This document shows, piece by piece, positions 1-64,000 of a stretch of 64,000 bases of DNA. The notes below the pieces were generated by a model. That model searched no databases and had not been told where the DNA came from. It saw only the letters and a list, made by a program, of their open reading frames with translations. Made by a program: the position numbers and the translations under genes. Position 1 is the first letter of the stretch; the number at the start of each line of letters is the position of its first letter. Origin of the DNA: Candidatus Aminicenantes bacterium (lineage in GTDB: Bacteria; Acidobacteriota; Aminicenantia; Aminicenantales; Aminicenantaceae); contig JAFGMO010000082.1 in assembly GCA_016927475.1 (NCBI GenBank), forward strand, positions 13,564 through 77,563. The letters are read 5' to 3'.

Positions 1-1
1 A

Positions 2-2038
2 AATATTCACACAATCGAGAATCCGAAGCTCAGGAAAAACATTCAAGAAAACATCGACAGGTTAAAATTGAGCTACAAGCTGGCTTCGATTGAAAAAAAC
101 CTTAACTTGCCTTTCAAGCCTGAGGACGCGTCCCTTTCCGAACCGGACCTAGAGGAATTGATCCCTCTCCTCAAAGAACTGGAATTTTCCTCGATTATTG
201 CTGAATATACAGACAAACAAAAAACATCCGATGTGAGCTACACAACAGTCCACGACGAAAACAAACTCCGAAATTTAACGGAACAAATAAAAAAAGCAGG
301 CTATGTCGCCATCGATACGGAAACCGACAGCCCTTTTCCAAACAAGGCCAACTTGGTTGGAATCTCCTTCTCATTTGCGCCTCGATCCGCCTTCTATCTG
401 CCTCTACATCATGATTACGAAGGAGCCCCCGCCCAAATTCCTGAAGAAAAGGCTTTCATGCTTTTAGGAGAGATTTTGGCCGATCCCTCCATAAAAAAAA
501 CCGGCCAGAATATCAAATACGATCTCATCGTTCTTCAAAAAGCCGGCCTCGAAATCAGGGGTATTGAACACGACACGATGATCCTCTCTTACCTTCTTGA
601 ACCGAATTGGGGCAAACATAATCTCGGCCGCTTATCCCAGAGCTACCTGCAAACGAAAGCCACAGAGTATGAGGAAATCACCGGCAGGGGAAAAAACCAG
701 GTGACAATGAATAAAGTGGACATCAAAAAGACCACTCCCTATGCCTGCCAGGATGCCGATTTTGCTCTCCGCCTCAGCGCCATCCTATGGCCGAAAGTTA
801 AAGAAAACTCAATGGAAGACCTTTATAAGAATATTGAGATTCCCTTGATCGAGGTTCTCGCTTCCATGGAAAAAGCCGGTGTTAAGGTGAACGTTGAGGG
901 CCTCCAAAAATTATCCCGGGAGATCGAAGACGACCTGGGCCGTCTTCAAAAAAAAATTTATGAGGCGACCGGTGTGGAATTCAATATCAATTCTCCCCAG
1001 CAGTTGGGGGATATCCTGTTTGAAAAACTTCAACTCCCATCTTCCCGGAAAACAAAAAAAACAAGACAATACTCTACTAGTCTGGATGTGCTTCAGGAGC
1101 TGGCCGTCTCATTTCCCATTGCCCGGTATGTTCTCGAATACAGACAGCTGTCAAAGCTGAAATCGACATACGCCGATGCCCTTCCACTCCTCATTCAGCC
1201 GGACACCGGACGGATCCATACCTCTTACAACCAAACCGTCGCCGCTACGGGCAGGCTTTCCAGCAGTGATCCCAACCTTCAAAACATTCCTGTTCGTGGA
1301 GAAATGGGCCAAAGGTTCCGGCAGGCTTTCATCCCAGAAAAGGATTCTCTTTTTCTCTCCGCCGATTATTCTCAAATTGAACTCCGTGTCCTGGCCCATC
1401 TATCAGAAGACCCGGCATTAATCGAAACGTTCCGGAAAAATAAAGATATTCATCAAGAAACAGCTCTGAAAGTTTTCGGCGATTCCCTCTTTCTGTCGGA
1501 TGAAGAGAAAAGGCATAGAGCCAAAATAATCAATTTCAGCATTATATACGGAGCATCTGCGTTTTCTCTCGCCAGGGAACTGGGCACAAGCCAAACAGAA
1601 GCGCAAAAGTTCATAGATCGATATTATGAAAAGTACCCAAAGGTGCGGGAATACCTGGATGCCATCGTAGACGATGCCCGGCAAAGCGGATTTTCAACCA
1701 CCCTTTTCGGCCGAAAAAGGCAGGTGCCGGAACTGCAACACAAGAACCGGCATTCCCAGCAGGCCGGACGGCGGATTGCCCTCAACACACCGATCCAAGG
1801 CTCTGCGGCCGATCTTATAAAAAAAGCCATGATTGAAATTTTTTCAAAGATGAAGCAAAAAAATCTTCGGTCAAAAATGATCCTTCAGGTTCATGATGAA
1901 CTCGTTTTTGAAGTCCCCGATGACGAAACGAAGATGATGGAAAAACTGGTCAAGGAAAATATGGAAAAAGTTTTCCCCCTCAACGTCCCTTTATTGGTCC
2001 ACCTGGGATGGGGGATTAACTGGGCCGAAGCAAAATAA
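2..2038 (+). CDS. polA: DNA polymerase I (5'-truncated by window edge)
   Basis: Frame open from position 2; 3'-5' exonuclease motif AIDTET; Pol A motifs ADYSQIELR, RAKIINFSIIYG, LQVHDELVFE. Confidence 0.97.
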   Translation, partial: NIHTIENPKLRKNIQENIDRLKLSYKLASIEKNLNLPFKPEDASLSEPDLEELIPLLKELEFSSIIAEYTDKQKTSDVSYTTVHDENKLRNLTEQIKKAGYVAIDTETDSPFPNKANLVGISFSFAPRSAFYLPLHHDYEGAPAQIPEEKAFMLLGEILADPSIKKTGQNIKYDLIVLQKAGLEIRGIEHDTMILSYLLEPNWGKHNLGRLSQSYLQTKATEYEEITGRGKNQVTMNKVDIKKTTPYACQDADFALRLSAILWPKVKENSMEDLYKNIEIPLIEVLASMEKAGVKVNVEGLQKLSREIEDDLGRLQKKIYEATGVEFNINSPQQLGDILFEKLQLPSSRKTKKTRQYSTSLDVLQELAVSFPIARYVLEYRQLSKLKSTYADALPLLIQPDTGRIHTSYNQTVAATGRLSSSDPNLQNIPVRGEMGQRFRQAFIPEKDSLFLSADYSQIELRVLAHLSEDPALIETFRKNKDIHQETALKVFGDSLFLSDEEKRHRAKIINFSIIYGASAFSLARELGTSQTEAQKFIDRYYEKYPKVREYLDAIVDDARQSGFSTTLFGRKRQVPELQHKNRHSQQAGRRIALNTPIQGSAADLIKKAMIEIFSKMKQKNLRSKMILQVHDELVFEVPDDETKMMEKLVKENMEKVFPLNVPLLVHLGWGINWAEAK

Positions 2039-3155
2039 CCTTCTGATATACCCGGAATTTCTTATAAACCTTTCCCCCCATCCGTTCCATGGTTGCCCGA
2101 ACCATGGTATTTTCCTCAAGTTCGTGGTGGGTGTCCATAAACTTAAATCCCGCCTCCCGGGCAGACATAAGCACACTCACGCCCATAAGAGCGTCCAGGC
2201 CCATTCTTCTGTATTCCTTCTTGATGCCCCCCAAGAGAAGGTCGAGTTGTTTTGTTTTTTTTGCGCTACGAAGAATTTTTATAAAACCAAAGGGAAAAAG
2301 CCGTCCCCGCGCCTTCTGGATACCGATTGACATGTCCGGTATGCCGACGATGAAGGCCACGACCTGCCCATCCTTGAGAACTCCCTTTATAAAACGAGCG
2401 TCCAGAATGGAATAATATCTCCTGGCCAACTCCTCCATTTCCTTTTCTTTTAAAGGAGAATACCCATAGATATTACTTTCGGTATAAACCTCATTCATAA
2501 GATGAAGAAAGGGTTTTATCCACTTCTTGATTTCCCTTCTTTTCTTGAATTCGACAAGCTCAAAATTCCCCCTGCGAACGACACGGTCCCTTATGCGGTG
2601 AAAAAATTCGGGGATTTCCGTCGGAACCTCAAGCTTGTAGACATAATAATCCACATCTTTTTTATAGCCCATCTTCTCCAACATTTCCGGCATCCAGGGA
2701 TAGTTGTGATAGGTGACAATGGTAGCCCTCTCTTCAAATCCTTCGATAAGAAACCCCTCGGGGTCCTGGTCGGAAAAGCCATAAGGTCCGATAAGCCGGG
2801 TCATCCCCTTTTCCCGTGCCCATTCTTCCACGGAACGCAACAATTTGCGGACGAGCTCTTCGTCTTCCCCAGTCTCCAGGTAACCGAAGCGGGCTGTTTT
2901 CTGGTTCCTCAGCTCGTTGTACCTGTGATTGATGATTCCCATGATCCGGCCGACCGGTTTTTTCTCTCTGAATGCAAGCAACATGATGGTATCACAGTAA
3001 GAAAAATGATCATTCTTCTCCGCCCTGAAGTAACTCCATTCATCCATATAAATGGGAGGAACCCAAGTGGCGTGGCCGGCATGAATTTTTTCCGGAAGAA
3101 AGATAAACGTTTTCAAATCTTTCCGGGTTTTGACCTCCCTTATTGTCACATTCAT
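2016..3155 (-). CDS. GNAT-fold (YghO-like) N-acetyltransferase family protein
   Basis: Family-typical motifs W.PP, VGRI, FG..E, GPYGFSDQDPEGFLIEGF, YHNYPW, K.FRVYQK; 3' end overlaps polA convergently. Confidence 0.7.
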   Translation of the reverse strand: MNVTIREVKTRKDLKTFIFLPEKIHAGHATWVPPIYMDEWSYFRAEKNDHFSYCDTIMLLAFREKKPVGRIMGIINHRYNELRNQKTARFGYLETGEDEELVRKLLRSVEEWAREKGMTRLIGPYGFSDQDPEGFLIEGFEERATIVTYHNYPWMPEMLEKMGYKKDVDYYVYKLEVPTEIPEFFHRIRDRVVRRGNFELVEFKKRREIKKWIKPFLHLMNEVYTESNIYGYSPLKEKEMEELARRYYSILDARFIKGVLKDGQVVAFIVGIPDMSIGIQKARGRLFPFGFIKILRSAKKTKQLDLLLGGIKKEYRRMGLDALMGVSVLMSAREAGFKFMDTHHELEENTMVRATMERMGGKVYKKFRVYQKVILLRPS

Positions 3156-3308
3156 ATTCCTATGACTATTCTCCCCACTCCATTTATCCTATATTATTTG
3201 ACAAAAATCAATTTATTTTTCATGTTGACAACACACACTACGAATTTATAAACTTTTATTTCTTTATCGAACATGGACTAGGATGTCAAACTCTGATAAA
3301 AAAAGGAA

Positions 3309-4673
3309 ATGAAGAGACACACCTTTCCGCACGGAATACATCCCCCGGAACTCAAACATTTAACGGAAAGCAAGGACATTGAAACCGTCCCTGCCCCCGA
3401 AACTCTCGTTATTCCTTTACATCAACACTTCGGAAAGCCGGCTAAGCCTCTCGTGGAAAAAGGGGATGATATTTTCCTTGGCCAAAAAATTGCCGAAAGC
3501 GATGGTCTTTTTTCAGCCTCGGTCCACTCAAGCGTATCGGGTAAGGTGAAATCCATAGATCCCTTCTCCCACCCCGGAGGAAGCCCCGTGCCGGCCGTAA
3601 CCGTCATCAATGACGGCGAAGACCGGACTGATTCGAAAATCCTCAAAAAAGAAATGTCCTTGGAAGAAGTAGCCCGGCTTTCCTCCAAAGAAATTTTAGA
3701 AAAAGTAAAAGAAGCGGGTGTCGTCGGCATGGGAGGAGCCGCTTTTCCAACAGCGGTAAAACTGAATCCCCCTTCAGACAAACCCATTGACTGTTTTATC
3801 CTCAACGGCTGTGAATGCGAACCGATGCTCACAGCCGATGACCGGCTTATGCAGAAATATCCGCATGAGATCATTAAAGGTGCCGAGCTGGCCTGTAAGG
3901 CAACAGGTGCGAAAAGGATCATTATCGGTATCGAGGATAACAAAAAAAAAGCATACGCCCTTTTTTGCCAACAGGTAAAAAATTGTCCCAGTATTTTTCT
4001 TTCAGAAAGCGAGAGGCCTTTCAGAGAAGTTGCTCTTCTGAAAACCAAATATCCCCAAGGGGCTGAAAAAAATCTTATTTATGCCCTTCTCAAAAGGGAG
4101 GTTCCCCGAGGCGGACTTCCCTTTGATGTAGGCACTGTCGTCCAAAATGTGGCTACATCCAAGGCCATATGGGATGCCGTCAGCCGCAACCGTCCTCTGT
4201 ATGAACGCATCGTAACCGTGTCGGGATCAGGCGTCAATGAAACAAAAAATGTTTCCGTACGGATCGGAACCCCCATTTATCATGTTTTAGACTTCTGCGG
4301 CGGTATAAAGGAAGACGCGAACCTCTTGATCATAGGCGGTCCCATGATGGGCATTGTCCAATGGACAACCGACGTGCCCGTTATTAAAGGAACCTCCGGG
4401 ATTATCACCTGGAAAGTGAGTCAAGCTCCTTTAGAGTTTTCCTGTATTCGTTGTTCAAGATGTGTGGACCATTGCCCTATGAGATTGGTTCCCACTCAAC
4501 TGGCCAAACTTGTCAAATATGATCATCTTTCAGAGGCTGAAAGCTGGGGGATATTGGATTGTGTCGAGTGTGGGAGTTGTCAATATATCTGTCCCTCAAA
4601 AATACCACTTGTCCAATGGCTTCGCTTGGGAAAAACAAAAATCATCAGTAAAAAAAGGAAAAAGAGCGCCTGA
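3309..4673 (+). CDS. rnfC: Rnf complex subunit C
   Basis: GVVGMGGAAFPT, NGCECEP, KYPQGAEK, two CxxCxxCxxxCP clusters. Confidence 0.96.
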   Translation: MKRHTFPHGIHPPELKHLTESKDIETVPAPETLVIPLHQHFGKPAKPLVEKGDDIFLGQKIAESDGLFSASVHSSVSGKVKSIDPFSHPGGSPVPAVTVINDGEDRTDSKILKKEMSLEEVARLSSKEILEKVKEAGVVGMGGAAFPTAVKLNPPSDKPIDCFILNGCECEPMLTADDRLMQKYPHEIIKGAELACKATGAKRIIIGIEDNKKKAYALFCQQVKNCPSIFLSESERPFREVALLKTKYPQGAEKNLIYALLKREVPRGGLPFDVGTVVQNVATSKAIWDAVSRNRPLYERIVTVSGSGVNETKNVSVRIGTPIYHVLDFCGGIKEDANLLIIGGPMMGIVQWTTDVPVIKGTSGIITWKVSQAPLEFSCIRCSRCVDHCPMRLVPTQLAKLVKYDHLSEAESWGILDCVECGSCQYICPSKIPLVQWLRLGKTKIISKKRKKSA

Positions 4674-5647
4674 TGTCGAATAACAAGCTGATTATTCAGT
4701 CTTCTCCCCATTTCGGGGACAAAGACTCCGTTCCTCGAATTATGGTCACCGTCATCATCTGTTTACTTCCAGCCCTTGCGGCATCTGTTTATTTTTTCCG
4801 ATGGAGGGCGGTTATCCTTATTTTCTCCTGTACGGCGGCCAGCCTTTTAACGGAAGCCGTTATCCTCAAACTGAGAAAAAAACCCCTTCATTCCCTTTTT
4901 GACGGATCGGCCGTTATCACCGGTCTTTTGCTAGCCATGACACTTCCTCCTTCGCTTTCAGTGGAACTGGCCGTTATTGGAGCGGTCATTGCTATCGGTA
5001 TCGGAAAACAGGTCTTCGGCGGCTTAGGAAATAACATATTCAATCCCGCCCTCGTAGGCCGGGCCTTCCTCCAAACAGCCTTTCCCGTCGCCATGACAAC
5101 CTGGATTCCTACGGCAACACTTCAAATAGACACGGCAACATTTGCCACTCCTCTTGCCGAATTAAAATTCCAGGCTGCCGCCGCCCAGGGAACATTAGCT
5201 TCCTTAAAGGACCTTTTTTGGGGGAACACCGGGGGATGCGTGGGAGAGACGTCCGCTTTCGCCCTTTTATTGGGAGCGGCCTATCTTTTGTACCGCAAAG
5301 CCGCCGACTGGAAAATTCCCGCAGGAATTATTCTTTCTTTATTCTTGTTCACAGGGATCTTCTGGTTGGCTGATCCGGCAAAATACGCTTCTCCCCTTTT
5401 TCATCTTTTCTCAGGAGGCCTTTTGATCGGGGCCTTCTTCATGGCTACCGACATGGTGACCTCTCCGATTTCCGCCAAAGGGACCTGGATTTATGCCGTC
5501 GGAATTGGCGGTACCATCGGTCTCATCCGGCTTTTTGGCGGTTTCCCGGAAGGAGTCATGTATTCCATTCTTTTTTGGAATACCTTTGTTCCTTTACTTA
5601 ACCGTTACACGCGCCCGCGCATTCTGGGAGAAAGGAGAAAGAGTTGA
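4673..5647 (+). CDS. rnfD: Rnf complex subunit D
   Basis: SSPH, KQVFGGLGNNIFNPALVGR, ATPL flavinylation site, FFMATD.VTSP. Confidence 0.96.
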   Translation: MSNNKLIIQSSPHFGDKDSVPRIMVTVIICLLPALAASVYFFRWRAVILIFSCTAASLLTEAVILKLRKKPLHSLFDGSAVITGLLLAMTLPPSLSVELAVIGAVIAIGIGKQVFGGLGNNIFNPALVGRAFLQTAFPVAMTTWIPTATLQIDTATFATPLAELKFQAAAAQGTLASLKDLFWGNTGGCVGETSAFALLLGAAYLLYRKAADWKIPAGIILSLFLFTGIFWLADPAKYASPLFHLFSGGLLIGAFFMATDMVTSPISAKGTWIYAVGIGGTIGLIRLFGGFPEGVMYSILFWNTFVPLLNRYTRPRILGERRKS

Positions 5648-6225
5648 ATCTTTCCGCCAGAATGATCATTGTTCTGACATCCGTCGGTTTGATCTCGGGC
5701 TCCTTTTTAACGGGGGTAGATCTTCTCACAAGAAGCCGGATTGAAGCCAACCGGCAAAGGGAAATCAAGGACGCCATTACCCGGGTTGTTCCCGGAACAG
5801 AAACCAGCAATATCGTCTATGAAGAAAAATCTTTTACCATATATGAGGGAAAGGATAAAAGCGGCCAAAGGGCCGGATTCGCACTGTACACTTCGGGTAC
5901 AGGCTTTCAGGACAAAATTACTCTTATGATCGGAACGGATGAAAGCTTTTCGACGCTTAACCGCTTGTTTATTCTTGAACAAAAAGAAACCCCCGGGCTT
6001 GGTGCAAAAATTACAGAGTGGGATGAATTTCTTCGCTTCTGGGAAAACAGAGACTGCAGCCAGTCGCTTTCTCTCCGTAATCCACCGGCCGATAGCCCGG
6101 ACGATCTTTCCTATTCAGAAGTTAATACCATAACCGGAGCGACAATATCGTCAGAGGCAGTCCTTGACATCGTGAATTTTTCGATCGAAAAGGCCAAAAC
6201 TCTCCACAAGGAAGGAAAAATCTGA
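5644..6225 (+). CDS. rnfG: Rnf complex subunit G
   Basis: ETPGLG and TITGATISS FMN-binding motif; operon position. Confidence 0.93.
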   Translation: MNLSARMIIVLTSVGLISGSFLTGVDLLTRSRIEANRQREIKDAITRVVPGTETSNIVYEEKSFTIYEGKDKSGQRAGFALYTSGTGFQDKITLMIGTDESFSTLNRLFILEQKETPGLGAKITEWDEFLRFWENRDCSQSLSLRNPPADSPDDLSYSEVNTITGATISSEAVLDIVNFSIEKAKTLHKEGKI

Positions 6226-6237
6226 GGCAGGAATAAA

Positions 6238-6849
6238 ATGGCAACAAAAAGCATCAGCGCGGAATTTACAAAGGGGTTTTGGGATGAAAACCCTGTTTTC
6301 CGCCAACTTTTAGGGATGTGTCCTACCCTTGCGGTGACGACTGCCGTGATCAACGGGATCGCTATGGGCTTGGCCACAAGTTTCGTCCTCATTTTTAGTT
6401 CTCTCGTTGTTTCATCCATCAAAAAGATTATTCCCAGTCAAGTTCGCATCGCCAGCTATATCGTTATTATCGCTACTTTTGTGACCATGGCCGATAGGTT
6501 TCTTGCGGCCTTTTTTCCTCCCATTTCTAAAAATCTCGGTCCCTATGTCCCCTTGATTGTCGTCAACTGCATTATTCTTGGCCGCCAGGAGGCGTTTTCC
6601 TCAAAAAATTCCATCGGCCGTTCCTTGATAGATGCTCTTGGTATGAGCTGTGGATTTATTCTGGCCCTTCTTCTTCTGAGTTCCATCCGGGAACTTCTGG
6701 GAAGCGGAGGGATACTGGGCCACCAGATTTTGGGTTCTTGGTTCAAACCGTGGATCATCATGATTCTTCCCGCTGGAGCTTTTTTAACCTTGGGGCTGCT
6801 TCTAGGTCTGGCTCTCTTTATCGAAAGCAAAACAAAGCCTGGGAGATAA
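6238..6849 (+). CDS. rnfE: Rnf complex subunit E
   Basis: ENPVFRQLLGMCPTLAVT, PLIVVNCIILGR. Confidence 0.95.
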   Translation: MATKSISAEFTKGFWDENPVFRQLLGMCPTLAVTTAVINGIAMGLATSFVLIFSSLVVSSIKKIIPSQVRIASYIVIIATFVTMADRFLAAFFPPISKNLGPYVPLIVVNCIILGRQEAFSSKNSIGRSLIDALGMSCGFILALLLLSSIRELLGSGGILGHQILGSWFKPWIIMILPAGAFLTLGLLLGLALFIESKTKPGR

Positions 6850-6853
6850 CACC

Positions 6854-7429
6854 GTGGAATTACTGGCAATATTCATATCAGCGATCCTGATCAATAATTT
6901 TGTTCTGCATTATTTTTTAGGCATCTGTCCTTTTCTCGGTGTGTCAAAAAAAATCGACTCAGCCGTCTCCATGGGCCTTGCCGTTACCTTCGTCATGACC
7001 ATCACGGCCGTTGTTTCATGGATAATAAATCACTGGATTCTCATTCCCAAAAAACTGGAATATCTCCAGATTGTCTCATTCATACTGGTCATCGCTTCTC
7101 TTGTCCAGCTTGTCGAGATGTTTATACGCAAAGCCAGCCCTCCTCTTTATCAAGCCCTTGGTATTTACCTTCCGCTCATTACGACAAACTGTGCCATCAT
7201 GGGGTTGGCTCTCCTGGCGGTGTTGAAAGAATACAAATTCCTGGAAACGGTTATATTCGGATTTGGATCCGGTATCGGTTTCACTCTGGCCATCGTTCTG
7301 ATGGCGGGAATACGGGAGCAACTTGAACTTGCAGATGTACCAGAGCCTCTTAAAGGGGCAGGGATATCGTTGATCGTAGCCGGCATAATGGCCCTCGCCT
7401 TCACCGGCTTCTCCGGAATGATTAAATGA
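6854..7429 (+). CDS. rnfA: Rnf complex subunit A
   Basis: NNFVL..FLGICPFLGVS, LGIYLPLITTNCA. Confidence 0.96.
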   Translation: MELLAIFISAILINNFVLHYFLGICPFLGVSKKIDSAVSMGLAVTFVMTITAVVSWIINHWILIPKKLEYLQIVSFILVIASLVQLVEMFIRKASPPLYQALGIYLPLITTNCAIMGLALLAVLKEYKFLETVIFGFGSGIGFTLAIVLMAGIREQLELADVPEPLKGAGISLIVAGIMALAFTGFSGMIK

Positions 7430-8226
7430 CGAACATCTTATGGCCTATCATAACCATGGGAGCTCTTGGGCTTCTTTTCTCCATCGGGTTGGTCCTGGCT
7501 TATAAAAAGCTTCGGGTTGAAGAAGATCCAAGAGTCGTCAAAATATCAGAAGTTCTTCCTCAGGCTAACTGCGGGGCTTGCGGTTATTCAGGCTGCAGAG
7601 CCTTTGCAGAGGCCGTCGTTAAGGGCGAAGCCTCTCCGAACGGCTGTCCTGTCGGCGGAGGGGAAGCCTCCGAACAAATTGCGGATATACTTGGTGTCAA
7701 AGTCGAAGATACCGCAAAAAAAGTTGCGCGAGTTCTTTGCCGGGGCTCTCTTGAGGCAGCAAAAGACAGAGGGTTTTACACGGGAATATCCACCTGCGCC
7801 GCTGCCCATCTTATTGGCGGGAACAAGCAGTGTTCTTTTGGATGTCTTGGTTTTGGTGACTGCGCCCGGGCCTGCCCTTTCGACGCTATAGAGATGGGAA
7901 AAGACGGTCTTCCGGTTATATCAGAGGAAAAATGCACTGCCTGCGGGATTTGTGTTGAAGAATGTCCCAGAGATATCATCGAACTCTATCCTGTTTCACA
8001 AGATATTCTTGTCTTCTGCCGGTCACGTGATAAAGCCGCTCTATCCCGAAAATTCTGTAAAAACGCCTGCATCGCCTGCGGAATATGCGTCAGGGCCTGT
8101 CCCGAAGGGATTATTCTCGAAGACAACCTCGCAAAAATTGCGGATTACAGTAAAATCAAAGAAGAACACATTCCGGCCATCGAAAAGTGCCCGACAAAGG
8201 CCATCGGCCGTATCAGCCAAGAATAA
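7426..8226 (+). CDS. rnfB: Rnf complex subunit B (polyferredoxin)
   Basis: LPQANCGACGYSGC plus several ferredoxin CxxCxxCxxxCP motifs. Confidence 0.95.
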   Translation: MTNILWPIITMGALGLLFSIGLVLAYKKLRVEEDPRVVKISEVLPQANCGACGYSGCRAFAEAVVKGEASPNGCPVGGGEASEQIADILGVKVEDTAKKVARVLCRGSLEAAKDRGFYTGISTCAAAHLIGGNKQCSFGCLGFGDCARACPFDAIEMGKDGLPVISEEKCTACGICVEECPRDIIELYPVSQDILVFCRSRDKAALSRKFCKNACIACGICVRACPEGIILEDNLAKIADYSKIKEEHIPAIEKCPTKAIGRISQE

Positions 8227-8227
8227 A

Positions 8228-8671
8228 ATGACGGACAAAGCACTGGTCATTCGAATTGATGATAATGGCTTTGCCTATGTTAAGATAGACGCGCAGAAAG
8301 CATGTAATGAATGCAGCGCACGCCACATATGCAGCGGACTAAAGAATGAAAGCGGCCTTCTTGTGGCCGTTAATCCCATGGGAGCAAAAACAGGGGATGA
8401 AGTAACCTTAAATATTCCTGAAGGAACATACAACAGAGATCTTATTCTTCTCTTCGGAGTTCTCCTTACCGCTCTTGTTTTGGGAACAGTAATGGGTTAT
8501 CTATTATCCCCCATTTTCCATACCAATCCTTCAAAATCAGGACTTTTTGGTCTTTTTCTTATCCTTATTCCGTCCGGGGTTTTCCTCTTTCGTTATCTAA
8601 AAAAAAAGAGTAGAATAGAACACTATCCGGTTATCATAGATATCCTGAATAAAGGAGTCCGCAATGGATAG
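8228..8671 (+). CDS. RseC/MucC family protein
   Basis: ATG 1 nt after the rnfB stop (preferred over the track start 7952); ACNECSARHIC motif, NPMGAKTGDEV, two C-terminal TM helices. Confidence 0.8.
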   Translation: MTDKALVIRIDDNGFAYVKIDAQKACNECSARHICSGLKNESGLLVAVNPMGAKTGDEVTLNIPEGTYNRDLILLFGVLLTALVLGTVMGYLLSPIFHTNPSKSGLFGLFLILIPSGVFLFRYLKKKSRIEHYPVIIDILNKGVRNG

Positions 8672-9392
8672 ACGGAATTTTTTAAAAAAGATGGTCTACA
8701 CTCCGATCTTCACGCCTCTCTTGTTATCACAATCATCAAAACAAGATCACCTTGAGCTGTTTGTTATTTCGGAATCTCCCGCCAGCGTACTCGGAGTCCT
8801 TCTAAAAGAGATCAAAAAGTATGTTCTTGTATCAGGAACTGACTATTTTCTCTCTCCGTCACATCCACAAAAAAAGCTATTAAAAAATGGACTGTCACGC
8901 TTTGGATGGAAAGAATCCTCTTCGACCCAAAAGGCTAATCTTTTCCTTAATTACCAGATTTTAGAAAAGGATTCTTTACCGTCGTTCACCCTAGTTAGAA
9001 ACGGGAAAGTACAAGACATCAGATCAAGAGAATTCTATTCTATCTGGAAAAACATGTACAGATATCAACCCGCATCCAGACTTGTCACATCAGCCTGTTT
9101 AAAAAATACAGGTCTCCTTCCCGGATCCTCCGCCACTGTCTCTATCTCAGGAAAAACGATAGAAATATTTTCTCTGGATAAAAAAAGGCTCCTCACTTAC
9201 ACCACGCCAACAGGAAAAGTTACTATCGCTGTGGAAAACGGCAAGGTCCGAGTATTGGATTCCGATTGTCAAAACAAAATCTGTACATATACCGCGCCAA
9301 TATCTTTATCCGGAGAAAGAATCATCTGTGCACCGAATCATTTTTTTGTTGAGATAAACGGAGAAACCCCCATAGATACCATTATCGGATAG
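8664..9392 (+). CDS. NusG domain II-containing protein with Tat-like N-terminus
   Basis: N-terminal DRRNFLKK; C-terminal VRVLDSDCQNKIC...IICAPN matches the NusG-II cysteine pattern. Confidence 0.7.
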   Translation: MDRRNFLKKMVYTPIFTPLLLSQSSKQDHLELFVISESPASVLGVLLKEIKKYVLVSGTDYFLSPSHPQKKLLKNGLSRFGWKESSSTQKANLFLNYQILEKDSLPSFTLVRNGKVQDIRSREFYSIWKNMYRYQPASRLVTSACLKNTGLLPGSSATVSISGKTIEIFSLDKKRLLTYTTPTGKVTIAVENGKVRVLDSDCQNKICTYTAPISLSGERIICAPNHFFVEINGETPIDTIIG

Positions 9393-9403
9393 TCCCCACC
9401 AAA

Positions 9404-10504
9404 TTAAAGTTTCATCGGCATAAGGACATAATTGTACTTCATTCCTTCTTCGGATTCAGGACGCATTAAAACTGCGCTATCTTTATCCTTAAACTCAAAA
9501 ACAACCTTTTCTGATTTTACCGTTGTCAAAAAATCCAGAATATACTGAGAGTTAAAACCGATTTCCATCTCTTTTCCACTGTAATCCAGAGAAATATTAT
9601 CCCTCGCCTCTCCCATCTCCGGGTTGGATGAGAATAAACGAATGAGATTTTTTTCAATAGAAAGTTTTATTCCCCGTGATCTTTCGGTCGAAAGAAGAGA
9701 AACCCTTCTTATGGAATCGGTGATTGCCTCCCGTGAAATACTGGCTTTATACGGATTGTCTTTGGGAAGGACAGCCTCAAAATTGGGAAATTTTCCTTCG
9801 ATAATCCGTGAAACCATCGTTCTATTCTTTATCCTGAAGAAAAGATTACTTTCATCAAGGTCAAACTCGAGACTCTCATCTTCAAACTTCCTCAGCTCAT
9901 TGAGGGTTTTTTTTGAGACAATCACTCTAATCTCTTCCCCCCAGGATGTGTTTTCGAGAGATTTTGATACGTAAGCCAGCCTGTGCCCATCCGTGCTTAC
10001 CATTTCAAGCTTGCCGTCTTTCAGAATCAAAAGTGCTCCATTGAGGTAATAACGATGTTCCTGTGTAATGGCGAAATAAACACTTTCGATCATATCTTGA
10101 AGAACATCAAGGGGAATAACAATGTTTTTTTCGAATTTCGATTCAGGCATCTGAGGATAATCTTCTTTTGGAAGACAGAGAACCTTAAACTCCGTCTCGC
10201 CCGAAGTGATACGCATCACAAGGTCGTTTTCCTCACTAAAGATAATAGGTTTTCCTTCGGGTAATGATTTAACAATCTCAAAAATTTTCTTTCCTGATAT
10301 TGTTATCGATCCTTTTTCTTCGCCTTTTGCCGGAGAATATGTTTTTAACCCAACCTCAAGGTCTGTTCCCGTCATATCAACCCGGTCTTCATAAACATCG
10401 AGTAAAATATTCGCAAGAATAGGCATAGTGTTCCTTTTTTCAACAATTCCTTGGAAAAGATGAAGTTCTGGAATTAAATCTTCTTTTTTTAAGGAGAATC
10501 TCAT
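9404..10504 (-). CDS. dnaN: DNA polymerase III beta sliding clamp
   Basis: TMPILAN, TDLEV, STDGHRL, GFNSQY, VLMPMK; directly downstream of dnaA. Confidence 0.97.
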   Translation of the reverse strand: MRFSLKKEDLIPELHLFQGIVEKRNTMPILANILLDVYEDRVDMTGTDLEVGLKTYSPAKGEEKGSITISGKKIFEIVKSLPEGKPIIFSEENDLVMRITSGETEFKVLCLPKEDYPQMPESKFEKNIVIPLDVLQDMIESVYFAITQEHRYYLNGALLILKDGKLEMVSTDGHRLAYVSKSLENTSWGEEIRVIVSKKTLNELRKFEDESLEFDLDESNLFFRIKNRTMVSRIIEGKFPNFEAVLPKDNPYKASISREAITDSIRRVSLLSTERSRGIKLSIEKNLIRLFSSNPEMGEARDNISLDYSGKEMEIGFNSQYILDFLTTVKSEKVVFEFKDKDSAVLMRPESEEGMKYNYVLMPMKL

Positions 10505-10618
10505 TTTTCCACCTTTCTACAGGTCATTCTTTTTCTTAATAATATTAAATAATATTTCATTAATTAAAATCAAATGAATTGTTGAAATGTGAATTTTCAC
10601 TCTAATTTATTGATTTAA
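10505..10618 (-). promoter_or_regulatory. oriC unwinding region: tandem degenerate DnaA boxes followed by an AT-rich tract
   Basis: Minus strand AAATTCACA-TTTCAACA (10580-10596) followed by nearly pure A/T sequence towards dnaN. Confidence 0.6.
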
Positions 10619-11950
10619 CTACTGAATATGGTTAATTAAGATGTTTATTTCGTTGTCGAATTCACGGTTTTTCGTTCTTAATTTCTCAATCTTACGAATA
10701 CTATGTATAACTGTTGTGTGATGTTTTCCACCGAATTTTTTCCCAATTTCAGGAAGGGAGGACTGCGTTAATTCTTTCGAAATATACATGGCTATCTGTC
10801 TAGGAAAAGAAAATTTTGGGGAGTTGTTTTTTGATTTGAGCTGGGAAAGTTTTATTTTGTATTTATGACAGACCAGTTTTTGAATTTTTTCAACCGTGAC
10901 AAGATTTGAGGAAGAATCCAGAAGTCCCTGAAGAGCTTCTTTGGCCAGGTCCAGGTCAATCCCTACGCCTTTTAGAGAGGAATAGGCGACAATACGCCGA
11001 AAATAGCCTTCGAGTTCCCTGATATTTGAATGGACCTTATCGGATATGTAGAGAGCAACGCTTTCAGGGAGATGGACAACCTCAAGTTCAGCTTTTTTGT
11101 TAAGAATAGCGATTCGAGTTTCAATATCAGGTGGTTTAAGGTCAGCAATGAGGCCCCATTCGAACCGGGATCTAAAGCGTTCTTCAAGATTTTTTATTTC
11201 TCGGGGGGGGCAGTCACTTGAGATCACAATCTGTTTTTGGTTGTCATATAGATGATTGAATGTGTGGAAAAATTCTTCTTTTGTCCTCTCGCGACCGCTG
11301 AGATAGTGGATATCGTCCATGAGAAGAACATCAATATTTCTATACTTTTGCCGGAAATCAAGAATTTTTCCGTATTGAAGATGGTTGATGAGGTCGTTCA
11401 TAAATTTTTCTGTTGTAATATAAAGGATCTTATGCCGGTGGTCCACTTTAAGCGACTGGTGACCTACGGCATTCATCAGGTGTGTTTTTCCCAGGCCTGC
11501 GCCTCCATATATATAGAGAGGATTGTAGGATTTTGCTGAGTTGTTCGCAACAGCCATGCAGGCGGCATGAGCAAATTGATTGCATGACCCGACGACAAAA
11601 TTTTCAAAGGTATAGTGAGGATTAAGATTGGGATTGAGAAGCCCTCCGTGTTTGAGATTCCGTTCTTTTGGTGATCGCCTCATAAATGTGGATGGAGATT
11701 CATCAAAGATAAACTTTATATTGAATATCTTATTGAAAATTTCTTGGGAACAGTTGTTGATCAAGCTCGAATAGTGAAAAGAAAGCCAGTCTTTAAAGTA
11801 GGAATTGGGAACCTTGACATAGAGAGAATCGGCTTCTTGACCTATATAGGAAGTGGGTTCAAACCAGGTTTCAAAACTGTTCTTGTCAATTTTTTTCTTG
11901 ATGAAATGTAGAATTTCAAACCAAGGATTTGATTTTTCTTTAGTTTCCAT
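10619..11950 (-). CDS. dnaA: Chromosomal replication initiator DnaA
   Basis: YNPLYIYGGAGLGKTHL Walker A, SRFEWGL, FGGKHHTTVIHS. Confidence 0.98.
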   Translation of the reverse strand: METKEKSNPWFEILHFIKKKIDKNSFETWFEPTSYIGQEADSLYVKVPNSYFKDWLSFHYSSLINNCSQEIFNKIFNIKFIFDESPSTFMRRSPKERNLKHGGLLNPNLNPHYTFENFVVGSCNQFAHAACMAVANNSAKSYNPLYIYGGAGLGKTHLMNAVGHQSLKVDHRHKILYITTEKFMNDLINHLQYGKILDFRQKYRNIDVLLMDDIHYLSGRERTKEEFFHTFNHLYDNQKQIVISSDCPPREIKNLEERFRSRFEWGLIADLKPPDIETRIAILNKKAELEVVHLPESVALYISDKVHSNIRELEGYFRRIVAYSSLKGVGIDLDLAKEALQGLLDSSSNLVTVEKIQKLVCHKYKIKLSQLKSKNNSPKFSFPRQIAMYISKELTQSSLPEIGKKFGGKHHTTVIHSIRKIEKLRTKNREFDNEINILINHIQ

Positions 11951-11963
11951 ATGGTCGGCTTAA

Positions 11964-11995
11964 ATTTCCACAGAATTATCCACAGATGTGGAAAA
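11964..11995. promoter_or_regulatory. Cluster of three DnaA boxes upstream of dnaA
   Basis: ATTTCCACA 11964-11972, perfect TTATCCACA 11976-11984, inverted TGTGGAAAA 11987-11995. Confidence 0.85.
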
Positions 11996-12082
11996 AATTC
12001 AAGGTTCGCTGATTTCAGTTTGAAAATGCGGGGGTATGATATCATGGGGAATTCAGCAATTCAAGCGATTATTAAAATTTTT

Positions 12083-15016
12083 TTAAAAATCGTATCCAAT
12101 CCAGAATTTTGTCATCAAATCTCCGGCTGAATTCATGTTCAGCGGATCGGAAAAACTTGGAATTTCCAGTCTTTTGACAAACTCAATATGGATAGGGAGC
12201 CCGAGGAAAAAAAACTGGAAACCGAATCCATATGATCCGAGGGCATCGATAATAGAGGATCCGGTTGAATCATAATAACGGGCGGGATTATCTCCTATTT
12301 TTGAGCGCGTCAGATCAAAGAAAAAAGCTCCCCGGACAGGCCCTATCTGGCCGATTAGGGTAGAGGCTGCATTGATCAGAGGAAAGCGGAATTCGATGTT
12401 GGTATACCATCCTTCATTGGCGACAATCGAGAAGAAGTAAACCGAACGAACCTGGTTGTTTCCACCGTAGTAGAAAATGAAGGGATTATCACCCCGGCTG
12501 GCGAAGGCTTTAAAACGTACGGCGAAAAGGGATTCCCCACCAATGTAAAAGTATTTCCGCAGGTCTGCCTCAAGAGTTGTATTGCACAGGAAATTATCTG
12601 AGACGGGGATGGCCTGGCTTAGGGAGAGGGCAAAAGTGTGTCCGTTCTTGGGTCCGTAGTAGTTAAAAAGAGTCGTCTCTCCGATAAGCGATACGGAAGC
12701 TTGGATAATGTTTCCGTTTAAAAAATAAGAATAACCGCCATAGCCGCCGTAAGGCGACCCATATTGATAATCTTCTTCATAGTTATAGTATCCGAGGCCC
12801 GCTTCCATGCGGTAATAGCGGTTGAACGGGTATAAGGCTGCTACTGTTGCTCCGGAAATCGTTCGTGTGGCGATCGCATCTTCGTATGTTATGGGATAGG
12901 CAGAATAAATAGGGTCGTAGTAATATTCGTAAGGATAATAATAAATGGTGTACTGAAATGCGTTGGCCATGAATTGAAGCCTTCTTTTCATATTGAGATA
13001 AGAAAAGCTGTAGGACCGGTAGGTTCGAACCTGATAGGCCACAAGATTGAAGGCGTGGTCTCCAAGGAGGTCGGTGAATGTTATGGCGGATCCTCCGAGG
13101 ATGGAACCGTCCGTGGAGACGATGGCGTTGATCGGTGGCCTGCCCATCAAGAATAAGTTTCCAAGGCCTTTATATTTTTTTATCTTTTTTTCATTGATGT
13201 CCAGGGTGATGATGGGCTCGAAACGTTCGTATTTTTCATCCTCTGTTCTATCTTTAAACTCCACTGTTTTTATCTCTTTTCCCTCAAGTTTGCTGGAGAA
13301 AATTTGAAAGGCTCCCTTGTTGAAGGAAGCGAAAACGATCTTCTCCGGTTCACCGGGAATGGGATTGGGGAAAAAGTTACCCGTTCGAACGTCCGTGTAC
13401 TGAATCATCGTTCCAGAATCAAGATCCAAAGAGTAAATATTGAAGGCACCGTTTCGGTCGCTTGAGAAGTACATCTTTTTTGCGTCCGGGGAGAAACTGG
13501 GAGCGATCGTATTTTCGCGGCCAAATGTTAGCTGCTTTTTTTGTTTCAGGTTGTCTAAAGGAGAAATGAACAGTTTATCGAAGGCATCAAGACGAAGGGT
13601 GTATGCGATATGTTTTCCATCCGGGGAGATGACGGGAGCTTTTTCGAAAAGGTCGTCTTCGGTCAGATTGGTGATCTTTTCGGTGGACAGGTTCAAACTG
13701 TAAATATCGTGCTGGCTATCAACAAAAGCGGTGAACACGATCTCATTTTTGCCGGGAATAAAAGCGGGGGCAGACGGATGGTCAACGGGAATGTTGATTT
13801 TGTCTATAATATCGCCGGTTATAATATCGACAATGAAAAGGGAGTGTTTATGACCTGCTCTGGCAAAAAAAGCCAGCCGGTTTCCGTCATCCGACCAAGC
13901 CAGATCGCGTCCGTACGAAGGATCAATCTCTCCTTTGATGTATTCATATTTTATCGTGTAACCGCCGGTGATATTTTTGATTTTGGATCCGTCTTTGACG
14001 GAGAAGAGGAGAATGTCGTAATCTTGATCTTTGATATTTATAGTCAGAACCGCCGCAATTTCTCCGGAGGGAGAGAGGCTGTGGGAGAAGGAGAAAAAAT
14101 ACGGATTCATCGGGAATTTGGGCCCGATGGGAAGACTGTAGTTCTCAGGATTTTCTTTAAGCAAAAAATCTTTGTATTTATCCCGCATATATTTTTTAAA
14201 TTCATGATAAAATTCTTGGGGGGGATTATTGAATATTTGGAATTTCCCCCTGCTTTGGATGACTTGGTAACGGGGAAAACTTTTAAGCGAACGCCAGAAC
14301 TCACGAATGGAAGACTTTCCGAATTTGTCCTCCATGAATTCATATATGGCGTGTCCGAATATGTAATCCATGCGCAGCATAGCGTATTGTGATATGAGGT
14401 TCCCTGATTCCGTAAAGAATGGAAACCGGTCGTTGAGTACGGCATCCCGGATCGTCAGTTCATCGACGATACTCCATGTCTTTGACGTGTATTCGCTGAA
14501 TCCTTCAAAAACCCATAAGGGGGGACCGCTGAGAGAATATATGGAGCCCGTCGGGCTTCCCCAAAGAAGGTCAAACTCAAAAATATGCGTCAATTCGTGT
14601 TCGATAAGGTCCTGTAATTCATCGGGTGCCATGTCCGCTCTAACGATGACCCTGTGAAGAACAGGCTCGGATACACCGAGAACATCTTCCGTTAATGATG
14701 TTATATTCGTTTGGACCAGGTCGGTGGAAGAGTTATAAAAAATAAGGGGGACTTTTTCCGACAGATGGTGCTTGAGTTCGTTGCTGACAAGCTGGTAGGC
14801 GCTTTCGGACATTTCGGCGACCATCTTGAGCAAGTTGCGATTTTCCGTGTAGTAGTGGATATCAAAATGATCTGTTTCGTAGTGTTTCCACTGGAAATTT
14901 TCATAGTTGACTTTGTTTTTCATGTAATAAGGAAAATATATGCTTTGGGCCGCCCCGAATGGGACCCAAATGAGTGTAAGAAATAAAATGATGAAAAGGC
15001 TTGTTTGTTTTTTCAT
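12083..15016 (-). CDS. Peptidase MA-like (HExxH) + PD40 beta-propeller + Omp85/BamA-type barrel outer-membrane protein
   Basis: Signal peptide; HELTH...WVFEGFSEY; repeats SPSG/SDDG/SPDG/SPDA; C-terminal barrel with GGNNQVRS and terminal Phe (GYDF). Confidence 0.75.
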   Translation of the reverse strand: MKKQTSLFIILFLTLIWVPFGAAQSIYFPYYMKNKVNYENFQWKHYETDHFDIHYYTENRNLLKMVAEMSESAYQLVSNELKHHLSEKVPLIFYNSSTDLVQTNITSLTEDVLGVSEPVLHRVIVRADMAPDELQDLIEHELTHIFEFDLLWGSPTGSIYSLSGPPLWVFEGFSEYTSKTWSIVDELTIRDAVLNDRFPFFTESGNLISQYAMLRMDYIFGHAIYEFMEDKFGKSSIREFWRSLKSFPRYQVIQSRGKFQIFNNPPQEFYHEFKKYMRDKYKDFLLKENPENYSLPIGPKFPMNPYFFSFSHSLSPSGEIAAVLTINIKDQDYDILLFSVKDGSKIKNITGGYTIKYEYIKGEIDPSYGRDLAWSDDGNRLAFFARAGHKHSLFIVDIITGDIIDKINIPVDHPSAPAFIPGKNEIVFTAFVDSQHDIYSLNLSTEKITNLTEDDLFEKAPVISPDGKHIAYTLRLDAFDKLFISPLDNLKQKKQLTFGRENTIAPSFSPDAKKMYFSSDRNGAFNIYSLDLDSGTMIQYTDVRTGNFFPNPIPGEPEKIVFASFNKGAFQIFSSKLEGKEIKTVEFKDRTEDEKYERFEPIITLDINEKKIKKYKGLGNLFLMGRPPINAIVSTDGSILGGSAITFTDLLGDHAFNLVAYQVRTYRSYSFSYLNMKRRLQFMANAFQYTIYYYPYEYYYDPIYSAYPITYEDAIATRTISGATVAALYPFNRYYRMEAGLGYYNYEEDYQYGSPYGGYGGYSYFLNGNIIQASVSLIGETTLFNYYGPKNGHTFALSLSQAIPVSDNFLCNTTLEADLRKYFYIGGESLFAVRFKAFASRGDNPFIFYYGGNNQVRSVYFFSIVANEGWYTNIEFRFPLINAASTLIGQIGPVRGAFFFDLTRSKIGDNPARYYDSTGSSIIDALGSYGFGFQFFFLGLPIHIEFVKRLEIPSFSDPLNMNSAGDLMTKFWIGYDF

Positions 15017-15029
15017 GACGGCACCCTTT

Positions 15030-15689
15030 TTATTTGATGATGAGGCGTCTTTCTTGAAATCTTCCTCTTCCTGTGAATATGGGGAAAAGACCTTCTTTGA
15101 CTTTTTGAATCAAGTCATAAAAGGCAAATTCTGAGGTTTGATTGGTATTGGCATAACCTTGGGATTCTTCATACTTTTTTTGGAAAAGGATCTCTCCCGT
15201 TTCCGCATTGATGAAAAAAATTTGCAGGGTCAGCGAATAGAAACGTCTTTCTGCAAGCCTCTCTTCCCGCTTGAAGGGATCTTCAAAACGGCCTCCCCTG
15301 GCCTCTCTAAGGGATTTTCGAATTTCTTTTTTGAAGGAAGATTTTCCTGTTAAAAAAATAGATTTTTTTTCGGAAGAACCGAGCTTTTTCCAATACTCTT
15401 TGTCATTGAAAACGTTTTCTTCCTGTATGGATAAGGACTTCTGGTCTATATCCCCTTCGAAGTACTGTTTGAGCTCCGAAGAAAAATAGTCTTTGATTTG
15501 TTTATTCAGTTCGAATTCGATTTTATCCGTGTCTTCAATACTGAAGTCGGTGATGAAAATTTTTTCGTATTTGCCGAGATCGATTTCCTGTTTTTGTGGG
15601 ACGGGAATACGAACTTTCCATTCAGTGAGGGATTTGCATGAGAAAAGAGAAAGGATAAGAATGATAAGAAGCAGTCTATTTTTTTTCAT
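15030..15689 (-). CDS. Hypothetical lipoprotein
   Basis: Start MKKNRLLLIILILSLFSC (lipobox) preferred over the track start 15824. Confidence 0.7.
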   Translation of the reverse strand: MKKNRLLLIILILSLFSCKSLTEWKVRIPVPQKQEIDLGKYEKIFITDFSIEDTDKIEFELNKQIKDYFSSELKQYFEGDIDQKSLSIQEENVFNDKEYWKKLGSSEKKSIFLTGKSSFKKEIRKSLREARGGRFEDPFKREERLAERRFYSLTLQIFFINAETGEILFQKKYEESQGYANTNQTSEFAFYDLIQKVKEGLFPIFTGRGRFQERRLIIK

Positions 15690-16035
15690 CTTTTTTTTCT
15701 TGCCCGGATGAGAGTACTTTTTTAAATTTCTCGTAATTGTCTGTAATAAATTCATTATCAGGTTGAATGTATAGAGCTTTCTCGTAGGCTTTTTTTGCCT
15801 CTTCGATAAGGCCTTTCGCTTCATAGGCTACGGCTAGGTTGTTGTAAGCTGCGGCCGAATTCGGGTCTTTTTCAATGGCTTTTTCCCACCTGAAAATCGC
15901 TTCTTCCCAGAGCCCTAATTGTGCGGCTTTGATCCCGAAATGTATTTGGTTGTCTACAAGGACACCCGAACATGAAATCATCCACGAAGAGGCCAATAAA
16001 ACGAGTGCGGCTGATAAATAATGTTTATATTTCAT
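15676..16035 (-). CDS. TPR lipoprotein
   Basis: Lipobox-like MISC; TPR consensus AAYNNLAVAYE..G..EEA...YEKAL. Confidence 0.85.
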   Translation of the reverse strand: MKYKHYLSAALVLLASSWMISCSGVLVDNQIHFGIKAAQLGLWEEAIFRWEKAIEKDPNSAAAYNNLAVAYEAKGLIEEAKKAYEKALYIQPDNEFITDNYEKFKKVLSSGQEKKDEKK

Positions 16036-16086
16036 GGTACTTTAAAAGTACTTCTTTTTCATAATTTCGTCAAGATGAACCAATGC

Positions 16087-16102
16087 AGCAATATTTATGC
16101 CA
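16087..16102 (-). promoter_or_regulatory. Sigma54 (-24/-12) promoter for the TPR-lipoprotein-Omp85 operon
   Basis: Minus strand TGGCATAAATATTGCT (GG-N10-GC), about 50 nt upstream of the ATG at 16035. Confidence 0.65.
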
Positions 16103-16358
16103 TGCTTTGCTGATGGGAAAAGAGAGCGGATGAAAAATAATTGTCCTTTTTCCAGGTCAACTGTCTTCAAAGGAGAAGGATAAGAATATGAAGGAAGAAA
16201 TTTTTTTTGGGGTGTTACAGAAAAATAAAATGGTGCCTGGGTTTTAAGCGCTATTTTGTGTGTCAAATTGTAAAGATTCTTAACGATGAAAAGATATATT
16301 CTGTGCTTGGATTCTTCTTAAAAATATGTTATAAAGGCTTTTCTGAGAGAGAAAATCA

Positions 16359-16550
16359 ATGGGTAAAGTATGTGAGATATGCGGTAAGGGCCCCAAATTC
16401 GGACAAACTTTAAGTCATTCCCACAAGGCCTCCAAAAAAAAATGGAACCCTAATCTTCAAAGGGTTAAAGCGCAGACTAAATCAGGAGTCAAACAGATTT
16501 GGGTTTGTACACGATGTATTCGCTCCGGAAAAGTCGTTAAAGTCGTCTGA
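16359..16550 (+). CDS. rpmB: 50S ribosomal protein L28
   Basis: CEICGKGP.FG..SHSH...WNPNLQRV...VCTRCIRSG. Confidence 0.96.
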   Translation: MGKVCEICGKGPKFGQTLSHSHKASKKKWNPNLQRVKAQTKSGVKQIWVCTRCIRSGKVVKVV

Positions 16551-16578
16551 TTCTGTCCCCCAACAAGCAAATTTTCTG

Positions 16579-18729
16579 TCAGGTTCTTTCCACGGAAAAA
16601 ATTTCTTTGATTCCCGTAATTTTCTGTATGATCCTGGTAAGATGGTGAATATCCCTAATCACAAGAGTAAGCTTTATCTGGGCTTTTCCATCCGGGAAAG
16701 TCAAAACATCTGCTTTTTTAATGTTGCCTTCTTCTTTAGCAATTATGGCCGTTAGTTTTGCCAGGAGCCCTGGTGAGTCGTCTCCTTTGATCAGAAGTTT
16801 TCCAGAATAATGCCCCGAAAGCGATTTGTCCCAGACGACCTCGACCATCCTGTGTTTTTTTAGAATTTCTTTTTGTACCAAAGGACAGCGCCGGGAATGG
16901 ATGGTAATACCTTTGCCCGATGTGATGTACCCGATGATGGATTCTCCTTTTATGGGGTTACAGCACTTAGCCAAATTAAGAAGCGAGGCTTCCGCCGCGG
17001 TCATTTTTAGGGGAGAATCTGATTTCTTTGAGACACGATGGACCACTTTTCGAAGAAGAGGCGCTTTTTTTTCTTTGGATTTTGTTGCGGCAAAAAGCCG
17101 TTTAAGTATTTTTTTATCCAAAACGATCTTTCCCGACCCAAGTAGCTCGTAAAAATCTTCGACTGTCTTGATTCGGTAATGAGTCAAACGGGAAAGGGAG
17201 TCCAATAGATTACGAGGGTTTTTTTCAGAATGCCTGTTCAGGTCGACCAGTGTTTTTTTCCATAGCTTTTTCCCCAGGGCGGTGTTTTTTTTCTTTTCCT
17301 CGAGGTTGAGCCAGTGCCTGATATGATTCCTGGCATTGGAGGTGAAAGCAATATTCAGCCATTGCCTGCTGGGTCTGGCCTCGGGTGATGTTATGGCTTC
17401 GACAAAATTTCCTGATTTCAGGATCGTTTTTAATGAAGCTTTTTTCCCATTGATCTTCACGGATGAACAATGAAGGCCGATTTCCGAGTGGATCTTAAAG
17501 GCGAAATCGAGAGCGGAAGCTCCCAGGGGTAGAGAGACCATTTTTCCTTTGGGAGTGTAGACGTAAACTTCTTCGGGGACAAGGTGCTTTTTAAGATTTT
17601 CCAGGAATTCTGTAGGATTTTTTTGTTCTTTATAAAATTCCGCCATCTCGCGCAGCCAGTGAAGCCGCGTATCTTCTTTGATAATATGATTCTGGTCCTC
17701 TTCTTTGTATTTCCAGTGCGCGGCGATTCCGTTTTCTGCTATTTCATGCATTTCATGAGTTCGGATCTGGATTTCGATGGTCCGCTGTTCCTTTGTTATG
17801 ATGGTCGTGTGAAGGGATTGATAGAGATTGGGTTTGGGCATGGCGATAAGATCCCTAAATCTCTTAGGAAGATGCGGCCAGGACTGATGAATGATTCCTA
17901 AAGAGGCATAGCAGTGGTTTATGGAGTCGGTAAGCAGGCGAAGGGCCATAAAATCAAAAACCTGTTCGAAATCAATTTTTCGCCGATTCATCTTGTTATA
18001 GATACTATAGGGACGTTTGAGTCGTGAAGACAGCTCTGCCGGTATGTTATTTTTTTTCATAATAAGGGAAAGATTTTTGCTCAATTTATCAAGCTCTTTT
18101 TCCGCTTTTTTTTTCAGCGGTTCGACTAAAGAAGCTATCTTGAAAAAGTTTTCCGGGGATACATAACGAAAAGACAAGTCCTCAAGCTCGGCTTTAATCC
18201 TGCCCATTCCCAACCTGTTGGCGATGGGTGCATAGATATCAAGAGTTTCCTGAGCCACTTGTTTTTGCTTGTCCTGGGGAAGAAATTTCAAGGTTTTAAG
18301 ATTGTGAATGCGGTCGGCAAGCTTGATAAAAATGACCCGCAGGTCATCCGTCATGGCCAGGATGATTTTCCGGATGCTTTCCGCCTGGCGGGCTTCGGGA
18401 GAGGATTCTTGAATGCGGCTGATTTTGGTAACGCCTTCAACCAATTGGGTGATTTCTTTGCCGAACGTCTTTGTCAGTTCGGGAGCGGTAACATCCGTAT
18501 CCTCGAGGACGTCATGGAGCAAGCCCGAACAAATCGTTACCACGTCGAGTTTCATATCCGCCAGCATATTGGCCACTTCCAAGGGGTGGCTTAAGTAAGG
18601 TTCTCCCGAGCGGCGAACCTGGCCTTTATGGGCCTGAGCTGCAAAAACGTAAGCTTTTTGCAGCTGCGTGGAATCCTTTCCTTTATAGTATGAAGATACT
18701 TTTTCAAGGATATCGTCAAAACGGATCAT
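16579..18729 (-). CDS. rel: Bifunctional (p)ppGpp synthetase/hydrolase (long RSH)
   Basis: Intact HD motif (LLHDVLED), YQSLHT, AAHWKYK, TGS domain, AKCCNP ZFD, ACT domain. Confidence 0.95.
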   Translation of the reverse strand: MIRFDDILEKVSSYYKGKDSTQLQKAYVFAAQAHKGQVRRSGEPYLSHPLEVANMLADMKLDVVTICSGLLHDVLEDTDVTAPELTKTFGKEITQLVEGVTKISRIQESSPEARQAESIRKIILAMTDDLRVIFIKLADRIHNLKTLKFLPQDKQKQVAQETLDIYAPIANRLGMGRIKAELEDLSFRYVSPENFFKIASLVEPLKKKAEKELDKLSKNLSLIMKKNNIPAELSSRLKRPYSIYNKMNRRKIDFEQVFDFMALRLLTDSINHCYASLGIIHQSWPHLPKRFRDLIAMPKPNLYQSLHTTIITKEQRTIEIQIRTHEMHEIAENGIAAHWKYKEEDQNHIIKEDTRLHWLREMAEFYKEQKNPTEFLENLKKHLVPEEVYVYTPKGKMVSLPLGASALDFAFKIHSEIGLHCSSVKINGKKASLKTILKSGNFVEAITSPEARPSRQWLNIAFTSNARNHIRHWLNLEEKKKNTALGKKLWKKTLVDLNRHSEKNPRNLLDSLSRLTHYRIKTVEDFYELLGSGKIVLDKKILKRLFAATKSKEKKAPLLRKVVHRVSKKSDSPLKMTAAEASLLNLAKCCNPIKGESIIGYITSGKGITIHSRRCPLVQKEILKKHRMVEVVWDKSLSGHYSGKLLIKGDDSPGLLAKLTAIIAKEEGNIKKADVLTFPDGKAQIKLTLVIRDIHHLTRIIQKITGIKEIFSVERT

Positions 18730-18747
18730 GATTTTATCTCGTTTTAA

Positions 18748-19338
18748 TCATTTTTGAGAAAGCCGTCGATTTTCCTGTTCGATGATCCATTCGACAGCTT
18801 CCAAAAGGTTTTGGGAAATGTGCGCCGGCGGCATATCCGTTTTTTGGAGTTGCGGCAGGGAGTCTTTTCCATATCCCGTCAGAACGAGTACAGGCCTGGC
18901 CTGGATATTATATCCGAAGGCTATATCGCTTACTTTATCCCCCACGACATAGGATCCCTTCAAGTTTATGTTGAGGTCGGCGGCAGCTTTAAGGGCCATG
19001 CCCGGATTTGGTTTGGCACAGTCACAGTCCGCTCTATAGCGTGGGTCTGGGGAGCTGGTGAAGTGGGGACAGAAATATACGCCATCGATATGGGCGTTAT
19101 TCAACTCGAATTCTTTCTTCATCTTATTATGGATGTCGAGAAGGTTTTTTTCTTCAATAAGCCCCCTTCCAATACCGGATTGGTTGGTCACGATTACAGC
19201 CAGTAGCCCGGCATGGTTGATCTTTCTGACGGCCTCGAAGCTGTAAGGATATATTTTGATCTTATCATAGGAGTTCGGATAGCCGACATCTTCGTTGATG
19301 TTTCCGTCTCTATCGAGGAATACAGCGATTTTTTTCAT
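18748..19338 (-). CDS. gmhB: D-glycero-D-manno-heptose bisphosphate phosphatase
   Basis: FLDRDG, VTNQSG, CPH...CDCAKP.PGM, GDK.SD. Confidence 0.9.
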   Translation of the reverse strand: MKKIAVFLDRDGNINEDVGYPNSYDKIKIYPYSFEAVRKINHAGLLAVIVTNQSGIGRGLIEEKNLLDIHNKMKKEFELNNAHIDGVYFCPHFTSSPDPRYRADCDCAKPNPGMALKAAADLNINLKGSYVVGDKVSDIAFGYNIQARPVLVLTGYGKDSLPQLQKTDMPPAHISQNLLEAVEWIIEQENRRLSQK

Positions 19339-20345
19339 TTCAAAAAGGACCGGCAGGCTTCATAGACTTCTTCGGGGGAGATAGACATCATGCACCGGTG
19401 GTCAAAAGGGCAATCCCTGTAGAAACAGGGCCAACAGGCAGCTTGCTTAAAAAGAACCTTTGATGGATCTTGAAGTGGACCCGTAATTTTGGGGTCTGTG
19501 GGACCGAAAACGGCGACCACGGGAATCTTAAACGCATTTGCTATATGCATGGGACCCGAATCATTGGTGACAAACACATCGGCCTGACTGATGAAAGCAG
19601 AGAGTTGGCGGATGGTTGTCCGTCCCGAGAGGATAATCGGTTTTAGGTCCATGGACGAGGCGATTTTCTCGGACAGGGGAATCTCTTCCGCGGACCCCGT
19701 GATAATGATATTTCCTTTGTGATTTTTTTGGAGAAGGGATGCCAGCTCGGCAAACCTTGAGACCGGCCATCTTTTTGCCGAGCCGTAATAGGCGCCGGGA
19801 TTGAGGAAAATCAACGGACGGGAAAAGTCGACGTTTAGCTTGAGAAGACTCTCCCGGGCCTCCTTTTTTTCATCGGAAGAGAGGGGCAGAGACAGCTCTT
19901 CGGTATATATTTTCATTCCAAGAAGGCGGAGAAGTGAAAGGTAATATTCGGCTTGATGAATTTCCCCGATGCTGTTTTTCTTAACACTTTGGGTAAGGAG
20001 AAAACCCCGTCCGTCTCTATTGAATCCCCAGCGATGGGGAATGCCGGCAAGGAAAAACAGAAGAGCCGAAGAAAAAGAATTGGGAAAAAGAAGTCCTGCG
20101 TCAAAGAGATATGTTTTAAGCTTTTTAGCTGCGGAACGATAACTTTTGATGCTGCCCGACTCGGGAATGGGAACAAATCCTTTGACAAAGTCGAAAGAGC
20201 GGAAAAGACCTTGAACCCATCGGTCAGCCGCCAGCCAAATCTCGGCTTCCGGATGATTTTTCTGAAGACACTTCAAGGCGGGAATGCATAGAATGGAATC
20301 ACCGATCCAGTTGGGTGTTCGGACGACGATTTTCATGACCTTCAT
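19335..20345 (-). CDS. waaF: LPS heptosyltransferase II (GT9)
   Basis: PNWIGD, PGAYYGSAKRWP, NDSGPMH, FGPT; start uncertain. Confidence 0.88.
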   Translation of the reverse strand: MKVMKIVVRTPNWIGDSILCIPALKCLQKNHPEAEIWLAADRWVQGLFRSFDFVKGFVPIPESGSIKSYRSAAKKLKTYLFDAGLLFPNSFSSALLFFLAGIPHRWGFNRDGRGFLLTQSVKKNSIGEIHQAEYYLSLLRLLGMKIYTEELSLPLSSDEKKEARESLLKLNVDFSRPLIFLNPGAYYGSAKRWPVSRFAELASLLQKNHKGNIIITGSAEEIPLSEKIASSMDLKPIILSGRTTIRQLSAFISQADVFVTNDSGPMHIANAFKIPVVAVFGPTDPKITGPLQDPSKVLFKQAACWPCFYRDCPFDHRCMMSISPEEVYEACRSFLK

Positions 20346-20462
20346 TTTAATCTTGACGAATAAGGTTGTCAAAACAGGACTTGTTCGTGGCCTTTGAGTT
20401 TTTTATCTTGGTCCCATCAGGGCTGCATGATGTCCAGGTGTGGAAAAGGGGCCCGAAAAAAA

Positions 20463-20744
20463 TCAGGTCGTTTTCTGCGGTGGAAAGCCGTCTTTTTCTT
20501 TTGATTCCTTATTCGTTTTTTTGGATTCAGGTTTGCTCTTTTTGTAGGAATGGGGAGTCGTTTTTTTTCGTGCATAATCCGTAATGTACCAGCCATTCCC
20601 TTTGAATTGGATGGCAGGTGCGGATACCAGTTTTGTGACTTTTCCTCCGCAGCGCGGACATTTTTTTAACGGAGTGTCCTTTACGCTCTGAATGATCTCA
20701 AATACGTCTCCACAGTCTGAACATTTGTATTCATATATCGGCAT
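20463..20744 (-). CDS. FmdB family zinc-ribbon protein
   Basis: [12 protein letters not shown]...CPRCGG...FKGNGWY.TDY. Confidence 0.9.
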
Positions 20745-20814
20745 GTTTGTCCCTATACATAGAAAAATAATATTAAAAATTCATTATAGCAAAGAAAGGG
20801 TAAGAATTAAAAGG

Positions 20815-20883
20815 TAACCTGTATTATTCAAGAGCCAAGCTTACCGTAGATGTAAGGTGCAGCCTGTGAAGTTGTACAGGTTA
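20815..20883 (+). mobile_element. Miniature inverted-repeat element, copy A
   Basis: TAACCTGTATTATTCA...TACAGGTTA; 49 of 61 aligned columns identical to the reverse complement of 23399-23459 (hand alignment). Confidence 0.7.
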
Positions 20884-20897
20884 GACGATTTAACCGG

Positions 20898-22328
20898 TCA
20901 ATGGAAGACGATGGCTTCGAATACGTAGATTTCAGCTCCCCTTCTCCAGGCTTCGGAGGGAAGGCCGGCCTTGAGGCAGGCCTGGCGGAGAAAAACCTCA
21001 CGCGACCAGTTCTGTTCCACGGGGACTTGCGGAAGAAGAAGGCCCCGCTTGTTCCCTTGGGCTATAACCAGTCCGTGTTTACCAACCTGAATACGGGAAG
21101 GGTCATGGATTCGTTTTAGCGTGGTAAGAACGGAAATTTCGATCTCCAAGCTTTCCAATTCTTTGGGTTCGACAGGAGGAAATCTTCCATCCTGCGTGGC
21201 GGCGTACACGGCTGCTTGGATGATGGTTTGATAAAGCGGCGCCACCGGTTCGATGAAACCGATGCAACCCCGAAGCTGTCCTCGTTTTTTTAAAGTGACA
21301 AAAGCTCCGCATTTTGTCAATAACTGAGGATTTTTCGTTTCATAGTTTATGATTTTTTTTTCACGGACATACTCATTGATGGCAAGACGGGCCAGGTCGA
21401 GAAGAAGTTTTTTTTCTTGTGCGGAAAGAGAAAAATCCTTTTTCTCCTTCGCATCACAAATGGCGCCTGAGAAATATCCGACGACGTTGTCCGCACCTCC
21501 ATATCGAGAGGAGTCTCCATAAGCCAGAATATCAACCTTTGGAATACCGGTTTTTTTAACATAAAGAAGAGAAGAAACGACGGCGCCCCCGCCGCACATG
21601 ATGTTTTCACGGGCTTCAAGTTTTTCAATAAGGGCGTTCGTTTTCAATTCTTGAATGAGGGATATGGTCTGTTGGTCCACCTTATTAGCCGTATTTTTTG
21701 GGAAAAAATGAGACATGTCCGTTGATGCGATAACCAGCGTGTTTTTATCCGGAAGTATTTCGGCAAGAGCTTCAGCGAGAGTTACGATAGTTTTTCGTTG
21801 GGGAATACCCATGACAATAGGAACGATTTTTGCTTGAGGAAGAGCTACCTGAATGAACGGGACCTGGACTTCGATGGAGTGTTCTTCCCGGTGTGCTTCG
21901 GGGATGTATCCGTATCCGGTTTTTTGGGAGATGGATTCCGCCAGTTCGTTATCGACCTCAATGACGCCCAGGGGGGTTTCATATCCGCCCTTTTTGTAGA
22001 TTGAACATCCGGTAAATCCGAAACGGTGAGAAGGACCGATGATGACAACCGAATCAACGTTTTTTCCCATAACGGATTGATATGCCGTAGCAGCGATGGG
22101 GCCTGAGTATATATACCCAGCGTGGGGGATAATCAGGGCGCGTATATTGGCAACGCGTTGGGCGTGTTTTTGGGCCTCCTCGATGTATTTATTGATTTGG
22201 GTGGTGAGCTGTTTAGCATTTTCCGGGTAAAACTGGCCGCTCCAAACGGATTTCCGTATTCCCTGGCTGAATCCGGTACAGGCGATCAATAAAAAAAGGA
22301 GGATTCTCTTTTCGACGTGTTTGCTCAT
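20898..22328 (-). CDS. AmmeMemoRadiSam protein B (MEMO1) - protein A (AMMECR1) fusion
   Basis: PHAGYIYSG, GPSH, EHSIEVQ.PF, STDMSH; C-terminal GAFVTL...LRGCIG, D.RF, GLLLPQV. Confidence 0.9.
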   Translation of the reverse strand: MSKHVEKRILLFLLIACTGFSQGIRKSVWSGQFYPENAKQLTTQINKYIEEAQKHAQRVANIRALIIPHAGYIYSGPIAATAYQSVMGKNVDSVVIIGPSHRFGFTGCSIYKKGGYETPLGVIEVDNELAESISQKTGYGYIPEAHREEHSIEVQVPFIQVALPQAKIVPIVMGIPQRKTIVTLAEALAEILPDKNTLVIASTDMSHFFPKNTANKVDQQTISLIQELKTNALIEKLEARENIMCGGGAVVSSLLYVKKTGIPKVDILAYGDSSRYGGADNVVGYFSGAICDAKEKKDFSLSAQEKKLLLDLARLAINEYVREKKIINYETKNPQLLTKCGAFVTLKKRGQLRGCIGFIEPVAPLYQTIIQAAVYAATQDGRFPPVEPKELESLEIEISVLTTLKRIHDPSRIQVGKHGLVIAQGNKRGLLLPQVPVEQNWSREVFLRQACLKAGLPSEAWRRGAEIYVFEAIVFH

Positions 22329-22476
22329 TTTGTTCCTCTTTTTTGACCTGAATTTTTCAGGATGACTTATTCACCCCTAAATATAATGTACACCCGGGAA
22401 AAAATCAAACTGCATGCTTTAGGAAAATATTGACTTTTTTCTTTAATTTAGGTAAAAAATGATAAGGCAGGAGAGA

Positions 22477-22593
22477 ATGAGGAAGATCATAAAACCATTA
22501 ATTGCAATAATTGTTGCGGGATCGGCATTTTTCTTTGGTTTTTATATTGGGCAGGAAAAGATAAAGACAAAGATACCTAATTTTCAGGATTAG
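22477..22593 (+). CDS. Unannotated 38-aa single-TM small protein MRKIIKPLIAIIVAGSAFFFGFYIGQEKIKTKIPNFQD
   Basis: AGGAG RBS; TTGACT-N17-TAAAAA upstream; fills the intergenic gap; basic-hydrophobic-charged layout. Confidence 0.6.
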   Translation: MRKIIKPLIAIIVAGSAFFFGFYIGQEKIKTKIPNFQD

Positions 22594-22621
22594 GTCTAAG
22601 AATCATATATCCGGGTTTTCG

Positions 22622-23329
22622 TTAAAGGAAACCCGGATTTTTTTTTAGGAATTCGAAGAAATAGTCAGATATCTCGGGATGACTTTTCCAGTTTCTAAAC
22701 GTCATTTCTGTCCAATCACCATTGGCATACAGGATCTTCATCCTTTGGAGTCGGCTCAAACTACCCACATCGAACTTCAGGCTCAGGAAGGAATATCCGG
22801 TGCCCGGTCGCGGCTTGATCTCTAGACGGGAGGGGCCCCCTCTATCCTCAAGGAGTTGGATGAAAAAATCTTTTTTAAGTTCTTCAGCATTTCTACTGAA
22901 TACGGGAGGCAAAAAACGGGATAAGCGGCTGTCCGTTCCCGTCTGCTTGAATTCAAAAATCTCCACTTCTTTCAGATCGAGGTCTTCCAGCCAGATTTTT
23001 TCACCGTTACAATAAATGATGAGATTTTCTCCCCCGCTATGCTCCATTCGAAGATAATGGGGTTTTTTGAAATATAATTTTCCTTCCGTGACTATCTTCT
23101 CTTTGAGTTGGGAAATCTGTTTGGTCTGAGTGAAGCTGCAGGAAACGGTGTCGGTTTCATTGAATTTTTCCTCGAGCTTGGAAAGGATTTTTTCCACTCT
23201 TGGGTCTTCCGGACCTGCATGGAGTAGAGGATATCCCAGTGATAAAAAAAGAAGCATGATCGGGATCAGATACTTTTTTGATGGCGGCCTATGATTAAAA
23301 ATTTGCCTGACCTCCATGAGGATTATCAT
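22622..23329 (-). CDS. LolA-like outer-membrane lipoprotein carrier
   Basis: FTQ...GKLYFKKP..LRME...IYCNGEKIW..D.DLKEV; start uncertain. Confidence 0.75.
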   Translation of the reverse strand: MIILMEVRQIFNHRPPSKKYLIPIMLLFLSLGYPLLHAGPEDPRVEKILSKLEEKFNETDTVSCSFTQTKQISQLKEKIVTEGKLYFKKPHYLRMEHSGGENLIIYCNGEKIWLEDLDLKEVEIFEFKQTGTDSRLSRFLPPVFSRNAEELKKDFFIQLLEDRGGPSRLEIKPRPGTGYSFLSLKFDVGSLSRLQRMKILYANGDWTEMTFRNWKSHPEISDYFFEFLKKNPGFL

Positions 23330-23339
23330 TTTATAATGT

Positions 23340-23461
23340 TAGCCTGGTTATTTCCAGTCAGCCAAAAATATATTGTTTCGGTCTGTTCACGGTGCCGAGC
23401 ACAGCTTCACGGGCTAACACCTCATATCTGTGGTAACCTTGACTCGTGAATAATACAGGCT
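23340..23461 (-). mobile_element. Miniature inverted-repeat element, copy B
   Basis: Right end GTGAATAATACAGGCT, degenerate left end TAGCCTGGTTATTTCC; internal homology to copy A. Confidence 0.65.
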
Positions 23462-23465
23462 GGCA

Positions 23466-23494
23466 TTGACGAAATATCCGGCCGGTTTTATAAT
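23466..23494 (+). promoter_or_regulatory. Sigma70-type promoter
   Basis: TTGACG-N17-TATAAT, 33 nt before the ATG at 23528. Confidence 0.75.
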
Positions 23495-23527
23495 AAAATT
23501 CAATTATTCTTTTATCGAGGTAAAACT

Positions 23528-23839
23528 ATGAATTGGGGCTTATATGGATTTCTTTTTGTTTTTGCGATGTTTATCTTGCTCATGCTCATTAATCCCAATC
23601 TCTCATGTTTTGGGAAGAGAATAAAATCTCCGTTATATCCTCTCTTTCGTAAGAAAAAAAAGCATCGGAAGACAGAAGATTACGGATTCAAACTGGTGGA
23701 AGGGAGTCCGAAGAAACAGGTAGCGGTGAGAAAACCTTCGACCGAGCAAGAAAGCAGAAAGGTTGAAGACTACGGATTCAAGCTGTTCGATGAAGAGGAA
23801 GGCCGGCATGAAAAAAAGGGGAAAAAGGGGGAGAATTAA
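23528..23839 (+). CDS. Hypothetical membrane-anchored protein with duplicated RKxEDYGFKL motif
   Basis: GAGG RBS, N-terminal TM helix, internal repeat. Confidence 0.7.
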   Translation: MNWGLYGFLFVFAMFILLMLINPNLSCFGKRIKSPLYPLFRKKKKHRKTEDYGFKLVEGSPKKQVAVRKPSTEQESRKVEDYGFKLFDEEEGRHEKKGKKGEN

Positions 23840-24524
23840 TACCCTTCGGCCGGGAAGCCTCGTCGTTTTGATTGCTTCCTGGCTGTTGATACAAACCGCC
23901 TGTGTTCCTTCCCGGATTCTTTTATCTCCTTTACCACAGAGTATTGAAAGCCTGGAAGGTTATGCCTCGATCAGGATATCCGGTAACGGCGTAAAGAACA
24001 GGGCCAAGTTTTCATTTGTTTTCAGGTTTCCCCGGGAAGGAAAGATTCAGGTAAAAAACGTTATCGGGAAAACGCTTTTTCAAATCCTTATTAAGAACCA
24101 GGGATCCTATTTTATTCTTCCCTCCAAAAGAGTTTATTGGCAGGGGGACCAGGAGGACCTCATTGAGAAATTTCTGGGCTTCAGTCTGAGCATGGCAGAG
24201 ATGGCAGGATTGATGACGGGAAATTCTTCTGTCTGGCAGAGAGGTGGAATTTCCGCAGGGTGGGAGATCGAAAAAGATGCCTCAGGAAAAATACTTTCAG
24301 GGGAAAGGAAAAATTTCCGTTTTCAGGTCAAAGAATATATAAACGGGACTTCAGCAGTGAAAGAGCTGGAATTCGAACATGACCGGGGCGAAGGATGTTT
24401 GAAAATTCTCCAGATTCGTTTCAACGGAACGGTGCGTAATGAGATTTTTTCGGAAAAGTTTTTGGTATCTTTTAACAGAAAAACATGGCCTGAGATTGAG
24501 CGTTTGTTGAACAATGAAAAGTAA
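23808..24524 (+). CDS. Lipoprotein, LolB/DUF4292-like
   Basis: Lipobox IQTAC; occupies the lolB position immediately upstream of ispE; start uncertain. Confidence 0.55.
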   Translation: MKKRGKRGRINTLRPGSLVVLIASWLLIQTACVPSRILLSPLPQSIESLEGYASIRISGNGVKNRAKFSFVFRFPREGKIQVKNVIGKTLFQILIKNQGSYFILPSKRVYWQGDQEDLIEKFLGFSLSMAEMAGLMTGNSSVWQRGGISAGWEIEKDASGKILSGERKNFRFQVKEYINGTSAVKELEFEHDRGEGCLKILQIRFNGTVRNEIFSEKFLVSFNRKTWPEIERLLNNEK

Positions 24525-24674
24525 CCTGCATTATTCGTAAATTTGGCCGACATTTTCTTGACAACGGTCATAGAAAATGTTTCATTATCAGTATTGCCAT
24601 AGAATACGTTTAAACGACACATACTATTGAAATTATCTATTGGTGTCGGCCAAATTTACGAATAATGCAGGTTA
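24522..24674. mobile_element. Miniature inverted-repeat element, copy C (perfect 31-bp inverted termini)
   Basis: TAACCTGCATTATTCGTAAATTTGGCCGACA (24522-24552) is the exact reverse complement of 24644-24674; TA at both outer ends; no ORF inside. Confidence 0.88.
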
Positions 24675-25531
24675 AATCTTTTGCTAAAGTCAATCTGGGT
24701 TTAGAGATCCTTGGAAAAAGGCCTGACGGCTATCATGATATTCGGACATTGTTCCAAACCGTAAACCTGTACGATATCCTTGAATTTGAAATTTTACCTG
24801 AAGACAAAATTCTTCTACACGGAAACGATAGATCCATCTCTTGGGGAGAGGACAATCTTATGTTCAAAGCATCATCTTTGCTTAAAAAGGAGACAGGTGT
24901 TTTAAAAGGAGTAAGAATTCGGGTTGAAAAAAACATTCCCGCCGGCATGGGACTCGGGGGGGGGAGCAGCAATGCAGCCGTTTCTCTTTTGAGTTTGAAT
25001 ACGTTATGGAATCTCGGTCTGAACAGGAATGATCTTTTGAAATGGGCAAAAAAATTAGGCGCTGATGTCCCCTTTTTTCTCTATGGAGGATTCTGCCTCG
25101 GCCTGGAAAGGGGAGACCGAATCCTAGAGAAAGAGGATCTCGATGACGTCTTTTTTTTGTTGGCCCTTCCGGATTTTTCGGTCAGTACAGCTCATGTTTA
25201 CAGAAGCCTCCCCATGTCCTTGACTTCAGGAGATAAAGGCAGTAAAATTAACGAGTTTTTAACGAATTTTGACTTTGGATTACTGGAAAATAGACTAGAA
25301 AAAACCGTTTTCCGACTATATCCTCAACTCAAAGCTATTAAACGCTTGATTCAGGTTCAGGAACCGGAGCTTTTACTCGTTACGGGCACGGGTTCCGCTA
25401 TAGTTGGTCTTTTCCGGAAAAAGGATGAGGCGGAAAATGCGGGAAAAGCGATAGAGAAAAAATTTCCATATCGAGTTGTTAAGTCGATTTCCCGGAGCGA
25501 GTACTGGAAAGGAGTTACTATTGGGGTGTAG
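24665..25531 (+). CDS. ispE: 4-diphosphocytidyl-2-C-methyl-D-erythritol kinase
   Basis: AKVNLGL.I.GKRPDGYH, KNIPAGMGLGGGSSNAA, LGADVPFF. Confidence 0.96.
   Translation: MQVKSFAKVNLGLEILGKRPDGYHDIRTLFQTVNLYDILEFEILPEDKILLHGNDRSISWGEDNLMFKASSLLKKETGVLKGVRIRVEKNIPAGMGLGGGSSNAAVSLLSLNTLWNLGLNRNDLLKWAKKLGADVPFFLYGGFCLGLERGDRILEKEDLDDVFFLLALPDFSVSTAHVYRSLPMSLTSGDKGSKINEFLTNFDFGLLENRLEKTVFRLYPQLKAIKRLIQVQEPELLLVTGTGSAIVGLFRKKDEAENAGKAIEKKFPYRVVKSISRSEYWKGVTIGV
25220..25248 (+). promoter_or_regulatory. Internal sigma70 promoter within ispE, likely driving tRNA-Gln/prs
   Basis: TTGACT-N17-TAAAAT. Confidence 0.55.
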
Positions 25532-25593
25532 CCAAGCGGTAAGGCAGCGGACTTTGGATCCGCCATTCGGAGGTTCGAATCCTCCCACCCCAG
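25522..25593 (+). tRNA. tRNA-Gln(UUG), CCA not encoded
   Basis: Acceptor stem TGGGGTG/CACCCCA, anticodon arm GCGGA-CTTTGGA-TCCGC, T-arm GGAGG-TTCGAAT-CCTCC. Confidence 0.97.
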
Positions 25594-25643
25594 TTTAAGG
25601 ATAAAATCCTTTTTATCATAGAGTGCCGAGGAGAAGCGAAGGT

Positions 25644-26588
25644 ATGGATAAGAATACAATGAAAGTATTTTCAGGATCCTCAAACAAACCTTTGGCTGAG
25701 GAGATCGCCGGCTATTTGAAAATCAACCTGGGCAAATCCACCTTGGAACGTTTCAGTGATGGAGAGATCCATTTTTTCATCGATGAGAATGTCAGGGGTG
25801 AAGATGTTTTTGTGATCCAGTCGGGAAGTTATGACGCTAATTTCCACATGATGGAACTTTTTGTCATGATAGATGCCTTAAAAAGGGCTTCTGCGGAAAG
25901 GATCACGGCTGTTGTCCCCTATTATTGCTATGCACGCCAAGATTGGAAAGACCGGCCGCGGGTTGCAATCTCCGCCCGTTTGGTTGCTGATCTTCTGGAG
26001 GCGGCTGGAGCGGACAGGGTGTTGACCATGGACCTTCATTCTCCTCAAATTCAGGGTTTTTTTTCTGTCCCCGTGGACAACCTTACGGCAGGGCCTGTAC
26101 TGCTTAAATATGTCAAAACACTGGAGCTGCAAAATCTAGCAGTGGTATCTCCTGATGCCGGAGGAGTGGGTCGAGCCCGGTATTTCGCAAAAAAGCTTGA
26201 GGCCGGTTTGGCCATAATTGATAAAAGAAGACCTGCTCCCAATGTCGCCCAGGTTCACAATGTTATTGGAGATGTAATGGATAAAGATGTTGTTATCCTG
26301 GACGATATGGTCGATACTGCCGGAACTCTTGTGCAAAGCGTTGAAGCCTTGAAAAATGAAGGCGCCAAAGAAATATTCGCAGCATGTACTCATGCCGTTC
26401 TTTCCGGACAAGCGCTTAAGAGAATCAATATTTCCCCCATGGAAGGATTGATCGTAACGAATACGATTCTTTTGGACAAGAAAAAAGAAGCCTGTGAAAA
26501 AATCCGTGTTCTTTCTGTTGCCGGGCTATTTGGGGAAGCGATTCGAAGAATAAATCGAGGGATGTCCGTCAGCTCGTTGTTTGAATAA
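25644..26588 (+). CDS. prs: Ribose-phosphate pyrophosphokinase
   Basis: FSDGE, YARQD, VSPDAGG, DDMVDTAGT. Confidence 0.97.
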   Translation: MDKNTMKVFSGSSNKPLAEEIAGYLKINLGKSTLERFSDGEIHFFIDENVRGEDVFVIQSGSYDANFHMMELFVMIDALKRASAERITAVVPYYCYARQDWKDRPRVAISARLVADLLEAAGADRVLTMDLHSPQIQGFFSVPVDNLTAGPVLLKYVKTLELQNLAVVSPDAGGVGRARYFAKKLEAGLAIIDKRRPAPNVAQVHNVIGDVMDKDVVILDDMVDTAGTLVQSVEALKNEGAKEIFAACTHAVLSGQALKRINISPMEGLIVTNTILLDKKKEACEKIRVLSVAGLFGEAIRRINRGMSVSSLFE

Positions 26589-26601
26589 AAAGGAGGAAGA
26601 C

Positions 26602-27273
26602 ATGGGCTTTTTGATCAAATGTGAACGAAGAAATGATTTTGGAAAAAATGCGGCCCGAAGGTTGAGAAGAGAGCAGATGATCCCTGCTGTCCTCTATGGA
26701 AAAAAAGAAGAGAATGTTCCCTTATCCATTAATAAAAAGGACATTTTCAACATATTGAAATCAGAGACGGCCGAGAATACTATCTTCAAACTGGATTTTG
26801 ATGCAGGGAAAAAGGATGTTATGTTTAGAGAACTGCAAAAGGATCCGGTTACCGATGAAATTCTCCATGCAGACCTGATTCAAATTGCCATGGACAAGCC
26901 TATCCAGATTTCCGTCCCGGTGTTAACTGTTGGTGAAGCCGTAGGCGTAAAAGCCGAAGGAGGATTTCTTGATTTTATAACCCGGGAAGTGGAACTTGAA
27001 TGCCTGCCGAAAGATATCCCCGACCATATTCAGATTGATATAAGCAGTTTACATATTGGCCAATCCCTCAAGGTGGAAGACCTCGATCTGCCTCAGGTAG
27101 TCAGTTTGATAAGCGAACCCAATGTAATCCTGGTTAATGTTGAGGCTCCTCATAAGGAAGAAGAAGTTGTTGTTGAAGAAGAAGAAGAGATCATCGGAGA
27201 AGAAGAAGAACCCGAAGTCATAAAAAAGGAGAAAGAGGAGGCGGCGGAAAAGGAAAAGAGTGTGGAGGAATGA
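26602..27273 (+). CDS. rplY: 50S ribosomal protein L25 (Ctc form)
   Basis: GKNAARRLRR...PAVLYG, Q.DPV...HAD; AGGAGG RBS before the ATG at 26602. Confidence 0.95.
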   Translation: MGFLIKCERRNDFGKNAARRLRREQMIPAVLYGKKEENVPLSINKKDIFNILKSETAENTIFKLDFDAGKKDVMFRELQKDPVTDEILHADLIQIAMDKPIQISVPVLTVGEAVGVKAEGGFLDFITREVELECLPKDIPDHIQIDISSLHIGQSLKVEDLDLPQVVSLISEPNVILVNVEAPHKEEEVVVEEEEEIIGEEEEPEVIKKEKEEAAEKEKSVEE

Positions 27274-27276
27274 TCG

Positions 27277-27852
27277 TTGTGGGCTGTTGTTGGCCTGGGA
27301 AATCCCGGATTGCGTTATGCCCATACAAGGCATAATGTCGGCTTTGCCTTCATCAAAATGCTGGCCAAAGATTGGAACATTCAAACAAAAAAAAGGGCTT
27401 TTTCCAGTAAAGTGGGAGAAGGAGAACGAAAACGAGAGAAAATTTTTGTAGCGATGCCTCAAACCTACATGAACAACAGCGGATTTGCTGTTAAAAAAAT
27501 CGTGGACAACAGGAAAATCGAGAAGGAAAAGTTGATAATTATTTATGATGATCTTGACATTCCATTGGGCGAGATCCGGGTCAGAAAAGAAGGAAGCGCC
27601 GGAACTCACAAGGGTATGGATTCCGTCATCAGGGAACTTAAGATAACGTGTTTTCCTCGAATCAGAATCGGTATCGGGCCTTCATCACCCGTAAAGGACA
27701 CCATAACATTCGTTCTTTCTCCTTTTGATGAAGAGGAAAAACCTCTTATTGATGAAGGGCTGAGGAAAGCCCGGAACGCTTTGGAAATGATATTCGATAG
27801 AGGAATCGAGAACGCTATGAGCGTTTTTAACCAAAAAATGGAGAGAATATAA
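27277..27852 (+). CDS. pth: Peptidyl-tRNA hydrolase
   Basis: VGLGNPG..Y..TRHNVGF, PQTYMNNSG, GSAGTHKG. Confidence 0.96.
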   Translation: MWAVVGLGNPGLRYAHTRHNVGFAFIKMLAKDWNIQTKKRAFSSKVGEGERKREKIFVAMPQTYMNNSGFAVKKIVDNRKIEKEKLIIIYDDLDIPLGEIRVRKEGSAGTHKGMDSVIRELKITCFPRIRIGIGPSSPVKDTITFVLSPFDEEEKPLIDEGLRKARNALEMIFDRGIENAMSVFNQKMERI

Positions 27853-27895
27853 AATCTCCAAGAAAACATTCAATCTGATGTGGACAGATTGAAAT

Positions 27896-27955
27896 GAAGC
27901 CCTCCTTGTTCCTTCACTATTGAGGGAGGGGCTTTAAATCCGAAAGGAGGAGACT
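27896..27955 (+). promoter_or_regulatory. S6:S18 ribosomal leader (autoregulatory RNA) upstream of rpsF
   Basis: CCTCCTT (27901-27907) can pair with AAGGAGG (27944-27950); apical hairpin; unpaired CCG (27940-27942) just before the RBS. Confidence 0.7.
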
Positions 27956-28375
27956 ATGCGTCAGTACGAAACTGCATTCCTTGTTTCCCCAAAACTTGAG
28001 GAAGAAGAAATCAAAGCCACCATTCAAGAGACGGCTGATATCGTCTCTAAGAAAAAAGGAAAGATAGTCAAGCAAGACATTTGGGGCAAACGGAAGCTGG
28101 CTTACCCCATTAAAAAGCATGAGGAAGCCTATTATGTTTTTTTCACCTACGAAGGAGAGGCCGATATACCGGCTGAGTTGGAGCGACGTTTCAAACAGAG
28201 TGATAAGATCATCCGCTATCTGACGGTGAAGAAAAGCGAAAAAGAAAACATTAGAAGCAAAAGAAAAAAGAGCAAAGTTACGCGCAGAAAGACATCATCC
28301 GTCGAGAAACCGTCCCCGGAAGTCGAAAATGAAGAGAAATTGTCCCCCGAAAAAACCGATGAGGAGAAAGAATAA
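27956..28375 (+). CDS. rpsF: 30S ribosomal protein S6
   Basis: [22 protein letters not shown]. Confidence 0.96.
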
Positions 28376-28632
28376 TGATGAAAAATCCGAGAAGCGAAAA
28401 AGGCGGATACAGGCGATATTTTTCTCCAAAAAAGAAAGTGTGCCGTTTTTGCCAGCGGAATGTCAGAGAGATTGATTATAAGAACGTCGACCTTCTCAAA
28501 AAATATGTTCCCGAAAGGGGAAAAATCTCTCCTCGCCGGGTCACCGGAACCTGCGCTTTTCACCAGAGAAAACTTTCTGTGGCCATAAAAAGAGCAAGAC
28601 TGCTGGCATTGCTCCCTTATGTTGAAGATTAA
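28375..28632 (+). CDS. rpsR: 30S ribosomal protein S18
   Basis: KVCRFC...IDYKN..LL, GKI.PRRVTG.C..HQR, AIKRAR.LALLPY. Confidence 0.97.
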
Positions 28633-28656
28633 TCCCTTTTTGAACAGGAGGAACAA

Positions 28657-29472
28657 ATGAAGATCATTCTGAAAGAAGACATAGAAAACCTCGGACGCAA
28701 AGGGGATATCGTGAATGTGGCATCCGGATATGGACGTAATTATCTTATCCCTCAAAAAAAGGCCATTCAAGTCACGCGGTCCAATTTGAAAATGATTGAG
28801 ATCGAACAGCAGGCTTTAAAGAAGAAGATCGAACAAGAGAGGCTTTCTTTTCAGGACCTCATTAACAGCCTCAACGCTACAACATTGACGTTCAAGAGGA
28901 AAGCGGGCGATAAGGATGTTATCTTCGGTTCTGTCAGCGTCACAGACATTAGGGAAGAATTGGACAAAAAAGGTTTGGAAATTGAAAAAAAGAAGATCGT
29001 TCTTGAAGAACCCATAAAAAGGTTGGGCAACTACACCGTTCCCGTGAAAGTTTATCATGATGACCGGGCGGAGATCAAGGTGGAGGTTGTAAGAGAAGAG
29101 GAAGCCGCAGCGGTGAAAGAAAAACCCATTCCAGAGGTGAAAGAATCCCCTTCAAAGCCAGATGTTTTAGAAGAAGAGGAAGGGCCGGAGGTAAAAGAGG
29201 AGGAAATACCGGCTGCCCTTCCTCCGGCCGAAGAGAAAGGGGAACTCGTTGAGACCAAACCTGAGGCCGAACCTGAGGAAAAACCTGAAGAGCCGCCGGT
29301 AAAAGAGAAGGCAAAAGAAAAAGAGGCCGTAGGCGAAGAAAGCGAAGGAGATAAGGAAGAGGCGGAGGAAGAGAAAGAGGATAAGACAAATAACATAAAT
29401 CAACCAGAAACTGGCGATACGAGCGGGGAAGAAGAGAAGGATAAGCAGGAAGAAGATAAAAATCCCGATTAA
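28657..29472 (+). CDS. rplI: 50S ribosomal protein L9 with long acidic C-terminal extension
   Basis: MKIILKED..NLGRKGD.V.VA.GYGRNYLIP, IFGSVS; about 125 extra Glu/Lys/Pro-rich residues. Confidence 0.95.
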   Translation: MKIILKEDIENLGRKGDIVNVASGYGRNYLIPQKKAIQVTRSNLKMIEIEQQALKKKIEQERLSFQDLINSLNATTLTFKRKAGDKDVIFGSVSVTDIREELDKKGLEIEKKKIVLEEPIKRLGNYTVPVKVYHDDRAEIKVEVVREEEAAAVKEKPIPEVKESPSKPDVLEEEEGPEVKEEEIPAALPPAEEKGELVETKPEAEPEEKPEEPPVKEKAKEKEAVGEESEGDKEEAEEEKEDKTNNINQPETGDTSGEEEKDKQEEDKNPD

Positions 29473-29625
29473 AAATTCTCCTTCTGGCTTCACACAGATG
29501 AAACATTTTTGATTTTTTAGATAATTTGGATTAAATATCTGGAAAATGAGGTGTGTCTCAGGGTATTATATAAACATTCGGGGACAGACTCGAAAAAGAT
29601 TGATCTGTAAAAAGAGAGAGGCATT

Positions 29626-30990
29626 GTGGATCTTGATCTCCTGTTCTTGAAAAAAACGCCTCCGCACAGCCAGGAGACTGAAAAAACGGTTCTGGGAGGC
29701 ATCCTTGTCAACAATAAAAACCTGAATGTTGTTCTTTCTGTTGTAACGCCTGATGATTTTTACAAGGATGCAAACCGGGAAATTCTGAACAAAATCATTC
29801 AGTTGGTCGACAAGAATATTCCTGTTGATCTTATATCGTTAACGGAGGAACTCCAAAAAGTCGGCCAATTGGAAGAAGTTGGAGGAGCCGCCTACCTTTC
29901 TTCTCTTATGGACGGAGTCCCGCGAAGCTTGAATATTGAATACCATGCCCGGATCATCAAAGAAAAGGCTCTCTTAAGACGTTTGATCCTTTCTTCGGCC
30001 AAAATCATCAATGCAAGTTATGAACAGAAAGAGGATGCCGACCAGCTTCTTAATGAAGCTCAATCTTCGATCATCGATGTTGCCGAACAGCGAATCAAGC
30101 CGGGATTTATCCAATTGGGTAGGCTGACCGACTCGACACTCGATTCCATTGATGTTCTGAGGAAACACCGGGATGCCGTCACGGGTATTCCATCCGGATT
30201 CCGGGACCTTGATAACCTGACGGCAGGATTTCATCATTCAGAATTTGTCGTTATCGCAGCCCGGCCGTCAATGGGAAAAACCGCTCTGTGTTTGAACATA
30301 TCACATCATGTTGGTGTTCAAACCGACTATTCCGTCGGCTTTTTTTCGCTTGAGATGGCCAAAGAACAGCTCGTCATCCGCCTTCTTTGTGCCGAAGCGC
30401 TGCTGGATATTCGGGATGTCCGGCGGGGTTTTATCTCCGAGAAGGATTTCAGAAAGCTGCAGATGGCCTCAGCGTCATTATCTCAGGCTAAGTTATTTGT
30501 AGATGAGACGGCCGGCCTCACGGTCATGGAGATGAAGGCCAAAGCCAGACGGTTGAAGATGGAACACAGCCTTGACATTTTGTTTGTGGATTATATGCAG
30601 TTGATGCGGTCAGGCGGAAGGTTTGAAAACAGAACCCAGGAGATGTCATTCATATCCCGTTCTTTGAAAGAACTGGCTAAGGAGATTCAGATCCCTGTCG
30701 TTGGAATTTCTCAGTTAAGCCGGGCCCCCGAAAAAGGACGTCCCAAGGCAATTCCACAGCTTTCCGACCTAAGGGAATCAGGAGCGATAGAACAGGATGC
30801 GGATGTTGTTGTTTTTATTTACAGGCCCGAAATATATAAGCCCGATGATGAATCCATCAAGGGAACAGCGGACCTCCTCATCGCCAAACAGAGAAACGGA
30901 CCGACGGGAAAGGTCCAGCTTGCTTTCTTGAATAAATACGCCCTCTTTAAGGATAGGGCCACGGAACCCTATGAACACCAAAACACCTAA
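29626..30990 (+). CDS. dnaB: Replicative DNA helicase
   Basis: AARPSMGKT, DYMQL, SQLSR, SDLRESGAIEQDAD, AKQRNGPTG. Confidence 0.97.
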   Translation: MDLDLLFLKKTPPHSQETEKTVLGGILVNNKNLNVVLSVVTPDDFYKDANREILNKIIQLVDKNIPVDLISLTEELQKVGQLEEVGGAAYLSSLMDGVPRSLNIEYHARIIKEKALLRRLILSSAKIINASYEQKEDADQLLNEAQSSIIDVAEQRIKPGFIQLGRLTDSTLDSIDVLRKHRDAVTGIPSGFRDLDNLTAGFHHSEFVVIAARPSMGKTALCLNISHHVGVQTDYSVGFFSLEMAKEQLVIRLLCAEALLDIRDVRRGFISEKDFRKLQMASASLSQAKLFVDETAGLTVMEMKAKARRLKMEHSLDILFVDYMQLMRSGGRFENRTQEMSFISRSLKELAKEIQIPVVGISQLSRAPEKGRPKAIPQLSDLRESGAIEQDADVVVFIYRPEIYKPDDESIKGTADLLIAKQRNGPTGKVQLAFLNKYALFKDRATEPYEHQNT

Positions 30991-31777
30991 TGGTCCTTTA
31001 TCTCCAGGGAATGTTTTTAGGCGATTTTTTTTGCTTTTGGGGGACTTTGGTCTGGTTTTTTTTCAAACCCTGAGAAATATCTTCCGCAAACCTTTGGAAA
31101 AAAATATATTTCTTCAGCAGCTTGAAGAAGTAGGTGTCCGGTCTCTTCCTGTTGTCATCCTTACATCAGCCTTCGGCGGACTTGTTTTCAGCTTGCAGAC
31201 CTATGTCGGATTTCACCGCTATGTCGGTCCGGGTTCGGAAGCCTACGGTGGGCCGATTATTTCCCTGGGATTGTGCAAAGAATTTATCCCGATCCTGGTG
31301 GGACTAATGGTGTCCGGCCGGGTGGGGTCAGCTATGGCCGCTGAGATCGGGACCATGAAGATCACGGAACAAATAGATGCCCTTTACAGCCTGGGTGCGG
31401 ATCCCAACAAATATTTGGTGGTTCCCCGCACACTAGCCTGTATTTTTATGCTCCCTTGCCTGACACTGTTCGGTGATGCTATCGGAATAACTGCAGGATA
31501 TTTCTACAACGTCGTTTTGATGAAAGTAAACGGAGTGGTTTATCTGAGAAACACACTCATTTATCTGGAGTTATGGGATATCCTCAGCGGCCTGATCAAA
31601 GCCGCCTTTTTTGGTCTTATCATTGCTATTGTCGGCTGTTGGCAGGGCATGAAAACCGAGGGAGGGGCTAAGGGTGTAGGCAAAGCAACGACGGTAACGG
31701 TCGTTGTTGCCAGTATAAGCATACTCATCGTCAATTTTTTTCTCAGCAAGGCCCTTCCTGCAACTTTAAGCCAATGA
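30971..31777 (+). CDS. mlaE: Mla/Mce ABC permease
   Basis: GRVGSAMAAEIGTMKITEQIDAL, YLVVPR, GVGKATT. Confidence 0.92.
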   Translation: MNTKTPNGPLSPGNVFRRFFLLLGDFGLVFFQTLRNIFRKPLEKNIFLQQLEEVGVRSLPVVILTSAFGGLVFSLQTYVGFHRYVGPGSEAYGGPIISLGLCKEFIPILVGLMVSGRVGSAMAAEIGTMKITEQIDALYSLGADPNKYLVVPRTLACIFMLPCLTLFGDAIGITAGYFYNVVLMKVNGVVYLRNTLIYLELWDILSGLIKAAFFGLIIAIVGCWQGMKTEGGAKGVGKATTVTVVVASISILIVNFFLSKALPATLSQ

Positions 31778-32520
31778 TCCGGATAGAAAACCTTCACAAA
31801 TCATTTGGGAACAACAAGGTTCTTCTTGGAATAAACCTGAAGATAGAAAAGGGTGAGTCGATGTGCATCATAGGACAGAGCGGTTCGGGGAAGAGCGTCC
31901 TCATCAAGCATATGATAGGGCTCTTGAAACCGGATGAGGGGAAAATATTTATCGATGGAATGGAGGTCACAGGACTGGGTGAGAGGGAGTGGATGTCGGT
32001 CAGGAAAAAATTCGGAATGCTTTTTCAAGGAGCCGCTTTGTTTGATTCTCTGACCGTCGGACAGAACGTTAGGTTTGGATTGGAACGGTACACCGACTAT
32101 TCCGATACGCACATCGACGAGATTGTTCGGGACAGCCTGGAAAAAGTCGGCCTGATCGGGATAGAACATCTCATGCCTCATGAGCTCAGCGGAGGCATGA
32201 AAAAAAGAGTTGCCTTAGCCAGGGCCATAGCCTACAGCCCCGAGATTGTTCTTTACGACGAACCGTCGACGGGAATCGATCCCATCCGGGCAGACGCCAT
32301 CAACGATATGATCATCATGTTGAAAAAGGAAATGAAGATTACTTCTGTTGTGATCACCCATGATATTATCAGTGCTTATAAGGTTTCGGATAGAATAGCC
32401 ATGCTCTACCAAGGAAAAATCATTCAGACGGGAAGTCCCGAAGATATCCGACATTCGGATCATCCCGTTATCCAGCAGTTTATAAAAGGGGAAGCTCAGG
32501 GGCCTATTGAAAATTGGTAA
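31774..32520 (+). CDS. mlaF: Mla/Mce ABC ATPase
   Basis: GQSGSGKS, FQGAALFDSLTV, LSGGMKKRVALARA, YDEP. Confidence 0.92.
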   Translation: MIRIENLHKSFGNNKVLLGINLKIEKGESMCIIGQSGSGKSVLIKHMIGLLKPDEGKIFIDGMEVTGLGEREWMSVRKKFGMLFQGAALFDSLTVGQNVRFGLERYTDYSDTHIDEIVRDSLEKVGLIGIEHLMPHELSGGMKKRVALARAIAYSPEIVLYDEPSTGIDPIRADAINDMIIMLKKEMKITSVVITHDIISAYKVSDRIAMLYQGKIIQTGSPEDIRHSDHPVIQQFIKGEAQGPIENW

Positions 32521-32544
32521 AGAATAATGTTAAAAAAGGAACAG

Positions 32545-32603
32545 AAAAGCCTGATTCCGGCTTTTTTCCGGAAAACGAAACAGGGGTGAAAAACCCCTTT
32601 TTC
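32545..32603 (+). terminator. Two short hairpins with U-tracts between mlaF and mlaD
   Basis: AAAAGCC-N7-GGCTTTTTT and AGGGG-N7-CCCCTTTTT. Confidence 0.4.
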
Positions 32604-32738
32604 TTTATAAAATTAAAGCAGGTTGTTCCTGTTTTTGCGAAAGAAGAATATGCAGGAAAGAATTGTGGATTTTCTTTATCCCATGCCCAATGATTTTCGG
32701 CATTTATTACGGATTTTACTAGGCAAAAGGACACATCG

Positions 32739-34046
32739 ATGAAGCGGGAGATGAAAATCGGTATTTTTATGGGAATGGTTTTACTGGTTATGGCTGTTCT
32801 CATTATTATTATCGGAGACATGAGTTCCCTCTTCAAGAAACGGGGCTATCCGCTTTATGTCCTGTTTGACTCCGCGGCTGGATTGGAAAAAAGTGCTATG
32901 GTGAGGATGGCCGGCGTGAGAATCGGTACGGTGGATGGGATCCGTCTTCATGGGATGCAGGCACAGGCAATCCTTAGAATCAATCAGGATGTCCATATCC
33001 GGAAAAAATCTCAGGCGACATTGGCAGCTTTGGGACTCTTGGGAGAAAAATATATAGAAATCCTTCCTGGGGATGGGGAGGGTTTTTATCAAGCCGGTGA
33101 TTATTTAGAAGGCATCAGCGCCGTCAGTTTCGACCAACTTGGAACCCTTTTGTTGTCCATCGGCTCGGAAATACAGGAAGCAGGAAAGGCGGTTAAAGAA
33201 TTGATTGGGGAAGAAGGGGGGCAGGAAAATTTTCGAAATACTCTTGATAACCTGTCAACATTTACAGCCGATTTGAAAGATTTTTTTGCCCGGAACAGAC
33301 AGGAATTGACCACCGGTATTAAAGATTCAAGTGAGGTCATAGCAAAGTTAGAGGATAGGCTGGATGATCTTTCTGATAGTTTGGACAGGTTGATGGAGTC
33401 GGTGCGCCAGGTTATCGACGAGAACCGGGAAAATGTCAAAACGAACCTGGAAAACATAAAAGAACTTATTTCTCAAACGGAGAAAGCATTAAATCTTTTG
33501 AATGATTCCCTGAAAAAAATCAACCGAGGTGAGGGAACGTTGGGAAAACTTATCCACGAAGAAGACCTTCACGAAAAAGCCGAAAGTGCCGTGAATAATG
33601 TTAGCCGGCTGGCTGCCCCTGTTGCCTCGATGCGTTTTCTTACCGATTTCCGTATGGACTACCTCGCTGACAGCGGGAAACTTAAGGGTTTTCTCAACCT
33701 GGAATTCTGGTGGGGAGATAAAGGTTTTTTACTGGCTCAGATTGTTCAAGATCCCGGGGAAGAAGATTTTGATTATTCCCTCCAAGGTGGATACCGATGG
33801 GGATCCGTAGCACCGAGGGCGGGTATATTTGAGTCTTATATCGGAGTGGGCTTAGATATTTATTTTTTAGAGGATAGATTCAGGTTCAGTGTGGATGGAT
33901 ATGATTTCAACAGGAAACCCCGTCCTCAATTCCGGTTGACGACCCGGTTTAACGCGACGAAGCATATTTATCTTTTTTTGGGTCTTGAAAATTTCACGCT
34001 TGCCCCTGATAGGGAATTTTTCTTTGGATTGGGATTGGGAATTTGA
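32739..34046 (+). CDS. mlaD: MlaD/MCE protein with coiled coil and C-terminal beta-rich domain
   Basis: F.SAAGL...VRMAGVRIG.V, GLLGEKYIEI.PG, GEGTLGKLI. Confidence 0.88.
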   Translation: MKREMKIGIFMGMVLLVMAVLIIIIGDMSSLFKKRGYPLYVLFDSAAGLEKSAMVRMAGVRIGTVDGIRLHGMQAQAILRINQDVHIRKKSQATLAALGLLGEKYIEILPGDGEGFYQAGDYLEGISAVSFDQLGTLLLSIGSEIQEAGKAVKELIGEEGGQENFRNTLDNLSTFTADLKDFFARNRQELTTGIKDSSEVIAKLEDRLDDLSDSLDRLMESVRQVIDENRENVKTNLENIKELISQTEKALNLLNDSLKKINRGEGTLGKLIHEEDLHEKAESAVNNVSRLAAPVASMRFLTDFRMDYLADSGKLKGFLNLEFWWGDKGFLLAQIVQDPGEEDFDYSLQGGYRWGSVAPRAGIFESYIGVGLDIYFLEDRFRFSVDGYDFNRKPRPQFRLTTRFNATKHIYLFLGLENFTLAPDREFFFGLGLGI

Positions 34047-35401
34047 AAAAAACAAAATCTGTTTATACGTGTCAGGCATGCGGATTCCAAACGCCCAAGT
34101 GGGTGGGCCGGTGTCCCAGTTGCGGGGAATGGGAGACCATGATCGAAGAGATCTCGGAAACGGTGGAAACGGATGTGAGATTATCCACCGCCGCGCCCGT
34201 TCTTTATGAAAACATTGAAGAGAGTGAAAAAAAACGCATTCAAACGGATATTAATGAATTGAATCGTGTTCTTGGCGGGGGGGTGGTTCTCGGCTCATTG
34301 GTTTTGATCGGCGGAGAACCTGGAATCGGAAAATCAACATTGCTTCTTCAATTAAGCGGAGAGTTTGCCGCCAAAGACAGGAAAGTCCTTTATGTTTCCG
34401 GAGAAGAATCTCTGGAACAGATAAAGATCAGGGGGGAAAGAATCGGTTTGAAGAAAGGGGATCTTTTTTTGCTTGCGGAGACGAATCTGGAAAGAATTAT
34501 CCTTCAAGCAGAAAAGTTGAAACCGGAGATTTTTATTCTGGATTCTGTTCAGACCGTATTTTCTTCGACTTTGACATCGAGCCCGGGAACGATCAGCCAA
34601 GTTCGGGAAGTTGCGCATAAGGTATTTCATTTTGCAAAAACGAAGAAGGTTCCTTCTTTTCTTGTGGGCCACATCACCAAAGAAGGATCTCTTGCGGGAC
34701 CTAAAGCGTTGGAGCATATGGTGGACGTTGTTCTTTATTTTGAAGGGGATAGAGATCATAACCACCGGGTGCTGCGGGCATTCAAGAACCGTTTCGGTTC
34801 GGTCTCTGAATTGGGGGTTTTCGAGATGCGCGGTACGGGGCTGCATGCAGTTGAGAATCCATCCGCTTTTTTTTTGAAGGAACGGTCGCGTGAAGCGGTG
34901 GGAAGCGCGGTCGTTTGCACCATAAAAGGATCTCGTCCCCTGCTGGCTGAAATCCAGGCGCTTGTTTCATCAACTCTGTTTGTCGGAAGTCCGCGGCGCA
35001 TGACAATAGGTCTCGATCACTACCGCGCCTCCATGCTGCTGGCGATCCTTGAAAAAAACCTGGGATACGGTTTTTCCGGCGAAGATATATATTTGAATGT
35101 CGCAGGAGGTCTTTCTTTAGATGAGACTGCGTCGGATTTAGGTGTGGTCGTCGCCGTGATTTCATGTATGAAAAATAAGCCTGTTCCTCCCGAAATTTGT
35201 GTTTTTGGAGAGGTGGGACTGAGCGGCGAAATCCGTTCCGTGAGCCAGCCGATGGCGCGTATAAAAGAGGCGCAGTCCCAGGGATTCACCAAAATTTTTC
35301 TTCCTGAAAACAATCTATCCCGGATTGAAAAAAGAGAAGTAAAGGGAGTGACACTAGGCGGTGTACACAATGTAAAAGATACATTGATGAATATATTTTA
35401 A
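34043..35401 (+). CDS. radA: DNA repair protein RadA/Sms
   Basis: CQACG...WVGRCPSCGEW, GGEPGIGKSTL, KNRFG. Confidence 0.97.
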   Translation: MKKTKSVYTCQACGFQTPKWVGRCPSCGEWETMIEEISETVETDVRLSTAAPVLYENIEESEKKRIQTDINELNRVLGGGVVLGSLVLIGGEPGIGKSTLLLQLSGEFAAKDRKVLYVSGEESLEQIKIRGERIGLKKGDLFLLAETNLERIILQAEKLKPEIFILDSVQTVFSSTLTSSPGTISQVREVAHKVFHFAKTKKVPSFLVGHITKEGSLAGPKALEHMVDVVLYFEGDRDHNHRVLRAFKNRFGSVSELGVFEMRGTGLHAVENPSAFFLKERSREAVGSAVVCTIKGSRPLLAEIQALVSSTLFVGSPRRMTIGLDHYRASMLLAILEKNLGYGFSGEDIYLNVAGGLSLDETASDLGVVVAVISCMKNKPVPPEICVFGEVGLSGEIRSVSQPMARIKEAQSQGFTKIFLPENNLSRIEKREVKGVTLGGVHNVKDTLMNIF

Positions 35402-35412
35402 GGATAGATATT

Positions 35413-36402
35413 ATGGGTAATATTATTTTTCGCATTATTCTTGTCGTTTCCGTCTCGGCGGCGGGCTATTTTTTGCCACCGTTTCATTTTTCACCTTATG
35501 CCGGGGCCGGACTCGGATTGATTTTGGGCCTTTTTTTTCTTTTTCTTGAGTACAGAATACGAAAGTCGGATTTCAAAATCGTCTGGAGTACCGCCGCGGG
35601 CACATTTTTAGGACTGATCGTAGCCTGGGTTGCAGGTTTGCTCTACGGGATTATCGCACCGGATGCCGTGACAACGTCTTTTATCCGAATCTCTTTGCTT
35701 ATCATTTTGCCGGCAGTCGGTTTTCTCATCGGATCCCAACGTTTTGAGTGGTTTGATCCCCTCCAATTGGTCCATTTTTTCAAAGAGAAAAAAGTAGGGG
35801 GCAGTGTCAAAATCCTGGATACGAGTGTCATCATCGATGGAAGAATCGTAGAGATTTGCGATACGGGATTTATCGAAGGATCACTCATTCTTCCTCAGTT
35901 TATTTTGAAAGAACTTCAGCTTGTTGCGGATTCCTCCGATTCGGTAAAGCGACAGAGGGGACGAAGGGGATTGGATGTTTTAGACCGGCTTCAAAAATCA
36001 TCACAGGTGACTGTCGTCATTTCTGAATTGGATTTTGTCGAGATAAAGGAAGTGGATTCCAAGTTGATTGAGTTAGCCAAGCATCTGGATGCCAAAATAA
36101 TCACCAATGATTTTAACCTTAATAAAATTGCACAGCTGCAGGGGATTCCCGTGCTAAATATTAATGAACTGGCCAATTCACTGAAACCGGTCGTCCTTCC
36201 CGGAGAATCCATACGTGTTTTCATTCTGAAGGAGGGAAAAGAAAAGGACCAGGGTGTTGCTTATCTTGATGACGGAACGATGGTGGTCGTTGATAATTCC
36301 CGTAAAATGATCGGACAAAATATAGACGTCACGGTTACTTCTGTTCTTCAGACCACCGTCGGGAAAATGATATTCGGGCGCTATAACGAAGATTCACCAT
36401 GA
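35413..36402 (+). CDS. PIN/TRAM domain membrane protein (YacL-like)
   Basis: LDTSVIIDGRI, TNDFNLNK, GVAYLDDGTMVVV, VTSVLQT. Confidence 0.93.
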   Translation: MGNIIFRIILVVSVSAAGYFLPPFHFSPYAGAGLGLILGLFFLFLEYRIRKSDFKIVWSTAAGTFLGLIVAWVAGLLYGIIAPDAVTTSFIRISLLIILPAVGFLIGSQRFEWFDPLQLVHFFKEKKVGGSVKILDTSVIIDGRIVEICDTGFIEGSLILPQFILKELQLVADSSDSVKRQRGRRGLDVLDRLQKSSQVTVVISELDFVEIKEVDSKLIELAKHLDAKIITNDFNLNKIAQLQGIPVLNINELANSLKPVVLPGESIRVFILKEGKEKDQGVAYLDDGTMVVVDNSRKMIGQNIDVTVTSVLQTTVGKMIFGRYNEDSP

Positions 36403-37064
36403 ATGATGTTTTTGCCGTCATCGCTGCTGCAGGAGAAGGGGAACGTTTCGGGGAACAAAAACAGTTTGTCCGATTACGGGGAAAAGAGATATTGGAGCAC
36501 TGCCTTGAAGTTTTTGAAGAACATACGGAAATCGATGGTATCGTTCTGGTTCTGAAAGATGTTACCAAAGAAGACTTTTATAAAAGCCGATTTAAAAAGA
36601 TTTTTGCTGTAGTCCAAGGAGGAAATAAAAGACAGGAATCCGTTTTTTCCGGGTTAAAGGTGATTTCCACAAGAGAGGAAAACCTGGTTCTGGTGCATGA
36701 CGGTGTGCGTCCCCTGGTGACAAATGATCTGATCAGCCGTGTGCTTCATGCCGCACGAAAACATGGAGCGGCGATTCCTGTTCTTCCGGTCGTGGAAACG
36801 GTAAAACGTGTTCAAAGGGAGATCGTTGTGGAAACTCTGGACAGGCGGCTGCTGATGAGGGTTCAAACGCCTCAGGGTTTTCATCTCAAGATCTTGAAAG
36901 AGGCTTTTGATAGAGCCCGGGCTGAACATTTTTACGGCACAGACGAAGCTTCTCTTGTAGAAAAAAGTGGATTCAAGGTTTTTACCGTCCCCGGAGACCC
37001 GCAGAATATCAAGATAACGACGCCTTTGGACGTCAAATTTGTGGAGGCATTTTTTGTCGGATAG
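36399..37064 (+). CDS. ispD: MEP cytidylyltransferase
   Basis: AAGEGERFG..KQF, VHDGVRP, QTPQGF, NIKITTP.D. Confidence 0.95.
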   Translation: MNDVFAVIAAAGEGERFGEQKQFVRLRGKEILEHCLEVFEEHTEIDGIVLVLKDVTKEDFYKSRFKKIFAVVQGGNKRQESVFSGLKVISTREENLVLVHDGVRPLVTNDLISRVLHAARKHGAAIPVLPVVETVKRVQREIVVETLDRRLLMRVQTPQGFHLKILKEAFDRARAEHFYGTDEASLVEKSGFKVFTVPGDPQNIKITTPLDVKFVEAFFVG

Positions 37065-37542
37065 GATAGGTCTCGGTTACGATATCCACAGGATGGAGAA
37101 AGGACGCCCCTTGATCTTGGGAGGCGTCGAGATTCCTTTCACCCGGGGACTTATGGGACACTCCGATGGAGATGCGTTGATCCATGCATTGATCGACGGT
37201 CTTCTCGGTGCTATGGGAGAGGGTGATATCGGCACATGGTTTCCAGACACCGATCCCGCCTATAAGGATATACGAAGTACGGAGCTGTTGAAAAGAATTA
37301 TGCAGAGAGTCAGGGAGCGTGGTTTTTCGGTAATTCATGTTGATTCTATTGTCATTGCCGAGGAACCAAAGCTGTATCCTTTCATCAAACACATGAAGGA
37401 AGAACTTTCATCCCTGCTGGATGTTCATCCGGATAATATAGGGTTGAAAGCTAAAACGAACGAAGGATTTGGGCCGGTGGGGCAGAAACAAGCAGTCATC
37501 TGCTGGGCCCAGGTTCTCCTTGGAGAAAAGAATCCTGCCTGA
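37054..37542 (+). CDS. ispF: MEcPP synthase
   Basis: RIGLGYDIH, GHSDGD..IHA, GDIG..FPD; TTG start after GGAGG. Confidence 0.95.
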   Translation: MSDRIGLGYDIHRMEKGRPLILGGVEIPFTRGLMGHSDGDALIHALIDGLLGAMGEGDIGTWFPDTDPAYKDIRSTELLKRIMQRVRERGFSVIHVDSIVIAEEPKLYPFIKHMKEELSSLLDVHPDNIGLKAKTNEGFGPVGQKQAVICWAQVLLGEKNPA

Positions 37543-37563
37543 TGAATAACACAGGAGCCTGTG

Positions 37564-40518
37564 CTAATGAGTGGCGGCATTATACCTAGTAGGATCGACG
37601 AAAGTCGTGCGGTTCCGGCCGTTCTGTTTGGAAAGGTACAGAGCTCCGTCAGCGGCCTTGAGGAGAATAGAGGCATTTTGGTTGCGTTGGGGTTTAATCG
37701 TGGCGCAACCCAGGCTTATGGTGACATAAGTAGATATGAGTGAGGTCTCGTGAGGTATCTTTATTCTTTCGATAAGACTGCGGGCTTTTTCGGCCACGCG
37801 ATAGGCACCCTCTTTATCTGTTTCGCTCAGAACCATGACAAATTCATCTCCTCCATAGCGGGCCACCATATCGCTGGAACGCTGGCCGACTTGTTGTAGT
37901 GACACGGCAACTTTACGGAGACAATCATCCCCCGCCATATGCCCGTAGTTATCGTTGTAGAGTTTGAAAAAATCAATATCGATCATTATGAGCGAGATGG
38001 GGAGATATCTTCGAATAGCTCTCTTCCATTCATAGTTTAAAAACTGAGAGAACATACGGTGATTAAAAATGCCGGTTAGATGATCCTGAATGGAAAGACG
38101 TTCCAGTTCTTTGTTTGCTTTTTCCAGCTGAAGGGTTTGTTTTCCTATGAACTCTTTTAACGTTTTTTCTCTTGTTACGAGGTGTCTGACCCGGAGCCTG
38201 AAAAGGCCGAGCCCGACAAGAATGGCGGCCAGGACAGAGATGAGATAAAATAAAAAGGTTTGATGAAAGTGTGCTTTTTGGGTGAACGAAAAGGAGACAC
38301 CGGGATCGGTCCAATTCCCCCCGCCTCGCGATGCCATGACCCTGAAGATGTAATCTCCCGGAGGAAGGTTGGTATAATAGATTGAATTTTTGTTTCTTGC
38401 TTCCATCCAGTCGTTTTCGAAGTTTTCTAATTTGGTTTTGTATTCCGTTTTTTCAGGATAGAGAAAGGTCAGGGCGGCATATCTAAATTCGATCCTGCGG
38501 GTACCCGGTTTCATTTCAAGAGGAGATTTTACTGGAACGGGTTTGCCGTCTACTAGAATTCCTTCAATAATAAGAGGAAGAGCCAATCCGCTGAATTTCA
38601 TTTTATTCCGGTCGATGCCCACTGCACCCCTCATAGTCGGGAACCATAAAGTACCATTTTCAGTTATAAGAGAGGAAGGCTGGGATCCGCCGTTGCATTC
38701 GAGGCTTTTCATCCCGTCGTTGAGGTCGAAAAACCTGGGTTTAAGAGGTATATTCGATGTTCTGTCGTATTGAATAAGGTCTTCCCTTTTAAAATAAAAA
38801 ATTCCCTGGTTCGAGCTCATCCAGAGGTTGTCATCTCCATCTATCCTAACGGAATATATCATGTTGTCTAAAAGTCCGTCGGTTCGTTGATACAAGGTAA
38901 AAATGCCGTCCGAATTGCGATAAAGACCGCGGGGTGTGGCGAACCATAATGTATTTTCTTTGTCGATAAAGAGGTCCAGGATGATCGTATTCCTCAAGGG
39001 AGACAGTGCACCGTATCTCTCAGGGCCTGTTTTGGTGATCTTAAAAACCCCTGTATGAGTTCCCAGCCAGAGAGATCCATGCCGGTCCTCTTTGATACAG
39101 AAAATCATGATTTGGCTGGAATCCTTCGCGAGAGGATAAGGTGTTACGGTGTTCCCTTCTATCTGAAATACTCCGTTGTTGGTTCCCAGCCAGAAAACAC
39201 CTAACCGGTCTTTGTGAATGACACGTATGATTTCGTTTCCCAGTCCTTCCCTGCGTCCGTAGACTTTGACAACCCGCCCGTCGGGCTTCATGCGAGCCAG
39301 GCCTTTGATAGTTCCTATCCATAGGTCGCCCTCTTCTTCCTGATAGATGGAACGGATTACATTACTGGGCAGGCCGTTATCCATGGTGAATGTCTCAATA
39401 GTTTTGCCGCTGATTTTTGACAGACCTCCATTGTTGGTTCCCACCCAGAGATTTTGGTCTTTGTCCTTAAAAATGGTCCAGACTGGATCAACATTCAAAC
39501 CGCTTTCGGTATCGAGAATAGTAATCGTTCGTTCTTTAAGGCGGTTGAGACCGTAATGTGTTCCAATCCAAATGCTGCCTTCTTTATCTTCCAGCAGGGC
39601 AAAAACTTCGTTGTTGGTGAGGCCATCCGAGACGGTGAATGATTCAATTTCTTCCTTGAAAAATCGGAGAAGACCGCTGCGAGTTCCGATCCAAAGGCAC
39701 CCGTCTTTATCTTTCAACAGATAATGAATGACATCATGGCGAAGTTCTTTTGTCAGGATATTTCTTTGTATTTCCCCGTCAGAAAACAAAAAAATTCCCC
39801 GGCCTTCCGTTCCGATCCACATACGACCCGCTTCGTCCATAAGGATACTTGAGATAGCAACATCTTCCAGTCCAAACCGTTGGGGGGGTGCTTGATAGTC
39901 ACCGCCGGGAAATCTTTGTAGTCCTGAACTTGTGACGACCCAAATGTCTCCGGAAGGATCTCTAATAATCTGCCGGACCTGTTGTCCGGCTGAAAAATCA
40001 ATGGGAAAGATTTTTCCGTTTTCAAGGATGTTCAAGCCGTGATTTTCCGTTCCGATCCAGAGTTTCCCGTCGGGAGCTTCTTTCAAGGTGGTTACGAAGT
40101 TGCTGGAAAGCTCATCCTCCAGGTCATATGCTGTAAATTGTTCCTTATTGAAAAAAAGCAGCCCCCCGCCCATTGTTCCGATCCACAACCCTCCGCTGTG
40201 GCTTGAATGAAGGCAGACGATCGAGCTATAATGCATTTCGGTGACATTGGATTCATCAAATATAGTGAAATCATATCCGTTGAAGCGGAGAAGTCCGTGT
40301 TGGGTTCCGAACCAAAGATACCCGTCAGACGTTTGAGCGATGGTTTGGATTTTATTTTCCGGGAGACCGCCTCCGGATGTCCAGGTATTATGGATATACT
40401 GTTTGAAACTTTTTTCGGGGTCTAGAGCCAAAGCTATGGTAGAAGCCATGACAAGAACAAACAGAATATAGAAGCACCTGCAGAATTTTCCCCATATAGG
40501 ATGAAAAAAAGCGGCCAT
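37564..40518 (-). CDS. Membrane-bound diguanylate cyclase with periplasmic beta-propeller (Reg_prop) and Y_Y_Y sensor
   Basis: Signal peptide, about 14 D..G.LWIGT repeats, YTNLPPGDY.F.V, TM helix, D.LTG..N, RSSD I-site, RYGGDEF. Confidence 0.93.
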   Translation of the reverse strand: MAAFFHPIWGKFCRCFYILFVLVMASTIALALDPEKSFKQYIHNTWTSGGGLPENKIQTIAQTSDGYLWFGTQHGLLRFNGYDFTIFDESNVTEMHYSSIVCLHSSHSGGLWIGTMGGGLLFFNKEQFTAYDLEDELSSNFVTTLKEAPDGKLWIGTENHGLNILENGKIFPIDFSAGQQVRQIIRDPSGDIWVVTSSGLQRFPGGDYQAPPQRFGLEDVAISSILMDEAGRMWIGTEGRGIFLFSDGEIQRNILTKELRHDVIHYLLKDKDGCLWIGTRSGLLRFFKEEIESFTVSDGLTNNEVFALLEDKEGSIWIGTHYGLNRLKERTITILDTESGLNVDPVWTIFKDKDQNLWVGTNNGGLSKISGKTIETFTMDNGLPSNVIRSIYQEEEGDLWIGTIKGLARMKPDGRVVKVYGRREGLGNEIIRVIHKDRLGVFWLGTNNGVFQIEGNTVTPYPLAKDSSQIMIFCIKEDRHGSLWLGTHTGVFKITKTGPERYGALSPLRNTIILDLFIDKENTLWFATPRGLYRNSDGIFTLYQRTDGLLDNMIYSVRIDGDDNLWMSSNQGIFYFKREDLIQYDRTSNIPLKPRFFDLNDGMKSLECNGGSQPSSLITENGTLWFPTMRGAVGIDRNKMKFSGLALPLIIEGILVDGKPVPVKSPLEMKPGTRRIEFRYAALTFLYPEKTEYKTKLENFENDWMEARNKNSIYYTNLPPGDYIFRVMASRGGGNWTDPGVSFSFTQKAHFHQTFLFYLISVLAAILVGLGLFRLRVRHLVTREKTLKEFIGKQTLQLEKANKELERLSIQDHLTGIFNHRMFSQFLNYEWKRAIRRYLPISLIMIDIDFFKLYNDNYGHMAGDDCLRKVAVSLQQVGQRSSDMVARYGGDEFVMVLSETDKEGAYRVAEKARSLIERIKIPHETSLISTYVTISLGCATIKPQRNQNASILLKAADGALYLSKQNGRNRTTFVDPTRYNAATH

Positions 40519-40758
40519 CGTCCCCTCATTATATATTATAGAGAGAAAGGAATGTCAAATACTCTGAATGGGTGGATAAGGGTTCATATGTCCCTAAAAC
40601 ATAAGTTGATATAGGGCGATCAATAGTTATGAAACCTATGGAGAAGAAAATGATTGGTGGGGATTAACCTTATGAATTATTGGAAGGATTGACGGAATAT
40701 GAGGGTTGGCCGCAAGACACTTGGTAATCAGGGGAAAAAAACCTTGCGGCCGACCCTC

Positions 40759-40796
40759 TAACCTGAATGACATCGAAATGTGAATAATACAGGTTA
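40759..40796. repeat. Minimal copy D of the inverted-repeat family
   Basis: TAACCTGAAT-N-GTGAATAATACAGGTTA, 38 bp, TA at both ends. Confidence 0.6.
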
Positions 40797-40878
40797 TTCA
40801 TTTTGGCAGGATACATTTTTTTTCGGCAACGTTCAGACAAAACCTGTGCCGTATCTTCATAAACGAATGTTACGAACG

Positions 40879-41028
40879 TCATCCGACTATGTTGCTGATA
40901 ATTTGATATCCGGCCCGTTTTCCCGTTTTGACCATCTCCACTGCCGTAGGAGAACTGATCAGACTGAATAAAACGAAACTCAGTAAAACAGCCGCTGTGA
41001 AAATCAAAATTTTTGTTTTCAGTTTCAT
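40879..41028 (-). CDS. Unannotated 49-aa secreted peptide MKLKTKILIFTAAVLLSFVLFSLISSPTAVEMVKTGKRAGYQIISNIVG
   Basis: Hand-translated; AAGGAGG RBS; sigma54 promoter upstream; clear paralog of 41393-41581. Confidence 0.85.
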   Translation of the reverse strand: MKLKTKILIFTAAVLLSFVLFSLISSPTAVEMVKTGKRAGYQIISNIVG

Positions 41029-41076
41029 TGTTTCCTCCTTTTTATTTTTTCAACATTGTCTTCACTTATATATTTA

Positions 41077-41093
41077 AGCAAGGAACGTGCCAA
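41077..41093 (-). promoter_or_regulatory. Sigma54 (-24/-12) promoter
   Basis: TTGGCACGTTCCTTGCT matches the consensus TGGCAC-N5-TTGC(A/T). Confidence 0.85.
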
Positions 41094-41147
41094 GTGGACT
41101 AATCCGGGGGTTTGCTCGAGTGGCGGGAATCGGAATGAAATAAAGAG

Positions 41148-41184
41148 TGTCTGGGTGAGAACAAAATGTGTCCGAATACGGACG
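41148..41184. promoter_or_regulatory. Tandem enhancer-like sites for a sigma54 activator
   Basis: TGT-N10-ACA (41148-41163) and TGTCCG-AATA-CGGACG (41169-41184), 21 bp apart. Confidence 0.5.
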
Positions 41185-41214
41185 CTCATTGAATTATTTT
41201 TGGGTCCTGAAGAT

Positions 41215-41265
41215 AAAAAAAAGCCCGCAGTTTGCTTCGACTTAGGGGAAGAAACTGCGGGCTTT
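41215..41265 (-). terminator. Intrinsic terminator between the two peptide genes
   Basis: 11-bp stem GCCCGCAGTTT/AAACTGCGGGC followed by T8 on the minus strand. Confidence 0.85.
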
Positions 41266-41386
41266 AAAGGGTGGGAACCGTCTGAAGGCTTAGTCTGCCT
41301 TTTTGACTTGAGATACATTGTCTCACATAGTCGATGGTCAGAAGGCCCCACATCATAATAATGGTGCTCAACAATCCTTCGAGCAT
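41264..41386 (-). CDS. Possible 40-aa hydrophobic peptide MLEGLLSTIIMMWGLLTIDYVRQCISSQKGRLSLQTVPTL
   Basis: Starts 6 nt after the stop of the 62-aa peptide, in the same frame, and ends at the terminator stem. Confidence 0.4.
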   Translation of the reverse strand: MLEGLLSTIIMMWGLLTIDYVRQCISSQKGRLSLQTVPTL

Positions 41387-41392
41387 GAACCT

Positions 41393-41581
41393 CTATCCTA
41401 TGACTGAGATGGTGTAGTTCATACCTGAATTTTCAGCCATGCCTCTCGAAAGAGGTGTGTTGCCGGCTTTCTTGCCGCTCTTGACGAGGTCAATCGCAGC
41501 GTTTGATGAAAGCAGGTTGAAACCGAAAAATGCGATCAGCACCGCGACAAAGAAAATGAGAATTTTTGTTTTGAGTTTCAT
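41393..41581 (-). CDS. 62-aa secreted peptide, paralog of 40879-41028
   Basis: AAGGAGG RBS; same MKLKTKILIF start and VKxGKxAG motif. Confidence 0.85.
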   Translation of the reverse strand: MKLKTKILIFFVAVLIAFFGFNLLSSNAAIDLVKSGKKAGNTPLSRGMAENSGMNYTISVIG

Positions 41582-41742
41582 TTTGTCCTCCTTATTTATT
41601 CTTCATATTTTCTTTTTTCATCTTCATCTATATAAACGCAACAGGGGGGGAAAAGGTTTCCATTTGCTTGAGAAAAAGAGAAGGTTTTTGTAGCGGGTAA
41701 TATTGAGTATAATGACAGGGACATTCTATACACGAGGAGAAG

Positions 41743-43233
41743 ATGGAAAAAATCAGAGTACGTTTCGCTCCCAGCCCGACGGGTTATATTCATGTTGGAA
41801 ACGCACGAACGGCGCTTTTCAATTGGCTTTTTGCTCGAAAGAACCGGGGGGTCTTTATTCTGAGAATCGAGGATACGGACATCGAACGATCCGCAGAAAC
41901 GTACGAAAAAAAATTGATCGAGGACCTTCGCTGGCTGGGAATAGAATGGGATGAAGGTCCGGATACCGGTGGGGCCAGGGGGCCTTACAGGCAGTCGGAG
42001 AGAGGGGATTTGTATCAAGAGCAGGCTCAAAAGCTTATGAATGGAGGGAAGGCCTACTACTGTTTTTGCTCTCCTGATGAGCTTGAAAGAGAACGGCGTG
42101 ATGCCGTTGCTTCCGGAAGACCGGCGGTATACAGTGGAAAATGTCGTGGACTTGCTCCCGAAGACGCCAGAAAGAAAGTCGAGACGGGGAATCCGGCCGC
42201 CGTACGCCTTCGGACTCCGGGAAGAGGGATGCTGACCTATAACGACTTGATTCGCGGGCCCTTGAGTTTTGATCTTGCCCTTACCGGTGATCCTGTATTG
42301 ATTCGTTCGAACGGGATGCCGGCCTATAATTTTGCCGTTGTGGTCGATGACACCCTGATGGGAATTACCCATGTTATCAGAGGCGAAGATCATATCTCAA
42401 ACACTCCCCGGCAGATTCTGACCTACGAAGCGCTTTCTTTTCCTCTTCCTTCTTTCGCCCATCTGTCCATGGTTATGGGGCCGGACAACACCCGTCTAAG
42501 CAAAAGACACGGTGCCACAGCCGTGGATCAGTTTCGGCAAGACGGCATTCTTTCTTCAGCGCTTTTTAATTATCTGGCCCTTTTAGGCTGGGCTCCTCCG
42601 GATGGAGAAGAGGTTCTGGATGCAGGAAGGCTGATCGAGCTTTTTCGCCTGGAGAAAGTCAGCCGTTCCGCTGCTATTTTTGATTATGATAAGCTCAATT
42701 GGTTGAACCGTCAGCATATGAAAACAATACCTTCGAAAGAAGCCGCCCGGGCCGCCTATCCTTTTCTGAAAGAAGAAGGTTTGATGCCGGAGAATATGAC
42801 GGAGGAACGATGGGAATGGCTGGAAAGGGCGGTTGGTGTTCTTATTGAAAGAATCAACAGGTTCTCCGAAATACCTGCGGAATTCGAGCTGTTTTCTAAA
42901 TTCTCTCCGTCCGAAATGGACCATGCCGACCGTGAAGACTTAAAGATGGAATCATCACGAAAAGTTTTGCGCTTGTTTATCGAGAAAACCAGCGAAGACG
43001 AAAAATTAGACTTTGACCGCTTTTCCGCCCTAACTCAAGAGATCAAACAGGAAAGCGGCATCAAAGGGAAAGATCTCTATCATCCTCTTCGTTTGGCTCT
43101 CACGGGATGCAGTTCTGGATTGGATTTGGACAAATTTATTCCTCTTGTCGAGGAGGGGGCTTCCTTGCACTTACCCAAATCGATAAAAAGCTGCCGGCAG
43201 AGGATTTTTGAAACTCTGAACAACCTGGAATAA
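41743..43233 (+). CDS. gltX: Glutamate-tRNA ligase
   Basis: RFAPSPTG..HVGNARTA, LRIEDTD, IRGEDH, LSKR; anticodon-binding domain present. Confidence 0.96.
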   Translation: MEKIRVRFAPSPTGYIHVGNARTALFNWLFARKNRGVFILRIEDTDIERSAETYEKKLIEDLRWLGIEWDEGPDTGGARGPYRQSERGDLYQEQAQKLMNGGKAYYCFCSPDELERERRDAVASGRPAVYSGKCRGLAPEDARKKVETGNPAAVRLRTPGRGMLTYNDLIRGPLSFDLALTGDPVLIRSNGMPAYNFAVVVDDTLMGITHVIRGEDHISNTPRQILTYEALSFPLPSFAHLSMVMGPDNTRLSKRHGATAVDQFRQDGILSSALFNYLALLGWAPPDGEEVLDAGRLIELFRLEKVSRSAAIFDYDKLNWLNRQHMKTIPSKEAARAAYPFLKEEGLMPENMTEERWEWLERAVGVLIERINRFSEIPAEFELFSKFSPSEMDHADREDLKMESSRKVLRLFIEKTSEDEKLDFDRFSALTQEIKQESGIKGKDLYHPLRLALTGCSSGLDLDKFIPLVEEGASLHLPKSIKSCRQRIFETLNNLE

Positions 43234-43277
43234 TCTTTGGGTGATGTTAGCCGCAAAAAAGGATGAGTCTATTATCC

Positions 43278-44225
43278 CTATGAAACGGATTTAAAAGGGA
43301 AAATTTTTCCAAGGAGGGAGATGTCCCCTTTTTCATCGACCAGAACAGCTCCATATTGGGGATATTTCTGGAGAAGACCTTCCTGGTCACGGGAGACAAA
43401 AAGTGCGGTGGACAGGGCGTCACAGATCAGGGTTTCGGGCCCGAAGACTGTTATGCTCTGCCAGCCGCGGGATGGATAACCCGTTTTTGGGTCAAAAACG
43501 TGGTGATAACGGGTGCCGTCTTGAATAAAAAAACGCTGGTAATCACCGGTCGTTGCGGCGGCCGTATTACGAAGCGGAACCATTCCGATGATGCCGCCTT
43601 TCCTTGGATGTTTAATCCCGATCTTCCATGATTGGTTTTCCGGATTGTTCCCCCAGCAAAAGAGGTCTCCTCCCGCGTTGAGGAAGCCGTGCTCGATCCC
43701 CAGGTCCTGAAGGGCGCGGACGGCGAGGTCGATCCCGTACCCTTTGGCAATCCCCCCCCAGTCCAGCTCCATTTTTTCGGGAAGCTTCAAGTGTCCGTTT
43801 TTAAGTGCCGCTTTGTCCAGGCCAACATGGCGCAGGGCTTCTTGTACTTTCTGCGGGGGTGGAATCTTGTGGGAATGGTCGCGAAAGCCCCATAACCGGG
43901 ACAAAGGGGCCACGGAGATGTCGAAGCATCCATCGGAAGCCCGGTAGACTTCGAGGGCCCGTAGGAAAAGCTCTTTAACCAGGGGATGATCCCGTTCCTG
44001 GGAATCCGGCGAAAAAAGCCGCTCAATCTTTGTGAAAAGATTTTGCAGATGTTCCAGGGCATTTTGTTCAGCGCGAGGGCTGCAGAATATTTTAACTTCA
44101 CAGAGTGTATCGAAAAAAAGCAGGGTTGATGACCGCCACTTTTCCGGCCTGCGGCAGGCGGGGGATAACAAGATAGCCGACAAAAATAATCCTAATGAAA
44201 CGACAAACGGCTTTGGATTTTTCAT
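43278..44225 (-). CDS. apbE: FAD:protein FMN transferase (lipoprotein)
   Basis: Lipobox SPAC, LDWGGIAKGY..D, NAGGD, TGDYQRF, HHVFDPKTGYP, DALSTA. Confidence 0.93.
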   Translation of the reverse strand: MKNPKPFVVSLGLFLSAILLSPACRRPEKWRSSTLLFFDTLCEVKIFCSPRAEQNALEHLQNLFTKIERLFSPDSQERDHPLVKELFLRALEVYRASDGCFDISVAPLSRLWGFRDHSHKIPPPQKVQEALRHVGLDKAALKNGHLKLPEKMELDWGGIAKGYGIDLAVRALQDLGIEHGFLNAGGDLFCWGNNPENQSWKIGIKHPRKGGIIGMVPLRNTAAATTGDYQRFFIQDGTRYHHVFDPKTGYPSRGWQSITVFGPETLICDALSTALFVSRDQEGLLQKYPQYGAVLVDEKGDISLLGKIFPFKSVS

Positions 44226-44524
44226 GGTCGTCACGTTCTCACGGGGGGAAAATATCATGAATCTTCTAAGGGGTCAATTCCGCCTGCTGCGAATAAAACC
44301 GTCCTAAAGACGTGTTGTTGACAATACCGGCTTGTTCCTATATTTTGGAGGGGCTAAGTCCGGGTTCGTTTATGTCTCACACAGTTGGTTATGATACCGC
44401 TCCATCCCCAATGTTTGTATTCGAACGCAAAAAAACTGTCTTTTATTGGCGGCATAATATAAAAAATCAAGTCTGGAACAGAATGATGTTTTTCATTCTT
44501 CTTCATATAAAAAGGGAGTGAGAA

Positions 44525-45007
44525 ATGGAAAAAAAATATTCCTGTATGCAGCTGACGGCCTTGGTTGTTTTAAGGATCTTAATCGGTTGGCATTTCCTGT
44601 ATGAAGGTATCGCCAAGCTGCTTAATCCTTACTGGACATCAGCGGGATTCCTTTCGGATTCCAAAGGTTTTCTTTCAGGCTTTTTTTCATGGATTGCCGA
44701 AACCCCTTCCGTGTTGAAAGTTGTGGATTTTCTCAATATTTGGGGTCTTATCGCCATCGGCGTTGCTCTCATAGCAGGTTTTTTTACGCGAACGGCCGTT
44801 GTCTCGGGTATGGTTCTCCTTCTCCTTTATTATCTTGCGAATCCACCGTTCATTGGATATTCGTATACATCTCCCGCTGAAGGCAATTATCTGTTTGTTA
44901 ATAAAAATCTCATCGAGATGTTTTCCCTAAGCGCTCTGCTTTTTTTCCCAACGGGAAAGATCATAGGACTGGACCGTCTTCTCCTCAGAAAAAAAACGGC
45001 GGATTGA
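44525..45007 (+). CDS. DoxX family membrane protein
   Basis: LRILIGWHFLYEG..K, VNKNLIE, GLDR. Confidence 0.85.
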   Translation: MEKKYSCMQLTALVVLRILIGWHFLYEGIAKLLNPYWTSAGFLSDSKGFLSGFFSWIAETPSVLKVVDFLNIWGLIAIGVALIAGFFTRTAVVSGMVLLLLYYLANPPFIGYSYTSPAEGNYLFVNKNLIEMFSLSALLFFPTGKIIGLDRLLLRKKTAD

Positions 45008-45042
45008 ATTTGGTTTAGGAAAGACGCCGTGGAGGAAAAAAC

Positions 45043-46626
45043 ATGACTGAAGAAAAAAAGAACGAAAACAAAGAAAAAGAGGTCAGCACCGGGCGGAGAG
45101 ATATCCTCAAATCCCTGGCCACACTTCCTGTCTTTGGGGCCTTTTTTTACGGCCTTTATAAAAAGAGGCAGGCTGACAATTTCAAAAAGAATAGTATTTT
45201 ATCCGAGCTTGGATTGGGAGAAAAAGCGCCCGAGGTGCTTCCCAAGACCACGTTCAACAAAGCCGGAGATCTCATCCGCTTGGGTATTATCGGGTATGGC
45301 GGCCGGGGGGAATATCTGGTTCAGGCTGTAGGTTTCGCCCATCCTGATATTTGCGATCTTTCCGGTGAAGACAAAGATGAAATAAAAAGGCGCAAACAGC
45401 GCTTGGAAAATTTTCTCGGGCAGGAAGATCTGAATGTTGCTCTAGCCGGTGTTTGTGACGTATTTGATGTTCGGGCGGAGAGGGGTTTGGCGGCATCCCG
45501 GAATGAAACACGGCCGGGAGCTAAGGGGCTCCCGGAAGCCCGTCGATATCACCGATACCAGGATATGCTGGCCAGTGACGAGATCGACGCAGTGATTATC
45601 GCCACCCCGGACCATTGGCATGCTCAAATGACCATCGATGCCGTCAATGCCGGGAAACATGTCTACTGCGAAAAGTGTATTACAAGGACCGAAGAAGAAG
45701 TCCACCGGGTTGTGGAGACCGTCAAAAACAGCAATATCACATTCCAGCTTGGCCATCAGAACCCTCAGCAGAAGACGTTTAACAAGGCTAAGGAGATCAT
45801 AGATAAGAAGATTTTGGGGAAGATTAATCTTGTCGAGACAACTACCAACCGGAATACACCGACAGGAGCCTGGGTTTATGAAATTCATGAAAAGGGAAAT
45901 CCGAGAACCATCGATTGGGATCAATTCCAGGGACCGGCCCCGCACCGCGTTCCGTTCAGCCTGGAGCGATTTTTCCGCTGGCGGTGCTGGTTCGATTACG
46001 GGACGGGACTTTCCGGAGATCTCTTTTCCCATGAATATGACGCTGTCAACCAGATATTAAATATCGGGATTCCGAAAACCGTTACGGCTTCAGGCGGCAT
46101 CTATTACTTCAAGGATGGGAGGGATGTTCCCGATACTTTTCAGGTCGTCTGTGAATATCCGGACCGGAACCTGACCTTGATTTATTCGGCCACCCTTGCC
46201 AACAGCAGAAGCCGAGGACGGATTTTCATGGGGCATGATGCTTCCATGGAAGTAGGAGGAAGCCTGACGGTCACGGCCGACCGGAACTCATCGCGTTTTA
46301 AGGATAAGATAGAGAAAAGTATCATTGATACTTCTCTTCCCCTTTTCACCTACCGGCCGGGTTCAGAGGGAATTGATGCCATCACTTCGGCGACGGAGAA
46401 ATATTTTGCCACAAAGGGGCTGATGTATACCTACCGGGGGGGAAAGGTTGTTGATTTGACCCATCTCCATGTGAAAGAATGGATCGACTGTATTCGCTCC
46501 GGTCAAAAACCCAGCTGTGGTATCGAGCGTGGACTGCAGGAAGGCATTACCTGCCACATGGCGACCAAGTCTTTTCTGGAAGGGAGAAAAGTCGAATGGG
46601 ATCCTGTTCTAAAGAGGATCGTCTGA
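45043..46626 (+). CDS. Gfo/Idh/MocA oxidoreductase with Tat-like N-terminus
   Basis: GRRDILKSL; IIGYGGRG, IATPDHWH, HVYCEK, WR.WFDYGTG..GDL..H. Confidence 0.9.
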   Translation: MTEEKKNENKEKEVSTGRRDILKSLATLPVFGAFFYGLYKKRQADNFKKNSILSELGLGEKAPEVLPKTTFNKAGDLIRLGIIGYGGRGEYLVQAVGFAHPDICDLSGEDKDEIKRRKQRLENFLGQEDLNVALAGVCDVFDVRAERGLAASRNETRPGAKGLPEARRYHRYQDMLASDEIDAVIIATPDHWHAQMTIDAVNAGKHVYCEKCITRTEEEVHRVVETVKNSNITFQLGHQNPQQKTFNKAKEIIDKKILGKINLVETTTNRNTPTGAWVYEIHEKGNPRTIDWDQFQGPAPHRVPFSLERFFRWRCWFDYGTGLSGDLFSHEYDAVNQILNIGIPKTVTASGGIYYFKDGRDVPDTFQVVCEYPDRNLTLIYSATLANSRSRGRIFMGHDASMEVGGSLTVTADRNSSRFKDKIEKSIIDTSLPLFTYRPGSEGIDAITSATEKYFATKGLMYTYRGGKVVDLTHLHVKEWIDCIRSGQKPSCGIERGLQEGITCHMATKSFLEGRKVEWDPVLKRIV

Positions 46627-46662
46627 TTCCCAAAACTGGGATTCCATTTTTTGGAGGATCAA

Positions 46663-47883
46663 ATGAGCGTTAGGTTTCGTCTCGGAATGATGATGTTTTT
46701 GCAGTACGCCATTTGGGGAGCCTGGGCTCCCATCCTTTCGGATTACCTGATGAACACGTTGAATTTCAGCGGGATTCAGGTAGGCATGGTCTACAGTCTT
46801 CTTCCTCTGGCGACCATTATCGCTCCCTTCATCGGAGGGCAGATAGCTGACCGCTATTTTTCCAGTGAAAAATTCGTGGCGATTCTGCAAATAACCGGAG
46901 GGGGGCTTTTGATAGGAATCTCGACCGTTACCGACTATTCACTCATGGTCTGGTTGATGCTGTTTTACTGCATTCTTTATGCTCCTACTCTGGCCTTGAC
47001 GAATTCCATTGCTTTTATCAACTTAAAAAATTCTGAAAAGGAGTTTGGAGAGATCCGTGTCTGGGGGACCATCGGCTGGATCGCCGCGGGTTATGTGCTT
47101 TTCCTGTGGAGGCTTGTTTCGAGGTCAGCCGAAGGGCTGGCTTACAGCGGAGACACTCTTTTGCTGGCAGGAATTTTTTCCTTGATTATGGGGCTATTCG
47201 CTTTCCGCCTGCCTCATACGCCCCCCCAAAAAGAGGGGACCAAACCCTGGGCTTTCCTGGAAGCCATCAAAATGATGAAGGAGAAAAATTTTCTGGTTTT
47301 CATCATCATCTCTTTTGTTGTCGCTACGGAGTTGATGTTTTATTATGTGCTGACGGCGCCCTTCTTGACCTCGAAAACGATCGGGATTTCCAGCACCTAT
47401 CTTCCCTGGGTCATGACCATTGCCCAGGTTGCCGAAATTTTTGTTATGGCCTTCCTGCTCCCCTATTTCATTACCCGGATCGGGATTCGTAAAGTCCTTG
47501 TAATCGGTGTTTTGGCCTGGCCGCTCCGTTATGTCATTTTTGCTCTGGGGAAACCTTCCTGGCTGGTTGTCGCTTCCCTTTCTCTTCATGGTTTTTGTTT
47601 TGTCTTCTTTTTCGCCGCCGCTTTTATTTATGTGGATATGGTAGCACCCCGCGATATCCGCCATTCGGCCCAAAGCTTGATCACCCTGGTTACTTATGGT
47701 ATCGGGAACTACATTGGGAGCTTGTTTGCCGGGAAGGTGCAGGATTATTTCACAACAGCCGGGGAGACGAACTGGACTGGTGTATTCCTTGTTCCTTGTG
47801 TTTTGACCATCCTCTGTGCCCTTGCCTTCCTTCTCTTTTTCAAAGATATCAAGAAGCAAAAGGATATCGGCGCAGAGGCGTAG
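46663..47883 (+). CDS. MFS transporter, nucleoside:H+ symporter (NupG/YegT-like)
   Basis: MMFLQYAIWGAW, GQIADRYF, IRVWGTIGWI, Q.AE, LHGFCF. Confidence 0.88.
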   Translation: MSVRFRLGMMMFLQYAIWGAWAPILSDYLMNTLNFSGIQVGMVYSLLPLATIIAPFIGGQIADRYFSSEKFVAILQITGGGLLIGISTVTDYSLMVWLMLFYCILYAPTLALTNSIAFINLKNSEKEFGEIRVWGTIGWIAAGYVLFLWRLVSRSAEGLAYSGDTLLLAGIFSLIMGLFAFRLPHTPPQKEGTKPWAFLEAIKMMKEKNFLVFIIISFVVATELMFYYVLTAPFLTSKTIGISSTYLPWVMTIAQVAEIFVMAFLLPYFITRIGIRKVLVIGVLAWPLRYVIFALGKPSWLVVASLSLHGFCFVFFFAAAFIYVDMVAPRDIRHSAQSLITLVTYGIGNYIGSLFAGKVQDYFTTAGETNWTGVFLVPCVLTILCALAFLLFFKDIKKQKDIGAEA

Positions 47884-47960
47884 ACAAAGGCTACCGGGAA
47901 AACAAGACATTGCTGAATGGCTCTTTTCTGATCTATTGTTTTTCGTAAAGGAGGTTCTGC

Positions 47961-49214
47961 ATGTGTGAAAACAGATTGGGTGTCGGTCTTATCGGCGGAG
48001 GATTCATCGCCGGATTTCATATACGCTCCTGGCTGGGTGTCAGGGATGCGGATATCCTGGGCATCGTCAGCCGGACGGAAAAATCGGCCGAAGAAGCGGC
48101 CGCTTTGGCCAACCGGCTGAATGTCGGCGAAGCCCGCCCCTATAAGAGCATCACGGAAATGATTGCTGATCCGGAGATAAATGCTTTGTGGATTTTGGCC
48201 CCCAATTTCACCCGCCTTGAGGTCATGGAGGAGATCGTCTCAGCCCTTAAAAAGGGAAAAGGGGAACTGGTCGGAGTGGCCTGCGAAAAACCCCTGGGAC
48301 GCAATGTCAAAGAAGCCCGAAGGATGCTGGAACTCGTTCAGGAGGCAGGGATTCTGGATGGGTATCTTGAAAACCAGGTTTTTGCTCCGGCGGTCGTTCG
48401 GGGAAAGGACATCGTCTGGACACGAGGGGCGGCCATATCCGGGCGTCCTTACCTGGCCCGGGCTGCTGAGGAACACAGCGGACCTCACATGCCCTGGTTC
48501 TGGGAAGGAAAACTTCAGGGAGGAGGCGTTCTCAACGATATGATGTGTCACTCCGTGGAGGAAGCCCGTTTCATGCTGACACCACCGGGGGCCGACCGGA
48601 ATATTCTCACCCCTCTTACGGTAACGGCCTACGCCGACTGTCTCAAATGGCAGGACCCGGCTTATGCCGATATCCTGAAAAAAAACAGCCGGGGAAAGAC
48701 GGATTATACAACACGGCCGGCCGAGGATTTTGCCCGGTCCCTCATCGAATACAGGGATGAGAAAGGTCGAAAGCTTGTCGTCGAGACGACGACTTCCTGG
48801 TGTTATGTCGGGGCCGGACTTCGGTTGACCATGGAACTCCTGGGGCCGGAATATTCTTTGGCCATCAACACTCTTGATTCAGGGCTCAAGGTTTTTTTCA
48901 GCCGGAATGTGCGCGGCAAGGCCGGAGAAGATCTTGTCGAAAAACAGAATGCGGAGATGGGATTGATGCCGGTGGTAGGTTCTGAAGAAACCGAATACGG
49001 GTATATTGAGGAAAACCGCCACATGGTTCAATCGTTTTTAGCCGGCCAAAGGCCCCGCGAAAATTTTAGCGACGGAGTCAATGTCACCGAGCTTTTGATG
49101 ACGGCCTATAAAAGCGCCGAGGAAGGAAAAACAATCGCCTTTTCTCCGCCCGGTCTGGAGGATTATGTGCCGGCCGTAGCCAGAGGAGAGTGGAATCCGC
49201 GGACCGGCGATTGA
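47961..49214 (+). CDS. Gfo/Idh/MocA oxidoreductase
   Basis: GLIGGGFIA..H, ACEKPL, GGGVLNDMMCH. Confidence 0.88.
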   Translation: MCENRLGVGLIGGGFIAGFHIRSWLGVRDADILGIVSRTEKSAEEAAALANRLNVGEARPYKSITEMIADPEINALWILAPNFTRLEVMEEIVSALKKGKGELVGVACEKPLGRNVKEARRMLELVQEAGILDGYLENQVFAPAVVRGKDIVWTRGAAISGRPYLARAAEEHSGPHMPWFWEGKLQGGGVLNDMMCHSVEEARFMLTPPGADRNILTPLTVTAYADCLKWQDPAYADILKKNSRGKTDYTTRPAEDFARSLIEYRDEKGRKLVVETTTSWCYVGAGLRLTMELLGPEYSLAINTLDSGLKVFFSRNVRGKAGEDLVEKQNAEMGLMPVVGSEETEYGYIEENRHMVQSFLAGQRPRENFSDGVNVTELLMTAYKSAEEGKTIAFSPPGLEDYVPAVARGEWNPRTGD

Positions 49215-49267
49215 GCCGGCGGTAAGAAGAGGCGATGATGAATAGACCATGACAAGGAGAAGGTCAA

Positions 49268-50722
49268 ATGATAGAAAAATACATCAAATATGGTCTCATC
49301 CTTTTATTGATTATGGGTACAGCAGTTTCTGCGGCCGGGGATAAAAATGGCTTACGGATGACCGCAAATGGTGATGCGGAGAGGGAAGTTCGCATCAAAA
49401 AGTTCCCCATTGCCGTCCAGTGCTGGACCTATAGAAAATTCAGTTTTTTTGAAACTCTAGACCGGGTCAAAGCTCTGGGAATGGAATACCTTCAACCCTA
49501 TCCCGGGCAGAAATTGGGCGGAAAATATGAGGAGATCGTATTCGACCACCATTTGAGCGAGGATGTTATAAAGGAAATCCAGCAGAAGCTTCGCGAAACC
49601 GGTATCCGCCTTGTCGCATACGGCGTCGACGGAATTGAAAATGAAAAAAAGAGCATGGAGCAGGTTTTTTCGTTTGCCCGGAAACTGGGCATTCGAACGG
49701 TCGTGACCGAGCCGAAATTTGACGATTATGCTCTTCTTGACCGAATGGCCCGGGAATTCGGGGTGGACATCGCCATCCACAATCATCCCCAACCCACAAA
49801 GTATTCACAACCCGAAGTGGTCCTGGAGCATGTTCAAAAATTCGGGCCCCATGTGGGGGTATGCGCCGACACTGGTCACTGGATGCGCACAGGCAGGGTT
49901 CCGGTTAAGGCCCTGCGGCTTCTGGAGGGACGGATACTGGATGTTCATCTCAAAGACCTGGACGCTTTTGGAAGGAAAGAAGCCGAGGATGTTCCCTTCG
50001 GACAAGGGGAAGCCGATATTCGAAGCATTTTAGCCGAACTGACGCGGCAGAATTACGCCGGTTATCTGACCATCGAACATGAAAAAGAGGACGACGCTTT
50101 AAATCCCGAGCCGGCCATTCGGAAAGGGTTGGAATATATTCGAAGCATTACCTATTATGACGACTATGAGGAAATTTTGTCTTCTTACAACGGGATGTAT
50201 TCCAAACACGGCTGGAATCATTACGGACCGGGGACCTTCGAGTTGAATGAAAGGACAGGGGTTCTCAAGTCTTTCGGAGGGATGGGGCTTTTATGGTACG
50301 CCAAAAAAAAATGCAAGGATTTTATTCTTGAACTCGATTTCAAATGCGGGAAAAAAAACACCAATTCCGGCGTGTTCCTTAGGGTTCCTGAAGTGCCCAC
50401 AAGCGATGACTATATCTATCATTCTTTCGAGATACAGATTTATGACAGCGGTGAGGGGATTCACAAGACGGCTGCCGTTTATGATGCTGAACCCCCCAGC
50501 AAGGACGCCTTCCGGCCGACGGGTGAATGGAACCATTACAAAATAACCTTCAAAGGGAAACATATACGTGTGGAGCTTAACGGGGAAGAGGTAATAAACT
50601 GGGAGGCGGAACCCAGGGGAAAGGTCAAGAATTTTGCTGATGAGGGATATATTGGTCTTCAGAATCATGACAGGGACACCTCCGTATATTTTCGAAATAT
50701 TCAGGTCAAAGAATTGAAATAG
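49268..50722 (+). CDS. Secreted fusion of a xylose-isomerase-like TIM barrel and DUF1080 (3-keto-glycoside lyase family)
   Basis: Signal peptide; AIHNH, DTGHW, VHLKD, TIEHE; C-terminal NSGVFLR, EIQI.D, GEWNHY.I, GYIGLQNH...FRNI. Confidence 0.85.
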   Translation: MIEKYIKYGLILLLIMGTAVSAAGDKNGLRMTANGDAEREVRIKKFPIAVQCWTYRKFSFFETLDRVKALGMEYLQPYPGQKLGGKYEEIVFDHHLSEDVIKEIQQKLRETGIRLVAYGVDGIENEKKSMEQVFSFARKLGIRTVVTEPKFDDYALLDRMAREFGVDIAIHNHPQPTKYSQPEVVLEHVQKFGPHVGVCADTGHWMRTGRVPVKALRLLEGRILDVHLKDLDAFGRKEAEDVPFGQGEADIRSILAELTRQNYAGYLTIEHEKEDDALNPEPAIRKGLEYIRSITYYDDYEEILSSYNGMYSKHGWNHYGPGTFELNERTGVLKSFGGMGLLWYAKKKCKDFILELDFKCGKKNTNSGVFLRVPEVPTSDDYIYHSFEIQIYDSGEGIHKTAAVYDAEPPSKDAFRPTGEWNHYKITFKGKHIRVELNGEEVINWEAEPRGKVKNFADEGYIGLQNHDRDTSVYFRNIQVKELK

Positions 50723-50734
50723 AGTCTTGCTGAA

Positions 50735-51457
50735 ATGGCCAAGATATGCCGCTTCAATCCCCTACTGGAGCTTCTGCGTTCCCAACCAGGCCGTGTTCAG
50801 AAGATTTTTCTTCAGAGAGGGAAACGGCAGGACAGGTTTTTTGAAGTGATTCAAAAGGCCCAAGCTTCCCGCATCCCCCTTGTTTATGTTCCCAAAACCA
50901 AAATCGATTCCATGGCCCGAAACCACCAGGGTTTTGTAGCCCTGGTTATGGAAAAATCGTTCTCACCAGTCGAAGAGATGCTCGAGGGCCGGAAGCGTCC
51001 GTTGCTGCTTCTTCTCGATGGCATTGAAGACCCACAGAACCTGGGAGCCATTATCCGGACTGCCGAAGGTGCGGGGGTGGATGGGATTCTTCTGCCCGAA
51101 CGAAGGTCGGCCGGCATCAGCGAAACCGTTGCCCGTGTCTCAGCCGGAGCGCTGGCCCACGTTCGTATCGGACGGATTAAAAACGTTGTTCAGACATTGA
51201 CCTCTCTCAAGGACCGGGGCCTGTGGGTTGTCGGAGCCGAAGGAGGGACAGGAAAAAATTGGGATACATTCGACTACACCGTACCACTGGTCCTCGTTTT
51301 GGGCTCGGAAGGAAAAGGACTTCGCCCCCTTGTCCGTGAAAACTGTGATCAGGTTTTATCCATTCCTCTCTTCGGACAGATCAATTCTCTTAACGTCGGA
51401 GCGGCCGCGGCAATTTTTCTCTATGAGATTATCCGGCAGAGGTTAAACATTGAATAA
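50735..51457 (+). CDS. rlmB: 23S rRNA Gm2251 methyltransferase (SpoU/TrmH)
   Basis: NHQG, DPQNLGAIIRTA, GSEGKG, SLNV..A. Confidence 0.92.
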   Translation: MAKICRFNPLLELLRSQPGRVQKIFLQRGKRQDRFFEVIQKAQASRIPLVYVPKTKIDSMARNHQGFVALVMEKSFSPVEEMLEGRKRPLLLLLDGIEDPQNLGAIIRTAEGAGVDGILLPERRSAGISETVARVSAGALAHVRIGRIKNVVQTLTSLKDRGLWVVGAEGGTGKNWDTFDYTVPLVLVLGSEGKGLRPLVRENCDQVLSIPLFGQINSLNVGAAAAIFLYEIIRQRLNIE

Positions 51458-52112
51458 AACAAACAAACCCGGCGTAGATAATAATGGTAAGAAAAAAATG
51501 GCGAAAGAAGCAGCACTGACGGCACCCTTAGGGCTTGAAAAAAAGCTTATGCGGGAAAAACCGCAGCCTTTAAAATCCGAGAACATGGTTCTCAGATCCG
51601 TTCAAGCAGGAAATACCATGGCGTACCAGTATATCGTCCAGCAATACAAAAAAACGGCCTATTTCATCGCCCTTGGTTTTGTCCATAACACCGAAGATGC
51701 CATGGACCTTTCGCAGGATGCGTTCATTAAGGCTTTTCGCAAGATAAAAAGTTTTGATGCGGGCAGAGCTTTTTTCCCCTGGTTTTACCAGATCTTGAAG
51801 CGCCTTTGCCTGGATTATTTAAAGAAAAAATCTCGAAGACATGAAGTTCCCCTTGAAGAGGTTATTATTATCAAACACGAGGGAGTGGATCGGGAGATGA
51901 AGGATACTCTTAGAAAGGGATTGACGAAGCTGTCTCCCGACCAGCGGGAGGTCATCATCCTTCGCTATTTCCGCCAGCTTTCATACAGTGAAATTGCGGA
52001 AATGACAGGGAAGCCCTTGGGTTCCGTGATGTCTTCGCTGTACTACGCCAAAAAAAACTTAAAAAATGTTTTAGAAAAGTATCTGGGGAAAAATCCCCTT
52101 GAGCAAGGGTGA
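51450..52112 (+). CDS. ECF sigma factor
   Basis: DAMDLSQDAFIKAF, WFYQI, REVIILRY...SYSEIAE...PLGSVMS.L; start uncertain. Confidence 0.92.
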   Translation: MNKTNKPGVDNNGKKKMAKEAALTAPLGLEKKLMREKPQPLKSENMVLRSVQAGNTMAYQYIVQQYKKTAYFIALGFVHNTEDAMDLSQDAFIKAFRKIKSFDAGRAFFPWFYQILKRLCLDYLKKKSRRHEVPLEEVIIIKHEGVDREMKDTLRKGLTKLSPDQREVIILRYFRQLSYSEIAEMTGKPLGSVMSSLYYAKKNLKNVLEKYLGKNPLEQG

Positions 52113-52116
52113 TGTT

Positions 52117-52563
52117 ATGGATCATCAAAAGATAAAAGAACTCATTTCTTCCTACCTTGACGGCGAATTGGACCGGGAACAGGAAAAAATCGTCATTTCT
52201 CATCTAAAATCCTGCCCGGAATGCCGGAGGGAACTTGAAGAAATGAAGAAACTGGAGGAAATCATGAGCCGAATCGAGCTTAAAAAACCACCTCAGGAAA
52301 TGTGGCAGACCTATTGGAACTCGGTTTACAACCGTCTGGAAAGGAGAATCGGCTGGATTTTGCTTTCGGTGGGTGCTATTATTCTTCTATTTTTTGGCGG
52401 ATACAAAATGATGGAAGGAATGATCCATGACCCGTCGATTCCATTCTTATTAAAGCTTGGAATTTTAGCGGGCTTGGGAGGAACCGTGGTCCTTTTGGTC
52501 TCTTTAGGCAGGGAGCAGTTGTTTACTCGAAAGCGGGAAAGATACAAGGAGGTCGAGAAATGA
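52117..52563 (+). CDS. Zinc-finger (zf-HC2) anti-sigma factor
   Basis: SYLDGEL...HLKSCPEC plus two TM helices. Confidence 0.9.
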   Translation: MDHQKIKELISSYLDGELDREQEKIVISHLKSCPECRRELEEMKKLEEIMSRIELKKPPQEMWQTYWNSVYNRLERRIGWILLSVGAIILLFFGGYKMMEGMIHDPSIPFLLKLGILAGLGGTVVLLVSLGREQLFTRKRERYKEVEK

Positions 52564-52889
52564 TCTTGTCAACAATGGAGCAAGTGCCCGGTAAAAAGAT
52601 TAAAAAATATCTTGGTCTTGTTAGGGGTAATACGATCCGGGCCCGGCATCTCGGGCGGGACATTTTGGCTTTCCTCCGGGGAATTGTAGGAGGAGAAATT
52701 CGGGACTATACCAAGATGATGGCCGAGTCAAGGGAGCAGGCGTTGGATCGCATGGTCGAGGAAGCGGAGGGTTTGGGAGCGAATGCTGTTATCGCCATAC
52801 GGTTTACAACCTCGATGGTCATGAGCAGCGCTGCCGAAATCATGGTTTTCGGAACGGCCGTGGTTCTTGAAGAGCCCCATGACGGGTGA
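52560..52889 (+). CDS. YbjQ/UPF0145 family protein
   Basis: LGLVRG, IVGGEI..YT, SREQA..RM, GANAV, GTAV. Confidence 0.92.
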   Translation: MILSTMEQVPGKKIKKYLGLVRGNTIRARHLGRDILAFLRGIVGGEIRDYTKMMAESREQALDRMVEEAEGLGANAVIAIRFTTSMVMSSAAEIMVFGTAVVLEEPHDG

Positions 52890-53559
52890 CCCGTTGTCCC
52901 AAAAGCTGAAATTTCTTTTTTGGGTATTTTTTGTAGGGCTGACCCTGTGCTTCATGTGCACCACGGGTGAATCTGACTCTGTCGAAAAGGGCTATCTTTC
53001 CATCTATCTCCGGAATGAAAAAGTCGGCTATGAAGAATACACCTGGACCGCCGCGGAGGATGGATTTATTCTCTCCGTTCACGGAAAAACAACCAAACCG
53101 GTTCCCATCGATATCGAACACCTGACTATCCGTATGGATCCCGAATTCATTCCTTCGTTTTTTCATTTTAAAGGATCCCTCATGAATGTCCCCCAGGAGG
53201 TGACAAGCACCATCGTCGAGGGTGCCGTCGGCAACAAAATATTCGTCGCCGGTGAGGAACAGAGTATCCCCGTACAAGTGCGACGGGATGCCTTTCTTTT
53301 GCCCAATCCCATGTTCGCCCCTTATTTGGCTGTCACAAAAAAATTCCGCTGTTCCCTGACGGAACCGGTGGAACTGTCTGCTTACATCATTCCCCAACTG
53401 GAAATGCCGTTTACTCTCGGGCCAGAGGAAGAATCTCCCTGTACGCTGGTCATGCATCTGGGAATGACAGAAATGATTCTGGAGACCGATGAGACAGGCT
53501 TGCTTTTATCGCTAACCATCCCTTCCCAACATCTTAAAGTTGTCCTCGAAGAACGTTAA
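52867..53559 (+). CDS. Hypothetical exported protein
   Basis: N-terminal hydrophobic segment, beta-rich body; no motif recognised. Confidence 0.65.
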   Translation: MKSPMTGDPLSQKLKFLFWVFFVGLTLCFMCTTGESDSVEKGYLSIYLRNEKVGYEEYTWTAAEDGFILSVHGKTTKPVPIDIEHLTIRMDPEFIPSFFHFKGSLMNVPQEVTSTIVEGAVGNKIFVAGEEQSIPVQVRRDAFLLPNPMFAPYLAVTKKFRCSLTEPVELSAYIIPQLEMPFTLGPEEESPCTLVMHLGMTEMILETDETGLLLSLTIPSQHLKVVLEER

Positions 53560-53668
53560 AAATCCGACTGGAGTGACGTTTCCTCACCATTCACTCTTTT
53601 CCAGGTATCCATTTTTACGAAGAGCCGAAATACGAAACTACCGGATCGGCAGACCCGATGGAAACCCA

Positions 53669-53704
53669 GTCGATTGACATCCGCACCGGATGACGACTTT
53701 TTTT
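53669..53704 (+). terminator. Intrinsic terminator
   Basis: CATCCG-CAC-CGGATG stem extended by GTCG/CGAC, then T7. Confidence 0.55.
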
Positions 53705-53738
53705 AATGTTAGCATGTTGATACTCCGCCAAGAAATAA

Positions 53739-53802
53739 ATACCTACAAATGAGTTAAAATAATCCTTGACAATCGGATTTATAATAACTATATTGTAGGT
53801 AT
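53739..53802 (+). promoter_or_regulatory. padR promoter with flanking inverted repeat
   Basis: TTGACA(53766)-N17-TATATT; ATACCTACAA (53739-53748) / TTGTAGGTAT (53793-53802). Confidence 0.6.
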
Positions 53803-53803
53803 A

Positions 53804-54145
53804 ATGATAAAAAAAACAAAATCCAAATTCATTTCCCGTACGGAGGAGTATATTTTGTTAGCCGTTTGGCGTTTAAAGGACAACGCCTATGCGGTGACCA
53901 TTCGAGAGGATTTAAAGACAACGACAGGAAAAACATGGGCTTTTGGGGCCCTGTTCGTCATTTTGAACCGACTTGAAAAAAAAGGCTTTCTCGAGTCGCG
54001 GATGTCCGACCCGACGCCAAAAAGGGGAGGAAAGAGCAAACGTTATTATTTGCTTTCTTCCCAAGGCGTACGATCGCTGGTTGAGGTAAAACGAGTGCAT
54101 AACACCGTATGGGCCGGAACCGAAGACCTTCCCTTAATGCCATGA
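53804..54145 (+). CDS. PadR family transcriptional regulator
   Basis: EEYILLAV, AYAV.I, GAL...L.RLEKKG, RGGKSKRYY. Confidence 0.9.
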   Translation: MIKKTKSKFISRTEEYILLAVWRLKDNAYAVTIREDLKTTTGKTWAFGALFVILNRLEKKGFLESRMSDPTPKRGGKSKRYYLLSSQGVRSLVEVKRVHNTVWAGTEDLPLMP

Positions 54146-56715
54146 ATAAGACACATCACTATCACAAGCCCCCCCGGCTCGCCACCTGGATGCTGAGAAG
54201 ATTGTTTCCAGATTCCGGGCGGCAGTCCGTCCAGGGTGATTTAACGGAGGCGTTCCAGGATTTGGTTATGGAAAAAGGCCTGGGGAATGCCCGTTTCTGG
54301 TTCTGGGGACAGGTCCTGCGGTCCATTCCTCATGCCGGATGGGACATGTGCCTTTCATCGATGTCCATGCTGAGGCACTACTTCAAAACGTCGAAGAGAG
54401 TCATCGTCCGCAACAAAACGTATTCCTTGATCAATCTGGCGGGACTTGCGGTCGGTTTCACCTGCTGTTTTTTGATCCTTTCCTGGGTTCGCTATGAGCT
54501 CGGCTTTGATTCCTTTCATAAAAACGCCGGCGAACTTTATCGTGTCGTTTCGGAATTTCACAGCCCGGGGGGTGATATCAACTATACGGCCACAAGTCAG
54601 GCTCCTTTGGCGGAAGCGCTCAAAGAGAATTATCCTGAGGTGGTAAACGCAGCCCGGTCCATCCGCTGGGAAATACCGGCCGGTACATTTGGGAAAAAAT
54701 TCAATGAACGTGTTTGGATGGTCGATCCCGCATTTCTTGACATGTTCAGCTTCGATTCCATTCAAGGTGAGGCAAAAGGTGAGGCTTTTGCTCATCCCGG
54801 CTCCATCATTCTTACGGAGGGTGTGGCGGAAAAACATTTCGGAAAAAAAGATCCCGTAGGAAAGATGTTTATGATGGGAAAAGGCACTCCTTTTAAAATT
54901 GCTGCGGTGATAAAGGACATTCCACCCAACTCCCATCTGGATATGGACTGTTTGATTCCGCTGGAATTTACACGCAAGATCGGCTGGGACCTCGATGAAT
55001 GGGGGGGCTTTAATTTCAAAACATACATACAGCTAAATCAAGACACGGATGTTCAAACATTCAATCATAAAATACGCGACGTTCTCAAAACTTACATGCC
55101 CCGGACATCGACCACCGTCCGTTTGCAGCCGCTGAGTCATGTCCACCTTTATGATCTCAAAAGAGATGGAGGGCTCATCACTTATATCTATATTTTTACG
55201 TTCATGGCCTTTTTCGTGCTGGTCATCGCCTGCATCAATTATATGAATCTTTCGACGGCCAGATCCTCGATCAGGGGCCGGGAGATCGGAGTGAGACAGG
55301 TCATGGGGGCCGGACGCTGGCAGCTCATCAGGCAATTCACCGGCGAAGCTTTCTTTTTCAGTGCGGCCGCCGGGATTCTTTCGGTGCTGCTGGCCCATCT
55401 TTTCCTTCCCTTATTCGGGAAGCTGACGGGACGAGTATTTGCGATTTCCTATTCACCGGCGTCCTTTGCGTTTTTGGCCTGTATTGTGATTTTTGCCGGA
55501 GGGCTTTCAGGATTGTATCCCGCTCTTTATCTATCAGGCGTCAAACCGGTCCATATGCTCAGGAATACATCCCGCAGCCGTGGAAGCAGTGTCTGGTTCC
55601 GCAGAGCCCTGGTTGTGTTCCAATTTGCCGTTTCGATTTTTCTATTCATCGCCACCCTTGTTGTTTACAGACAAACGGAGCTTCTTAAAAAATCCGACCT
55701 GGGCTATGAAGATGAGGGGGTTATCTGCATGAACATGTCGGAATCCATTGCTATGGCTTATCCCGCTTTGCGCAGGGAGCTTTTGCAGATTCCCGCCGTA
55801 AAAGGAATAACCCGTACCAATACCAGACTGGATGCTCCGCAGTCTTCGGCGACAAGTGATGTCATCAGCTGGGAGGGACGGCAGGTGAACGAAAGCATGT
55901 CCATGCTTTATGTGATGGGTATGGACACGGATTTTGCTTCAACATATGGGATAAAGATGAAAGAAGGCCGTTTCTATTCCAGGGAATTCCCCGCGGAACT
56001 TCGCTCCGGTATGGTGCTGAACGAAGCGGCTGTCGAGGCTATGAATATGCGGTCTCCCGTTGGAAAAAAATTTCATTACTGGGATTTGGATGGAACCATC
56101 ATCGGCGTCGTAAAAAATTTTCACTACAACTCACTGCATCATGCCGTCGAGCCGATGGTCCTCAAGTTCGGTTTTTCTCTGAATACCATCTCTATTCGGC
56201 TGAAGCCTGAGGATATCGACAGGACTTTGGAACGAGTGAGATCTGTATTTAAAAAAATCGTTCCCACTACGGCATTTGAGTATGAATATTTAGACGATAG
56301 ACTGGAGAAGCTTTATGGTAATGAGAAGCGTATGGGAAATATCTCCAGGTCGATCGCTCTGCTGGCGGTGTTTATTTCCTGCCTGGGTTTATTGGGCCTG
56401 GCGGTTTTTTCCACCCAGCAGCGAACGAAAGAAATAGGAATCCGCAAGGTCCTGGGTTCTTCCGATTCTCGAATCATCTGGATGCTGATCAGGGAATTTT
56501 CTTTGTGGGTGCTGGCCGCCAACGTTTTTGCTTGGCCTTTGGCCTATATTTCGTCGCGAGCGTGGCTTCAAAATTTCGCTTATAAAATCCCGTTGGGTGT
56601 CTGGATTTTCTTTGTCTCAGGAAGTGCGGCTCTTGTCATTGCTCTGATGACGGTCGGCTTTTTGGCCTTAAAAACCGCGAAATTGAACCCGGTTGATTCT
56701 CTGCGGCATGAATAA
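54142..56715 (+). CDS. Duplicated MacB/FtsX-type ABC permease (ADOP-like, no adjacent ATPase)
   Basis: ATGA overlap with padR; PP.LA..LL/GDL.E prefix, INLAGLAVG, ACINYMNLSTAR, RTKEIGIRKVLG, NPVDSLRHE. Confidence 0.9.
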   Translation: MNKTHHYHKPPRLATWMLRRLFPDSGRQSVQGDLTEAFQDLVMEKGLGNARFWFWGQVLRSIPHAGWDMCLSSMSMLRHYFKTSKRVIVRNKTYSLINLAGLAVGFTCCFLILSWVRYELGFDSFHKNAGELYRVVSEFHSPGGDINYTATSQAPLAEALKENYPEVVNAARSIRWEIPAGTFGKKFNERVWMVDPAFLDMFSFDSIQGEAKGEAFAHPGSIILTEGVAEKHFGKKDPVGKMFMMGKGTPFKIAAVIKDIPPNSHLDMDCLIPLEFTRKIGWDLDEWGGFNFKTYIQLNQDTDVQTFNHKIRDVLKTYMPRTSTTVRLQPLSHVHLYDLKRDGGLITYIYIFTFMAFFVLVIACINYMNLSTARSSIRGREIGVRQVMGAGRWQLIRQFTGEAFFFSAAAGILSVLLAHLFLPLFGKLTGRVFAISYSPASFAFLACIVIFAGGLSGLYPALYLSGVKPVHMLRNTSRSRGSSVWFRRALVVFQFAVSIFLFIATLVVYRQTELLKKSDLGYEDEGVICMNMSESIAMAYPALRRELLQIPAVKGITRTNTRLDAPQSSATSDVISWEGRQVNESMSMLYVMGMDTDFASTYGIKMKEGRFYSREFPAELRSGMVLNEAAVEAMNMRSPVGKKFHYWDLDGTIIGVVKNFHYNSLHHAVEPMVLKFGFSLNTISIRLKPEDIDRTLERVRSVFKKIVPTTAFEYEYLDDRLEKLYGNEKRMGNISRSIALLAVFISCLGLLGLAVFSTQQRTKEIGIRKVLGSSDSRIIWMLIREFSLWVLAANVFAWPLAYISSRAWLQNFAYKIPLGVWIFFVSGSAALVIALMTVGFLALKTAKLNPVDSLRHE

Positions 56716-56787
56716 TTCTCGGGATGATGCTCTTGAGATATCATGTCGAAAGAAAAAATAGAAGAAGCATGAACTGTCCTTCAGAGA

Positions 56788-59700
56788 TTATTTGGACTTC
56801 TTGACATAAAAAATGGTATACATCGCCGGGACCACGATCAGGGTCAGCACGGTGGCGAAGGCCAGGCCGAAAATGATGGTCCAGGCCAGAGGATTCCAGA
56901 AAGCTGCGTTATCACCACCCCAGTACATTTGGGGGTCCAACCTGGTGAAAAAAGTCTGGAAATTAAAGTTCAATCCTATGGCCAAGGGAAGAAGTCCCAG
57001 GATGGTCGACAATGCCGTCAGTAAAACCGGATAAAGACGGGTGGCACCGGCGTCGATGACGGCGTCCAGCTTATTTTTGCTGCCGGGAAAACGTTTGTCC
57101 GTATAATCAACGATAATAATCCCGTTTTTGACCACGATGCCGGCCACGGCGATAATCCCCATGCCGGTCATGATCACGGAGACATCCATGCCGAATAAGG
57201 CGAATCCCAAAAAAACGCCCGTAAAACTGAAAAATATTTGTGTGATGATGATCAGCGGTTTGCCCAATGAATTGAACTGGAATACGAGGATGATGAAAAT
57301 AAGCGCCAGAGCAATGAACAAGGCTTTGACCAGGTACTCCCCTACTTCAGCTTGAGTATCCTGTTCTCCGGTAAATTGGACGGTATAACCCGGTTCCAAT
57401 TCGAATTTTGGAAGAGCCCTGTTTATAGTTTGGATGATTTGATTGGCGTTGTATCCGGTCAGCACGTTGGAAGAAAGAGTGATGGTACGTTTGTTGTCCA
57501 CCCGGGTGATGCTACCGTAGCTTGTCCGGTAGGTGATGTCCGCCACCGATGATATGGGAATACGGGAAGGGGACCTGTCTCCCCGTGGGGGCGCCGTCAG
57601 TTTCAGGTTAAGCAGGGCATCCAGGTTATCCCGGTATTCTTCCGCCAGGCGGAGCTGGATGGGATATCCCTCTTCTCCTTCTTTGAATTCGGATATTTCC
57701 GATCCATACACAGCCGTACGCAGCATTATACCTATCTGGGCGGTTGATAGTCCCAGCCGGTTGGCTTTGTCCCGGTCTACTTTCAGGATGATTTCGGGCT
57801 TGTTGACTTCCATGCTCGACTTCAGCTCTTCGATTCCTTCGACTCCGATATTGTTGATAAATTTTTGAAGCCTCTCTGTTATATTTATCAGTTTTTCGAT
57901 ATCATCCCCGCTGATTTCGATGTTGATGGGCATGCCGGAGGAAGGCCCCATGACATCGCTGTCGATCCGGATTTCAGCTCCCGGGATGCCGGACACGGCA
58001 CTGCGGAGTTCTTCCAGGTAGGATTGTGTGGGTTTGTCACCGGTCCGGAATTTGTATTCGACGAAAGTCACGGTCACTTTGGCCAGCTTGTCCTGGGGAA
58101 ACCTCTCGAACAACCCGCTGCCGGCGTTGACCGCCACGTTCGATACGACGGACTCGACATTCGGATTTTCATCTCCCAGAACATCAAAAACGATGTCCTC
58201 CACCCGGCGGCAGATGTCATTGGTCACATCGATATGGGTTCCTTCCGGCATGGTGATGTAGACATAAAGGCTGTTGGGATCTCCTTTTGGGAAAAAAACC
58301 ACCTGAGGCCGGCGAAGGCCAAGGAGGATGAAGGAAAAGCTCATCAGTATGATGATTCCCGCCAAAACACCGAAAGGACGACGGCCTCTGAGAAAAAAAG
58401 CCAGAGATTTTTTATAAGTACCCATCATACGGGGCAGGAAGCGGTTCTGGAACTTTTCGATCAGGAACTGCAGCACGGTTTTCAATAGAAAATAAAGCAA
58501 AACTCCGAGCATCAGAATGTTGGCCGGCAGCATATTCCCTGATATATAGAAGATCACGGCAAGAAAGGCAATTCCTCCCGCGATAAGAAGTTTTTTCCGG
58601 GGAATTTTCCAGGGATTAGGTTTTTCTTCAGGGGGGATATATTTCATGAAGGAAACAGCAAAGACCGGATTGATAACGTAGGCGACCAGCATGGATGCAG
58701 AAAGGGTGATGATGATGGTCACCGGCAGAAAAGACATGAACTTTCCCGCGATACCGGGCATAAAAATTAAGGGAAAAAAGGGCGCCATGGTGGTCAGGGT
58801 TCCGGTGAAGACTGCCAGAGCCACTTCTCCTGCTCCCCGTTTGGTGGCGGGGATGATGGGCAGGTTGGGGGTGTTCATGTAATGCCGGTAAATGTTCTCC
58901 ACCACCACGATGGAATTATCCACGACGATACCCAGCACCAGAATAAAGGACATCAGAACCACCATATTCATGGTGTATCCCACTACTGGAACAAAAATAA
59001 AAGCCACGATGATGGACATGGGTATGGCAATACCCACAAAGAGGGCATTGGTCTCCCCCATAAAAAACATGAGAACGAACACCACGACGATGAACCCGAC
59101 GATGATGGTGTTGAACAAGTCGCTGACGTTGTTGCGGGTTTGATTGCTGGTGTCTCCGGTCAGAATGATGTTCAGGTTATTGGGAGACGTTTTCCGGAAT
59201 TCCGAGACGATGTCTTTTATTTTATCTACGGCGTAGATCAGGTTTTTTCCGCTTTTTTTCACCACATTTAGGGTGACCACATCCTGAGAATTAAGCCGGG
59301 CGTAGCTTTCCCGTTCTTTATAGCCGTCCACCACCTCGGCGATGTCCCGGACTGCGAGACCATTCTGCAGCTGAATGTCCGCGATTTGATCGGCCGTGTC
59401 GAATTCGCCCACGAGGCGAAGGTTTCGCCGCATGCCGCCTTCATCGATCCGGCCACCGGAAATGGTCAGGTTTTCCGCGGCGACGGCGCTCTGGATGGTA
59501 TTGAAGGATATCCCGGCGGCCTGCATTTTGTAGAGATCAACGTTGATCTGAATTTCCCGGTCGAGGGCTCCGGCGATATCCGCTTTAGAAATTTCCTCCA
59601 AGGCTTCGATTTTTTCCTGAAGCTCGTCGGCGTATTTTTTTAACTGGACCAGTCCGATATCCCCTGATAAGTTGATGAACAGGATGGGGATCTCAGAAAG

Positions 59701-60114
59701 ATCGATGCGGCTGATCTGCGGCTCCTGGAAAAGATCGGCGGGCAGTTCCGACCTGGCGTCATCAACAGCTTGTTTGACGTCGAGGTAAGCTTGAACGTCA
59801 TTGGTGGACAGTTCGAATTCGATAAAAATGGAGGAGTAGTCCTGGATGGATTGGCTGTTGATATGTTTGACACCTTCTATTCCTTTGATGTGTTTCTCAA
59901 GCGGCCTGGTGATAAGATTTTCCACGTCGGCGGGAGAGGTTCCCGGGTGCAGGGTTCCGATCATAAAATAGGGGAAAACGATTTCAGGAAATTTTTCCTT
60001 GGGGGTGCTGTTGTACTGCATGATCCCGAAAATGATGAGGAGGATGGTGAAGATATAGACGGTGGTCCGGTTTTCCACGGCCAGGTTGGATATTTTAAAC
60101 TGAGGATGTTTCAT
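56788..60114 (-). CDS. RND efflux transporter permease (AcrB/AcrD/AcrF family)
   Basis: PKEKFPEI, GIVVDNSIVVVENI, GIVVKNGI, RL.PVLLTA. Confidence 0.93.
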   Translation of the reverse strand: MKHPQFKISNLAVENRTTVYIFTILLIIFGIMQYNSTPKEKFPEIVFPYFMIGTLHPGTSPADVENLITRPLEKHIKGIEGVKHINSQSIQDYSSIFIEFELSTNDVQAYLDVKQAVDDARSELPADLFQEPQISRIDLSEIPILFINLSGDIGLVQLKKYADELQEKIEALEEISKADIAGALDREIQINVDLYKMQAAGISFNTIQSAVAAENLTISGGRIDEGGMRRNLRLVGEFDTADQIADIQLQNGLAVRDIAEVVDGYKERESYARLNSQDVVTLNVVKKSGKNLIYAVDKIKDIVSEFRKTSPNNLNIILTGDTSNQTRNNVSDLFNTIIVGFIVVVFVLMFFMGETNALFVGIAIPMSIIVAFIFVPVVGYTMNMVVLMSFILVLGIVVDNSIVVVENIYRHYMNTPNLPIIPATKRGAGEVALAVFTGTLTTMAPFFPLIFMPGIAGKFMSFLPVTIIITLSASMLVAYVINPVFAVSFMKYIPPEEKPNPWKIPRKKLLIAGGIAFLAVIFYISGNMLPANILMLGVLLYFLLKTVLQFLIEKFQNRFLPRMMGTYKKSLAFFLRGRRPFGVLAGIIILMSFSFILLGLRRPQVVFFPKGDPNSLYVYITMPEGTHIDVTNDICRRVEDIVFDVLGDENPNVESVVSNVAVNAGSGLFERFPQDKLAKVTVTFVEYKFRTGDKPTQSYLEELRSAVSGIPGAEIRIDSDVMGPSSGMPINIEISGDDIEKLINITERLQKFINNIGVEGIEELKSSMEVNKPEIILKVDRDKANRLGLSTAQIGIMLRTAVYGSEISEFKEGEEGYPIQLRLAEEYRDNLDALLNLKLTAPPRGDRSPSRIPISSVADITYRTSYGSITRVDNKRTITLSSNVLTGYNANQIIQTINRALPKFELEPGYTVQFTGEQDTQAEVGEYLVKALFIALALIFIILVFQFNSLGKPLIIITQIFFSFTGVFLGFALFGMDVSVIMTGMGIIAVAGIVVKNGIIIVDYTDKRFPGSKNKLDAVIDAGATRLYPVLLTALSTILGLLPLAIGLNFNFQTFFTRLDPQMYWGGDNAAFWNPLAWTIIFGLAFATVLTLIVVPAMYTIFYVKKSK

Positions 60115-61253
60115 TGTGATGTTCCATTGATGGATATGGGCTGTCCGTCTCCAAGGTTCTGAAAGCCGAAAACGATCACGTTTTCTCCAGATGAGAGGCC
60201 TCCGGTGATTTCCACGCGGTTGGCGTAGTCTTCTCCGGTTGTTATCACTCGTTTCCGGGCGACCATGTTGCCGTTTTTCTGTTCCGCCACAAAAATGAAG
60301 TTATTTTCTCCCGTCTTCTGGATGATATTCCGGGGAACCACCAAAGCTTGTGGGTTGGTGTAATCGTTGATGGTGACGACCGCCAGCATATTGGGTTTGA
60401 TGTTTTTTATGGTCCTGGGAATCAGGATTTCGATGTCGAATGTCCGGTTGTCGGGATCGATAACCTGGGAAACGGCATGCAGCCGCTGTTCGAATTGTAT
60501 TCCGGCTACAGGAATGGAGATTTGAGCGATATCCTGCTGCTCGATTCTGGTGATGTGATTTTCGGAAAGGGAGGCCGTGATCTTAAGACGGGATAATTGG
60601 ACGATTCGGAAAGCACCGTAACCGCCGGCGGCCATTTCTCCCTCTTTAATCATAACTTCATCGATGGTTCCGGAAATGGGAGCCGTGATAAGGGTCATTT
60701 GATACTGCTCTTGAAGGGTCAGCAATTTTTTCTCCAAAGCTTCTTTATTGTTTTTGGCCTGCAGGTATTCGATTTCACTGCCGATATTTTTTTCCCAAAG
60801 CCGGGCCCGGCGTTCGAAAACGGTACGGGCCAATACCAATCCGTTCTTGACTTCTTCGATACTCCGTTGGATGACGGACGCATCCAATTCGGCCAGAATC
60901 TGTCCTTTTGTCACCCGGTCTCCGGTCCGAACATGCAGCGTTTGAACCAGCCCCGGAGTCTGGGGGGATACCAGGATATTTGATTCGGATTCCACCGTTC
61001 CTTGAACGGTGATGAAATGCCGGAATTCTTGTAGGGCCACTTCCTTGATTTGCACGGGGACAGGTTCCCGAAAACGTTCCGCGCCGTTTTCCGCCGAACG
61101 TTCAGCCCGAAGCCGGTCGATTTTTTCGTTCAGGGCATCTCTTTCCTTGATCAGGCGCTCAAGTTCAGATTGGTTGTTTGCGGGACGGCAGGCGTAAAGA
61201 CCTAAGAGGATTCCCGTTAAGATGATGGTTTTTTTTATGCTTGCTTTTTTCAT
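60111..61253 (-). CDS. RND periplasmic adaptor (lipoprotein)
   Basis: Lipobox LYAC, V..GDRV.KGQ.L, APISG, IDPDNRTF. Confidence 0.92.
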   Translation of the reverse strand: MKKASIKKTIILTGILLGLYACRPANNQSELERLIKERDALNEKIDRLRAERSAENGAERFREPVPVQIKEVALQEFRHFITVQGTVESESNILVSPQTPGLVQTLHVRTGDRVTKGQILAELDASVIQRSIEEVKNGLVLARTVFERRARLWEKNIGSEIEYLQAKNNKEALEKKLLTLQEQYQMTLITAPISGTIDEVMIKEGEMAAGGYGAFRIVQLSRLKITASLSENHITRIEQQDIAQISIPVAGIQFEQRLHAVSQVIDPDNRTFDIEILIPRTIKNIKPNMLAVVTINDYTNPQALVVPRNIIQKTGENNFIFVAEQKNGNMVARKRVITTGEDYANRVEITGGLSSGENVIVFGFQNLGDGQPISINGTSQ

Positions 61254-61276
61254 GGTTTTGTCCTTATGGTTCCGGT

Positions 61277-62662
61277 TTAATAATTATGGGTGATCCGGTC
61301 CAGCCGGTTTTTGGCGCTCAGCAGCCCGGACATGGCTTGAATATACTGTGATTGGCCGTTCAGGTATTTGTCGTGTGCTTGAGTAAGCTCCATACTGGAT
61401 GAAACTCCTTCTTTGTATTTTTCCAGGGTTACATGATAAATCTTTTCGGAAAGTTCCCTGTTGGTTTTCATGTTGATATAATTATCATAAGCGGATTTCA
61501 GACCGCTGACAGCTCTTTCCATTTCCAGGCGCAGTCCTTCTCCGGCTTGAATCCTTGTCTTTCGGGCTTTTTCCAAAGCAAGCGACGCCTGCTTCACCCG
61601 GGCCGATTGGGCCCCGCTCTTGAACAGGGGGATGCTGACGTTTATGCCCAGGATTTGAGCCCGGAACCAGTTGGCGTCTTTGCTGAAAAAATCGATCTTG
61701 TCACGGTAGGAATTGCGCTGGTAGGAATAAAAAGCGGAAACGGTCGGCAGGTACTTGGACTTTTCGTTTTTCAAGGCCAGTTCGGCGAGTTTTTCCTGGG
61801 TCTGAAGAAGCTGATAATCAAGATTGTCTTCGAGTTCGAATTCTGCCTCCCATGCCTTCTCCGGATTAAGGGCCTGAATAAATGAATACAAAGAATCTTC
61901 CAGTTCGATCTTTTCGCCCAGCTCCAACCCCATTTGAAATTTCAGCAGTTTATAGGCTACCTCTATCTGGCGGCGAAGGGCTTGCAGTCCGTTTTTCAGG
62001 CTGTTGACGGAAACCTGGATCAAATCCACATCCGTCTCGGACACGAAACCTTCCTTGTGAAGCTCTTTGATTTCAAAATGGGTTTTTTGGAGGTTATTCA
62101 AGCTGGCCTGTAAGATTTTTTCGCTTTCTTCCGATACGAGGATGAGAAAATATGTGTCGGTAACCGTCTCTTGAATGTCCAGCTCCGTTCTCTCCAAACC
62201 CTGGTCGGCAAGACGGCGGTAAATCTTTGATGTTTGAAGGCCTACGAAATAACTGCCGTTGAAAACTAGTTGGTTGACCTGGACTGTGAACGTGGCGTTA
62301 TGCTGAGTGCCGAATTGGACCGGAATTTTTTCGTCGAATTTCCCTTCAAAAAAATTGGGTATAAGAACGGTTGTGAGTTCCAGGTTGTTGAGGTAATTCA
62401 GAGAGGAACTGATTTGAGGAAGACCGGCGGCGGTGGTTTCACGTATTTTTTTTCCGGCGGATTCTACATCCAGCCGGGATTTGACAGCGTCGTAATTGTG
62501 CTGAACGGCGAATTCACGGGCGGCTTCCAGGCTGAAAGAGCGAGTTTTGGTTTTGTGCTGAGGAGAAGAAGCGGCGGATGCAGTTATGGCCGAGAAAAAA
62601 TATCCGGCGATGAGAAAAAAAGCATGAATTTTGATGTGGTTTCTTCGTGTCGTATTTATCAT
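61277..62662 (-). CDS. TolC family outer-membrane channel
   Basis: SLE.A...A..HN, LP.VS, IPLF, KYKEGV.S..EL..A. Confidence 0.9.
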   Translation of the reverse strand: MINTTRRNHIKIHAFFLIAGYFFSAITASAASSPQHKTKTRSFSLEAAREFAVQHNYDAVKSRLDVESAGKKIRETTAAGLPQISSSLNYLNNLELTTVLIPNFFEGKFDEKIPVQFGTQHNATFTVQVNQLVFNGSYFVGLQTSKIYRRLADQGLERTELDIQETVTDTYFLILVSEESEKILQASLNNLQKTHFEIKELHKEGFVSETDVDLIQVSVNSLKNGLQALRRQIEVAYKLLKFQMGLELGEKIELEDSLYSFIQALNPEKAWEAEFELEDNLDYQLLQTQEKLAELALKNEKSKYLPTVSAFYSYQRNSYRDKIDFFSKDANWFRAQILGINVSIPLFKSGAQSARVKQASLALEKARKTRIQAGEGLRLEMERAVSGLKSAYDNYINMKTNRELSEKIYHVTLEKYKEGVSSSMELTQAHDKYLNGQSQYIQAMSGLLSAKNRLDRITHNY

Positions 62663-62692
62663 GATATACCTTATCGAAATAAAATGTGTTTA

Positions 62693-62754
62693 GCCTGCAC
62701 TATTCACGTGCCGACCATTACCCTCTTATCCCTCGAATCGTGAACAGCACAGGC
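62693..62754. repeat. Degenerate copy E of the inverted-repeat family
   Basis: GCCTGCACTATTCACG ... CGTGAACAGCACAGGC (13 of 16 complementary), about 30 nt upstream of the tolC start. Confidence 0.55.
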
Positions 62755-62928
62755 GGTACGAAGGTTAAATAAGGAGGTTATGTGAGTGTTTCAAAACTCA
62801 ACTATAAATAAGAATATTAGCATAAATCAAATAAAAAGAATAGGACTAATTTCAACTTAGGCTGGTCTCATTTTGTGATATAGATAGTGGTCTAAAACGG
62901 GCGAGGGAAAAAGAAGAATCTCATCGAT

Positions 62929-63999
62929 TCAACCCAGAAAGAGGTCCTTTGAGGCAAAATTAGGATTACTGGTCAAGTTGAGACCGAGCATTTTCAGGCC
63001 CGCCTCGTCTCCGGGTGTCGGCATATGGGTCATATGGACTTCGCAGCCGCGGAGTTCAGCCAGTTGGGAAAGGGCCTGCTGGGCCGCAGGATTTGTTGTT
63101 GCGCTGATGCTGAGGCTGATGAGGGTTCCTTCGAGGTCGAGACTGGCGGATTTCGAGCGGAGGACATTCTTTTTCAAGGCGGAGACCGACTCTAAGATGG
63201 AGAGGGGAAGCAAGGGAATGGAATCAGGTATGCCGGCCAGGGATTTTACGGCATTCAAAACAAGACTCGAAGCGGCGTGCATCAGGGGGGAGTTTTTACC
63301 CGTAATAATAACTCCGTTTTTGAGCTCGATGGCCGCTCCGCAGTAAATTCCTTTGTGGCCCTTGTTGCGGGTTCTTGCTTCGTCAGCGGCCCGGCGAGCG
63401 GCTGGGACTGTTTTCCGGTCTTCAATAGAGACGTTCATCTCCTTCATCAGGAGTTCGACTCTTTCGACGACTTTTTTATCCACAAATCCCATGGCCTGCT
63501 CACAGCTGTAGCGGAAGTATCTTCGAATGACTTCCTGCCGGGCGGCTTCGGTAACAACCTCGTCGTCGACAATGCCTGCGCTGACCCGGTTGACGCCCAT
63601 ATCGGTCGGAGATTCGTAGATGGTTTTTTTATGGGTCAGCTCCTCCAAGATTCTTCGAAGAACGGGAAAGATTTCAATATCCCTGTTGTAATTGACGGCC
63701 GTTTTGCCGTATTTTTCAAGATGAAAGGGGTCGATCAGATTTTTATCTCCCAGGTCAGCGGTCGCCGCTTCGTAGGCGGCGTTGACCGGATGCTTGAGCG
63801 GAATGTCCCAGATGGGGAAGGTCTCGAATTTGGCGTAACCCGATGGGACACCGTGCTTGTAATCGTGGTACATCTGGGAAAGGCAGGTGGCCAGTTTTCC
63901 GCTTCCGGGGCCCGGCCCGGTGACGACGACAAGAGGTTTTTTTGTGATGATATATTCATTTGCTCCGTATCCTTCGTCACTGACGATGGTTTCAATCTC
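62929..63999 (-). CDS. DUF1846 family protein (5'-truncated by window edge)
   Basis: Frame open to the edge: GPGPGSGKLATCLSQ, YAKFETFPIW, YNRDIEIFP, SPTDMGVN. Confidence 0.9.
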   Translation of the reverse strand, partial: EIETIVSDEGYGANEYIITKKPLVVVTGPGPGSGKLATCLSQMYHDYKHGVPSGYAKFETFPIWDIPLKHPVNAAYEAATADLGDKNLIDPFHLEKYGKTAVNYNRDIEIFPVLRRILEELTHKKTIYESPTDMGVNRVSAGIVDDEVVTEAARQEVIRRYFRYSCEQAMGFVDKKVVERVELLMKEMNVSIEDRKTVPAARRAADEARTRNKGHKGIYCGAAIELKNGVIITGKNSPLMHAASSLVLNAVKSLAGIPDSIPLLPLSILESVSALKKNVLRSKSASLDLEGTLISLSISATTNPAAQQALSQLAELRGCEVHMTHMPTPGDEAGLKMLGLNLTSNPNFASKDLFLG

Positions 64000-64000
64000 C

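Follow-up and report, generated by a model that had tools for sequence, protein, structure and literature searches.

Genes at the junction

The window, a 64,000-nt stretch of DNA, comes from an uncultured sediment bacterium of Candidatus Aminicenantes, whose 4.99-Mb genome is 94.8% complete. Within this window, a gene for a LolB-like lipoprotein is followed by ispE, and a short hairpin element lies where the two genes meet. The genes and gene remnants of the junction are the following:

23808–24524, + strand: LolB-like lipoprotein gene (ORF open from 23763; database call of 238 aa, P0121)
24514–24516, + strand: putative relic ATG of the pre-insertion ispE start, now within the last codons of the LolB-like gene
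24665–25531, + strand: ispE (4-diphosphocytidyl-2-C-methyl-D-erythritol kinase), 288 aa, with its first 8 nt coming from the element
25521–25594, + strand: tRNA-Gln (anticodon TTG), sharing 11 nt with the 3' end of the ispE ORF

The upstream protein is only weakly LolB-like, since its Pfam LolB score of 21.8 bits falls under the 23.7 cut-off. The TAA at 24522–24524, which ends its ORF (23763–24524), is located within the left arm of the element. Immediately before this gene, on the opposite strand, Pfam identifies a gene for LolA. The downstream protein contains the Pfam domains GHMP_kinases_N (1.4e-19) and GHMP_kinases_C, and carries the conserved IspE N-terminal motif K-S-F-A-K-[IV]-N-L-G, as seen when its N-terminus was compared with those of 29 relatives. 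Its homologues, which come from relatives in Candidatus Aminicenantes/Acidobacteriota, are named 4-diphosphocytidyl-2-C-methyl-D-erythritol kinase in the databases. Because ispE is present in a single copy, IspH was found, and a search for HMG-CoA reductase in the 94.8% complete genome found none, ispE is very probably indispensable to the host.

A first reading of this DNA, made from the sequence alone, had proposed that a repeat supplies the start codon of ispE, and this claim has held. The ATG at 24665–24667, in the right arm of the element, is the first codon of the ispE ORF. No other in-frame ATG, GTG or TTG occurs between the upstream stop and codon 28, leaving the arm ATG as the only canonical in-frame start before that codon, which itself lies well beyond the conserved N-terminal motif.

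The inserted element and its family

The element is organised as follows:

24522–24674: hairpin element with its TA copies included, 153 nt, with perfect 31-nt arms
24524–24672, + strand: the MITE proper in its short form, 149 nt, without the ~105-nt structured module of the common ~260-nt form
24522–24552, + strand: left 31-nt arm, TA included, holding the LolB-like stop; the G at 24537 is a compensating change
24522–24523, strandless: left copy of the duplicated TA target, assigned from the TA flanks of family copies
24550–24580, + strand: nested inner hairpin with 9-nt arms (24550–24558 pairs with 24572–24580)
24644–24674, + strand: right 31-nt arm, TA included, holding the ispE ATG (24665–24667) and a C at 24659
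24673–24674, strandless: right TA copy, whose T closes ispE codon 3 and whose A opens codon 4

The arms (24522–24552 and 24644–24674) are 31 nt long, 100% complementary and separated by 91 nt, in agreement with the initial description of an element of about 150 bp with perfect 31-bp inverted ends. Their 28-nt core has two matches in the window, namely the arms themselves, against 0 expected from 100 shuffles. The nested hairpin and the TTGACA motif that had also been described are both present, the latter at 24558–24563 as part of the former. At each end of the element, an ATG reading outward lies 8 nt from the tip. The sole ORF across the element is antisense, with most of its length in the LolB-like gene, and there is no transposase gene. 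An Rfam search of four loci with long and short copies of the element returned two tRNAs and nothing else.

The proposal of a mobile element implied the existence of dispersed copies, and a blastn search of the 4.99-Mb genome with the 153 nt gave 149 places. Of the alignments, 107 cover 115 nt or more, and most copies align from position 16 onward only. The common form is ~260 nt long and contains a GC-rich module of ~105 nt, with covarying helices, which splits the left arm after its first 15–16 nt. For 71 copies both ends were found: 38 of them fall in the 255–264 nt bins, ten (including the copy at ispE) are short forms of ~150 nt, and others carry extra inserts. TA flanks both sides of 40 of these 71 copies, and a 14-nt terminus (≤2 mismatches) occurs 490 times in the genome, 256 times with TA just outside. 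The family extends well beyond this genome, as a 16-nt terminus (≤1 mismatch) was detected in 75 of 81 sampled genomes of the same taxonomic family, representing 35 of 39 genera, while a reversed-terminus control across the family genomes gave ~0. Near-full-length copies with 70–72% identity occur in other genera, and weaker copies were seen in 7 of the 40 relatives searched. The element thus represents the short form, without the module, of a dispersed MITE family, and its terminal inverted repeats, small size without a transposase gene and many dispersed copies are those of a prokaryotic MITE.

The nearest relative of the ispE element is a long-form copy (G000:C70:166521-166656; 92% over the core), which shares 10 of the 16 departures of the ispE copy from the consensus. 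Likewise, each of the ten short forms compared has as its nearest neighbour either a long form or a copy without a detected left end, and in no case another short form. Because of this pattern, the module was probably lost rather than originally absent, and the short form probably arose by this loss.

The source of mobility was sought among transposases. In the host genome, no transposase bearing the family ends was found, and DDE_3 (PF13358) gave 0 matches. DDE_3 matches were present in 12 of the 81 genomes of the taxonomic family, and the family terminus bounded 0 of the 12 loci fetched. In a relative (G078), the inverted ends of an IS630-type element hold the same 8-mer, away from the tip, with ~2 chance matches estimated. 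A derivation from IS630/Tc1-mariner elements, with which the TA duplication fits, is thus not supported by a DDE_3 transposase with matching inverted repeats. A REPIN–RAYT system is not supported either, as neither of the two Y1_Tnp genes of the genome is flanked convincingly by repeats, with no convincing family terminus within 2.5 kb. Nor were convincing family termini found within 2.5 kb of the four DDE_Tnp_1 matches in the genome. Paired termini 0.7–5 kb apart enclose ordinary genes and no partner transposase.

The ancestral junction and a model for the insertion

All 29 relatives examined have the LolB-like gene immediately ahead of ispE, and a spacer of the element's kind is absent from the junction in every one of them. 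In 23 of the 29, the first base of the LolB-like stop is located 1 nt ahead of the conserved Lys/Arg codon in K-S-F-A-K. Twenty have an 11-nt gene overlap with the ispE ATG 9 nt before this Lys/Arg codon, and three further relatives have a 14-nt overlap. When 24524–24672 and one TA are removed from the present sequence, the ATG at 24514 comes into frame 9 nt before the Lys codon and the stop comes to lie 1 nt before it, which is the modal architecture of the relatives. The modelled pre-insertion protein would start M-K-S-K-S-F, in place of the present M-Q-V-K-S-F. The empty site predicted in the sequence-only reading (MKSKSFAKV, overlapping the upstream stop) is thus matched in architecture by the junctions of 20 of 29 relatives.

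An allele without the element was not recovered, and the comparison of junctions across relatives is architectural, because the IspE proteins of the nearest genomes are only 54–56% identical. No empty-site allele was present in metagenome contigs (4 loci, best 60% over a partial match), in a set of one genome per species (8 loci, best 57%) or among forty relatives (best IspE 56% identity). A search for paralogous empty sites in the host genome returned the self-match only, and no close relative of the LolB-like protein was found in the protein collection, the best non-self match being 46%. The alignment of orthologous junctions, which had been suggested as a check, therefore bore out the overlap architecture of the empty site and yielded no such allele from the same species or genus.

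These observations are best explained by a MITE, a non-autonomous transposon, that inserted at the TA of the LolB-like stop codon. As the two genes overlapped by 11 nt, this stop lay within the first four codons of ispE. On insertion the TA target would have been duplicated, and the left TA together with the first base of the element (A) would have rebuilt the stop; the LolB-like TAA at 24522–24524 consists of exactly these three bases. At the other end, the last 8 nt of the element (the ATG and five bases) and the right TA would have rebuilt both start and frame, such that the length of IspE would be unchanged and M-Q-V-K would replace M-K-S-K at its start. The rebuilding of stop and start is shown by the sequence and the comparison of junctions, while the age and fixation of the insertion, co-transcription, the locking of the start in a stem and coupling, which are discussed below, are what we infer. 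That a MITE inserted here and donated the ispE start is, on this evidence, very likely.

Assembly support and age of the insertion

Whether the repeat might be an artefact of assembly had been raised at the outset. In one metagenome run (X1), contigs tile the locus at 23900–24551, 24522–24645 and 24645–25300, with depths of 11.2, 7.9 and 10.2, and differ from the window by 0, 1 and 0 letters, respectively. They break at the 31-nt arms only, which we attribute to an arm length equal to the assembler's word. A 151-nt contig (24404–24554) from a second study (X2) bridges the LolB-like gene into the left arm. With the filled junction present in contigs of two studies and no joint skipping the element listed among the contigs of 4 runs from 2 studies, the junction is not an assembly artefact. 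None of the listed records covers the element from end to end and the orientation of the inner 91 nt is not fixed by the contigs, which leaves the reading unaffected.

The same results bear on the view that the element was never mobile, being either a native regulatory hairpin of the lolB–ispE junction or an assembly chimera. Although neither a transposase nor an empty site from the same genus was found, more than 100 dispersed copies share the ends of the element, and 29 of 29 relatives are without such a spacer at the junction. A chimera is further contradicted by flanks that are syntenic in all relatives and of equal depth, and by a left junction recovered in contigs of two studies. Both versions are extremely improbable.

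As for the age of the insertion, the closest IspE in the protein collection (86%, 240/278) opens with the same 14 residues, MQVKSFAKVNLGLE, which include MQVKSF, and the next closest (68%) begins MKIKSY. The sharing of MQVKSF at 86% identity makes it probable that the insertion is old and fixed rather than polymorphic, and the two proteins suggest that it dates between the splits of the 68% and the 86% relatives, its presence in the latter being read from the peptide. In one relative (L045), Q-V also occurs at positions 2–3 without the MITE. Further, over the 138-nt core the ispE copy matches the family consensus at 88.4% identity, where the median copy has 87.0%, and its inner 91 nt have 15 differences, where the median is 12. 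By these measures, its age is typical of the family.

A recent, still polymorphic insertion would take the perfect arms as a mark of youth, and would ascribe the N-terminus of the 86% relative to an independent insertion or to native sequence. Indeed, the arms are perfect where those of other copies have 13–29 of 31 pairs, and the match to the relative is known from a peptide only. However, the 88.4% identity to the consensus is near the 87.0% median, and ~8% of core positions differ from the nearest sister. Further, the contigs listed from 4 runs of 2 studies include no empty-site joint, and the 86% relative has the same 14 residues at its start. Recent insertion is therefore considered very improbable, and an old and fixed insertion remains the preferred reading.

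Expression of ispE and possible coupling to the upstream gene

The best promoter-like site of the region lies ahead of both genes:

23466–23494, + strand: promoter-like site with 11 of 12 matches (consensus match only), upstream of the LolB-like gene

This site is a candidate start of a transcript carrying the LolB-like gene and ispE. The element offers no comparable site, as a consensus scan found no promoter-like hexamer pair within it on the + strand. The suggestion that the TTGACA might act as a promoter is thus not supported: no partner hexamer was found for it in the element, and the C that creates it also occurs in the nearest sister, elsewhere in the genome, and in one other copy. In addition, copies of the family show no orientation bias toward gene starts (32 with the left flank and 35 with the right, of 69, by a crude ORF-based gene call). 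With no promoter-like site and no such bias, a promoter in the element was rejected.

A related possibility is that the ispE transcript starts inside the element, from the TTGACA or another signal, so that the left arm would be missing from the RNA and the ATG single-stranded. The perfect −35-like hexamer at 24558–24563 would suit this, and excerpts of PMC2649163 report that Correia elements can create promoters. However, the scan gave no hexamer pair on the + strand of the element, the C of TTGACA is shared with the sister copy and one other, the copies (32 left and 35 right of 69) show no preference for gene starts, and the Shine–Dalgarno site would still be missing. An internal start is therefore improbable.

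Instead, ispE would be transcribed together with the LolB-like gene, and its start codon would be locked in the 31-bp stem of the transcript. The two metatranscriptome runs of the same study yielded 0 contigs and 1 unrelated contig, a result that does not bear on expression. The region is predicted to fold with −67.7 kcal/mol (z = −10; 0 of 200 shuffles reached this stability), and the predicted probability of the ispE ATG being unpaired in free RNA is ~0.00. No GGAG, GAGG or AGGA occurs in the 20 nt before this ATG, and genes beside other copies of the family have plain Shine–Dalgarno sites. The earlier claim of an ATG buried in a stem, with no obvious Shine–Dalgarno sequence, is in line with these results.

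How such a start could be used depends on the fate of the stem. One route would be cleavage of the 31-bp duplex by RNase III, as in Correia elements, which would separate the cistrons and leave ispE with a short unstructured leader. The stem is a perfect duplex of 31 bp, and for Correia elements both cleavage and protection on binding of RNase III are reported (excerpts of PMC2649163). Cleavage, however, creates no Shine–Dalgarno site, would leave the ATG at the 5' end by luck only, and does not explain the exact placing of the stop at the foot of the stem. This route is considered unlikely.

Another route would be coupling to the upstream gene. The ATG pairs with bases 8–10 of the left arm and the LolB-like stop occupies bases 1–3 of the same arm, so that the distance from stop to start is 140 nt on the linear RNA and 5 base pairs within the helix. 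In a model that places a ribosome at the stop and keeps the mRNA unpaired to +12, the predicted probabilities of being unpaired are 0.95 for A, 0.96 for U and 0.06 for G of the ATG; the G is thus still predicted to be paired, and may re-pair locally. A ribosome terminating at the foot of the stem would in this way free the ATG, and translational coupling by RNA unfolding would replace the lost 11-nt overlap. Coupling usually weakens with distance, according to excerpts of PMC12548453. This coupling mechanism, which is derived from modelling, is proposed tentatively, at somewhat less than an even chance. The explanation as a whole, comprising the insertion of a MITE, the rebuilding of both gene ends, an old and fixed state, and coupling by unfolding, is likely.

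Perfect arms: selection or repair

Among 71 copies, all 31 arm pairs are intact only in the one at ispE. The copy that comes closest has 29, and 19 copies whose inner part has diverged to a similar degree have 13–28. The sole departure of its right arm from the consensus, the C at 24659, is matched by the G at 24537 in the left arm. This C abolishes an out-of-frame ATG, retained by 92 of 107 copies, that would lie 7 nt ahead of the ispE start.

The perfect arms may fit two readings, namely selection for pairing or a single event of hairpin-templated repair. The latter is suggested by the nearest relative being a long form that shares 10 of the 16 departures. One such event could have removed the module, perfected the arms and copied the arm change across. 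The former would imply that the 31-bp stem is under selection, and that a transposon has been co-opted as the coupling device of an operon, which is doubtful. If co-option were true, the compensated arm change, for which a G-U intermediate is possible, would represent adaptive tuning of a domesticated MITE, as would the loss of the out-of-frame ATG from the arm.

Relation to known systems

The closest parallel in design is provided by the Correia elements (CREE/NEMIS) of Neisseria. These duplicate TA on insertion.

Correia elements are likewise small (~100–155 bp) and gene-less, with long terminal inverted repeats and many copies; they also fall into a long and a short class by size, are not known to have a transposase of their own, and fold into a long RNA hairpin when co-transcribed, affecting neighbouring genes (excerpts of PMC2649163 and PMC3184786). 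The hosts belong to unrelated phyla, however, and the likeness is in design only, as judged by description. Unlike Correia elements, the common form of the present family has a ~105-nt module with covarying helices, and the start codon of an essential gene comes from an end of the element.

Repeats that provide an initiation codon or a 5' end to ORFs have been described in excerpts of PMC3184786, namely REP2 of Neisseria, the Borrelia IR and the pneumococcal repeats. While REP2, as described there, carries promoter, ribosome-binding site and ATG as a package, the ispE element has an ATG only, which is buried in a stem without a ribosome-binding site. Further, in contrast to all three kinds of repeat, the target here is a gene overlap and both gene ends were rebuilt.

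Coupling by RNA unfolding has precedents in f1 VII–IX, MS2 coat–lysis and E. coli rpmI–rplT (+52 nt) (excerpts of PMC12548453). According to the same excerpts, these systems share a design in which the start is hidden in a structure whose other strand is in the path of the upstream ribosome. In contrast to these, the structure at ispE is delivered by a transposon, replaces an 11-nt overlap, has a stop-to-start distance of 140 nt and is predicted only.

With regard to the literature on the clade, a search for repeats of Aminicenantes found no paper, and excerpts of PMC4381525 contain nothing on them. The term 'start codon' has 0 occurrences in a 2024 review of MITEs (PMC10969869).

Implications for the locus and the family

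The type of element and the supply of ATGs or 5' ends by repeats are already known, so that this locus adds a clean example and no new principle. What sets it apart is that the element entered a gene overlap and both gene ends were rebuilt, and that the hairpin may have been reused for coupling. The locus illustrates the survival of an essential gene whose first codons were hit by a transposon. As each tip of the element has an outward-reading ATG 8 nt inside it, a start is rebuilt when insertion occurs at a TA in the right phase; in the present case the stop of the neighbouring gene was rebuilt as well. Further, with an 11-nt overlap replaced by a 140-nt hairpin that has both stop and start at its foot, the junction offers a natural test case for the RNA-unfolding model. 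Finally, the annotation of the ispE N-terminus in this organism depends on recognising a repeat.

Consensus structure of the long-form module

The common, roughly 260-nt form of the MITE carries a module of ~105 nt that the short form at the ispE junction lacks. In an alignment of family copies from the source genome (A1), the consensus fold of this module is rod-like and comprises 34 pairs; two loci serve as examples.

L008:1621-1760, (-) strand, example locus
L014:1620-1759, (-) strand, example locus

Of the cells, 95.9% are paired, compared with 28-37% when the partners are slid. Changes on both sides occur at 11 of the 34 consensus pairs, and one 8-bp helix covaries throughout. Conserved G-U pairs are on the element's left-to-right strand. 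A search of Rfam returned no match to the module. Five rows of the alignment (L012, L013, L018, L020 and L030) contain a G-rich insert of 16 nt, placed at one of three module positions depending on the copy, which looks like either a mini-insertion nested in the module or an extension of one of its helices.

Fragments, neighbours and a possible transposase

Two degenerate long-form fragments, each a terminus with part of the module, are also present in the window.

20815-20885, (+) strand, degenerate long-form fragment
23375-23462, (-) strand, degenerate long-form fragment

The second stops just short of 23466-23494, the region's best promoter-like site, which lies upstream of the LolB-like gene that precedes ispE. 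The sister copy, the long-form copy most similar to the junction element, has another family member beside it in its own locus (L002, 1361-1380): that member's right terminus adjoins the sister copy's left one, with a gap of only ~3 nt.

An element in a relative, G078, gives a weak lead to the transposase that mobilises the family.

L089 (G078:C160), about 1340-2440, IS630-type element of ~1.1 kb, HTH and DDE_3 in two frames

Its inverted ends share an 8-mer of the MITE tip, but away from the tip.

The 3' end of ispE and possible recurrent start donation

At its 3' end, ispE runs into a tRNA gene.

25521-25594, tRNA-Gln (TTG), overlapping the final 11 nt of ispE's ORF

The stop codon of ispE therefore lies inside the 5' end of the tRNA. 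The closest IspE in the protein collection (86% identical) has a shorter and different C-terminus.

Two more ORFs of the source genome (385 and 198 aa) have, as their first canonical in-frame start, an ATG that reads outward from a family terminus.

G000:C65, near 30102, (-) strand, candidate terminus-started ORF
G000:C80, near 37623, (-) strand, candidate terminus-started ORF

Both begin M-Q-D-K-K, and their subsequent in-frame starts come at codons 26 and 36. The ATG is kept in 229 family termini, and in 19 of these it begins an ORF 100 aa or longer. Given these two further ORFs, start donation by family termini may be recurrent in the source genome.
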